This document shows, one piece after another, positions 1 through 64,000 of a DNA stretch of 64,000 nt. Below the pieces are notes generated by a model. The model was not told the DNA's origin. It saw only the letters and a program-made list of their open reading frames with translations, and did no database searches. The translations under genes and the position numbers were made by a program. Within the stretch, counting starts at the first letter, position 1. The number at the start of each line of letters is the position of its first letter. This stretch comes from Lophium mytilinum (taxonomy: Eukaryota), in contig MU004194.1 in assembly GCA_010093605.1 (NCBI GenBank), positions 192,156-256,155 of the forward strand. The letters are read 5' to 3'.

Positions 1-213
1 CATTACTTCTTGCTTCAGGGAATGGATCCGCTGCGTGACGAGGGGCTGATCTACGAGCGGACCTTGAGGGAAGATTGTGGCGTGAAGACCAAGCTAGATG
101 TGATTCCAGGTGTGCCGCATGGGTTCCACCATATGCTGCCGACGTTTTCCAAATCGGGTCCCGCAATACAGAAAATGTTTGAGGGGATTGATTGGCTTCT
201 AAAGCAGAAGTAG
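1..213 (+). CDS. C-terminal end of an alpha/beta hydrolase (HSL-type esterase/lipase), 5' part outside the window
   Basis: GMDPLRDEGLIY...PGVPHGFH matches the D-P-L-R-D-E-G acid motif and HGF catalytic His motif of abhydrolase_3 proteins; stop TAG at 211-213. Confidence 0.85.
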   Translation, partial: HYFLLQGMDPLRDEGLIYERTLREDCGVKTKLDVIPGVPHGFHHMLPTFSKSGPAIQKMFEGIDWLLKQK

Positions 214-445
214 CAGATCGTATATGTACACAGTATCAGGATTCGTAGATGCGTGTCGTTAGCATTTTGCCCAAATTGCCCAGTCCAACACAAGCCCATA
301 CTTCAATGGCCCAACCTAGGGGGGAGAATACTCAATATTGTACAATGTCGCATTGGCGAACCGTATAAACATATATGCCATGACCATGCCGATCAACGTT
401 ACGCCATATGACCTATTTGTCCGTCCAAAGCCTGGGAAATGCTCC

Positions 446-1153
446 CTACTCTGGTTTCTTGCTCTCAAAATCGCTCGCCTGTAGATTCCGCGTCATCTTC
501 GGCAGTCTCACCACTAACCCATCCAGCTCTTTCGACATCTTAATTTGGCACCCCAGCCGGCTTGTCTCAGTCAGCCCAAAGGCTAGGTCTAGCATATCGT
601 TCTCGTCGTCCTCAGGCTCCTCCATAGCGTCAAAATGGTCAGAATCGACAATGACGTGACAGGTACTACAGGCGCAGGAGCCTCCGCAGGCTCCCTCCAT
701 CTCGAGGTCGTTGTCTTGGGCGATATCGAGGAGGTTGCCGCCGTCGGCGACTTCGAAGGTGTGGGAATCGCCTTCCTTGTCTATGAATGTGACTTTGCGT
801 CTAGGAAAGCAATATTAGCAGTGTCTGAGGAGTGTCTGATGGGGGACAATGTACTCTTCACCTGGCTTGGGAGCGTCGAGATGGCCGTGTTGCGATATGG
901 GTGAGGTAGAGAAACGCCGCCGACTTCGGGCGAACGTGGGGAGCCATGCAGAGGCTGAAGACAGAGTGCTGTGCTGGAACGGTGATGTTCTATGGCTCTT
1001 CCATGCCGGAGAAGTTGCGGATGCTAGTGGTGTTGGGGTGCAATTGCTGAGATTGCGCACTCTATGCTGGCACGTTGGTGAAGCATTTCGAGATAGATGC
1101 AGGCGGAATGCGGCGGAGGCAGATATTCGACTCGACACACAATGAACAGACAT
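446..1153 (-). CDS. YAH1: Mitochondrial [2Fe-2S] ferredoxin (adrenodoxin type); 2 exons (approx. 1153-855, 800-446)
   Basis: EGACGGSCACSTCHV...ENDMLDLAFGLTETSRLGCQ adrenodoxin signature; R/S-rich N-terminal presequence; GTACAT...CTAAT...CTAG intron joins KPGE to ERKVTFIDKEG. Confidence 0.95.
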
Positions 1154-1410
1154 GGCGACAACGTTCTTGAAGGATTGAGAGGGAGGAGAGGAAGCAAGAG
1201 GGGGGGTTGACTGACTCCCACTCGGCTTTCGCTCTCTTCTCCGAGCGCCAGAAAGATTTCGTCCAAGTCGATGAAAGCTGTCTGCACGTCCCGCTCTGCG
1301 CGCCCTGCTCCGTGAATGTGGCCGACGACAAACGAAGAACCTCGTCACCGTCTCTACGCAGGGCTGGCGACGTAGACCTCAATCCTCTCCTACCCTCCAC
1401 CTCTATCACC
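1154..1410. promoter_or_regulatory. Short divergent (bidirectional) promoter between YAH1 and UGO1
   Basis: Only 257 bp separate the two head-to-head ATGs (1153 and 1411). Confidence 0.6.
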
Positions 1411-3080
1411 ATGGCCACCTCTAGAGATGCGCCGAACCCACTGCGGCCATACTACAGACCGCCATCTATTGGACTCGCCCCAGACAGCGCCGCCAACGGC
1501 ACCGCCGCATCGCATCATGCTTCATCCTTCTCCAAGCCGAGTTTCGAGTCCAAGGCACGCGACATCCTCTCCGACCTCGACTATGGCGACTACATGTCCG
1601 ACGGCTCGCCCTCGGTGGCTGATATGGCGAAGAGACTGGTTGATCAAGCCTTGTGGGACTACACCACCATCTTCCTTGGCCAACCGCTCGAAGTTGCAAA
1701 AACAATCCTTCAAGTCCATCAGGCCGCAGGACAGGCTCCGCCGAGCATAGCAGTCAGTTCAGACGACGTCAAGAGCCGGCCGAATAGCTATGCAAGCGGG
1801 AAATACGAAGATGTAGGCTTTGATGCGGCTTAACGCTTGGATATCAGTTACTAATATCAAACAGTATCCTTCAGATGAAGATGATTCGGATGCAGATTCG
1901 CCTTCGTACTTTACCTCTACGGCCCCGAATTTGCGCTCATTCTCCCCTACCGCCCAAAGGTCACCGGAGCGTCGTCGACATGCGCCCAGTCGGTCAAACT
2001 CATCAACACCAACTCCTTCATCCACGAAGCCACCACACAAGCTCGAATTGCGGAGAGCGGATTCTCTGCTCGAGGTCTTGGCCCAGTTATGGCAAAAGGA
2101 GAGTGCGTGGGGAGTGTGGAAAGCGACCAACATGACTTTCGTCTACAACTTCCTGCTCAAAACCTCCGAAAGCTGGACGCGAAGTCTGCTTTCCGCATTG
2201 CTGAATGTTCCCGACCCCGGCCTGATCAGTGGAGCAGCTTCAGGGCTAGGAAGCCTAGACATTGTAGACAGTCCGAACCCCTTAGCAAGTCTAGCAGTTG
2301 CGGTAGCGGCCGCCGCAATTGCAGGTCTAGCACTTGCGCCGCTTGACCTCATTCGAACACGGTAGTTCTAATTCACCTCGAAGATGCTAGGACCTACGAT
2401 ACTGACAGCTTTATAGCCTCATTGTCACCCCAACAAGCTCAACACCTCGCAATATATACCCTTCTTTGCGCTCTCTCCCCTCGTTCACGATACCAAACTC
2501 ACTCCTCCCAATCACCCTCCTCCACTCCTCCCTCCCCGTCCTCTTCTCAACCTCCGCCCCGCTAGTCCTCCGCTCCTCCTTAGGCATCGACCCCAACCTC
2601 ACGCCAGCCACCCACTCCCTCTCAACCTTCCTCTCCTCAACCGCCGAACTCTTCCTCCGCCTCCCGCTCGAAACCGTCCTCCGCCGCGGCCAGGTCGCCG
2701 CGCTTCAAGACTCCGACACCAAGCGACTCAGCGAAGCCTACCGCACCTTGCGTGCCAATCCGGGCGGCGACGATAGCGCCACAACGCGCAACTTCAAGAC
2801 GATCGTTGACGTGGGGCCCTACAAGGGCGTGCTGGGGACCATGTGGTTCATCGTTCGCGAAGAAGGCGTCACGTTCGTCGGCCCGGGCGGTGCAACGGCG
2901 GCGTTGGCGGCGGCGGCCAGCGTGCCAAGCACGCCTGGTGTGGGCTTTGCGGCGCGCGCGCGGGTGCGCAAGGGGCAGGGTATGCAGGGGTTGTGGAGAG
3001 GGTGGAGAGTCGGATTCTGGGGGCTGGTGGGGGTGTGGGGAGTGTCTGCGTTGGGAGGAGCTGGGGGCGGAGAGTTCTAA
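1411..3080 (+). CDS. UGO1: Mitochondrial fusion and transport protein Ugo1 (degenerate mitochondrial carrier); 3 exons (approx. 1411-1812, 1866-2361, 2417-3080)
   Basis: N-terminal PNPLRPYY motif; carrier signatures QPLEVAKTILQ, APLDLIRTRL and LPLETVLRRGQ; C-terminal GLWRGWRVGFWG; canonical introns join the ORF pieces. Confidence 0.92.
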
Positions 3081-4257
3081 TTCTCAAAAGGACAGGGGTA
3101 AGAGTCAGGTTGCGAGTTTGCCCATTGTTTGTGCTATATCCCTACTCTATACTCACTCCGCGATGGGCCATGGGCGTTTTCTAAAGTCTGCACCGGGGTT
3201 TTCTTTTGGGATGAGGGTGTGTTTTCTCATGAAGAGATGATTGATGGGTGTACAATATCTGACGTAGATGATCGATGATATCTTGGAAAGAGACTCAGGA
3301 GGTTTGGGTGTGTATCATGCTCCATTCTCAGATCTTTTCCCAATAAGAACTTCTCTCAATTTTTGTTCGTCTTGAATGGGTGCAGCGCGAAATCGACGTG
3401 GAGTAGTGTGCCCCACACGCGTTGCGCTGCTTGACCTGCTTACTCCGGTCACCTTACTACGAAAATGTTGAACGTAGACCGAATATCGGCCTCTCTACCT
3501 TCGGTTGGGAGATGCAAGCTACCACAGAAAGGAATCTCCGGCGTCAGCGCTCACGATTGAGAAACTTTGAGACCAGACGAAGGAGAAAAAGTTATAGTGA
3601 GACGCCATGACCCATGGCCTTTCCCATCTCTCCGCCTATGACGCGTCTAGACTACTGCTCAAAATAGTCCAAGGAAGACCGCAACGTCCTGACGGAATGC
3701 TGCGACGGAAGACCATGCGAGAGGGTATTGTGCACATATCATCGAATATTGCAAGTGGATTATAGAAAAGAGTTGCGTGTTGGGAATGGGACAGGATGAT
3801 GCCAAAGCTGGTTTGGTGTGTTCATGGTGAGAGCTAACATACACGAATTTGCACATCAGATTGTCGATTGGGAGAGGATAGATTGAAAAAGTGCGATTCC
3901 GAAAGAAGGGTGAGAGGATTGGTCACCTGAACCTCTTTCATTGGTATGTTGAGGCTAATTTGCTTCATCATATGGCTCTGTGACGTGCGAGCACAGCTAG
4001 CTGTTTACATGTGAAAGATCCACACCATAAATGTAAGGGCATATACCGACTAATCTTAAACACCTTCCATAGATCAAAGGGCGGCTCGATGTAATAACGC
4101 CAAACCTGATGGTCGAGTGGTAATCCGATGAACTTTATTTCATTCTATTCATCAGCCTAGGGATGCATTAATCAGCGTACCCCCTTCGATTTTTTACTAT
4201 TCGACTCCTGCCTAGCCTATCTGGTTTGTTTTTGCTTCTGTAATAATTATTCGTTTG

Positions 4258-4900
4258 TACCCTTCAGAGACGGCGCAACTATCCAAACATTCGGTTATGG
4301 AATGCAGAGAAATGAGGCATAGGCCAGTCTCATGTGAATGCAAAGTGTTAGTCCACAAAAGCGTCCAGAGTTTAATGTCAAGCTACAAATTCTCTCTGGG
4401 CATGTTTGTACCTGTCTTGAGGAGCTCTAGCGCGTCGCCAAATGCGATGGAAGGACGGTTCTGGCAAGCCGTTTCGCTCTCCCGGCCACCTCAGAGGGTA
4501 TGGAGTGGATCAAAGCGACGCCGCTCATGCTCCATGTCCTTTGAGTATAATTTGTACTGAAGGCGTTTTGAAGAAAGGGGAGAGAGACTTTCAGCCTCGT
4601 CATCATACCTTGTGATGAGAGCGTCCCGTCAATCTAGAATGGGGTTTGTGTAAGATCTCATTTACAAAAGGTTACTTGATAGAATTACACGTCGTAGGCA
4701 CAGTAATGAGCCTTGAGTTTGCGTACATGGATATAGTATCGCTTGAGGTCGAACTCTCACTCGCTCAATACCACTATCAGGAGTGGTCCAGCTACTGGGT
4801 ATCCTATGAGTCATATGGCAGCCTTAGTTCCTACATTGTCGAAGTAGACATCGCAATCTGGCAACTAGAACTTTGGTAACCTACAATAAACACTCAAGAA
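4258..4900 (-). pseudogene. Possible decayed gene, weakly APH/phosphotransferase-like
   Basis: Minus-strand frame SSNLL*...YTNPILD*RDALITRYDDEAES...HTL*GG...ENL*LDIKLWTLLW is protein-like but has in-frame TGA/TAG; resembles the SNIFV...IIDW segment of fungal APH-like kinases. Confidence 0.3.
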
Positions 4901-7900
4901 GTTGTGGATGAGTGTGCATAGGCTTGCGGCAAGCCGCAGTAGATATATAGGCTCATATACTAGAAGCGCGTACGATGCGCAAAGGCAAAACTGTTGAGTC
5001 TCTTCATGTTCTTCGCACATGCTTGAAAACGTAACGAAGAAGGAACGATAACTACCGTCGGTCCCGTAAACGGTTTCAGCTTGAGCGCTTCACTCCCATC
5101 CACTTCTCCTCAGAACTCACATCGACTCTAATTATCGATTCTTTCATCTGAGCCGTATGACTCCTCCACATCGCTGACCCATTCCAGTAGACAACTTTTA
5201 CATTCCGTCAATGCCACTAATCAATTAAGTTTTGCAAAAAGCAGTAGTCCCCCGTCCGATTCTTCTCACAAACGATCACTCTCTTGTCGCACATAAAGAC
5301 TAAACTCCTGACCTGCTGTGATCTACAACAAGACCTACCATCCTGTCCACTGCATTCTGCGCGTTCGCCATCTCAGCTTGTCAGTACATAGAGTCAGCAG
5401 GCCATAACTATCAAAAAGGCTGCTCGCGTAGGTTGCGATCAATCTTCGAGAGTGCAAAGACGTATCGAAGCCCTCTGGCAGTGGTAGCAACAGGTCAGTC
5501 TGCTGCCACTACACTGCTCATCTAAAGTCCTTGCCGAGAAGCTTTAAGAGTCAAATTTCGTTTTGCCCAAATTATTGGAATATCGTGACGCAAATCGGGA
5601 ACGAGTGCCTGCGCTTTCCCGGGAAGATACGGTATGAAAGGAGATCTAGTACTAGTTTTGGACGCTTCCAAAACATGTCCTACCAAGGAAATCTAGTCTA
5701 TCATGGGAGAGGGGAAAGACCTACTTGTCCCTGACTTTGGCGCCTTCACGTATTGAGTTGAGTGCACATCAGCGACGAACATAAAGCGACGAACAGAGTG
5801 AAGGGCGTAGATTGCAGATCGACGCAAGACTAACGGCTCTTACTTCACTCTGCCACCAGCCGTTGATCGTGACATCCAGGCCACTGCATGCATGACTAGC
5901 CAAGGTCTGGCCTTTGGATCTTTGAAGCGGGCCAGGGCAGACAAAGCTCGGGACCAGCCGGGGCCATATGTTTGGGGACTCAATTGGCTCTTGAGAACGG
6001 TCCTTCGCTGATCGGCAGCAGTTTATGGGAAGTGAGGGACGTCGAGGGCACCAACTGCAGCCGAGACGTGAGTTGATCGACGACGGACTGCCAAACAGGG
6101 AAGTGGAGCGTTGCACGTCACAGCCAGCAGTGACAGGATGGGATCAGCGACTGTGCCCACGGCTAAAAACACGGGGGAAGCGATGGCGTCAGGCGTGGTC
6201 GCGTAAAGAGAAGGTGGGGAACGTTGATAGACACGGCTGGAAGGAAAGCTTTTGCTGGGAGAGAGGATGGTTGAGTCTATGAAAAGGCTGATCTGTTCGA
6301 ATTCGAACGTTTCAGTTCAATTCAAACCGTAAAATAGTGCGGCGAAGGTGATTGTTGGCGGCTCAGAACACGCGGCGTGTCTTCAACATTTCGTACTTGT
6401 CAAGAAAGATGGAGACCGCACAGCATTTGTTGACAAAGGAATACGAGCTGCAGGCAGACGTGGCATGGATTTACTGCTGCTCGAAGAAAGTTACGATAAG
6501 ATCCCTGTTTGTTACAGAAAAGGTGGTATACATATGCGGGACGACGATCAGTAAAATAGAGCCAACTTAGCTCTCGAGCGGCGAGGAAGTAGGCGTTAGT
6601 TACCGGACGCAGTACTTGACTGTTGGGACAACTCTGGAAGAAAATAACGCTGTGACACTTAAGCGCCAACTTCAGCTGTCTTGATCCAACCAAGCGGACC
6701 GGAGAATAACAATGAGGACACCACCAATAGCGCCCCATCTGACATTGTGGCGACTATTTCGTCATGGCCCAGGTAGCCTGGTCCACCATGTGCGACACGG
6801 CCCCAGTACTGTGGTTGGTATGCCTAAATAGGCGGGCAATTGAGCTTAATGACGCATGGTTGGTGGACTCGAGGTGGCACCGTTGAAAACAAGAGCCATA
6901 CAAGGGAGGCCAGGAACCATACGCACAGTTTTGGCTATGAGGGTTTACTCGAAATCTGCTTAGGAGCATCTAGTGATTTACGGTGTGCAGTGTTAGCATC
7001 CTCAATCCTACGTGCGCGCCTACATGATGTGTGCTAGCTGCTCTGCCGCTCCTTGCGTGGTGATGACGAAGCTAGGGATTCCGTTGGGGTCGTGATGTGC
7101 TCCGTGGATTCAATCGACGACAACGTGACGGCAGAGCACCAGGAGCATATCCCCTGTCCCGAAACATCTCAGCATTGCTGTGAAGGCAGACGAGGGGGCT
7201 TGACCTCATGCCGAGGTGTGTCCGTAGTGATCTTCATCAAAGCTCGCGAGAGGCCGCTTCGAGTCGGATCGAGATGGTGCAGATGTCATCACGTCGGCCT
7301 CGGGGCGCGCTCCGAAAAATTATAGCCAAAGAAGTGAGAGAGACGGTGACACCACCTTAGGAAATCGGACTAGAAAGACCGCCTCTACACAGGTTGACCA
7401 TGCCGGGCGCAGGAAGGTAGTTTAAAGCAAGGTGAGGCCACGCTTGTGGCGGACTGTGCCAACTTGTAGAAATGGATGAAGGTTGATAATTGCTTTACGG
7501 CGGGTCTCCAGGGCAAGGTCGGTAGGCAATACCTGGCAGGTGAGGGCGTGATGCATGGTAATGCTGGATACTCGAGGGCGGCACAGCGGGAGCTAGAATA
7601 GGGTGTTTCGAGAGAAGGGCGATACAGGCGAGGAACGACTGGCGATGCTCCTCGGCAACCCTGCATGGTGAGAGCGTGGAGAGGGGTGCGGCTCATGAAG
7701 GCGCCCCACGTCATGCGGGCTTGGCGTAGGTCACCTCCCCGACGCCCCGAACCGCCCACAGACACACCAACCACAGCACTGACACCACTGACACCACACA
7801 GACCAAGGGACCCTGACGCATGGCAATTCACTCCAGCTGCAGCTGCATGGCGCATTTTGACCCTTCCCCATGATGCCATTTCTGCGAGCCCGCCCCGGGG

Positions 7901-8655
7901 CACGGGCTCGCCTCCCCGGCCCTGCAGCCCACCCAGGTGACGTCGGGATGCTCCATGGCGGTCCCGGCAACCGCTGGAATGATTGGGCAGAGCCATGGTG
8001 CTGACTGGCACTGACTGTGCGGAGGTCACGTTCGCGGACCAAGTCACCGCGAGGCGAGTGTTGCGCGTCACTGCGAGCGTGCTGGTGGCAGCAGACTGTC
8101 GCGAAGGGTGCAATATGGGTGCAGCATCAGCTGTTGCCAAGGGCGGTGTCGGGAGAGTCCCAAGCACTGTGAGACCCTGGAATCCTTCTTGCAGCCCTCG
8201 ACATCATCGAGATCTTCAGGGTCCTGCCAAACGCTCGTTAGGCAGTCGTTAGGCACGCCCCGCCCCACCGCGAACGACGCAATGCAGCCGCGCGAGCCAA
8301 TGGGCCAAGCTCGATCCCAAGTATCCCTGCCGTGGTTGCTCAGCGGTATTGAAATCGTCCCTGTATCTAGGGCAAAGCGGTCCAGAACTCTGACGCTTGG
8401 GGCGCCAGCCGATAGCAGTCATACCGCGCCAGTGCGTTGATCAGCGCTGATCCTGGGCCTGCGGACGACCTCGCGCCTCCTTCGCCCGCCCGACCTCTAT
8501 ATCTACCCGGGCCCGCTGTCAACTGCATTCCCATCCCTCACCCAGATTCCACATTTCAGACATTCATCCGCATTTCAAACCCCAGTCCTCATTTCAACGT
8601 TCGACCTCAACACCATCAACCACATCACTCACCACCCACAACATTACTCACCACC

Positions 8656-8950
8656 ATGTCGCAATCTCAAGTCCTTGCCCAGGGAGCCTACTCTGAGGCC
8701 GCTCAACAAAACTTCACGTCGCAGTTCGACGTCGACCACCCCAACGATGCTATGTCTACATACGCCAGGTAAGTGTCTGTTCCATTGTTAGCAGAGGCAT
8801 CTATTGACCAAGCCCAACAGGATCATGCATGAGCACACCAAGGTCCAACTGAATACGGCCACGAGCTCCGCACGACGACGGTCGCAAGGCGTCTCGCCCA
8901 GCCTTAAGACTGGGCTCAGCGTCGAATCCGTCTCATCGAACGGTTCATAG
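8656..8950 (+). CDS. Small (80 aa) hypothetical protein; 2 exons (8656-8768, 8821-8950)
   Basis: CACCATG Kozak context, GTAAGT donor at 8769, TTGAC branch and AACAG acceptor at 8820; spliced frame ...AMSTYARIMHEHTKVQLNTATSSARRRSQG...SNGS*. Confidence 0.8.
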
Positions 8951-10873
8951 TCTGCTTAGCGATGCATTTACCTTTTGCATCCACGACCGGTGTTACGGGC
9001 GCAGCTTTTTCAACTTAGCGATCATGGCTTTCACTTCATCGGAGTTGTCTAGAGTCATTCCATATACGAATCTTCATGTGGTGTCTCGGCGTTGTACCAG
9101 TCCAGGCAGGACATGGTAGGGAAAGGGCCACGGTGCGAATCTTCTATATTATTTCCTACATATTTGCCTACATATCATCGGCAGAGGTCAACAAAAACAT
9201 TCCAACACTTCACAACCTTCTCCATATGTCTGCCTGACATGACTGAACATAAACGTCTAACCTATTCTTTACGTACGCCTTGCACATGTCAGTATGATTT
9301 TCGTGTGCCAGTCTTGGTGTCGCTTTCTGTATACCGAAGTATTCATTCCCAGGTTGTAGTCTCGAGTTTGGCTCCTTTCATCAACTTACTCTTCCTCGTT
9401 TTACATCTTCTTAAGTCGTCAACGTCAATATCCATGTGCCGGTAAAGGAATATGCAAAAACACGTCCAACGCCCTCGTTGATATTTTGCAGACATTCTGT
9501 TAATGTCTGAACAAAACTTCCGACTCTCCGCGCAGGCAACACTTCTACCGCTTACCCGAAAATACCGCCGATCCTGTCGCCTCCACCTTCCATCTTTCAT
9601 CACAATCACGATGCGCATACCGGCTCTCGATGCACCTTCCTTTCAACTCCACATAATCCATGCCTTAGCGCTTGCCCCTAGATGTCACTCCAGCGTGACT
9701 CTCGCGCTAGGCACGAGCGTTTGGCGTCGATGACCCTCGATTAGCGATACAGGATCGTCCAAATTGAACCGCAGCGGGACGCCCGTCCATAAATCCTAGA
9801 GAGATACGTTCGCCTACCGGTTTTGCGGCGCACGGGACGGGATGGATGACGCTGTCGCTGAACTGGGTCGTAGGTGCTTTCACGTATTATATTTTCTCAA
9901 GCTGGATTCTCCAAGCTCACCTGATAGCATAAGAATTCAGGGAGGCGATTGCTAGGCCCCTCTAATCAGTACCCCGAGAGTGTTCCACCTATCAACCCCT
10001 GCCCGAGGTGTTGTCGGGACGTGGAGCCACGAGGCGTGGACCCTTTCCCGCGTCGCCTCCTACAGCTGGTTTGGCTCTTTCCACACTTCTAAGGTGATGT
10101 TCCATCCCCAAAGTGCTGCGCGTTGCTAGCAAGCGAATGCTATCAATCTGGGGAATAATGGTCAGATTTTGACATTTTCACGCCCTCTCTTATTTGCGCA
10201 AATCATCAGTAATCGCAGCTGATTTCCCCGGGCCAAGACGAGGAAATCAAGATTAACTATTAGCGGCTGATCTCTGCCATCTTTCCCTGCAGGACGAGGC
10301 TTGATGCGATGCTACTAGGGGCGCTGACCCCGGGAAAAGGCGCTGTCTGCGCTCTTGTCTCCATCTCCCTATTCGCTCAAAGTAAGGCGCGGTGTGGACT
10401 CCGGATCTTTTTAGTAGATTTTTTAGAGATGCCTGTCATTTAGGCATCTGACGTTGGGCTCCTGCTACGACACGATAGATACTCTTCTTAATACCAGGCC
10501 TACATTTTGATATTAGATAACTATTCGAACAAGAGAAATCTCAACGAAACGTGAATCAAATGTTTGGCTAGGTCATTCCTTAGTGGGAAACTTAAAGTGG
10601 CGTGATCTACCATATAGAACAGGAGAATGAAATGTTTTCTGGGTTCTCGGGCTATCTGAAAGTGTGTTGGAGCAACATACACAGCGTACACTTACAAGAG
10701 AAACAAAACAAAAATGAGGTTTTGGAAAAGATATTTTCCAAGATTTTGAAAATATTTTTGATTGGTAACATGGAATTGCGATAGTGTCCAAAAGAACTCG
10801 GTGACACAAGAGATCCGAAGTTGAGGTTTTGAGAGAACGTCATCCGTCCGCCCCGCTCCGCCTTCTCGGACAA

Positions 10874-10964
10874 CACGTGATATCCGGGCCCCTTGCCCAG
10901 TGGGGTGGGGCGATCTCCACCCCGGCCTGGGCATCGGCCAAAAAATTTCCCCACATCTCTCATC
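10874..10964 (+). promoter_or_regulatory. YAR1 promoter elements: CACGTG box, GC-rich hairpin, RRPE-like AAAAAATTTC and PAC-like CTCATC
   Basis: CACGTG 10874-10879; TGCCCAG/CTGGGCA and GGGGTGG/CCACCCC stems 10894-10933; AAAAAATTTC 10940-10949; CTCATC 10959-10964, upstream of a ribosome-biogenesis gene. Confidence 0.45.
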
Positions 10965-11041
10965 ATCAAGCCGTAGAATCTTGCAAGAAGGCCTTCAATC
11001 GCTTCCCACTTCCTCAAAAAGTCAATCCCGCAGTGTTAATA

Positions 11042-11981
11042 ATGGCTCCCACCATATCTCTCTCGGAAGATGCCATCGACGATCTCCTCTACCTCGCCCG
11101 CGTCAACGAAACCTCAGAACTATCCTCCTACCTCTCCGAATTATGCGCCCAGCATCATGCTTCCGCAGCTAGCATACTAGAAGCGGCAGTGGATGAGGCA
11201 TCTGGGAACACATCACTACACTACGCAGCTGCCAATGGCCATCTAGGTAATTTATTCTCCTTTTGTTACATTGTCACACATCGGATCGAACTCCAACTTC
11301 GGGTTTATAGACATGCTGGGTAGCCATTGTTATCACAGTTGGGAAGGCTTCAATATACTTCCAAGATACCAAAAGAGACACGTTCCGTCCATTGGCAACG
11401 CCTGTAAAATCGCTGCGCTGTATTGCCTCTCAATTGGGACGATAATACGTTTTTCCAACCTCTTTTGAAGCACTAGGATAGTAGCAGAAGAGCGTGCACA
11501 GACGTCTGACGAAACTCTTTCACTTTCCATATTCCGACCTGCAAGATGTGTCTGAGTGGCAATGGACTGACACTGCACTACACCAGATACCCTCAAAGTC
11601 CTCACTACATCCGAGTCTCCTGCTGCTGCCCCGGCCAAGGAAGGCACAAAACCAACCCCACCAAACCTCAACTCCCCCAATGCTGCTGGAAACACAGCCC
11701 TCCACTGGGCCGCGCTGAACGGACATCTTGAGTGCGTCAAGCACCTAGTAGCCCTCGGCGCGGACGTCAGCGTGCTCAACAAAGCCGGTCACGACGCGAT
11801 TTTCGAAGCTGAGCTGAACGATAAAGAAGACGTAGTAGCGTGGTTGCTCGTGGAAGGAGAGGGACTCGAGGAGGGCCTGGGAGGTGAGGAGAAAGACGAG
11901 AACACCGAAGAAGCTGTAGAAGAGGTCAACAAGAAGCTCGGTGGGGTGGAGGTCAAAGACGGGGAAAAGCTTGGTGGATGA
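11042..11981 (+). CDS. YAR1: Ankyrin-repeat protein Yar1 (Rps3 chaperone); 2 exons (11042-11246, 11587-11981)
   Basis: IDDLLYLAR N-terminus; ankyrin repeats GNTSLHYAAANGH and GNTALHWAALNGHLECVKHLV; NKAGHDAIFEAE; acidic tail. Confidence 0.9.
11300..11520 (+). ncRNA. Candidate intronic structured RNA (possible H/ACA snoRNA) in the YAR1 intron; boundaries uncertain
   Basis: 340-nt intron with nested stems spanning 11370-11467, an ANANNA-like motif near 11366-11376 and an ACA near 11498; no C-box TGATGA. Confidence 0.35.
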
Positions 11982-12199
11982 GGTGACGTGGAAGCGAACT
12001 GGATCTTTGTTGATGCCGTCAATGCATTTGATTTCTATGGCGAGCGAGTCGGACTACGGGATGAAACGTGGGAAGTGAGTCGATACACGAGGTGCTCAGT
12101 AAAGATGTGAGATTGTCTCCTGGACGTTTCCTCGATTGTTGCTGACCACGGCGACCGATCAGATGATTTCTATGGAGCCTAGGCCTGTACAAGGCTGCG

Positions 12200-14700
12200 C
12201 TGGATCTTCGGAGGTATCTGCATAACTGCCCAGAGGGAGTATGCGGATATACTCGTGTCATGTGAGTCGAGGGCGAAGACGACGAGGCAGCTAGAATTCG
12301 TAGCGTTGTGCCTGAATACGCCTCCTCTCAAGTACGGTGTATAAGCACCTACGTATGTGTACAAGAATGCATCATTTTCGCTGCGAACTCGAACTCCGCT
12401 TAGTCTTCGCGTATCTCTACTACTTCTCGCTATTTTCTGTAGTAGAATCAGCAGCCAGGTAGTAACACGCATTGCACCCCTAGCCCCGTCAAGCTCCAAA
12501 CCCTTTCTCCCAGTTGCTACGTTCTTTAATTATTCCTGTCCAGAAGCATCATCACCACCCCCTAGCTAGATCAGTATCTCTGTATAACCCACTAGAGGGA
12601 CTCTTCGATATAGAACCACCCTTCTATTGATATACCAAATTCCTACATCCCAAGTGTCAGTTGTCCCATCACCCAGCAATAGGATCTCTGCACCCGAGCT
12701 CTGCACGACGTTTCGGCGGAACCCCTCAACCACACGGTCTCGATCAGGTTCCGCTCAGATCATGCAGAGGAGAGGCTGGGGATACAGCACTCACCTCCCT
12801 CCCTATACAGCACTCACCTCCCTCCCTACCACAATACGCCCTCATACAGACAACAGAACACGGAAGATGCGTCTCACTCGAGGTCATCGCCTTGAAGTCT
12901 CCCAGCCCAGCACAGGCCCATCCTCGCGAGCATAATACGTCCGCACAACTCATCTACTCAACGCACGGCACTCTCGCCATCTCGACTAAGAAATTGAGGC
13001 TCTGGGGCCTACAAGCCAGTACGTCAAGTACGCACTATTCAATTGCGACATATCCATCACTAATTGATTTTCAGGTTAAGCTCTTAGGCTTCGCCGAGTG
13101 GTAAGCGTCGGAAGCTCCTACATGCTGCCACCGACAACGGACAACAATACGGTGGTCGCCTAGCTAGAGGAGGAAGAGGAGATTGCCTCCGTCAGGGTGG
13201 AGGGCTCCATGCATACAGAAAAGCGGCCCCCTTCGCTGTCCGCACCCCACACCCCCCAAAGCACCACAGCAAAGGTACATAGATCAGGAACAGTACTTCA
13301 ATTTGCGAGGAAAACCCTTCTCATGGTCAAGAACCTTCATACATGTCTACAGCCCAAATCCACAAGCATCCTCATCCATCTGGCGCATCCATTTCCCTAC
13401 TAAGTATCTGTTGGGTTTGAACCACTGCCCGAAACGAGTGACAAAGAGTTGGGAACACACGACTAGAGAAGAGTCCTAGATAGTATAGGGACGACGAGGC
13501 CCACCGCACACTCCCTAATCCGATAATGAAGATATACTAGAGGAGGAGGAAAAGTCCTAAACCCGCCTCTGCTGAAGGGTTTTACTAACTCTTGGACCTC
13601 CTAGATGTAGACTGGGTTGATGAAGAAGGGCGTAGCTGTCCCGCTTGAGAGATTCTCCTGCCACTCGTACCAGTGCCTCCACTTCTTCCTTGGAAAGCCG
13701 TTCGCAATTGTGAAGAGTGGTATTGACGAAGGGAGGACGCGTGCAGGTAATAGCTGTAGTAAAGAGATGGCATTGAAGTAGGATCCGCCACCCAGACTAA
13801 GTGCTAAGCCATCCTCGGCCGCGCAGCCTTCAATGAGCACGCCGCTGATCCAACGAACTACCCGGTCTATTTGGCTTTCAGGGATGAATCGCCCTCGAGT
13901 CGGGGCTAGCTACCGAGCTGATGACGCTTGGCGGGTGGGTGTGAGTCGCGGTGCGGTGGGGTGTTCATTCCCATTGGCAGGCTATCTGTAGTGCAAGGTC
14001 TGAAAGGAGAAAGTCGTTGAAAAGGGTGAAGGATACTCTGAAACGGTATAAGCGGGAGAGATCTTGGTCAGTCGACTTGTGTAGTACAAAGTGTTGCTTG
14101 GATGAGCGAATAATGTTTTATTATTGGGGAAAGAAAGTCACGTGGATATCATTTCAGTTACCCAGCCCCTAGTGAGACCATGAGTTTATAGGAGAGCAAA
14201 CCTGGCACTACGGTTTTGTATGGTTATATAGGGTCTATAACGGACCGTAGATATGACTTGGGTAACGTGCTCCTTATGCCAGAGATAGGCAAGCTTGGAT
14301 TCACTTCTTATGGAAGCTCAGAGACGACATTAGGGTTCTTTCTAGATGTATTGTTTGAACAGTATTGTTGAATTTCTAGATGCTATGTTTTTGCTATAGT
14401 TGCAGCTGTAACACAGCAGATAATAAATTGTGATATTTGCTTTAGTGAAGAAATGTGCATTAGTAGAGCACCAGCCAGCGGACTTCTCTCTGCCGCTGCG
14501 TAGGGTGCTTTACTGTAGGTTCGATACTCATGTGAGTAAGTAAAGCCTTCCTAATTCAGTGAGAGAGCACCATACCCAGTGAAGCCTGATGGTCCGGTGA
14601 TGCGGACAGGTGTATGTAGGCTTATGGGGCGAAGCTGTAGGGCACCTACGTCCGTGTCTACATGATTGTATCTAGTCGGACTAAATACTGAGGATGGACT
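12200..14700. other. Gene-free tract with TpA/TAG-rich, RIP-like degenerate sequence (possible relic repeat or gene)
   Basis: No credible long ORF; many CTAG/TATA/TAG words (cctagctaga, gtcctagatagtatagg, gatatactagagg) in otherwise coding-like sequence. Judged by eye. Confidence 0.35.
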
Positions 14701-15342
14701 GGAGGATTGTCAGCTCTCTACCCTTGCCAAGCTAGGGATGCAAGATTAACGTCTCGCCTGGATCAAAAGGTAGACAAACGGAACATACAGATGCAACCAG
14801 TGCCACTGCATAGCACCTCATCTGCAGCATGCGGACATCCCTCGAGCAGTCTTCCAAGTGCAAGGCGGTCGTCTCTTAACCGATTCCGTGGCCGGCAAGT
14901 TTGAAGAATAGGAAAGAGATGACATGGATGTGGATCCCGGAGATCTCTTGTTTGCCGACCGTCCCCACGCTCAGGAATGCCGCTTCGGCAGTGTTTCTGC
15001 CGGTCCTTGTCTTTCCCGGAGCGAGTGACTTTCCAATCTTAAAAAGGGTCACATAGATGTATGAAACAGGGGCGATGAAATGTGAGGTGAAACTGCATCC
15101 TGGCCTCTGGGCCCTGGGGCGATCGTCGTATTGAGATCGCTGTAAGAAAATTCCCTTGTTTTCATGTAATAGTACAAACATGACGAAGAAAGCAAGATAA
15201 GTCAGACCAGGTTCTATTCGCCCTGGGAAAATCCTTGCAGTGCACGTGGTAGTGCATGCTTACCGTCAAGAGACCGTTCCGAAGAGACTGGACACATACG
15301 GCTGTGACAGAAAGGTGTTCTCCCTCGCAGTAGTACTCCCGT

Positions 15343-16267
15343 TCAGTCCCTCAGCCAAGCTCTCCTCTTCTCCTCTTTCTTTTCCCTCCGCTTGTTTCGG
15401 AACGCCTTGACTTCCTGCTTGGTGAGTTTCTTCCCTTGCCGTTCTGCCTTGAGACTGCGTCCGTCGTGGTTATTGGCCGCAGCATCGACATCAAAGAAGG
15501 CGCTCATCTGCCGCTTGCTCTTGTTCTCATCATTGAAGTTCTCCGGGTTCAACGCGGCCGCCTGCCAGCGACCGGTGAAGCGGTTGAAGAAACCGGTCGC
15601 AGCATACTGAGAAGTCGGATCCAAACCAGCGGCCCTGGCTGCGGCGTCCTCCGCGGCCTGTTCCTCCTTCGCAGCCTCAAGCGCATAGTCGGCATTGGGG
15701 TCATAGTCACCGTGTATTGCTGGGTTGTAACCACCGTGGAGGCGTGGAGGTGGGGAGGAAGTGCCGGGTGCGCCATAAGTGCTGCTGGTGGTACCTGGTG
15801 CACCGCTCATTGTGCCGGGGGCGCCACTTGATCCCATCCGATCATACGCTCCGAGCCCACCAGCGGAGGCATCTGGTCCTGTTGGCACCCGCGGATTCTC
15901 CCATTGTGTGGCGTGGGTAAGGCGGTTGTAGAAATAGAAGGCACCGGCGGTTTGGTCCCAGACAGGCTCCCAGCCATCCTCTTCAGGTGGCTGCTCGTCT
16001 GGCAATGGGGGGGCTTCTCCGTCTTCCAGTGCAGGAACTTCCTCACTTGGGAGCGGAGGGACGTCCTCGTCGGGCAAGGGTGGAGAATCTGCATCATTAC
16101 TTGGGCCTTCCGACTGTGGTGATGAAGAGCTATGACTATGATTGTAAGAAGAGTGAAAGACGGACGCGGCTGGTGGAGGTAGCTTGCTGTTCATCAATTT
16201 CGCCAGAGCTTTCGCGGCTCGCATCAAGCTCAACGGCCGGCGCAGACTCGACCGGAACTGGCGCCAT
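15343..16267 (-). CDS. WW-domain protein, conserved fungal family; 2 exons with a 52-nt intron near 16113-16164
   Basis: WW domain DGWEPVWDQTAGAFYFYNRLTHATQWENP; PPLP repeats; GGYNPAIHGDYDP, FNRFTGRWQ and basic tail KEEKRRAWLRD; GTCCGT...CACAG intron links MAPVPV... in frame. Confidence 0.9.
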
Positions 16268-18330
16268 TGTATCTACAATAATAGTGATAGCGGATTTGGT
16301 GGCGGGATGCTGGTTGCAGGTAGTGAGTGATTGTAGATGCAAGGTGTTGGTGTATGGACGTTGTCGCGTGAAACTGGAATGATGGTTTAGCTGCTTAGTC
16401 ACGACGTAACCTATGTCTTATTGCGATCCTGTGACACCACGTGATCATGTCGCGTATCTACACATCTCCATGTGATACTGAAACCTCGTCCTCAGCCTTT
16501 GCGGCTCGGGACCGCATGTGGAATTTGCTCCGTTCTTGACGACCCTCTAACAACAGGTTGCTCGGTACGGAGTACAGTCGGCGGTTTCTTAGGCACGATT
16601 CTACTGTGCACATTTTTCCAGGCGACGGACCGCCAACCATTAATCTCGCCGGCTCTTGAGCTTCGTCTACGGGTGGCAAGCTAGTCGCCCTCATGCAGGT
16701 GGATCTGTGCATCTGCATGCCATCAGGCATGACCTGAGTTTGGGGCCAGGTAGTAGCCGCTGGCGACAGGGCCACGCAAATGTCCGCCATCGTCGTCCGC
16801 TCACGACTGGCCATAGCCAAGTACGCCTCGGCATCGGGAGCGAAGGATCGCCAAGTACGCGGAATAACCTCTCAACGCCAATTCTTTCTGTTCCTGCAAG
16901 CAGTTTTGTGTCTCTGAGCGTCAGGGGTGCAGTAAGCCCATGCCCACAGCGGGAATCCCAGGATGCATTCTGCACTGCATATCGAGATGAGCAGCCGGCA
17001 ATCACCCATAACAGCCGTATTATACCAAGCATGCGAGGCGGCAGCGGTAGGGACCCCGCTAGACGGGTCTAGTTTGGATAGATTTGAGAACAGCAGCCGG
17101 AGCTGCACGACAGACTCGCAGACACGCGGGGCTCAGACCGTTCCACCCTCGAATCAGGCACGAGCGTTGAGACTCGAGACAGCGGGATACGATGCGAGGA
17201 AGAAGGCTGTTCGGGGCCGTGGTTGGCTGGAAGCGTGCAAGGACATGACGATAGGAGAAGAGCGTAGGAAGCAATTGATCTGAACCGTTCGACTCAATCT
17301 ATCTGACGCTCATCATGGGCCGATCCGGGCAAGCCTAGTGGGCCACCCTGGGGAAATCCTGCGCGCCGCTCGCGTTCTTTTGCCGCCATGTCCTGAAGAT
17401 GCCGCTGAGCAGAGGCCGTACATGGCGTGTGCAGGTGGGAAACATGCGGAGCGGCTGAGGCCTGCCCCCCAGGCACCACTAGAGCAGCCCCTGGCTGCAT
17501 CAAGATCTGCAAGCCGACATGCTTCAAACACTGACGCCGCACACCTCCACGCCATGACGCCCGGTGGCATAGGAGATCGGAGACAGCAAAGGGCCATCCC
17601 AGCTCTCCACGAGCGCGCGGAGACGCCGTTGTGAGGCGCTAGATCTCTCTCGTCCTCCGCCGCAGCATCTGCGTGCTTTGCGCGGGCCGTGCGGGACAGG
17701 AAGACCTTCCCCGGCCACCCTAGGCCTGGCTCCCGCTGTGTCTAGCTGCTGTGCCGTTCGGACTCGCATCTTGCTCAGGAATGTGAGTGTTGAGCGCGCA
17801 GTGCATACGGCGGAGCCAGCTTCTTGAGGACGTGGTGCGGACGCACTATTTGCAAACTCCCAGTCTACATATCCTGCATCCTGCTGTGTTACACTGCCGG
17901 GTGCCCGTGCTGCTTCGCCAGAGTCCGCCGTTGTTGCGGTGCGGTGCTTTTTCAGGGCGTCGGCTCCTGTCAGGGTAGGGCCGGCACTGTCAGGACTATT
18001 AGACGTCAGCCCTGCACGGGCACCCTCTTCCGTCCCTCCCTCGCAGAACCTGGCCTGCGTGTGCATCTTTGTGTGTCCAAGCAGCCAAACCACCGTCTGT
18101 ACTTTCTTTTGATCTAATGCACATGTTCGGCTGTTCGTCCTATGGCCTATGCGGATGCAGCGCCACTACTGGGCCTTCCCTCTACTAGTCGTCGAGCCCC
18201 CCAATACCCTTTGATGCACTCCTCAACTGCCATGCTGTCAACACGTGTATAACGGTAACCAGTCTTCATAACCTGCGTTCCCAATTCCTTCATCTATCAA
18301 AAAGCGACTGTACGCTTCTCTCTTACCGCT

Positions 18331-21113
18331 ATGGACCGTCTGCCCAGTCTTGTCCCCCCTAACGAGCCTCATTCCTATTTCAACAGAAATCCATCTGCAT
18401 CTTCAAATGCCGACTCATGGCGATCCGAAAACGCCACTCAGCCCAACCACTCTAGACCATCGGACGACCACTCTAGTGGTCAGAAGCTACCCAGTCTCCG
18501 GTCTCTTTTACAGCCTCAACTCCTAGACTCGAAGCCGCCGGTATCATCTTCACCACTAGAGGGGAGAAAATTGCCCCAGCCGTCTCGTGTCTATGATTCG
18601 GCAAGCCCTACCTTGAAACGACGGTACGGCAACGACTACTTTAGTCCTCTTCGCAGCGGAGGCGAAGCGGGATCCACGAGAGCTCCTCCTGTGCTGCATA
18701 CTCCTCTACAGTACCCAACAGCGCCGAACTCCAGTGCTTGCCTCACACCATCGTTTCAGCGTCATTCACGCCAGAATCTCTCTGATCCCGTCCAAACCAT
18801 TCCGCGGCCGTCGTCTGCAGCGTCGGGATTCTACAATCCTCATGGTTCTGTGACACCACTCTCTATTCCTGCTCCAACCATTGAGTCATTTGATGTCGCG
18901 TCTGTACAGTCTAAACGACGGCACGACCCCTCCTCGCTGCGGGCGCCCACCCGCTCCACTCAGTGTGTTGGCCAGCGGGAGATCCCTGGTGAGGGATTGT
19001 GTTATGTGTACGAGGATGGCTCCTTTTGCCGGGTCGTTATCGACGGTGAGCCCGTGAACCCGTCATGGGGAATCACCAAGGCAGGGAAACCGAGGAAACG
19101 GCTGGCTCAGGCCTGTTTGACCTGTCGGGAGAAAAAAATCAAATGTGAACCGGCGATCCCAAAATGTCACCAGTGTACGAAATCACAGAGATTGTGCCGA
19201 GGGTAGGTGTCCATCCCTCTTCAATCATTGCCTGCAGTTTGGCTAACGCGATGGACAGAGGCCTCAGCCAGGGCAGTAATCAAGATGAGCAATCCCCATC
19301 AAGTAACTCGTCTATGTTGCACACCCCAGCGATCGAACACATCAGCCCACTATCTGGCAGAAATAGCGCTGCCTTAGAGGCACCATTTCCAAGCCAACCT
19401 CCACTTAAAACCATCAAAACCTCCGAAGACAACTTTGTATGGAAGTCAGATTTCCAGAGAGATTCTCGTTTAAACACAGCCACCACTGGACCGACCTTCG
19501 AGACTCATCCGTCTCATACCCTCTCTAAGGAGCCTCCATCAATAGGCAGAACATCTTCTCAGCACAGTCTCTTGATGGAAGACCAATTAGAGTTGAACTG
19601 GGAACAAGATCCATATGAAGCGGATCCGAAACTCACATCTTCTCTCCTGGGTCTCTACTTTACTCACGTAGGGAGTGTGACTTATTGCATGTTCCCGAGA
19701 AAGCAATTTCTTGTTTGGGTAGGAAAGTGTCGAGACAAGTCTCAGGATGATCGAATGCTTCTCTACATTCTCCTTGCCATGGGCTCAGTATTTGCTTCCG
19801 ACGCGGGACAGCGTTCTGCGGGAAAACGATTTGCTGAGATCGCCGCTCATGCAGCTAGAAAGAGATTTGGGAAATTCAGCTTGCAGCTATGCCAGACTAG
19901 GCTCATGCTTGCACTATTCTACTTCGCTAGAGGGAAATCTACGGAAGCATGGGATTATTCTGGTGCCAGCTTGCGAGCAATCAGCGCTTTGAGACTGAAC
20001 ACAGAGGAGGGAGTGATGGATTTCCCTGAAGATGATCTCGACTATGGATTCGATCGACCAACATTGGAGGAATGCCGTCGACGGACTTTCTGGTCGGGAT
20101 TCCTAATGGATGTAAGTGTGTCATCGTATTTACAGGCCACCGCTCTTACTCTAATCTTCCGGCAGCGGTACAACGGATTCTGCGGCGGCACAGTTTGTTT
20201 TCTTCAACCCGAAGATACGTTCCTTCGTTTGCCTTGTCTAGAGAGCGACTTCGGATCGCCGTCTCCGCGAGAAGCGGCACTGTTTGATTTCGAGTTTTTC
20301 AAAGAGCCCCAGTCGAATGTGCCACCGAGCGCAATGACCCATCTTACCCTAATTTCCGCCATCTGGGGAGAGGTTCTTCTGTTTACTTCCCGAGCTATCA
20401 ATCGACCGGGCCAATCCTACTCACAACGGTACGAGGAATTCTACGATATCACCTGCCAAAGACTTGACGGGTGGCGGAACAACCTTCCCTCTCATCTCCG
20501 CTTCACACCTTCAAACCTCGACGACAGCTTCGCAGCCGGTTCCTCGGGCACCTTTATCAGCCTTCACGCCCTATACCACGCGACACAGATGCGTATGAAT
20601 CGTTACGCGCGAAACGCAACCTTTACTCCATCTACCCTTCGCCGCAATATCTCCAGGGCGAACATCAGCGCAACCGAGTTCATAAAAATCATGCAGGTGC
20701 TCGCCCCTGCAGCACGCCACGATCGCCGCCCAGACTTCCCTCCCGAATACATTCTGACTACACCCTTCTCCGGCTATGCTCTCATGCTCGCCGTCGACGT
20801 TGTCAGCGCCGGCGGCACCGTCGCTAGTCTACCCTCCCTTATAGAGTCCATTAGCACCGCTCTCCCTGCGGTTGCTGAGCTGGCGGATTTCTGGGCAAGC
20901 GCAGAGGTACAACACAAAGCCATCTTCTCGCGGCTGAAGCAACTAGCTGAGATTGCCCTATCGGAAGATGATCGCGCGAGAAGCGGGCCAATTTGGAGGT
21001 CGAGCGGTAGTTTGGAGACAAGTTTCGCGAAGAAAGATGATGTGATCTACGGGATTGAAGACCACGCCTTTTTCGACCTCTTGAATGGGGACATGATGAA
21101 TGAGGAAGAGTAG
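18331..21113 (+). CDS. Zn(II)2Cys6 transcription factor with fungal-specific TF domain; 3 exons (18331-19202, 19259-20111, 20166-21113)
   Basis: ACLTCREKKIKCEPAIPKCHQCTKSQRLC cluster preceded by PVNPSWGITKAGKPRKRL; middle homology region EECRRRTFWSGFLMD-RY. Confidence 0.93.
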
Positions 21114-21439
21114 CTAGAGATGTACTGGGCTTTTCCTATGAAATCGGTTGCTGCTGCTTGTTGAAATAAACTTTGTAATATTTCTGGGTTGCTGTTTGTA
21201 GACCAATATGGGTCGGCGTATTGGGTTTTGCGTTTGCTTTATGAGCGAAGCCGACTAGAACAAGAGTTGTTTGTTTGGACGGTGTCAAGATAGATATCAG
21301 TCTTGCTCCGCTCACGAGGAGATCACCATAATGTATAGAATATAGTGGATATGTTACCAAGAGATTCGGCGAAGATATGCGAGTAGGCGAATAATAACTC
21401 TTGAGCTGCGTAGAAGAGGTGGGTTATGCAGGACGAGCT

Positions 21440-22360
21440 AAAGCGATGCGATTGCGGGCATGCAAAATTGCTCTTCGAAAACAGTACAATCTATTAGGGA
21501 TAGTGACAGGCCCGCTTTAACGAACACGATCGCCTGCTTCTCGTTATTCGGACACGCGAAGAAGACGCGCGCTCTGCTCGGCGCGGTCAATGGAGTAGAA
21601 TCCCACAGGATTTCCAGCAAACAGCACATCCCAATCACTTCGAGCAGCCTTGGTGCCTATAGGATCTCGTGTTTGTCCAAAAGTACGAAGGATTCTCCAT
21701 CCTTAACAAGGCACACACGGCAACCTCCGCCTTCCCGTCCTCATCTCACGACCGCCCAACACGGAGCGACAGCAAGACATCTCACTCATCTTCCTTCCAC
21801 CAAAACCATCTTTCCACACATAATATGTACGAACCAGTTGACACCGCCTGCGCAACCTCACCCAGCCGGAGCCAGGCACCCACGCAGCCAGCTCTAATAG
21901 GTTCGAGCTCCCTCTCCGCACCTCCAAATCTCGGCCCAGCAATATACGCCCCCGCCGCCGGTACCCAGCCGTCTGACAGAATGCCATTCAGAGGGGCGGC
22001 GGACGGGGTGCTGGGTGAACTGTCTTGGGTGCGTTGTTGAAGGAGGACAGAAGTCGGAGGCTGGGAAGATTTTTTAAACCATGCGCAGGGTGCGCTAGTA
22101 GGGGAAGGTTTAGACGAGGCGCTAGTCAGAGTCACGTGCTGAGCACTCCCAGCATACAGTGCGAGGGCTGCGAGATTTGCACATGGGTCAAGGTTCTTGA
22201 CGTATCGGAGGATTTGGGTTTTAAAAATTGTATACTTGTTTTCTAGTTTCAAAGGGCTGAATGCTACTCTAAAGGCATCTTCTATAAACCTCCCCTTCTC
22301 GATAGCGATCGCATCCGTTCCAAATTCAAAGTGCATCCTTGATTGCCAGCATGAATCCAA
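21440..22360 (-). pseudogene. Frameshifted relic resembling the ACP-thioesterase end of a fungal polyketide synthase
   Basis: LDPCANLAAL (ACP-like), PPTSVLLQ...ILSDG...AAGAYIA, then LGEV/RRR/GSYIL/W-F-GG spread over shifted frames, like the EIRRRQPxGPYxLGGWSxGG thioesterase motif. Confidence 0.45.
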
Positions 22361-23028
22361 GTCTCCGAAGATAGAATCTATCCATCACCATCCAGGAGAT
22401 AAGTGCTTGATGGGACTGAGGTGTACAGTACAAGGCCATAAGTCTGGGCACATGAACTCACTTCTGCTGGGCTTCCAACTTCTTCACTCGACACCACTGT
22501 TCGGGGTAGCTTGGCAGCTTGGTTGCTAAACAGCCACTTAGCTAAGAGAGAGTCTAATCTGTAGTGCTTGGACCTCGACATTGCCGCTGGATCTCGGAAA
22601 TCTTGTGGCGGTACCCCAGCAGTGGTGAGCCAGTGTGCCCAGATTTATGGCCTGTTACTGTAGGTGCTCTTCAGGAACGCGCAAAGATCGTTCTTCGCAA
22701 AATGAAAAGGCAAAGAAACGACTTTCGTTGTTTTGTTACTTTGTGGGGTTTTTGATGCAGCGAGTTCGCGAAGGCTAATGCGTGTCTCTATGGGTGCCGA
22801 TTGTCTCAGCTCCGGTATACAGGCGAGAGCTTCACCAAAGCTTCACCAAACGGTGTTGGGATTCGGTTCCTTCCTTGGCCTACAGATCGGCGGCTGTAGT
22901 GGGTAGATACCATTCGTGGGATATATTCCGTTGAAACTTTGGTCTCTTATAGTGTTGAGATTTAGCCTCTGCGTCGCTGTTGACGACGGGACATCGCAGT
23001 GTTGGAGTCTGGGCAGAATAGACGCTTT

Positions 23029-24270
23029 TTATTTTTCCCCGAGAAGGAAGGCTGGGAGATGATAGTAGGCCCGGTTTGTTACGGCTTCGATATCTTGACC
23101 TTGGCCCGTAAATCCAGGAGAGAGAGAAGTGTACGGCCCATGATGGCGTCTTGCAATTGCAGCTTTATCGTTTCGGTCTTGAGCTATGAGACTAGGAGGG
23201 ATCACTGGCGCTACGTCTGGGCGAGGATTGCGAATGGAATAGAAGCTTCTTTTGATTGCAGCTTCTTCGTCTCGGTCTGCAGCTGTGAACCCAGGAGGGA
23301 TCGCTGGCGCCACGTCCGGGCGAGCAGTGTGTGTTGAATAGAGACTCTTCGAAGTGGCAGCTTCGTTATCCCGGTTTTGCGCCGTGATTCCAGGAGGACT
23401 GATTAGTGTCGGGCGTGGGCGAGAAGCGCGAGTCGCGTGAAGCTTTCTTTCCATCTCGGCTTCGCCATCTCGCATTCGTTCACCCTGGCCGTGCTTTTCA
23501 AACGAGAGGGCCTGGGATTCGAGTGTATGGACATTCCGGGTGGTTAAGCGTTGGGGACGAGGGGAGACGAGCTCTACGGTAACATATGAGGTGCGAAAAC
23601 GAGTGACGACTTGGGTGTTGTCCTGTTTTCTGGCTCTCTGAGTAGAGGGATACATGCTCGGTGGTGAGAGGTATGAGTAGTGTTTCCGTGGAAGAGGGCG
23701 TGAAAGAAATTCGTATGTAGAGCCCGGGGCATACAACTCGTGCTTTGGGTACGCTGGGCTGTCTTGTTGTAGCACTGTGTTAGGCACTGGCAGTAAGTGT
23801 CTATTGGTGTAAAGGCGTAGTCTGTGTGCTGCGATCGTGGCATGTTTGTAAGGATCTCGCGCGCGCTCTGATCGCGCTCTGACTTGGAATCCATGGTTTT
23901 GGGTTGACGGAACCGTGGTTTGGTATGCGATTTGAGGGGGCGTACGATGGCTTGGCATCGGTCCCTGAACACGCTGAGCTTGCCGATAACGAGGCTCGTA
24001 TGGTACTGTGCTATGCTGGCTATGGGGTTTATAGGATCCTCCATGCTGGGTAATTAGTGGTGGGGTCGTGGGAGCATGTTGGCTCTTTGAGTATTGATAA
24101 TGAACCTCACCTTGTGGTCTTGCGACATGAGAGTGATTGATGACTAGCTCCCTATAATGAGTAGGATAATCCAGGCTGTAATACTGACAATCAAGTTGGT
24201 GAACCTTGTCTCCAGTCCCGCTTTGCTGCGAAGCCCAAGAACCAACATGGTATGAAGGATCCAACGGCAA
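23029..24270 (-). CDS. Orphan ORF (up to 413 codons, start uncertain) with C-terminal 33-aa tandem repeats
   Basis: Long uninterrupted frame, but it opens on TTG and the first in-frame ATG is near 23958; repeats RPDVAP.IPP.FTA.DRDE.AAI.RS.Y. Confidence 0.4.
   Translation of the reverse strand: MPLDPSYHVGSWASQQSGTGDKVHQLDCQYYSLDYPTHYRELVINHSHVARPQGEVHYQYSKSQHAPTTPPLITQHGGSYKPHSQHSTVPYEPRYRQAQRVQGPMPSHRTPPQIAYQTTVPSTQNHGFQVRARSERARDPYKHATIAAHRLRLYTNRHLLPVPNTVLQQDSPAYPKHELYAPGSTYEFLSRPLPRKHYSYLSPPSMYPSTQRARKQDNTQVVTRFRTSYVTVELVSPRPQRLTTRNVHTLESQALSFEKHGQGERMRDGEAEMERKLHATRASRPRPTLISPPGITAQNRDNEAATSKSLYSTHTARPDVAPAIPPGFTAADRDEEAAIKRSFYSIRNPRPDVAPVIPPSLIAQDRNDKAAIARRHHGPYTSLSPGFTGQGQDIEAVTNRAYYHLPAFLLGEK
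23060..23425 (-). repeat. Tandem repeat, 99-bp period, about 3 clear copies plus one degenerate copy
   Basis: GCAGCTT recurs at about 23159, 23258 and 23357; GGAGG(G/A) recurs at about 23196, 23295 and 23394. Confidence 0.85.
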
Positions 24271-25207
24271 TTAGTCCCATGACCACCAAAATTCGAGTCG
24301 CTCTGCTTTCAGGTTTCTCAGTCCCTCTATTCGTTATTCCGATAGTCAGTCGCACCTGGAACAAGCGCGAGTCCCCAAGGAACGTCGTTGTTAGGTTCAA
24401 AGTGATACTCCTACAAGTCCTCCGTACCGGGGTATATGCCCCACGTACGACAGGATTCGTGGAAAGCCTTTTCTCCACCAGCAATGTATCAAAGCTCAAG
24501 GTTTTGATCACGTTGGTCGCCGTTCTAAATGTGCTGACTGTTCTCTAGGTACTGCCAAGGCTATGGGCGCAACCCCGGCAATGGTCGTGTATTTGCCAGG
24601 AACAACTGGTAGGTAGATACACTCCTGTGATGTGTGAACGTAGTGAAAGGAGGCTCTCCGTCAGATGAAATGATGTCATATCCATGCAGTAGCGAGAATT
24701 TCTGGCTTTGTTATCTCGTAGACTATGCTTTGCACTGGTCAGAAACCCGAGCAAGTCATAAGGGGAGAGATTTTAGGTTCCAAGGTTCTGAGACATATAT
24801 GGGCGGAGGTTTGTGAAAGGGTGAAGTCAAAACCGTGTTAAAATATGTGACAGCGTTCCTATTCATGTGGTGTAGCCAACGGTCGATTTGAGCCAACACG
24901 ATTAATCCCGCAAATCCTGTACGCGAATTTTGATGTCCATGATCTTCTCTTATTGACATGAGGACGGAGTCCGAGCTGGAGCTAGAAAAGGTGTATTGAA
25001 GTCTTGTCGAACTTCTAAGCTATAAGTGTTTCTCGAATGCAGCTGAGAAGTTATCGTCATCGGAAGCAAGGGATAGTCTTGAGAAAGGTCTTAGCACATT
25101 CATCGTATATTGGCGTAGTCTTCTGGGAAATAGTACTGAGGATGGATAAATACCGCTATCCATGTCCAGCCCCACCACACGCTTGGGTCGAAGTCCTGTA
25201 TCTTCAT

Positions 25208-27847
25208 TCACCGACCAATCATGCTGCGGCTGACCGGCCCATTGGCTTGTGCGTCTGCCAAAGGTGATCTAATTCGTCTTCTCTTTGACGAGGTGTCAGT
25301 AGTGTCTTCTCGTATGCGTTTACCCCCGATCTTTTGCCGCGTTTCGTGTGCAGAAGACATCGGTGGTGTGGGTAGAACAGAGGCGCACTGTTGTGTTAAG
25401 AATGACTCCAGAAAAACATCGGTGTCCGCACGAACCAAAACTGGCAGCGCTTTGGACGTTTTGGAAGCTCTAATACCAAGTCCCTGGGTGCTGCAAGCGT
25501 CCACGGAAAATCCGGTCATCGATTGTGAGCATGACGACTGAGTAGCTGATGCTGGTGGAGTTTCCTGGGAACTTCTGGTCGTTGTTCGCTGGGTGGTCCT
25601 GTTGGTTTGCTGTGAAATACTGAACCGTTCTTGGTACCTGGAAATGCGTGCGAAGACATCCGCAGCAATACCATCAGAGACCACATCAGCTACAGGCATA
25701 CCTAGAGCCTCCTTCGCCATCCGAGCTAGTTCCTCCATACACACAGCATCTTTCCACGTTCGGTCTCTATGTATCTTCGTGATTCGTGGATGTCTTAGCA
25801 TGAAGAATGGCTCGTTGGAAGGCTTATCGTATCCGCTTCCTAGAACTTCGACCACGAACGGTTCTTTGAACGCTACTTCCATTGGCCGATCATAGCCATA
25901 GTTCTTGACTATATCGAAAGGTTGAAGTTCATGACCCTCTAGATACTCTACAGAGTGGAAATGGCCATGCTGATTGAGATGGGCGAGGTCTGCTTTCGGG
26001 ATGCAGCTCTCCGACTTGATGACCGCGACGATTTTGAATCTGGGTTTCCCTCCAAAACGGACAGAGTCCCTGTTCGTCAAGCAGCCAAGATAGAAATCTG
26101 TCCAACGTATCGATCTGCCCATTCCAGTCTTCAACGCCAGCATCGAGTCATACCGAGCGCCAACAACTGCAAAGTCGCCAACGTCTTTAGAGCCCCCCAT
26201 ATCCGCAAGATAATCTTTTTTTAACTTTACGAAGTAATTCGGAAGCCATTCCCCATGCAACGCCTGGAGAGGAAAATACGGGGAACAAGCAGGCTTTAGG
26301 ATATAGCCTTCATGTTTGAGCGCCAGTGCGCGTGCAAATAAATCCTTCAACTCTTCGGCTCCGGTTGATCTGAAATCTAGTAATGTCCATTCTGAACGCA
26401 TGGCTCGTCCTGGGATGTATCTCACGAGTCTCCTCAACACATCCCGGCGCAGTTGTAGGCCTTGGCTTATAGTAATATCCTCGTCGAGAAGAAGAACATC
26501 GAAGAAAACTATCATGAGATGTTCATAGTCATGACACTGTGAGTCTCCAAGAGCACCCATGAATGAGCCTGATCGGGAGACGTGCTTGCGAATCTTGTGA
26601 AACTCCAAGATTTTCTGCTCTCGATCGCTGTACACAACAAGCTCGCCGAGCAATATGCATTTTGACTTGACTAGGCAGTCTGGCGTTCCTATTCGAAGGG
26701 CCGCTTTGATAACACTATCTGCAATCAGTGTGATACCATTGGTACGTACTTGGAATGTGTTGCTTACCTCTGTAATGCACGACGATCCTGTGTCGAGTCC
26801 TTGCCACTTTTCGAAAAGATCTGGATACAGTTATTCCCTTTCTCCAGGTTTACGTGGATCTCGCAATATTCTGATAAGCTTTAGACTTTTGTTGAATCAA
26901 CGCTATTTTAAGCCGATCATTACTTACCGCCATCATATTTGACATCAGCCAGCCATACGCGTTGGCCTAACATTTCAAAACAGTTCTTCCAAGACTGTCA
27001 CGGAGATTAGCAAGATATTGTATTACCGAGACGACTGACTCACCCATGCTTTGCGGAACCGAGGCCTTCCGACTTTCACTCCAACTGTAGGGCGTAGGTG
27101 TTTTGACGCTTCAATCCGCAATAATTTCTGGAGTCCTATGTCAGGCTTGGAGTCGTAACAGCTCAGAGGACCCTTGAGCAAATCGAATACAGCCTCGAAA
27201 TCGTCCTGGAAATGCAGCAATTCTGGCAGGAGGAAATGATATTGAGTCAACACCAATTTCTCGTCTAAGGCCACTGTACTGAATTGTTGCAGTATCACGC
27301 GCAGGAACCATTTAATTTCCCAGGACCGCATTTTGATCAAGACTCCTTGGAGTATTTTGTCCGTATCCACACTGAAGTTCCGTCTCGATCTTATGACCGG
27401 ACTAGAGAAATGACACTTAGCAGCTAATTGCTCTAAAACATCGAGGATTTTGTCGACGGTGATAGGATCTCCCATTAAAGAGCCGTCCCACTCTTTTGTT
27501 GCACGTTGTGCACATGCCGGCATATCATCATTACCCCGTTCGCTATATTTGTAAAGCTGGGTAATTTGAGGTGGTCTGAACCTCATCAAGGTGGAAATCT
27601 TTTTGGCAAGCTTCGCCTCTTGCATCCCATACACCATATCTTTCCGGCGTTCCGGAAAGAGAATCGAGAGAATGGCGGGTCCGTTGGTAATAGGCTCCAT
27701 AAGCGTACCTCGATGTTTAGCGAACCATTCCACTATGATGGCTCTTCTTCTCTGGTCTGCACGGACTCTCGGAAGTGGGGGTTCGCGCTGTGTAACCTTT
27801 TCGAGGTTTTCAAGTACTTGACATACTTCGCTGAACTTGAACGCCAT
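25208..27847 (-). CDS. ATP-dependent DNA ligase of the fungal Adl1-like class, no BRCT; 4 exons (27847-27044, 26994-26928, 26870-26768, 26714-25208)
   Basis: Splicing rebuilds motif I DVKYDGEYCEIH and IFSKSGKDST; motifs LGELVVY, FFDVLL, EGYILKP, VKLKKDY and LRHPRITKIHRDR; N-terminal DNA-binding domain with YGMQE. Confidence 0.92.
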
Positions 27848-29046
27848 AGTGTCAAGACTGGTTTATTCGGTTCCTCGAGACGGAAATGGCGCTTTTCAGT
27901 TAGTATTGTATGGTTGATAGAGAATATACTAGTAGATGGTTGGCGTGAAGTGAAATATTTGCAGGTGCCTAGCAATAGTACGAAAGGTGAGAGAAACGTG
28001 CCCCGGGATGAGCTTTGAGGTCACAGCAACTCTTGACGCCAGTCTGTAGTAATAGCGCTGACTTTTAAGTGAGATGAAAACCCAATGTGTGTGAAAAAGC
28101 CGGAGTGTTCAAAAGGTAGAGGAAGGTCTAGGTGGTCGTATTTCTGCTCGAGTTCAACCACTTCGGGAGGAAATTGTCAGGAATCTATTGACAAGGGCCT
28201 AGGGACTCAAATATCCCACGTCAATTCGAGATATCTCTGTATAGTTTCACTGATTTGAGACTAAGGGGCCGTTTTCTTCGTTTGATTTTGTGGCCAAAGT
28301 CGGGGTTAGAACATAGCCAGGGAAACCCCACAGTCAAGACCGGTCTAGACTGTGCTAGATGAAATAGCATGGCCAGAACGCTCCGAGCTGGAGGAGCGCT
28401 GGCAACGGTCGTTGAGTCTTGAAGGTGATCGTTTGAAGTCTTCTGCCTCGTCCTGCTCCAACCCCGACTTGTATCGTTCAGAAGAGAACCATGTGCGCGA
28501 AGCGATGATGAAGTAAAAGGTATGATGAGTGATATTGGTATACTCAAAGTAATGTTTGATGGCTATTAAACAGAGAAGTGGGGGGAGAGTCTTGGGATGG
28601 AAAGATGAGAGATGCGATGATTGTTGTGATAATAAAACGCGCCGCGATCGGCTTTGTCTTCTCCCAAAGAAAGCACGCTAGCACACGCCATCACCTGCTC
28701 ATCCTTCTCGGGACGCGTTTCTTTCATCCTGAGTGCCTTCCATCGAACAATTGCCCCGTCGCCGCTTTCACACTGGAAGACTATTGAGGCGAAGACGCAA
28801 ATAATCGAACAAAGGCACGCTCAATGCCTGTCCACACCGCTTCATCCGGCTGCCAGACGTCATCATTCCAGTCACCGCGCAACTAACCTACATGCATCTA
28901 GATTGCATGCGCGCGTCGAGCTGAACAGCATTCTCTTTGTTTGCAACTGCGCCCACTAACTTACAGCGTCATTGAATTAACAATAGCCAGCTCCCTTCAA
29001 CCTCTACCCACCTGCCTGCCTTCGATCCTCACCACTAACACCTACA

Positions 29047-29926
29047 ATGGCTGATTCGGTCCCGGAAAAGAAGGAATTGAAGAGGCTCGATCTCATCACT
29101 CGCGGCGACCACGGCAGCACCCCCTTAGGCTCTGCCCTCTTCGTCGCCCTGCGCGCTCTCGACCCTTTGCTCCAATACCAGATTTTCGCAAACGGGTTCG
29201 GCACAGCCCTCCTGCATGGAATAGGCCTCTCTACTGTCCCTCAAGGCCTCCCGGTCCAAACCGGCCTCGCTCTTGTTGACTGGTTGGGGCTCTCACCATA
29301 CCGGCTATTCCTATTTGGAATGGCAGTTGGAAGCATGCTGAAGCAAAACATATGGCTGCTATTCATATCTAAAGACCCCATGCCCGTACCAGCCTCTCTC
29401 GCCATCTCCTCTTACAACACTATCCTCAACAGTCTAAATAATTATCTCTTCCTCTGCACCGCCACCTCCGCTTCTCTCTCGGGCAATGCGAAATTCCCTC
29501 AGCTCCCGTTGATTATTGGTGGGACAATGTATGTCGTTGGCATCTTGACCGAGCTGGTCGCTGAGATTCAACGCGCGGCATTCAAAAGGGACCCAAAAAA
29601 TAAGGGAAGGGCATATACTGGCGGATTGTGGCAGGTAGCGCGGCATGTCAACTACACGGGTTACTCGCTTTGGCGAGCTGGCTATGCCATGGCCGGTGGT
29701 GGGTTCACGTTCGGCGTGCTTGTAGCGTCTTTCTTGGTGTTCGATTTCACGACGAGAGCCGTTCCAAACGTGGATGAGTATTGCACGAAACGAGTGAGTA
29801 ACCCTCCATTCTCGTAAGTGGCATCTAATTGAATGTCTGCTGATAAGCTGGGTGCCACAGTATGGCCAAGACTGGGTTGACTTCAAGATCAAGGTTCCTT
29901 ACAAGATACTGCCTGGTATCTATTAG
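29047..29926 (+). CDS. DUF1295 / steroid 5-alpha-reductase-like membrane protein; 2 exons (29047-29792, 29861-29926)
   Basis: ELVAEIQRAAFKRDPKNKG..YTGGLWQVARHVNYTGYSLWR; spliced end YGQDWVDFKIKVPYKILPGIY*. Confidence 0.9.
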
Positions 29927-30577
29927 GTACGACATATGCAGCTTTTCCTGTGTATGAGAGCTAGTCATCGATGAGAAGGACTTTGGTAATGGTGAAGAAA
30001 ACTGACACACTTCCTCTGCCGTAAGCGGTTTCAAAATGTTAAATCGTACCATCAGGTACTTCTAATACCAACTTCAATATGAGTATTCCTCATTGAACAA
30101 CGTACAGATGATGGCGCCGTCTCTTTCCCAGTGAAACAAGCTTTTCAGCACCCAGCATATCATGCAAATTGTACCTGCAAGGCTGAACTGAAAGACAAAC
30201 TAGTTTCTTTCGGTTGCTACTACATAAATTACTCCTTTTATACCTCACTGCAGGGACGAAAATATGTGGATTGCCTATACCACGATCCTGGCTTGATTAC
30301 TAAAACCCTGATTTAGATTATTTCTCAAGCTACATATGATGATGTAATCCTCTAGCGCCACACTCTTCACCTAGCCGATTGGTACGTCGACTCTTGAATA
30401 ATTTAGTACCAGCTATTGAAGCTTACGCAGCGCCTGTGCTTATAAATAATCCAAGCTGGAATATCACGGTGAAAGGAACTTGCAATTTCGCATGTTGTTT
30501 TTGCTACAATGTTATAGCTTCATGACTCTTGAGCGACGTACCTAGGTATCCAGTTTGGCACGGTCGATACATTGAAA

Positions 30578-32307
30578 ATGGCTTCCGAAACCCTTGCACA
30601 TCGTCCTAGAAAGAAAAGAAGGCATTATTCCATTCCAGATTCCCCAGAATCCGACTTGGAGGAGGGTGAGGTTCAATTCATCACTGTCAGCCACCCATCT
30701 CAGCTCAAAGGGAAATCGGCGCAGAAAATAATACGGAAACATGTGATGGGAGAGGTTGCAAAGGCAAAACGACGAGGTCAAAGAACGCTTCAAAATCCTC
30801 CTACTCAATCGTCTCCGATGGGTAGAAAGTCCAGGAAAGATCCCCCCCTCTCATGGTTAGGGGCAGGGGAGGTCGACCCGTTTGTAAAATACCCAATTGA
30901 GCTGGATAAGTCTTCTCGTGCACTGGTCGCAAATAGTAAGTAACACTTTTTCGAACCAGTTCATTCCGTGTTTCCACGTAGTTGTTCTTGTTCGTCTACA
31001 TCTACCCGTCAAGATGCCAAAAGATTCCTCCTAAACACCAGAGGCTGATCCAATACTGATATGGCCTCAAGTTTTCCGAGGTGGAGGATCCGCACAAAGG
31101 GCACTCCGGACTGCATGGTACTCTGTCGGCTTGTTCGACTTCGCTGCGTTTCATCTTGTCCTCTCCAATTCGGCGCTAGCAATCCAAATGCTGCGCAACG
31201 GTTTAGATTTTATCAAAGACGAAGATTTCGAGGGCTTGAAGCATCATGTAATAGCTACTCGGTCAATCAATGCGAGACTTGCGAGTCCAGATCATCGGAC
31301 AAGTGATGGAGTAATAGGTGCAGTCACGGGACTTGTATGCCATGACGTAAGTCACAGACAGCGATACCTGAGCATATCTAACAGCTCCAGTATGTGTGTG
31401 GGCTATATGATCGGTGGAGGATACACGTCAACGGCCTCAAAGAGCTTATTGCCCTGCGAGGCGGGATTCACACCATCAAACGAGAAGATTTGAGGGACAC
31501 GATTACTTGGTATGCATTTTAAAATGTCCCAGTCTTTCGTCCAAGAACGTTATTTCTAACCACGAGTCTTCAAGGGTCGATCTCTGCGGCGCATACTGCC
31601 AGGACATACCCCCCAGCTTTCCCACACCTCTATCCTGGAAAAGCCACTCAAGAGCTTTCTCCTCGCTCCTCCCTGACTTAAAAATCTCCTCCCCGCCCAC
31701 CACCACCTTCAAGCAACGCATGTACCAGCACCCAGAAATCATCAGCATATTCGACGATCTCAAAGCCTGTACCGCCCTAACATCGTACGAATCCGAACAC
31801 CTCGGTGTCGACTACTGGTTAAAGTCGACCTTTGCGCCGTACGGCGCGTGGACGAATCCTATGATCCACAGACTCCTTACTCTAAGGCCGCTCAGTTTAA
31901 AAAGTACGCAGGAAGCCGTGATTGCGGAGGTGTGCCGTGTCGGTGGGCTGCTCTATATTGCGCCCATCTGGCGCAAATTCGGGGCATCCCCGGCTCGCAC
32001 TACTGATCTAATAAAGCATCTTGTGAGTACGTTGGAGACGTATGTTGTGGATTGGGGCGAACTGCGGCCGTTCTTGCATTGGGCGATGTTTTTCGGATGC
32101 CTTGAAGCGCCGGCTGGAGACGAACGCGATTGGTTCCTTTCTAGGATTGTGAAGTTGATGATGTCGTTAGGAGTGAAGTGGGCGGACTATATCGCGGCTG
32201 TCAAAGGAGTGATGTTTACTAATGAAGTTTTCGCGGGAACGGACGAGCTGATGAGGGCAGAGATCGAGGAGTTCTTGTCACGTGTGTCGAAGGTCAGTCT
32301 TGAGTAA
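30578..32307 (+). CDS. Fungal-specific protein with a transcription-factor-associated domain and no Zn cluster (often mislabelled 'tachykinin family'); about 4 exons
   Basis: FITVSHP...IRKHVM...KRR and LGAGEVDPFVKYPIEL motifs; DFAAFHLVLSNSA; HVNGLKELIALRGG; GT-AG introns near 30936, 31347 and 31510. Confidence 0.8.
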
Positions 32308-32566
32308 TGAAGTATTTGAAGGAAGAAACATGATCCGCTACATGATCATGCCATACAATGGCACATGAAAGCGCATACGTAGGATATCTTATGAAAGCCT
32401 GCCTCAATCCGAGATGGCCTCAAGACCCGCTTTTGCCGCTACGAACATGAAAATCTCGGGCACTGCGAAATTCCAGCATTTTCAACCCTCCCTAACCCAA
32501 CGCTATAATCGTGAACATAATTCCGTTGTCAAAGGCTCGTTGAAGTTTCGATGTAGCAAGCTTCGT

Positions 32567-33662
32567 TCACTTGCTCCTCTTGTAGATCTTCTTGAGGAAA
32601 GTCTCAAAGACCTCCTTCTTCAAGCCATCGGACTCGTCAACCTTGTCGATCTTGGCCCTGAGATCAGTAACGCGCTCTTCTTCCCACTGCTCGTAGAACT
32701 CCGCCAACTTCAACTCATGGTACAGTGCCTTGACCTTGGCCTCGCACTCGCTGTTCTTCTGGCCGTAGTTGTCCTCTAGGATCTTCTTCTGCTCCGGATT
32801 CACCTTCTTAAGGGCTTGATTGATCAACCATGAGCACTTGTTGTCCATGATGTCGGTTCCAATCTTGCCAAGAACTTTTGGGTCGGCGAAAGCGTCTAGG
32901 TAGTCGTCCTGTGCCTGGAAGTACTCGCCCATGGGGATCAAGATGTCCATTGCGGTCTTGAGGTTCTTCTCGGTCGCAAATCCGCAGAAGTGCAGAGAGA
33001 GCGCGACGGGCAAGTAGAAGCTGTAGTACGCTGTCTTGAAGATAACGATGAAGGTGAACTTCTCGAGGCTGAAGTTGCTCAGATCGACCTCGTCCTCGGG
33101 AGCGGTAAGCAGATCGCACAATTGGCCGAGCTCCGTCTGGAAAGTCACTTCGTGGAACAGCTCTATGAGATCCACGTAGCTCTTCTCTTGGCGGAAATGC
33201 TTCTTCAGCAGCACGTAGATGGACGCCTCAAGCATGAAAGCGTCGTTGATGGCGATCATCTTGACCTCAGGAACCAGGTACCAGCAAGGGGAGCCACGGC
33301 GGGTCTTGGACGAGTCCATGATGTCGTCTGAGACCAGGAAGAAGGCCTGGAGCAACTCGATCATCCATCCCAAGGCGGCGGATCGGAAATACTCCTCCCC
33401 AGTTAATTCCTTGTCCAGGAGCAGCGCGGAGGTGTCTATCACAGACATTCCTCGGTTGCATTTTCCTCCGACAGTGTTGTATTGAAGTTGCTTTGGCAGG
33501 GTCAATTCACGTGTTTCTGGTACACATGTGGGATCGGCAGGCACTCACCCTCCGGAACCAGTCAAGGGACTGTTGTGGGAGTTTGTAGGCCTTGCAATGC
33601 TCGGTCAGGTCTTCCAAGAGACGGGGCCAAACGCTCTCGAACTCCTTGAGGGTGGTAGGCAT
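32567..33662 (-). CDS. ERG20: Farnesyl pyrophosphate synthase; 2 exons, intron approx. 33492-33549
   Basis: [17 protein letters not shown] (first Asp-rich motif with type I aromatic residues), [20 protein letters not shown] (second motif), GKIGTDI, KIYKRSK end. Confidence 0.97.
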
Positions 33663-33979
33663 CTTGAAATCTGGATATGAGGGAATTCGGATGGGACAAT
33701 GGCTTGCTGGAGGTCAATTGAGTTCAGTCGACGGGATAGGCGGGCGTTTATATCTCAGTGCACGGTCGGTGTCAGACCGGAGTTCATACATTGTTTCATC
33801 GTGTCGGGGCTCGGCAAAACCCCTTCCGAACTCTGTTTTGATCCCCGCCATGGGGTGAATGACTGGACCTATTCACCGTCTGGCAAAGGCGACAACGCGA
33901 TTTCTTGAGACATAGACGCGGCATTGCGACACGCAATGATCCAGGAACCGAGTCCGCAATCTTACTTCAAACAACAACC

Positions 33980-36081
33980 ATGGGAACCCTCTCCGCGAGC
34001 GACGAGGCGCAATTGAAGGCCCAACTGCAGGACGCCGTCACTTCGTGCACCGATCGATGTCTATACCAATCAGCAAAATGGTGAGCTACGCTCGGGAGTC
34101 GATGCAAGCCAGCCAAAGACTAACGGGCTATGTGCTAGGGCAGCGGAACTTCTCACCTCATTGCCCTCGTCCGACCCAGCCTATGGCTCAGACACCGACG
34201 TGGACTCGCCCATGTCCGACGCAGCGCCGCCTCAAACTCCCACACACGCTATCCTCAAGGACCCGATTGAAGCTCGGTTAGAGGCGCGCGAGGTACATAA
34301 GTTCTTGCTAGCCAAGACCTACTTTGATTGTCGAGAATACGACCGCTGCGCTGCCGTCTTCCTGCCCAGCACCTTGCCGAAGGGGGCGGCGAACCCAGTC
34401 TCCCCCGAATCGAACAATTCTTCTGTAAAAGGGAAGAAGAAGCTCAGTACCCCTTCAAAAAGGCCCTCCTCGATAGACGCCATCTCGGGGCTCAGCCAGA
34501 AGGCACTATTCCTAGCTCTATATGCAAAATACATCGCAGGCGAAAAGCGCAAAGATGAAGATAGTGAAATGATATTAGGCCCTCAAGATGGCGGCGTCAC
34601 GTTGAATAAAGAGCTCAATGGCATCTCGACGATACTGGAAGACTGGTTCTCGAATCTGCCGGCGAGCGGTAGGCAAGGCCAAGGATGGCTAGAATACCTT
34701 TACGGCATCGTACTGGCGAAGGGCAAGAATGAGATTCTGGCCAAGAGTTGGTTCGTTCAAAGCGTGCATCTCTATCCTTACAACTGGGGTACCTGGCAAG
34801 AACTGTCAAGCTTGCTAGGCACTGTTGAAGAGGTAATCCACTCCTATTCCTGGTCTTCCTTCTTGAAACAACGCTAACTTGATATAGATGGCTCAGATAA
34901 CGGAGCAACTCCCGCAGAATCTAATGACTTTTGTGTTTCATGTTTACACATCGCAGGAACTGTATCAGGCTACGGAACAGGTCCACAACGAACTTTCTCA
35001 GATTGAAAGCATATTCCCTACGTCGGCATTTTTGAAGACCCAGAAAGCACTATTATTCTACCACACTAAGGACTTCGATGAGGCGGAGTCAATCTTCTCT
35101 GGGCTGCTCCAAACGGATCCTTACCGGATCGACTCGCTCGACAATTACTCCAACATCCTTTACGTCATGGGTCTCAGGCCCAAACTGGCTTTCTTAGCCC
35201 AGCTCGCGACTGCCACTGACAAATTCCGACCTGAAACATGCTGCGTTGTAGGTAATTACTACTCCCTGAAATCAGAGCACGAAAAGGCTGTCATGTATTT
35301 CCGACGCGCCTTGACACTCGACCGAAATTTCCTTTCCGCTTGGACGTTGATGGGCCATGAGTTTGTGGAAATGAAGAACACCCACGCTGCCATCGAATCG
35401 TATCGTCGAGCCGTTGATGTCAATCGGAAGGATTACCGAGCGTGGTACGGACTGGGCCAGACGTATGAAGTGCTGGAAATGCACAGTTATGCTCTCTTCT
35501 ATCACCAACGCGCCGCATCTCTCCGTCCGTACGACCCAAAAATGTGGATGGCTGTTGGCCAATGCTTTGGCAAGGTCGGAAAGTATCCAAACGGTATCCG
35601 AGCATACAAACGCGCACTAGTCGCTGGGAGCTACTACGACGCCGGTGCTGGAAGCAGTTTTGGAAGTCAAGAAGGTGTCTCGGGTCTCGGCGGAGGCATT
35701 CTCGATCCTGAGGTTCTATATCAGATCGCGCTCCTATATGAGCGTCTAAATGACATGCAAGAGTGCGCGGCTTACATGGAGCTGACCATCGCTCAAGAAG
35801 AGGGGCCGGATTCTGACGAGTATAACATCAACGCTGGAGAAGCGACCGGTGTTGGTGTTACACCTACCACGAGCAAAGCGCGCATGTGGCTAGCGAGATG
35901 GGAGTTTATGCGCGGTATGTATCAGCGCAGCATGGACCTTGCGAATGAGCTTTGTCAGGATGGCGTCGAGGTTGAAGATGCAAAGGCATTAGTAAGAGAT
36001 ATCAGGGCAAGAATGGAGAGAGAGAAAGACGAGGGTGCAAAAGCGGCCGTCCAAGCAGTAGGAAAAAAGGCGTTTGGGTAG
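33980..36081 (+). CDS. CDC23: Anaphase-promoting complex subunit 8 (Cdc23/Cut23); 3 exons (approx. 33980-34079, 34139-34832, 34888-36081)
   Basis: LYQSAKWAAELL, LAKTYFDCREYDRCA, TPR block DKFRPETCCVVGNYYSLKSEHEKAVMYFRRALTLD...AWTLMGHEFVEMKNTHAAI. Confidence 0.97.
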
Positions 36082-36571
36082 CCGTGTCCTCTTCAGCCAT
36101 GTTCAGTTCTTAGCGATGCATGGATGGAGTTCAGCGTGGAGGTATGGTTGATATTGATACCCCGTGCAGCTTAACCGAATTGAATCTTTACAACACTTCA
36201 TTACTTCTTCACGACCTGTACAGCTTGAAGGCCATCGACACGTTTACATAATACGAACATTGCAATTTGCGGTCTCTTCGAACCTTCACAAAGATGCCAA
36301 CCAGGAGATGGAATGCCACGTCAGTGAATTGGGCCGTATGAGATCCGTCAACAACCTCTAGCACGCGTACCACACAGGAGTCAGCCACAAAGTTAGTTAG
36401 TGAATGATGCCACTCTAATGATCAGCATATAAACTCCCCAATACCCGATCCCCCAACCCAGCATCATCGTCCACCTACCACTCTTTCCCCCGACCACTGG
36501 CAACCACCCATTAGGTCCACTTTCAATCGCCACACATCCTACCATACTCGATTTGAGTGTCGAAACACAGC

Positions 36572-38208
36572 ATGTCATCTACCAACCGTGGGCGCAGTGG
36601 TCGCCGTGGTGGCCGCAACGGATCAGGCGCTCCTCACAATGGACAAGGACAAGGCGACCCGGCAATCGCTGCCATGTACCGCGAATTAGGTCGTGTAAGG
36701 AAGGAATCGTTCAAAGTGTTCGCCCTCAGTCTCAAGATATTTCCTGGGGCCATGTGCAAGATTCCCGCGAAGAGTCTACCCAGAGGGAACCTTGACATGC
36801 AGACTTGGAACTGGGTTACATTCGGCGATGTAAGTTCCGAGCATTTTGAACATGACCGCAGCACTAACACTTAGTATAGGACGCTTATAGACAACGTCTT
36901 CGCATAAAACGCTCCGAAGAGCTAGGAGAACCATCCATGCGTATCAACTCAGTCTACGAGACTGATGCGTCTGAGGAAGTAGCTAAGCCGTATACCTTTG
37001 TGGGCTGCCGTGGGTTCAGCAAGATCATGTCGGTGAAGACTATGCGCTATCACAAAGGAAACCTGGACGTCCAGGTCCTCTTTGATGGGAGGTGGGTCCC
37101 CTTCTGGTTGTGGCTCGAAGATGTCGATTTTGACCCTCCAACTGGGAAGATCGGCTTTGATTTGCAGCGTGGATGGTGGAAAAGCACCGAAAAGACATTC
37201 AAGCTTTTGGAATTGCCTGCCGAACTGAGGAATGCCGTCTATAAGCATTCTCTAGGCTCCGAGATCTTTCCCTCCCACGAATCGAGTACCGATCCCGAGA
37301 CCGGCACGGAGACGATCCAAGTTGTACTAGGCCGGGGATGGACTGAGAAACTTGCGGATGGCAACACGCGCGACCCTCGCGAAGCCGGCGTCGACGCACC
37401 TAATCTTGCTCTAACTCAAGTGAACAAGCAGATTCGAGGGGAAGCACTTCACTATGCCTGGGAGCTGATGCCCAAGGTCTTCACCTCATCTTCCAAGCTT
37501 CATGAAATCGGTCGCGAGATGGACCAAGACCTCCCTTTCCAGAGCACCGGACACATAGTGCTTGACTTCCTCACGGTCGACTATATCAATTTCTTTGAGG
37601 TGCCATTACCTGGTCTCCATCCCCATCAGATCTTGTCCACACAGCCCCTCGGGTCCTGCTTGGACAAGGACCTACTACCGAATCTGAAGCACTTGGAGAT
37701 CAGGTTCCAGAGCACGAAGCTTGGCCCGGCCACCGATCCATGGGGCCGTACGGAGGATGGTTACATCAGGTTCGAGTCTTCGTTTCATACCGCGTGCCAC
37801 AAAGTCCTCATCGACTGGATCATGGTGTTCGCCGTTGGATACATCAAGCACATTCCTCGCGTTGAGCTAAAAGGCTACGTTAAGACCAGTCTAAAACAGA
37901 AGTGGGAGGCGATCTTAGCAGACGAGCGGAAAGGCATCGTACACGATCTCACTACGGAAAAGGCGGTGGTCCAGGCTCTGACTATCAACAATGTGTGAGT
38001 GTCATGACTTTCTCCCGGGACTCCGTTTGTAAATGGCTGCTAATGTTTCCGGGTTCTTAGGCCTCCAGCTTGCTACTGCACGAAACCGTGCCACTTCGAT
38101 GGCATGCAAAATATTGAAGCACGTCAGGGGCGAGACTGGGAACATGTCTTTCCCCAGAAGCATCGGATCGCCATGATGAACCATTACAGCTTCGACTTCA
38201 ATGACTAA
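36572..38208 (+). CDS. Hypothetical protein with internal F-box-like motif; 3 exons (approx. 36572-36829, 36880-37995, 38061-38208)
   Basis: FKLLELPAELRNAVY and LTQVNKQIRGEA motifs typical of ascomycete F-box-like proteins; splicing gives the tail PPACYCTKPC...YSFDFND*. Confidence 0.75.
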
Positions 38209-38707
38209 GGGCTGTGCTAGTGGTTGCGATGTGGCGTTGACGTACACACTACTACTGTAAAGCCCTAGGTTTGTAAGCCGGAAGTATAGTAGGTCACGCG
38301 GACTCAGCGGAGTGACTCAATGCAATTAGTTTTGAGGTTCCTAGATTGCACTTCAGAGTCCCAAATTGAGGTTATGCTCTAGGATTGCTGTATCGATTCA
38401 CCGACAGGCAAAATAAACACTTGCTTTTGAGGTGCTTCTAAGTTACAATCAAAATATCACAGATAGCTATGATTGAAGATGGCCAGAACCGTCTCATATT
38501 ATGTTCAACACGACCGACGTACGAGAACCTTTATTCATGACTTGCTGTGTTGCCATAGATTAAACAACCATCAGTTCAAATTCTACATAGGGACCACCAA
38601 AAGCCTTGGCTTTTGCTTCCCGCCGGACACCCGATCACCAAGCGCCTAGAAATACTGCTTGAAAACGCTAGTCTCAAGCTTTCCATCATGCTCTCTCACA
38701 TTTCATT

Positions 38708-39227
38708 TCATCGTAACAACCTGACAGAAACAGTATAATGAGTGAACCGAAACCCCTTACTGCCTCCACTGCGGCGGAATCTGCGGTACAGGCCCATAAC
38801 CAGGAAACCTAGGATCAATCCTAGAAGCTGCTCCAGTCACCGCACCGCCTTGTCCCTGCCCCTGTCCCATTCCCTGATACCACTGTTGCGTGGCCGCAAA
38901 GACCGGTTGCCCACCTCCCATAGCCGTATGCCTGTTGCGCGTATGCGACTGCGGGCTTAGCTGCGGTGATGAATACTGGGGCGTCTGAGTAGCTGCGTTT
39001 CCGTACTGGTGGCCATGTGCGGCTTGTGTTGGAAATTGGAAGCCTTGCACGTTTGGATGAGCCATCGGGGATTGTCCTGCATTCTGGTAGGTTCGCGGGG
39101 TTTGTGTTGCGTGTGCATTGGCTTGACTTGAATACTGGAAGCCTTGGGCGTTTGGATGTGCCATCTGGCGTTGCGGCTGCCCTGTGTTGTAGCCGCCTTG
39201 GGGTGGGTATCCAGCTGGTCCAGACAT
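38708..39227 (-). CDS. Small Gln/Gly/Pro-rich low-complexity protein with an internal duplication
   Basis: ATG at 39227; MAHPN(A/V)QGFQ...ATQTP occurs twice; possible terminal intron (GTAAGG...TCAG) moves the stop from 38757 to 38708. Confidence 0.55.
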
Positions 39228-39817
39228 TATCACTTAGCTTGCAGTGGTTCTCTTTGAGTGAAGGATGTGGTTAGCAACGGATACGGTTAGTACTTAATCT
39301 ATTTATACCGAACTAGAAACCGTGGTGAATGCGTTTGCGCAGCTCAGATCTGACGTGGTGTTCCTCTTCACTTCCACCAAACGCGCATCTTCACTAACAA
39401 GAAAGCGCACAGCCAGCAACAATTTTAGAACGCATCGATCTTGGCATTAGACACTTCTCATTCTGGTGTCAGAACGTCGCCTACGGTCTAGCCTTCATGC
39501 CTTGCTGTCCGTGACGAATACCCTGAAGCTTTGTTGATGCCGGCGACTTCTGACTTTGAAGAAGCAATCTCGGAAGCAGGTTCCCCATTGTCATTGTAGC
39601 CTGCACAGTGAAGTGTTCTTTTAGGAGCCTGTAACACGCCTGCTGCATATCGAGTTGTGACGGTGCGGAGATCAAGGATGAGGAAGAGTATGGGAGTTGA
39701 CCACACAGGCGGCAGTACGAGTATGAACTGGTTAAACCTGCCGAGCTCAGGCTCAATCCACCCACTCTGCTAGCATATGCACGACCCTAGCATTTGTAGT
39801 GGGCGTAAACGGCGGTA

Positions 39818-40295
39818 CTATTGAAGGTCCTCCAGATTTAGCCCCAGAGTTTTGAAGTCGGTCGATCTTAGATATTCTTCGCAGGATGGATAGATCTCCC
39901 CAAAGATGGTTCTCGGTATGCTGAAGTTGAGTGATCTTATTGCATCCAGTTTGCTTTCGTTGAGCCCTAGCGCTATGTGCAAGCGGAGGGAATGCTCAAT
40001 GAGGTTGATGTTGAATGTAGTGGCTTCCCAAACAATCCGCCAGGCTTCTTGGTAGACTTGACGGCAAGTTAGTAGAAAAGCAAGCTTCTTAGAAGCTGGT
40101 CGAATATCCGAGGCCAAAGGATGGGGAGCAACTGTGTCGGTGTATATATGGCAGCGGAGCTCGCCAGGGAGATCCAGGACTGACTTCTTCGTGAAGTTCT
40201 AGTCCCGACGGTGGATGTTAGGTAGTGGATGAGTGGTTATCGGGACGTTGGAATAACCGCACTAAAATAGGGAGCTTTTGCGCAAAGTAGCACAT
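39818..40295 (-). CDS. F-box-like hypothetical protein, possibly truncated or pseudogenised
   Basis: Short first exon, intron with CTAAC branch, then SVLDLPGELRCHIY...LAFLLTCRQVYQEA...TFNI; early TAG at 39818. Confidence 0.5.
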
Positions 40296-40857
40296 TAGCT
40301 CTGCATGTCAACAAACACTCGACGAGAATATCCTGGAACGAACACACTACAGCCTCTGGGTGGTTCCAACAGGCTGCGCGAAATCAGCTCTGTGCTATAC
40401 GAGGCAAATACTCTTCAATTCACCGCGAATCCAGTCCTGCTCACGTGCATTAATCCTTATAGCTGGACTCACCGCAATATCGTGGCCACCCTAGAAGCTG
40501 CACGACCGTCACACAACAGCTGACAGCCGCACCTTACACCCCGGCATCCCATTGCCAATGCTCTTTCCAGTATTCCCTCGCGCAATCAACCTCTGACATT
40601 GTTCCATCCGTCACACTGTTTATCACACACTTTTCACACGGTGCCTACTTGACCGCGATTCCCGGCCCATTCATTTCACCGTCTCGCTGCCTACACCGTC
40701 ACGGGTTCGGGCAGATCTCACTAGCACTTGACCGCCTTCAACGGCAATATTCTTCGCAGGCCCACTACTTGCTCTCTCTAGCGACATCTCCCATTAGTCC
40801 TCTGCTAAACCCAACTATCTACTCATTGTGACTTTGTCTCCCGATATTGGCGTCGTC

Positions 40858-42905
40858 ATGACCATTGACACTTTCGACACTGGAATGGAGAGCAACGCGG
40901 TGACCCAAAGCGCGCTTCTTGAGCCTGATATCTTAGCAATGCCTGAGACCGAACCATCCGCACAGCCAGCACCAACCTCAAATGGGATCATCCCATTCGA
41001 GCAAATGGCCCGCCCAGGAACTCCCCTCGGCAAGACCGAGCCTCTCGGCGAACACCCCGAAGGCGAAGAAATCCGGCGCCAGGTTGAGTTCTACTTTTCC
41101 GATGGAAACCTGGCGACCGACAACCATCTTCTTGGTCTCTGCGGTGGCCGAGAAAATCTCCCAGTTTCGATCAGCCAGATCCTTGGCTTCAAGAAGATGC
41201 GCCGATTTAGACCAAAGACGCGTGTTGTGGAATCGCTGCGGAAGAGTGACTTCTTGGAAGTGGACGAGACGGGCAAGACTATCAAGCGGAAGATCGCTAT
41301 CCGTATCCCAACTCTGCTAGATGACGACGACGATGATTCGGAACTGGCGTACGACCCGGCTTCTGCGCAAGAAGAGCGAAAGGCCACGCCTAGGAGGGCT
41401 AAGCAGGTAGTTCCGACGACGCTCAGGAAGGAGGTTCCACCTGGAATGACCAAGAACATGGTAAATTTGCCCTAGGATATCTTCTTACGTTAGACCACGT
41501 TACTCATGGTATCTAGATGAAACCCTCTGGCTTCGAGGAGTACTACGTCGAGGGCCCCCTTACCCCAGATCAGTACGAGGAAGAGAAGCAGATGTACGAT
41601 CCGGACATTTCCTTCGTCGAGCGCATCGAAGTTGCTATCCAGCGCTTCAAAGCCAAGCGTAAGATGCACCAGATGTTCGTAGAGGTCTTCAGCAAGTTCA
41701 TGCGCTTCGGTGGCGTCGACGGGCAGCAACGTCAGTTCACAGGTAGACTAGCCAAGACAGAACTTGAAGAGTACGATGCATCAGAAATAGCACGCATGAT
41801 GGCTACTCATCATGTGCCTTGGGACCGCGCGGATCCGAAGCGGTGGACTGTGGACTTTGAGGGCGTTGCTAAGGGCTTCCTGTGAGTTTTTCTAGTCCTT
41901 TCTCACCCCCCCTTTCGTTCCTCGATTTCCCAGTAACTGACGACACTTAGTTCCTCTTACTACCCGCAGTACTTCAGCCCCGAGATTCGCCAAATCAACC
42001 GCACAACCCAGGTCCTCCGCTCCTTCTACAACTACATCCTCCTCCACAACGTCTGCCCCGAATTCAACGACGACATCCTCGCCGCCCGTCGCATCTGTGA
42101 CCTTGCCGACAAAGAGCTCCCCGCCGTCTATGCCGTCGGCCCCCTTCTCCCAGGAACCTTCAACACCTGCGCCTCAGCCCTCCTTGGCGGCTACTGGACT
42201 CAGATCCACCCCCCAAACCAGAACCCCGACAAGTCGTGGGACCATGCGAGCCGCGACTCAAGCTGGGCCGGCGAAATCCCCGACGCCACAAGCAAGCAAA
42301 CTTACCGTCCCGAAGCCATGCTCGCAGCGTTCAAGCTCGGCGTCCTCGCATGCGGCAGCGAAGCCGCATACAACGCGCTCACCACCGGCGGCCAAGACAT
42401 CTCCACCATCAAAGCCGCCTTTCCCGTCCTCGGCAGCGAAACCGTCGGCCTCAGCGTTCTAGGCACCGAGCCGCCCAGCGACGACACCCGCGCGCTGTAC
42501 GCCGCGCACAACAAGAAATGGAGCCACAAGCTGCAGATCGAGCCGCTGGGCAAGCTGATCTGCGACGCGTGGGCCGTGCCGGACCTCGAGGAATGGGACC
42601 TGCCGCCGCACCTGCTCGCGGAGAAGAAGAAGGCGCGGCCGCGCCGCTTCGAGTTCTGGATCGAGGAGTCGGCGCTCAAGCTGTGCTTTGCGAATATGAA
42701 GATTCGCGCAACGGTTATGAAGCTCGAGCATGAGATTGAGGTGCTGGACGAGGTGCAGCTGGTGCATTGCAGCTTCTATGAGTTCTTGCTTAATGAGCTG
42801 CAGATGCAGGCGAAGGTGCCGAAGGAGGTGCGGTTCCTGAAGCATCGGGATTTGAAGGCGATGGAGGAGTGGGAGGCGGAGGAGAAGGCGGTTGCTGAGG
42901 TCTAG
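40858..42905 (+). CDS. arb1: La-motif / Argonaute siRNA chaperone Arb1 fusion protein; 3 exons (40858-41460, 41517-41881, 41951-42905)
   Basis: La motif IRRQVEFYFSDGNLATDNHL...ILGFKKMRR; Arb1 motifs KPSGFEEYYVEGPLTPDQYEEEKQMYDP...RIEVAIQRFKAKR and FYNYILLHNVCPEF...ARRICDLA. Confidence 0.9.
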
Positions 42906-43297
42906 ATGGTGCGCAGCTTCTCCTTGGATGGTGCTGTTATCTTTTGATGGCCTCCCTTTGATTTCAATGATAGGCTCAAAATTACTAGATTAAGGTGGGA
43001 CAGTGGTTAGGAAGTCCGTGAGAGTCTTTTAGTCTTTCGTGGCGGGCTTCAGAGTCTGCGAGATTCGAGTGATTATAGGCTGAGCTTATAGCTCAAAAGG
43101 CGAGGTTATCAAAACTGAAAGCTTGCATAGATCTGTCGCTACTGCTCGTGATGCTTCCATATAAGATGAAGAATTCGCAAAATATGTGTCAGGCGGAACA
43201 GGGAAAATCAGACGCGCTCGTAGTTAACATACTGGGCCTTTCACGTAGTAGCGAAAGGTGTATGTAGATACATGTCCTATTCCTATTTGGTGGTATC

Positions 43298-44683
43298 TTA
43301 CGGTCGTAGCAACAGCTTCCCCGTCGATTTCCTGCTTTCGATATCCTGACTTCGTTAGCTGAAAGTGTCTACGTTACGATATTGCAGAGCATGAGCGGCC
43401 TACCTGGTGCGCCCTGGCAACATCCTCAAGCGGATAGATCTCATGGATCCGCACATCCATCTTATCCTTGACAATGAAGTCCCACAGCTCAGCCGAATAC
43501 TTCTCCAACTCTCCTTCCTCCGAGATATAGTTGAAGAACGTCGGACGAAGCAGTTTCGCGTTCTTCGCAGTAAGTCGCCTATCATCCCTCGTCAGTGACT
43601 ACCCACCAAACCCCCTCACCCATCAGAAGAGGAACAAAAGAAGCACAACTCACGAAATCGTCACCGGCGGCACCGCCCCACTCGCATTCCCAAAACTAAC
43701 CAAGCTCCCCTTCCGCGCCAGACTGTTCAAGCTCGCATCAAACGTCGCCTTCCCCACCCCATCAAACACCGCACTCACCCCCTTGCCCCCGGTCACCTCC
43801 AGTACCTTCTTCACAAACACGTCCCCGTAATCAAAGTACTCCAGCGTAACTTCGGCCCCATACTTCGCCGCCAACGCCCGCTTCTCCTCCGTCGACGCCG
43901 TCGCAATCGTCCGCGCGCCCACCGCTTTTAGCAGCTGCACCAGCCACAGCCCCACGCCGCCCGCGGCCGCGTGCACGAGGATCCAGTCGCCGCGCTGCAC
44001 GGCGTAGGCGTCGCGGATGAGGGTGAGGGCCGTGAGGCCTTGGAGGCTGGCCGCGGCCGCGGTTTCGGGCGAGATGGAGGGGGGGAGGGCGACGACTGCG
44101 GTGGCGGGGACCGGGGTGAATTCGGCGTAGGCGGACTGGTTCATGTAGACGACTGAGGCGTTGAGGGAGAGGTGTGAGGGGGTTTTGGGGCCTAGGGCGG
44201 CGATTGTGCCGGCGCCTTCGCGGCCGAGGATGTAGGGGAAGTTGGGCGGTGGGTAGAGGCCGGTGCGGAAGTAGCTGGAGGAGGGTGTTAAGGAGAGGCT
44301 TTTGTGTTTCTTGTGTGGATTGGAATATATGCGAGGAGGAGATGTAGAGAAGAACTGGGAGAGGTAGGAATTATGGGTGCATACGTATCGATGTAGTTGA
44401 TACCAATGTACTCATTCTTGACTAGAACCTCCCCTTCTTTCAATTCAGGCACTGGGATATCCGTCTTGTATTGCAAAACCTCAGTGCCGCCTGTCTTCTC
44501 GATCCACACCCCTTTCATCGTCTTCGGGAGCTGTGTTGCGGACGCCATTGCTCTTGATTGCAAGATGCTTTTGCCGCGAAACTGAGGAGATAATTGAGTT
44601 TTCAGGAGTTGCAATCGCGATATTGATGTCGTGAAAGAGCGATTCCGGACTGGAAAAGACGCAATTCGAGGTGCAAAAGACAT
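43298..44683 (-). CDS. ZTA1: NADPH:quinone oxidoreductase (zeta-crystallin family); about 4 exons; alternative ATG at 44548
   Basis: GINYIDTY, YFRTGLYP, LGREGAG, LQGLTALT, LVHAAAGGVG, FDGVGKATF, SFGNASG and TGKLLL motifs. Confidence 0.93.
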
Positions 44684-44796
44684 GAGTGTGGTTACTTAGG
44701 CTTTGTAATGGAGCTCTCGCGGAAATGCCCCGCGTCTACTTAGGTACTTTTGAACCCCGCCCTCTACATCACAGTTCGGCTATTCTTGCACCATAC

Positions 44797-44880
44797 CAGG
44801 GCTCCCGTCACAAAAAGTGAGACTCTACTTAGTGGGGCGCACGGTGCTTCAGAGTCTCACTTTTTGTGACGGTAGCCCTG
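44797..44880. mobile_element. 84-bp element with 30-bp terminal inverted repeats (MITE-like or hairpin)
   Basis: 44797-44826 CAGGGCTCCCGTCACAAAAAGTGAGACTCT matches the reverse complement of 44851-44880 at 29/30; 24-nt spacer; flanks CATAC and CGTAC. Confidence 0.6.
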
Positions 44881-45713
44881 CGTACCAAACCATTAGGGCT
44901 ATTAAAGCTCTCTATTCCATGATTGGGTATGACGCAGAAAATCGGTGATGGTCGGAGTGGATAAAGTGGCGGCAAGTCGAGCACTTTACAGCACTAGGAA
45001 TTTGTCGAAAGGCCCGAGGCTTTTGCTGTTGAATAGTAGGGCGATCAGAAACCGAACCACACGAGCATGTGAATGGGTGGCCTAAGAGGGATATACAAGT
45101 TCTATAGTGCTTAAACATGACTAGCTATTCGTCTATACATGCAAGCCGCCTGGTATGTGTCCAGCTAAAGTATGTGGCTTCTACCGTTCTCATAGCTTCC
45201 CCGTCATCCCAATTCATACTCAACAGCCGTTGCTCATCCAAAGCGCACTGCCCGCCGCAGACATCAAGCCTACCAATCCACCCAGAAGACACACTGGAGC
45301 AGACTCACAAAGAGAGTGCTCCGCCAATTCCCCAGCATCAATCTTAGGAGCACCACGTACAAAGCGACTCGCCAAAACTGGTCAATCTCACAACATAAAA
45401 CCGCCAGGTCTTGCCGTCCAGACGCGCTCGACTTCTGATGCTCCGTCAATGCCGTCGGTTGGGGACCGTGAACATCGGTGCCGGACCGAGTCTGCACCAT
45501 TAGAACTAGCAAGACAAAAGCGTGCAGGAGCCAGGAGAAGAATAGAAAAGTATGAACATAAAGATGAAAAGCAATCTTGAAGGAAAGCTCACAGAAGTAG
45601 ACGAAAAAACCAAGACAGTCTCCGACGCCATCGCCGTTGTTTTAGCCTGGTCTAAGAAAAGATGAATTGTATTAGCAGAAGAGAAGGAAAATCGAGCTAC
45701 ACCATGTGTCCCT

Positions 45714-47378
45714 TCATAGCATCAACAGGCAGGTGAGAGCAACTGCTAAGAGGCCTCCAGTCGCCGCACTGAGCTTACCAGCAGCACCCTTCTTGGTCGT
45801 GCTTGCTGATGGTGCGGCTCCTGTTGATGTAGCATTAGCACTGGTGGTCTCTCCGCCAGGCAAATTGCTGTCGTCATTGCCTAGAATCTTGATTGCTAGG
45901 CCTGAAATCTCATTGCCGTTGCTCCCGTAGATAGCCATTGGGACTGCTGTCTCTTTGACATCCACCAGTTTTCCGTTATTGGGGTTCTTGATACCGTTCT
46001 TGATCAGGTCATCGACACCGTCGGGGGGACTTGGGATCTTGAAGCTCTGGGAGAAGCCCGAGTCCGATATCAGACCTGAAGAGCATTCCGGGGCCTTCGC
46101 ATTGGTGGCTGTGGCATTGGCTGACTGGAGTAGGGTAAGATCTAGCTTGTTGTATTGGCTCTGGAGGTTATCGTAGTCCTTCTTGAGTGTGACAGTTGTA
46201 TTATCGTTGATATTGACGAGACCATAGTCGGCTTCTTCCTGGCTGTACTCATAGACGAGGCCTCCGCTCAGGGCTGTCATCTGCGTGCCGTATAGCGCAG
46301 CAACCTCATTGAAGACTCTGGGGGTACCGAGGGGCTTGTTGCAGCCATACTCGGAGAAGAAGACGGGGAGCGAGCTATTTTGGAACATGGAGACGAGGTC
46401 GTTATAACCCGCAGTTTGGAACGTTGCTGCAGCTCCACACCAGGAATAAGAATTGAGTCCAATGAAGTCCGAGCGTGACAGATCCGTTTTGCCGTCGATG
46501 TTGCATTGGAAGTAATTGTAGGTATCATTTAGTATGGGGCGGACATCCGCGGCGGAGTATCCCACGGGGATTGTTCGTGAAGCCTGGGCGGCGATGTAAT
46601 TCTTGAGATCTCGCTGGATAGCCTGGTAACTGTGTTAGCTTAAGCTATTCGCTTCAAAGCTGATGACTAGTGCTCACTCTGATATACGGAGGGTTATCCT
46701 TGGAGGAGGGAATATCGTTCATGACCTCGTTGGCAGCAAAAAAAGCGAGGGTATTGGGGTAGTTCTTGAAGGCCTCCACGATACCAAAGGTACGAGTAAG
46801 GTAATTAACGTTGTAGGAGCCTGAAGGGTCGGAGCGGTCCAGAGACTCTCCTGCAAGAGGCGAATTGACGTCAAGAATCATGTATATGCCGACGGCGTTG
46901 AAGATGCTGGCGCATTCATCGTGATTGGCAGCTGGATCAATGTTGTAGACGCGGATGGTGTTGACCTGCCGGCGGGTTAGTGACGAGCCCAGGCTTATAG
47001 GAATGGAGAACAGGACATACACCCAGTCGCTGGAGAAGTGCAGCATCTCGTAAACAAACAGTGCCGTTGGTGAGCGGGTCCTGGCCCGTTTGGGGTTTGT
47101 ATCCAGCTTGTCCGCCGGGTTGATAGCTGCGCAGGTCAGTAATAGCACCAATTGATGCGGGAACGGGACCTTACTCAACACCAATGATCATCAGCCTCTT
47201 GTTCGTCTTGGAGTCGACAAAGTCCTGGCCTTGAATCTCGACGGTATGTACTGCATAGGCAATGCTGACCAAAGAGACGAAGAACACCACTAGGGTGCGG
47301 AGTAGCTGCAACATGATGGTTAGAACAAACGGTTGGTATGGGTATTTGTGGTATTGTTGGAGGACTCACGGAGAGCAT
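45714..47378 (-). CDS. GPI-anchored beta-1,3-glucanosyltransferase (GH72, Gel/Gas family, no X8 domain); about 5 exons
   Basis: Signal peptide, YQPGG, NTIRVYN, FFAANEVMND (acid/base Glu), FFSEYGCN (nucleophile), SGGLVYEY, S/T tail and hydrophobic GPI signal. Confidence 0.95.
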
Positions 47379-48349
47379 GGCGGGCGCGATAAGTCGAGCA
47401 GCGGGCGGTCAATGGCTCTGAGCGCGCTTCCCTGATTTAAGCACGCGGCGAGTTCGCGACGGCTTCAAGCGGATGGTGGGTGGTGTCGAGGGGCAACAGC
47501 GGCACACTAGGAATGCACTACAGATAGGTGCAGGGCAACGCAATCGTGGGTTGTTGGGAGTAGCGAGTGAAGGCGACAACTGTCAGTAACGAGCGACGTT
47601 GGTGAGCAGAAGGACAGCGGCGGCGGTCGAGAAGGTCGAGACGTGGTGATACCCACGGCTCCCTCAATTGCTTATGTAGAATGACGACCAGCCGAGGACC
47701 AGGAGATTGCGCAAATTAGCTCCGTTTCTGTTCACCAGACTTCGCAAACACGGTGCAGCGGCGTCAGGAAACCTTCTCTAGGAACTGCATAGGAGCTGCA
47801 TAGAGCAAAAGCACAAAAAGAAAGCTTTCTCGTCTTCAATTGCGCTCCTGGAGCCTCCAGCTTGTGAAGATGGCCAGCTTCTTAGAGCATTCTAAAAACA
47901 GACTGGCTAAAGAGCCCGCAGCCAATCCCGGAGAGGAAGTCCATAATCTGCTGCCCTCGGCGCTATTGGTGGGATCCAGACCTGGTCGCTGTGAAGCGTC
48001 CCTCCAATCCGCGGTTTCGTCAAGACAAGGCATGGCATGTTTCAGAAAGCTCGCAGGTATATTGATCTACCAAGGGCCTTCCTATCCACCAGCTTTTTGC
48101 TGTCCTCGAACAGTCGCACTCCAAGACGCTACAATTACTCTAACGACGCGATGGGCCGATTTATCCTCCACGCCACCGGACTATTGGCAATAGTCTGTCT
48201 GCTATACTACAACACCCAAAACCAGTGATCCCAACTATCCCATACCGCTATCCATGCCACCGTGATTCACCACTACAAAGCCTGCTACTTCGCTAAGGGC
48301 ACATTTAGCATGAAGGCTTGCCACTTTTATGCAACTGCAAGCTCTCCAC

Positions 48350-51300
48350 TCACTCAGCGACCTCTTCCTCGTCTGCCACCTCTGTTGCCCCCGCTGCCTC
48401 CGCCGGCTTCTCCTCCACAGCCGCCTTCTTTGCTGCCGTTGGCGGTTTCTGCGCTTCCTCTGGGAAGAGCTCCGCGAAGAAGTTGGGCAAGAACCGGTTC
48501 AGACGCTTCCACGTCTCGTTCCACAACTCCTCATACTCAGGCTTCTGGTCCGGTGGTGCCAGGAATCCACCGCTCGACATGACTAACAGAATATTCTTCA
48601 AGCTTTCCGAAACAGCCTCCTCCTATAGACTGTTAGCAATTATTTTTCCGCATCGCGAATCTCTAATGCTTACCAAGCTGTCGCCCTGTCCACTGTTCAT
48701 GAGCCTGTCCATAATGGTGATGATCTTGATCCACAGGTCAAGCATGCCATCCCAGTCCGACAGCATGACGAGATAGTGCAGGAACACTTTGCAGAGCAGC
48801 GTCGAAGCCCGGACTCGAGTTTCACTCATGCCTACCGGATCAGATTGGTAGATTTCCGGCTTCAGTAGCTGCGTGATGAGTGGGAAGAGGACTTCCCCAA
48901 AGATGTCTGTCCATTCCTTGTGATCCGGGGAGGCTAGCTCGTTGGACAGCAACGTTCGCTGCAGAGAAGCAAAAGCTTGTTGTCGAATCTCTCGACAAGG
49001 GTTGAGGCATTGCTTTGTGAGCGCCACCAATATGGGCGACCAATACGCAGTCCACGCTACATCTTATTAGCAAAACTATATGCCTGCGTGTATGGGAGGA
49101 TTATTCTACCTTCATTAGGCTCGAGATGAGACAGTGCGATGAAATTAGGGACTCGGCTCGACATTTGGTAGATAATGCTCATTGATTGAGTGCCACGAAT
49201 CACTGCTTCATTTGTTCTGAGGCTGATTAGCAAAGAACATCTCGAACTCAAGCAGATACATACTCAGGCTTCTTCGGCTTAACTGGCTTGCCCCTTCTCG
49301 CGTTTTGGTCTCGCCGTTGTTCTTGCTGAGCGCCTACTTGGCCGTCGGTTGCAAACTCATTAAGCAAAGTAATAACAGCTTCGTAGTTATCCGCCGTGAT
49401 ACCTGGATGAGTAGAGCTGGCCAGCTCTTCAACGATTTGGAACACGTCTCCTGCTGCCTCCGGGACCGAGTGCAATGTGTTGAGAATGGACCAGAAGTCT
49501 GGCGAGTTCGCCATCTCGCTACGTAGACCTATTGGACCCTTGATGCAGTCCGCAAGACCCATGAGTAGCGGCTGAGCAGACTTCTTCAGAAGCTGCGGGT
49601 CAAAGCTTGAAAAGGTATGAAGCAGCACAGGAGCCCGAATGAAATCAAAGTCCTGGCACTGATTAGCACGAACAATAGATCTTACAAACTTTGGATGAGA
49701 ACATACGTTGCTCGCTTTTAGCAGACTTAAAAGATAGTAAACAGATCTTGCCGTCACTACGGAATGAAGTTTCGCTGATTCTCTTATAACCGTCTCCAGA
49801 GCATCTATAACATCTTTCGCCAACTCCCGAACAGTCTCTTCATCTCGTAACGCTAGCACGGTGGCCAACTCGAGCACGAAGACAATACTGGGATCGTAGA
49901 TTGGCTTGTTGAGCTTGTTCTTGTTCTCATTTTGTCTCGGGTTCGTGTTTGGCGGAATATCCGACTTGACAACGATAACTCGAGGTGAGCCATCCTCGGG
50001 GATCTGCTCCAGCAGGGAGATAAGCAGAGACTTGAGTGATTCGATCGGGAGCTGGCCGATATTGGATAATATCTCTTCGAAATGACATGCTTTGACCGTA
50101 TCCACGGTACAGAGCGTAGCCTCTATTTCCTGGTCGGACGGCTCTGGAGGCTCATCGTTTGCGAAGCTGGAGACGTACGATGACAACGCTGAGAAGATGC
50201 TAGTATCGGCTGGACGCTCGGCGCGGTCGATAATCTGCGCAGGACTTTGCAGAGGAATAGGCGGTAATGCAAGTGTCTTTTGAAAAGATAGGAAGTATGG
50301 GGGTATCAATGAATTGACGAAGAGATTCAATATTATGTGGATTAGCTTTCTCTGTTAGCTCAAATATCGCGACTTTCAGTAGGGCTTCACTTACTCGATC
50401 CCAGCCATCTCTGATCGATGTTTCGTTTCCTTTGATGACTTGGAAGAGAACGACGGTGGCGTCCTGTGCTCTCTGGTCACGGCCAAACTTGACGGCTGTC
50501 TCACTGACCATGACACTCTTCTTGTCAACCTGAACCTCAGTGTTCAAGGATGTGTCGGGAGGCACTTCAGGGGCCAGTGTGCTGATGAAAGACAAGCAAG
50601 AAATAATGCGATCCAGGGCGTCGCTCAGGCCATATTTCGCAGCGATTCGAGCGCATTGGTCAAATCCAGTAACGACGCGAGAGAACACAGCGTCATCTGT
50701 TGCCGACATGAAGACGTAAGAGAGGGTCGCCACAATAGGTCTCCACGTTGCGGCAAACATATCCGCATCAAAGACGTTGGTTTCGCAAATAACAAGATCT
50801 GAAGCGGACTGAATCTTGTGCAACAGTTCTTTCCAGGCGTGCTCGTAGGCATGCCGATTGTCGTGCTCTTCAGGAAGGATTATTTCGCGGGTCTTTATCG
50901 AGTCGTAGATGTCCTGGAGGTATTCCGGATCGAAGTCTTTCCCGCCATTAACTCCCCTGAGATTCTTTGAGAAGTCTTGAATGGACATCCGGGCCTGCTT
51001 CATGTTGGGGTTATGCTGGTCGGTATTCAGCATGATTATTGCGTACGTAAGCACGAAGATTGCATCTTTGTCCGCAATTCCTTCTGGCATCGTTTTGGCA
51101 CAGTACTGCTCAGAAAACTCCGTAACGATTCTAGCAATAAGTGCTGACTCGCCAGGAAGACGGAACGAGTTCAAGAGCTGCCTCAAGGCTTCATCTGCTC
51201 TTTGGCCGGTAAAATCAAAGAGATCGATGAAAGCACTGAGTATTCCTTCGTTTGACTTCTTCGAAATGTATTCTCCCAACACCCTTTTATCCACTCGCGC

Positions 51301-53366
51301 AGTGCCTTTTACAAACTCGGCTATGCAGCGGGGATCGTTTGGGCCTTTGATGATGCCCTGAGACGTGAGGAACGCAATTCCGCCTTTTGGATTCTCGTTG
51401 AATTTAGTTGCTCCACGGATGATGATTTTCTTGCGTGCTCTTTGTTCCCGCAGATGGGCGGGATCAGGATACCCTTCGAATTCGGGCTTGTCTTCCAATC
51501 GGTCCGCGATGGACTGGACGTACCCAAGGAGAGCGTCCAAGCATAATGGAGGAACGTTTACAGTGCTCCAAGTTGCAGAATCGGGAAAAGCGTTTCTGGA
51601 CAAAAGTCCGACAACGTCCATACATAGGTCGCTACGATCTGTCTCGCAATCGTAATTGACAAACAGCTCGACCATGAAAGAAGAGATGCGGACCAAGGCT
51701 CCCAAATTCTCCACCATTGCCTCTCGTGCGTCTGGGTTCCTGGAGCCTCCTTCCAGACCTAATCGCTGTCGGTCTTTCACTGGGACCGGTGTTGATCGGC
51801 CGCTGGTAGCTTGAGAAGGAGGAGGTTTTACTAGACTCGGAGCTTGAGGGACGCCTTCGTATAACGATGGCTCAATGTTGCTTTCCAAAGGTATCTCTAC
51901 ACGCGGAAATAGACAAGTGATTAGGTAGGAAAGATAGAGCTCCTGCTGTAGTTTCAGGACGCCTCTGCAGGTTGCTACCAAGGTTCCGGCGACACGAAGG
52001 GATTCGCTTAGAATAGGCAAACTGTCCGACCGTACCAGCTGGAAAAGATGTCGGCACAAGGTGTCTTTTGCTAGGTTGGCCAAACTGGGGTGGGTGGCAA
52101 TCGAGGGCCCAGCCACCTCAAGGGCTACGTCCACTATCCGCAGGGCCATTACTCTCATGGGGTCGGAGTGCAGTTTATCATGTGGATCCAGTAGATTTAC
52201 GAGTACGCGGAATAGCTCCCTTATTGAGGGCAGCGAATACGGCTTGATCCCCGCTGGCTCATCCTCCTCTACTGCAGCAATCGTTGTCAAATCCAGCGTA
52301 CTACCATTTACGTTGACCATCGAATCGTCACCGTCTTGGAGAATTTTTTCCAGGCTATTTGACTGCCGACCTTCCTCTGAACTCGGCGCGGGGACTGCGA
52401 GACTAGTCCCGTTCACAGAAGGCTCCATTCTGACTGCGTCCATGTCGTCCTTTGTATCTTCTTCCAGCGCTCCAGGTTCCTCTCCGGCCTCGACTTCCAG
52501 GTGTTTTAGCCTTTCGAAGATCACCTGGCACATCGAGATCATCGATATTTCTGCAGACCTCCGGAGAAGCTCTGAGAGCCTGGCCTGGCAACACATGCTC
52601 AATCCACATTCCATCATGCCGCAGATACTTTCGTCGCCAAGTATGTCGCCCCCAGGTCCAGATATCATGCTCTCCATGAGTTTCAATATTTGGAGGAGAA
52701 CTATCTCGTCCGCGGCAGAATCACTGGCTTCGAATCGACAATGTGTAATTGCAGAAGCAAGCAACTGCATAGCTTCTGAGAGTCGTGGCGACTCTCGACT
52801 TATAATGTTGTACGAGAGGAATTTGGTAATCGCAATAAGCGCAAGCGATGTGATAGGTGCTGAAGTCGAAGAGGAGCGGATAATCTGGAGGAAGGGGTGG
52901 AAGAGGGACGGGGTATCAAATGTTCGAATATCTACGCAATCTTAGCATAAAACAACAAATCGTCTCTAGGAAAGACGCGCATACCTTTACAGCCTTTAAG
53001 GTCATGCCTTAAACGCGCAAAAGCAGACATCAAAGGGTTGTCCTGCATGCTCTTGCCCTTCTTCCCCCTCAGACCCCATCGACTGGTGGCGGCATCCTCT
53101 TGGTCGGATGGGCTGTTGATGCCCTGCCCAGACCTCTCCCGTCTATGAAGGGCTGGCGCCTTAGTTGAGCCCCCTCCAAGTATAGCAGATACGGAGGAAT
53201 GCTTCCAGCGTTGCTGCTTGCGCATCGTGGAGGTGACGGTGATGCATTCTGTGACGACAAGAGCAACTGGATCTACAGCAACGGAAATCGGAGGCGGTAT
53301 TTGGAAAGACATGATCGAATGCTCTAAGGCGGATATAGAGCCGTCCTGTCCACTGGTGTTGGCCAT
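48350..53366 (-). CDS. GEA2: Sec7-domain ARF guanine-nucleotide exchange factor of the GBF1/Gea class; about 7 exons
   Basis: AITHCRFEASD, FVNYDCE, Sec7 motifs FRLPGES and FVLTYAIIMLNTDQHNP, CLNPCREIRQQA, LKNILLVM. Confidence 0.95.
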
Positions 53367-54055
53367 GCTGGAAGCTTCACTTCTCGGCGGAGGTGGATGT
53401 AAGAAAGGATCCAGGGCGGCGGTGACTAAGGATTCGTGGAGACTTTAGCATTTAAGGACTCTGGCGACCATGACTGTGCAAGCTCAACATATTCGTGGCA
53501 GATTGACAGGAAAGGGACTGCTGATTGGGTCGAAGGCGCGCGCTTGAGAGGTGCCTAGAAGTAACGGGGTTGTGCTCAAGTGATATGCCAAGACTAATCC
53601 GCGCGAAGTGTTGAGGCCACCTAAATGCTATTGATTGTGAGGATGCCTAGGAAAGACGCTGATTTACGTGCAGATTCACAGTGTCACGTACGCATCGCAT
53701 AAGTGGTTTCCGGGTCATGTAATAGTTTTACTATTGTTACAACGCGCATCTCGTCCTTATAAAAAACGCCGTAGATGCAGGGGAAGTCTATATACAGGGT
53801 CCAATCACCAATTGCCGAGCCTCAACTCCCTCAAAATCGCAGAAAGGAATGGAAACAATGTTGAGACGCATCGCAGACGTCTGTTATACTGGCTCGTACG
53901 CGGAGGGGACTAGCCCGTGTGCTCATCAGAATCCAATGAACCACGTGAAGCTCTTGGGAGCTCTACCAAGTGAATGAAGAAATATGAGCGATTAACGCTA
54001 AAGGCGCTTGCAATAAGCTCAGCAGCTGAATGTAAGTATGGCCGTACAATCGTAA

Positions 54056-55978
54056 TCACGACTCCGGCGCCGCAGGTTTCTTCCCTACTACCGGGATCTC
54101 ATCAAGAGGGTCGATGATTTTCGCCTTGCCCTCTTTGGTCTTATCTGTCTTTCTATGTCCAATGTTAGTCTTGACGTAAAGGAGTACTAGAACATGCACG
54201 TACGCTTCATCCGTAGACTCCTTTTCCGATAGCTTCTCTTGGGGCTTCTCTGTATGATCATCGGCTTTCTTTTCGGCCTTCTTCTCTGGTTCCTCTTCCA
54301 CCTTCTTGGCTGGCTTCTTCTCCGCTTGCTCTTCTGGCTTTTTTTCCGAAGGCTGTTCCGGCTGCTTCTCTACCTTCTTCTCCGAATCCTCACTGCTGAC
54401 CTCCTTGACATCCTTGTTTGCCATATCCTGGATATTGGTCTTATCTTTATCCCACTGGCCGCTCGGATTCTCAAACTGATCATGTATCTTTTCAAGTCGC
54501 TCTTTTTTGGCCTTCTCTTCAGCCTCTTTAGCTTTACGTTCATTCTCCATCTCTTCCATATGTCGCCTGTCGTCGACACTGGGTTCGTACAGATGCCATA
54601 TAGTGTAATGCGGCAAACCGACAACGGAGAACTTCATGCGTTTGGCCATCTGAAAACCAAATTAGCTGGGGTTGATCAGCTTTGCTGAAAGTTGATGTTA
54701 CCTTTCCGAAACCTTCTGTTTCAGCATGCTTCTCGAAGCTGAAAGCTGGGAAATGGACGCCGGAGCGGAAGACCTTCGCCTTTGCCAAGATACTGACTCC
54801 ACCGACTCCGTCAATTTCCATCTCCATGTCTGGGTCGCCGTATGGGTCTCGCAGGTAAGCCAGGTGCGGCCGCCACGTGGCATATTCCGCGTATCCCTCA
54901 ACAATGACTGCATCCTCGTCCAGTGTTTCCGCAAGAGCGAGAGCAGTTTCCGATTCTTGCCACGAATTCAGGTCGTACGGTTGTTCGCCTCCAAGCCAAT
55001 CAGGTAGTGGTCTCCATACATCTGCGAGGTTCATAAGCCCGTGTCGTAGCTAGATATACCAATTAGACTTACTTGGAACAATGACATCCTTGTTGTGCCT
55101 CATCAAGTCTTCCAGAATAGTGAAGGGAGCAGTCTCCACATCCACATCTCTCCAGTACACCCAGCTGTGTGTCGGACGCAAGGCTGCGCTCAAGAGCCAA
55201 TTGCGAGCCTGTGCCATGGACTTCCGTCGCCCTGCTTGTGCCGCAAAACCGTGCCGACTTTCCACGTCCTGGTTCACCTTCTGGCCAAAGTCCTTGTTCA
55301 AAATAGAGATCTCCCCAAATTGCTGCTTGGAGTCTTCATTCTTTTGCAAATCCACTAGGAGATCATTCAGGAGTTCCAGTGTGGTGTCCTTGGAATCGCC
55401 CACGAGGAATGCGAGATCAATCAAATTGTGAGGGTACGTCAGGTTTCTGAGATGGCCAAAAAACATGGGAAGATGTGGTGCCGCGTCTCGCAAAGGAGCG
55501 CAAAGCAGTATCCGCTCCTCCCTCTCCCAGCCTCTTGCTGTCCCCTGCACGTTGTTGAGATCATAGTATCGGACCGTTTCGAGCTGGAAGTCCTCGGAGC
55601 CGGCGAGTAGACCGAATGACAGGACCGGTATTGCACCCGTGATGAGCGAAGGGAAAAAAAAGTAGAGGACGAGCAATACAGCGGCGGCCGCAGCTAATGT
55701 TTTGATAATATTGCTCCGGCGCCTTCGCGTAGAGGCATGGGACCGGGGCTGAAATCTATCACTAAAGATATCAGCTTCAGCTTCATATGTGCTGAAAGGC
55801 AGCATATTTGGTGGTGAATTCGCAGCGACGCGCTCATGGATGGAGGCTGGGGAAACAGGGCGTACTTGTGGGGTTGGATCTCAAAGGTACCGCTGCTACC
55901 CATCGGAAATGCGGTATGCCCATTCGGGTAGGCATGTCTATGCATCTTTCCTCTGGGTGATGCATGTAATGGCAGCAT
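54056..55978 (-). CDS. ANP1: Golgi mannan polymerase subunit (Anp1 family, GT62); about 5 exons
   Basis: Type II transmembrane segment; ILLCAPLRDA, NLTYPHNLIDLAFL, ARNWLL, WVYWRDVD (DxD), PYDLNSW, AETEGFGKMA; K/E-rich tail. Confidence 0.9.
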
Positions 55979-58438
55979 TCAGCAAAGAGGGAGGAGATGT
56001 CGCCAGACCGGGCCCCGTCTCCTGCACCCGCCAACTCGTAGCAATGAAGCGGGCGTCGCGCGGGCGTCCTCAGCAGTCGAGACGGCGGCAGGCGGCGGTC
56101 TCAATGGTATCGTAGCCGGGGTGCGGCGTGGAGGAGAAGAAAAATGCGCTCTTGGATTTCGTTTGGGGGGTCAGGGTTTCCGAGGGCGCCCAGCTTCGAA
56201 GTTATCCGCCTGTGACAATTTCGCTAGCAGCCACAATGGGCAACGGGGCAGGCAGGCGATGGGTGCTGATAGCCACACGGCGATGCGGCTAGGGAGACTT
56301 CAGGAATAGGGGCGGTTGAGCTTTACGTGCAGGAGAGTCAGTCCAGCGGCGGCGGAAATGCTGCCAAGTGTCCGCTATAAGCTGAAACAGACGCCGGCGA
56401 TCTTCCTCAGCATCCGGGCCTCTCACGGCACAGGCATAGACGACCTGGCTGGCACGCAGACTCGGTCGCTGGGCCTCACCTTGCAACACAAAGCCATTTT
56501 TAGAAGGCCTCTCCCGGTTGCACCACCACAGCAGCCGGATACGGGCGCTGTCAGCAAGGGCGGCGACCGCGAGAGGCGACAGACAGCTATCGCCATGTGC
56601 GCAGGGGTCCAGCATTCGCGGTATGCCTCCATGTGCTTAGCGTGGTGGGAGCAATTCACGGCCGCATCTTCACATCGTGTTGTACGGCGATGGTGTCATT
56701 ATTGCCGCTTCTGCTATACAGTTACAGCTACTTGCAGCACGCCCATCAAATCAAGACGCCTTCTATTGACAGGCCTGAGGCTCTTTTCGAAGGACAAGCG
56801 CAACATCCTGCCCTTGCTCGCTCACCCGCCCGCCTCCCGCCCTCTGGTGGAACCTGCATATGGTGGAAAGGGATCTTCGTCACAGTTCCATCCGTCTTTT
56901 GCGGTGGGAGTGGCTTTGTCTGGCAGCGATACGACGAATTGAACGCGCATGGGTGCGGAAGGGGGACAAAGAGACGTAGCACAGCAAGCATCACATAGGC
57001 CTGGTCGGCCAGAAGAGGTCACCATGGTCCAGTTCCAGACAACTTGAATTGACATTGCATAACATTTCCAAATTGATCCACCTCTTGCTCGCCCGTGGGT
57101 CCTTGTGTAACACTAGACAAGCACGTCCGTTCGCGTGTCTCCGATGATATGGCTGGATTGACTACAAACAACGTATCCGTTTCGCCAGGAAAGTGCGCAG
57201 AACCACTCTATGATCAGATCAGTACGGTCCGTGAAATTTCCATCGTGACAGTGAAGCCGTAAGTAATGCTCAGAAAAGCCGGGTTTAGTCATGCCCGCCG
57301 CCGGCTGAAGGTCCGCACAGCCCCAAGACGGAACCATACAGCCCCTAGCTCGAAGACCGCAATGACATTCAGAAGAACAGCAATCGAAGAGAGCTGTCTT
57401 CCGTACAACTCCACAACTCGTCCTTCCAGCTGAAGCCAGTAGAGTGCGGGAGGGCGGCCTGGCGGGGAGGGCGTCATTGAATGGATAGACTAAGATTTCA
57501 TCATGGCGTAGAGATTGAAGAAAATAGTAATGCTTACCCATACTGTGTCTATGCGATCCAACTGCGATGAGCATCGTAGCCTACTAAAGTTCCACATGTT
57601 AGCATCTGCGCTGACTGACCGCGTGGAACAAGAAGTTGAGTATTGTATCTCCGTAATCAGACAAATTGGTAAGTTGGTATGTGTTTCCTCAAGGTTGTTC
57701 AGTAGCAGAACTGAAATAATACACTCATCATATAGGAGTAGGTCAAACGACGAAAACGAGGAAAGTCTGGCGCGTACCTTGTGTGAGAGAGATCTTGGTC
57801 AGACGAGGTCTATCAATTAGCATCAGGTGGTAGTCAGCGCGTCTACAGCTTGGTCGCCGATGGCAAGGCCGCTCATTATTCAGCATGGCTCGTTGCTCTA
57901 GGTGTGCCTTCCGCGCCACAGCATCATAAGCGGGTGAGCTGGTGAGCGAGTGTGTGCAATGTCGTCGCGAAGAGCGAATCATCTCGAAACGCCGCAGAGA
58001 TTCTCCTAGAGCGGCAACGCGTTAGCTGAGATCTGCAGGAGACATCATACTAAGAGTGGCTTGTAGAGGTATGTTCAGATGGTAGTGCATGTTGTTCAAT
58101 GGCTCAGGAGTCGCCGGAACTGGTTGGATAGGATTTCTTCATGAAAACTCAGATGCGAGGGGGGAGACAGCAGCACACTTACAAATATACAGCGACGCCC
58201 CAGATCCCTCATGGGATCTAGGACTGGAGGGTGCGGCAACCATGGAAGGGTTGTGCGCACCGGGAAGGTTGAGCTGGAGATGGATGGTGGAGGGTGGAAG
58301 AGAAGCTCGATGTCCCGGGAGAAAAGAGGTGTGGAAGATGACTTAGCGCGCCAAGATTTTCCGGAGCTCGGGCCTCAACTCCTCCATTTTCAATTCGCGA
58401 TCAATTTCATGATATCACTTGCTACACATACAGCAGCA

Positions 58439-59508
58439 ATGACAGACCGGAGAAGGACAAACGCCCCCAGCGGTGGAACCAGCGCGCCTGTCTTTGTGTA
58501 CCCAGTAAAAGGCGCAGACTCACTCGCATCCCAGCGTCCAACGCGCACTCGCGCGCCAGACGAGCTGCGCAAGATCTGTGAATACACCATGTTCTTCAGT
58601 TCCAGCCCGCTGATACTTTGCTAATCTGTGCTCCAGTCCTTAAGACCGGCCTCGTTCCCTCAGCCTCCGGTTCCGCCTACCTCGAACTCTCTCCTCCCTC
58701 CGCACCGCCCTCAAAAACCCTCAGACCATCCCGCACATCTCTCAAGCTCACCTGCGCCGTCCATGGCCCAAAACCCCTCCCGCGATCTGCGCCCTTCAGC
58801 CCGCACCTCATTCTCTCAACGACGGTCAAGTTTGCGCCCTTCGCGACGCGAGCTCGGCGGGGCTACATCCGCGATTCCACAGAGCGAGACCTGGGCGTGC
58901 ATCTAGAGACGGCGCTCCGTGGCGTAGTGTTAGGGGAGCGGTGGCCGAAGAGCGGAGTAGAGGTCATCGTGACCGTGATCGAGGGCGAGGAAGATGGGTG
59001 GTGGGGCGACAGCATTGTGGGTGGGAGTAGCGGGGCGGGAGGGGGTGGTTGGGGCTTGATGAGTGTGCTTGCGGGCGCGATCACGGTCGCCAGCGCGGCG
59101 ATTGCGGACGCAGGGATTGATTGTGTAGACCTGGTCTCTGGGGGCGTAGCTGCGGTCGTGCGGGATGTCGATCCCAAGGGAAAGGGGAACACGGAGGAGG
59201 GGTTGCAAGAGGGGGAGTCGCTGGTGCTGGATCCTTGTCCGGCGGAGCACAAGGAAATGGTGGCAGCATGCGTGGTTGGCTACCTGGCTGGTCGAGACGA
59301 GATTACTGAGGTCTGGATGAAAGGGGAGGCGGGAGGCGCTTCAGATGTCTTGCTAGACAAGGCTGTGTACGCAGCTGTCGCTTCTGTCAGTGTCGTGAAG
59401 GAGGCGGTGAGAGAATCAGTAGAGCAAAAGTACAAGGACGTGTTGGGTGGTGGGAAGGGAGTCTTTCGGGGTCCTCAAGTCCCAAAGGAAGTGGAGATGA
59501 CAGGTTGA
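58439..59508 (+). CDS. MTR3: Exosome core RNase PH-like subunit Mtr3; 2 exons (58439-58578, 58638-59508)
   Basis: MTDRRRTNAP start, LKTGLVPSASGSAYLE, CAVHGPKP, VKFAPFA, RWPKSGVEV, ITVASAAIADAGIDCVD. Confidence 0.92.
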
Positions 59509-60271
59509 GGGATTTTAGAACGCGATTCTGGGAGCAGTGACTTATTACATGTGCATAGCGTTGGCGTTAAGGATATGGGAAATAGAAACATTGCAGCGCT
59601 TCCTGCCCCCTCAATGAGCAGATTCTAACCTTAATCATCGCGCGGCTTTGCCTCGAGTACTAAAAGAAGAATATAATTTTGCAACAGCTTTCAGGCGACA
59701 TTACGAAGATGATATCGCACAACGTTGTGTATCAAGAGCAGGCCAACATAAGTTGAACCCTGGATGATGGTAAAGGAACTAGATTCTCATATAAGTGTAC
59801 AATATTGCTGATTTCACACAACATTATATTCGGGACCAAGTGAAACTAATCCACTTTAAATTCGTCGTTGCACACATCACGTCAATGAACCTGAGCTTAA
59901 ATCTGAACCGTGCTCAATTCAGTAGTATCAAGGACTATATCCCCGATGTGCATAGGCCTAATTGGCCACATGCCTTCATCCCCCCAAAAAGAGCACCGTT
60001 TTCGCCAACAACATCCAGCTCCCCAATGCAATGTACCCAAAAGTCACAACTTCTGGGCTATGCCACCAGATACGCCGATACCCTGCTTCAGACAACGTCC
60101 CCGAACATGTTCCGGGCAACACCGTGTGGGATGCTGTAGCCAGGGACAAGATCGTAAGCCGAGAAGCCAGCGTACTCATTTCTCGACTGTCTCCAGCCAG
60201 CTGCTTATCCCTTTATCAACACAAAATCCTAAAATTAAGTACGGAACCCAAGAAAAGCAAGGAAGATGAGC

Positions 60272-61444
60272 CTACTTACATAGATCGTTCTGTGGAACGG
60301 GATTCTGGTAGTATCCTAGCGACGTGGGAGTGTACTCCAGGTCCTCTCCGGTATCGTGCTCGGAGACGGGGTTCTCGCGTAGCTCCTGCGTGATAACGGC
60401 GTCCTGAACCTGCCCATCATCCTGGTGATCCTCTACGTCATCCTGGCAGTCCTGTTCATTGTCATGGTGGCCCTCTTCACCGTCCTGGAGGGCTTGTCCA
60501 TCGCCGTATTGGCCTTGGCCCTCATCCTCTTCGACAACCTCCTGCTTGACTTTGGTTGTCTTGCGTGCCTTCGCAGTCTTGACTAGGCCGCCATCAGCCT
60601 TCGACTTCGCGGGTGATTTGGCCTTAGTCGCAGGCGCCTTGCGCTTTCTCTTCGGGGTCGGCTGGGCAGTCTCGTTGTCATCCGCTTGTCCTTGTTCGGC
60701 GTTTCCCTGTCCCGGAGAGGGCACAGCATCGGCATCATTGGTCGGAGATGCGCTGTCGGCCCTCTTGCGCTTTGAGATATTGGCAGCCTTGCCTGATGCC
60801 TCTCCTTGCGGAGCTGCGGACTCGTTGGGGTTCTCTGATCCCTTGACGAAGGAGGCTCCAGCAGCTTGGGCCTGCTTGAGGCGGGAGAAGCGCTTTGAGG
60901 CGGCTCCAGGAGTGGTGTTACAAGCATTCGCGATCACCTTCCAATCGAACGACTGAGTAGAATGGTGTCAGTCATCTCTCTTGGCCAAACAGGAAGTCCG
61001 TTGAGCGACCCCAAACACTGTCACCTGAGTGTACACAATCGAACAGGAACGTCGCTGAAGAACCTCCGACGGTATCCCCCAGAAGTACACACCACATGTC
61101 GACGAAGAAATCTATGAACATACCTTTCCAGCCTCACCGTTGGTATGCTTCACGAGCAGCCAGAGGAACTCGTGGGCGCTAGGGCCCGGGTTGGCGCCAT
61201 CTTTGATCGCCTTCTGGAGACGCGACCAGCGTTTGGTGACTGCGCCTTTCTTGAGGGCGAGTGCGGCGCCTACAGCGTCCCAGTCAATCTACGCGCTCAT
61301 AGTCAGTATTGTTTCCGAAGTCTGGTCGTGTTTACGAAACGGCCAAAGCAGTCAATTCTTTCAGCCACTCACCAACGCGCTGGGCGATCCGTTGATCGTT
61401 AGGATCAGGTAGAGAAACCTGATGTTCTCATCTTCGGAAGGCAT
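60272..61444 (-). CDS. Fungal protein with two tandem Myb-like helical repeats and a basic/acidic disordered tail; 3' end uncertain
   Basis: MPSEDENIRFLYLIL / IDWDAVG...GAVTKRWSRL and EFLWLLV / FDWKVIA...GAASKRFSRL; PKRKRK putative NLS; GT-AG introns. Confidence 0.8.
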
Positions 61445-61831
61445 ACTGATGAGCTACGGTCCGTAGATTTGGTCGTGAGAGAGAGTAAGAGACAGCCCCG
61501 AGGAGCGACAGACGAATGGATGACAAGTCGTCTGAGGTTGAAGAAGGGTTGCAGAAGCTAAAAGGTAACAAGAGGTACTTTAAGTAGTGGAGATAAGTGA
61601 GACGGCGAACGAATGACGTAAAGTGACTGGTCGGGTGGAAATTCTAGTGAATATCAAGGTGAAGTTTCTTAGCGAGCTGCTCTTGTGACAACTCACTTTT
61701 TGGCAGCATGGAGGCACCCACAATCATCAATCTGAAACTGCGATGCATGAAGAACACAATAGTCCTCTCAGTCGATACTGCAGAGTATGGCAGCAAACCA
61801 AAACAGCTTGCATAGTCACTATGGAGGGTGT

Positions 61832-64000
61832 TCAGGAGGTTACGCCTAAACCAACGGGACCATGGTTTGCTCGATTAGAAACACCTCCGTCCTCCATGCC
61901 CTTCCCTATAAAGTCCTTGAAGTCCAACCCAACGTCTGTCAGCATTGCTGCATGTGTGTGCGCTTGGTCCATGCACTCTTTCCACAGCGGGCTCTCAGTA
62001 TCCACGCTGCTCAACTGGCGTGCTAATATTACGTTGAACTCGTCGATGTGCTCTTTCGCCCACTTGATGCACGCGGACATCATGACGTGCGGGAAGCAAT
62101 TCTGGTAGATATGTACCGTATTCTTGATGATGGTGAAGTAGATGAAGGAGATTTGGTAGATATACTCGGGAAGGTGGCCCTCGAATATGCATTGTCTGGA
62201 AATGATTAGTCTTGTGCCGGAGAAAGAAGACATTGGGCAGTGTTCACCTAGATCGCGTCTTGATTACGGCACTCCTTGCTTCAAGATATGCATCCCTAGC
62301 TCTATCCTCAAAGCCGAGCCTGGAAACCCAGTGGACGTGAGTCTTCGCCGACGTCAACCACGAATGATTCTCGACCAATTGGCGTATCAGTACTGTTGCA
62401 AGTTTCGCGGCTCTTTCGTTGACTTTGAAAGTGAGAAGGTTCTGAGCAACGGCATTGCTTTTAATGTTCTTTGCCAATGACTTCAGCTTCTCCACTCTAG
62501 ACACAGCCTTTTCAAAGCGTTGGAGAGCAATGTCGATGTCCAGATCATCCAGCTGGCTTTCCACCCATCGAATGCTCTGTTGCTTCCCATCCACATCCAC
62601 AAACATACTCGACCTATGATTCACTGTGTTCTCGGACAAACTCTCTAAAAGATCGGCCTTCTTTAGAATGCTCAGATCCCTGGTGGCAAAATAGTTGACA
62701 GAGTCTTGCTGCTTTCCTCGCTCTTCAGTCTCGACCTCCATAGTCCTTCGAAGGTCCTCCAAGGTTTTGCGGTAGGTAGAAAGTAGCGTGTTCTTCTCGC
62801 TTACATCAGAGCCGTACACAGCAAAGGTATACGATTCTGTGCCGACACGAATATTAATTGCATCCGTTGTTCCCTTTCCTTCACGTTCACGACCTCCAGG
62901 AGCAGACCGAGAAGACAAGTCTGCCAGCTGAACATCCTGAAGAGGCCAACACCGTTGCGCGACTAGTTGTGTCTGGATTTGATTCTTCTTCTGCTTTACG
63001 TCTCGCGGATTTTGCCCTGCCATATCCGCTCTCTTCTTCTCCGAGGCCACTAGAAAGTGGTCATTAAGCAAGATCAAGTGGATCCGCCGCCTGATCTTCC
63101 AAGTAGCAGCGTTCAATTCTACCCATTTCCCGGATTCGTGGATTATGTGCCGCCCAGGTATTGCGGGCAAATACTTCTGCGATCCTTCGACGCGTTTCCA
63201 TAAAGTTTGAAGATGCGAGTTCCACAGAGCCTCCAGATTGGCAACGGAGCTCCTATTGGCCTGCTTTCTTGCGGTAATGGCATCCCCTCCCAATCCAGAT
63301 GCAGATGTAGTCTGTCCCAACGTGCTTGTCAGCTCAGACATCAAGGTCCTAAGCATCCGCATTTCGCCCTTCAGCTTCTCTGCCTCTTTACTAATCTTGA
63401 TGAACTGGGTTCGATTCTGATACACATTGTGCTGGAGGTCGGTCGAGGTGCGGTTCTTCAATTTACGTAGTTTGTCCTGGTAATCTCGAATGTCCTGTTC
63501 TGAAGCATCTGAGAGCAACGTGGCAACATCTACGGATAGTCAGTAGACGGAGCGTGCAAACAATAATAGCCACCTACACTGCTCAGGGCGCAAGTTTGGA
63601 TCCCTCAGTGCCTTCTCGTCGACCTTCACCCGCTGCCCATCAGAGCTTCCAGGAGGCCTCCCATCCCTTGATGGCGGCTGGCTTGCATACTGGCCTGGTA
63701 TCCCAGGCATTGTGGGCAGTGGCGGAGCTCCTGCGCCAAAATCTGTAGGCAGATTGGTGAACCGCGTTGAGTACCTCCTCTTCACCAAATCCGCCGTCTT
63801 CTCGCCCTGCGGTGGACGCTGGCGGGGCGCGTCCAATTTCCTAGGCCCAGAGCCATCGCTCGGTCGCAGGCGCTCTGCTCCTATGCCTGAAGAGAGGGTT
63901 CCGGCGGCCAGTCCTGTAGGCATGGGTGCGCTGATCTGCTTCGGGGCGCTGATTTTGGGGCGTACGGAGCGCTTCTTGCGGAGGGAAATCCCCTTGCTCT
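61832..64000 (-). CDS. EXO84: Exocyst subunit Exo84, start just beyond the window end; at least 3 exons
   Basis: DLVKRRYSTRF, DLQHNVYQNRTQFIKISKEAEKLK, VEGSQKYLPAIPGRHI, PH-like LLNDHFLVA, LGFEDRARDAYLEARS, VGLDFK. Confidence 0.95.

Follow-up and report, generated by a model that had tools for sequence, protein, structure and literature searches.

A long intron with two 3′ splice sites in a YAR1-like gene of Lophium mytilinum

One donor is spliced to either of two acceptors in the YAR1-like gene of Lophium mytilinum. The 340-nt intron at this locus is best explained, with a probability of about 0.7, as a plain spliceosomal intron that was lengthened in this lineage at an old position and in which two 3′ splice sites compete. 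The locus would then be ordinary biology, a case in which alternative 3′ splice sites are used and one of the choices leads to a premature stop. All positions are those of the window, the whole 64-kb stretch of DNA that was analysed.

The YAR1-like gene and its two splice products

Exon 1 of the gene (11042..11246, forward strand) begins with the ATG at 11042 and ends in phase 1, after ...AANGHL and one further G; it was delimited from the sequence and is covered over 11007-11246 by an RNA contig (X3 record 1). Exon 2 (11587..11981, forward strand), which is closed by the TGA stop at 11979-81, is supported by the sequence, by an RNA contig and by P0001. This database protein of 199 aa, found with the exon 2 translation, is 100% identical to the product of the major splice. 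It was deposited under the source name 'ankyrin [Lophium mytilinum]', and YAR1 is the NCBI name of two of its relatives. Pfam analysis of the 199-aa product gave Ank and Ank_2 matches (ankyrin repeats), and, in a comparison with solved structures, yeast Yar1 (4bsz_B, 202 aa) was matched collinearly with an E-value of 1.2e-20 (41-155 against residues 44-162). The protein thereby fits the description of a Yar1 as a protein of about 200 aa with two ankyrin repeats and an acidic tail, collinear with the yeast protein. In view of the relatives named YAR1, the ankyrin matches and the collinear alignment, 'YAR1-like' is a reasonable label for the gene. Yar1 is an ankyrin-repeat chaperone of the ribosomal protein uS3.

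Upstream of the gene lie a CACGTG at 10874-79 and AAAAAATTT at 10940-48; the latter is similar to the RRPE motif found in promoters of ribosome-biogenesis genes. Transcription may start about 35 nt upstream of the ATG, since the exon 1 contig of the RNA begins at 11007 with an adapter-like loose end. On the minus strand, antisense to the border of the intron and exon 2, a stop-free frame of 151 codons (11333-11788) is probably a chance opening opposite a coding region.

The long intron (11247..11586, forward strand; 340 nt, phase 1, GTAATT...CAG) is real. Its flanking exons are directly joined (11246>11587) in an X3 contig with a word depth of 859.3, and the same 340-nt joint is also present in X4, from a relative about 90% identical. 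X3 matches the window with zero mismatches; since its contigs are spliced and an adapter-like loose end is present, X3 is taken as RNA. The intron has GT at 11247 and AG at 11585-86, so that both terminal signals of a GT-AG spliceosomal intron are found together with removal in RNA. An intron at exactly these coordinates had been proposed in the preliminary description of this DNA, and it is borne out by the GT and AG ends, by the RNA joint and by P0001, which equals the product of that splice. A sequence of the CTRAC branch-site type is present within the usual 10-40 nt ahead of the acceptor: ACTGAC at 11566..11571 (forward strand), whose A (11570) precedes the AG by 16 nt, would serve the distal acceptor. 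In X4-X6 (three runs of one study, compared over 10977-12100 of the window) the transcripts are about 90% identical and have the same exon junction. Their contigs are all spliced or exonic, intron sequence being absent from them. The organism from which they come is a nearer relative than any metagenome locus found.

A second joint, 11246>11311, is carried by a 333-nt X3 contig with a depth of 110.6. It removes a short intron of 64 nt (11247..11310, forward strand) that has GT..AG ends and shares its donor with the major intron. This contig runs unbroken from 11311 through 11586 into exon 2, and X3 record 3 is continuous over 11308-11614; a segment of 276 nt (11311..11586, forward strand) is therefore retained in the minor isoform. 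The inner acceptor is TTTATAG at 11304..11310 (forward strand), seen in the sequence and in the RNA joint, as had been anticipated for a TTTATAG near 11310. Ahead of it, CTCCAAC at 11291..11297 (forward strand), whose A (11296) precedes the AG by 14 nt, may act as branch site, although it is off consensus in having a C at the T position of CTRAC. A DNA variant lacking the 64 nt is unlikely as the source of the short joint, because the ends are exactly GT..AG and the donor is common to both joints.

Once 11247-11310 is removed, a TGA at 11466..11468 (forward strand) falls in frame, in agreement with the extension and premature stop predicted earlier. The product of the minor isoform would begin with 68 aa of Yar1 and the conserved Asp and continue for 51 unrelated residues up to the TGA; Pfam analysis of the extension peptide gave 0 matches. 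Thus both features of an alternative 3′ splice site are present, viz. a second RNA junction from the same donor and a premature in-frame stop. The minor isoform cannot give a functional protein, and its transcript is unproductive. A long stretch lies downstream of the stop, and the isoform is therefore likely to be a target of nonsense-mediated decay (NMD).

The X3 depth in the bin inside the short intron is 5.4. Together, the depths of 859.3, 110.6 and 5.4 amount to about 975, and the exon 1 contig has a similar depth of 1031; the proximal acceptor is thus used in roughly a tenth of transcripts or junctions, a ratio for which assembled-contig depths from one RNA run of Lophium mytilinum are a poor measure. 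About one-tenth is high for pure noise. If part of the minor isoform is removed by NMD, the true use of the proximal site would be higher still, and there would be scope for regulation.

According to the preferred explanation, the one donor at 11247 faces two pairs of branch site and acceptor. The distal pair, ACTGAC with the CAG ending at 11586, would be chosen about nine times in ten and yield the 199-aa Yar1-like chaperone. The proximal pair, CCAAC with the TTTATAG ending at 11310, would be chosen about once in ten and lies at the distance usual for the short intron in other fungi; this choice would keep the 276 nt and bring in the TGA after 52 extra codons. The relative strength of the branch sites may set the ratio, the consensus ACTGAC making the distal site the main one. 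The proximal site may be a leftover, or a chance site at the usual short-intron distance, and the minor isoform an unregulated by-product that would decay by NMD.

Age and length of the intron at this position

A profile built from 29 Yar1-like proteins led to 80 metagenome loci, 35 of which contain both flanking protein motifs. A donor follows directly after the GH-x codon plus one base in 21 of these 35 loci, as G/GT or A/GT (the slash marking the exon border), that is, at the same phase-1 position as here, and the remaining 14 read straight through. Four of the 21 loci (L005, L023, L027 and L052) were dropped because their flanking bases equal those of L004, L001, L026 and L022, respectively, and 17 were examined. 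With acceptors picked by frame, protein alignment and a branch-like motif, without RNA support, the intron measures 51-96 nt in 15 of the 17 loci, 118-157 nt in L022 and 273 nt in L073. Most of the 17 orthologous introns have a motif of the ACTGAC class ahead of their acceptor. No DNA similarity was detected between the intron and the rest of the window or the 80 loci (best E-value 0.74), and an Rfam search of 18 orthologous loci gave 0 matches.

The loci compared are distant (about 45-68% protein identity); they therefore show that the position is old and the intron usually short, while covariation is beyond their reach. Judged from these loci, the intron position is old in fungi and its length is lineage-specific. 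The word 'oversized', used of the intron in the preliminary description, is justified when the introns that other fungi have at this position are taken as the standard, since 15 of 17 are at most 96 nt long. The same description had named short or unconserved orthologous introns as evidence against a snoRNA, and the orthologous introns are indeed short and unrelated.

Intron lengths within the window itself were less informative. A consensus-intron pattern had 38 matches, with 7 in the 40-60 nt class against 2.0 expected, a weak excess, and none in excess in the longer classes. Bridging of open reading frames gave 16 candidates of 51-567 nt, an estimate too noisy for use as most join chance frames; the sole credible ones are the two (51 and 55 nt) that join frames of at least 150 codons on both sides. 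A literature search on Lophium mytilinum and introns found no intron statistics in the titles and the opening parts of the abstracts.

The longest of the orthologous introns, at L073:2700-2972 on a distant fungal metagenome contig, occupies the same phase-1 position with its 273 nt. It is not similar to the intron of the window, gave no match in Rfam and lacks a credible C/D pair. Long introns have therefore arisen at this site more than once. The intron of L022 likewise gave no C/D pair of note and no Rfam match.

Folding of the intron and search for a small RNA

The nested complementary words reported earlier were verified, namely CAAAAGAG at 11370-77 with CTCTTTTG at 11460-67, ACGT at 11380-83 with 11447-50, and CGTCC at 11386-90 with GGACG at 11437-41. 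All the words lie where they had been placed except CAGAAGAG, the proposed alternative partner of 11460-67; it exists, and is located at 11485-92, one base away from the estimate of about 11484-91. The nested hairpin (11370..11467, forward strand) is thus present in the sequence, with a stability at chance level. Folding of 11365-11472 gave -23.6 kcal/mol (z -1.61), which was matched by 13 of 200 shuffles. For the whole intron, folding of the forward strand gave -76.1 kcal/mol, compared with -80.1 on average for shuffles (z +0.65; 71 of 100 shuffles as good), and the minus strand has a z of +1.28. When 68 sliding windows of 80 and 110 nt on both strands were scanned, the same hairpin came out best with a z of -1.64 and no other window fell below -1; with this number of windows, such a value is no more than multiple testing would yield. 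When 11440-11586 is folded, 11460-67 takes up its alternative pairing with 11485-92. Both the minimum-energy fold and the centroid fold pair the 5′ end of the intron with the region ahead of the branch site. A zipper of this kind between the two intron ends was rejected, the best duplex (-29.5 kcal/mol) being equalled by 199 of 1000 shuffles. The intron has no excess of RNA structure, and its description as 'structured' could not be upheld, since the whole intron, the hairpin and the scanned windows fold no better than shuffles.

A permissive Rfam search of 11150-11700 on both strands gave 0 matches at E<=10. At gathering scores, the sole match in the whole window was an snR61 homologue (57654-57736, minus strand, 58.2 bits), and in permissive mode an snR55-like RNA was matched below threshold at 58073-58146 (35.2 bits, E 0.0014). 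Recovery of these two RNAs indicates that the Rfam method works in this genome.

The surrounding region, 57350-58150 on the minus strand, resembles a snoRNA host locus. The snR61 homologue there is flanked by a GT at about 57776 and by GCTAAC...TTTAG at about 57583, in an intron of about 190 nt. More C-box/D-box pairs were noticed by eye at about 57927/57800 and about 57505/57370. The order of snR55 followed by snR61 is that of the yeast snR57-snR55-snR61 cluster.

A scan of the YAR1 intron for box C/D snoRNAs found no C/D pair with an end stem. The sole C-box-like word is TGACGA at 11507, with one mismatch; D boxes lie 45-60 nt off, and the end stems of these candidates reach -0.5 and -1.6 kcal/mol against -5.1 for the snR61 control, which the scan recovered. 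The host intron of snR61 resembles the YAR1 intron in being longer than usual, but in the snR61 homologue the C and D boxes are exact, an end stem is present and the Rfam score is 58.2, whereas the YAR1 intron shows none of these features. A box C/D snoRNA was accordingly rejected on the one-mismatch C box, the missing end stem and the lack of an Rfam match.

The scan for H/ACA snoRNAs drew a single hairpin-ANANNA-hairpin-ACA layout in the intron, at 11411-11585, with AGAAGA at 11486 as H box and the ACA at 11580. Here the likeness to H/ACA snoRNAs ends. The two hairpins are weak (-14.2 and -16.5 kcal/mol), and the layout includes the branch site and stops one base short of the 3′ splice site. 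At least one layout was obtained in 28 of 100 shuffles, and one as stable in 7 of 100. The H/ACA candidate, at chance level, incompatible in location with the branch site and without an Rfam family, is not supported. H/ACA snoRNAs diverge fast and can be missed by covariance models. Still, the H/ACA snoRNA suggested in the preliminary description finds no backing in the Rfam search, in the chance-level layout or in the short and unrelated orthologous introns.

Related systems, alternative explanations and significance

The locus is most like fungal unproductive alternative 3′ splicing, in which one donor meets two acceptors and the minor product retains part of the intron and is cut short by an early stop. 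Such use of 3′ splice sites in fungi is often coupled to NMD. A short intron within a longer one also recalls stwintrons, spliceosomal twin introns in which a splice signal of the outer intron is restored once the inner one has been removed. At the YAR1 locus the junction left after loss of the 64 nt reads CTAG/ACATG. As no GT donor is rebuilt there, a stwintron was rejected; the short splice is a dead end and not the first step of nested splicing.

Introner-like elements are introns created at new positions, with many near-identical copies per genome. The YAR1 intron resembles them in being longer than regular introns, but differs in its old position (21 of 35 loci) and in the lack of a second copy in the 64-kb window or the 80 loci; on these two grounds the intron does not fit this type of element. 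Introner-like elements occur in Dothideomycetes (PMC4457414), the same fungal class. A related proposal concerns the history of the intron and is compatible with the two competing acceptors: an ancestral intron of about 64 nt, ending in TTTATAG, might have been extended at its 3′ edge by foreign or mobile DNA of about 276 nt, such as an introner-like or another repeat element, which brought a stronger branch site and acceptor. The proximal acceptor does lie at the distance usual for this position (51-96 nt in 15 of 17 loci). Both acceptors rebuild the conserved Asp codon (G+AC and G+AT), which fits, and does not prove, that the proximal site is ancestral with about 276 nt added behind it. Since no second copy was seen in the 64-kb window or the 80 loci, and the intron is not unusually stable in folding, unlike introner-like elements, which are said to fold stably, such an insertion is conceivable but unlikely.

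Two further explanations would give the intron a function. In one, Yar1 output would be tuned by a shift between the distal and the proximal acceptor, by means of the hairpin 11370-11467 and its partner at 11485-92, or by a bound protein. In favour of this, the proximal junction does occur, and not rarely (110.6 against 859.3), and the alternative pairing of 11460-67 with 11485-92 is found in the fold of 11440-11586, but the hairpin lies off both acceptors and both branch sites with a stability like that of shuffles, and the intron ends pair no better than expected by chance, 199 of 1000 shuffles doing as well. Several yeast ribosomal-protein genes autoregulate through their introns; here, the intron is short in most orthologs, with no space for such a switch, and the RNA comes from one condition. 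Regulation of this kind is improbable. The unproductive splicing at about 11310 proposed in the preliminary description stands as far as the junction and the predicted stop are concerned. Nothing points to control by an RNA structure: the hairpin is off the acceptors and branch sites and its stability is at chance. Quite improbable is a more specific form, in which the expanded intron acts as a lineage-specific control and acceptor choice is set by the status of ribosome assembly (free Yar1/uS3), or by temperature acting on 11370-11467 and 11485-92. If this were true, YAR1 output would be tuned by unproductive splicing; no ribosomal-protein chaperone gene is known to use such a circuit. A literature search on YAR1, introns and snoRNAs found nothing on a YAR1 intron in the titles and first lines of the abstracts. 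In the other explanation, the intron would host a lineage-specific small RNA (an H/ACA snoRNA or another stable RNA) released after splicing. This is very improbable: the intron is long for its position, the gene belongs to ribosome biogenesis and one hairpin-AGAAGA-hairpin-ACA layout can be drawn at 11411-11585, yet that layout is weak, at chance level and spans the branch point. Moreover, there is no proper C/D pair and no similarity to other loci, and Rfam, which detected snR61 and an snR55-like RNA in the window, matched nothing in the intron at E<=10 on either strand and nothing in the 18 orthologous loci.

The preferred reading, a lengthened spliceosomal intron with two competing 3′ splice sites, has a direct consequence for annotation. 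Two transcript forms are to be recorded at this locus, and the long intron is not to be listed as a snoRNA host. The gene would provide a small and clean case in which an old short intron has grown and an acceptor at the old size is still used at a low rate, and it may be of some use in work on how introns evolve and splice sites compete in filamentous fungi. Should the two forms prove to be made in a regulated ratio, a ribosomal-protein chaperone would be linked to splicing-based control.
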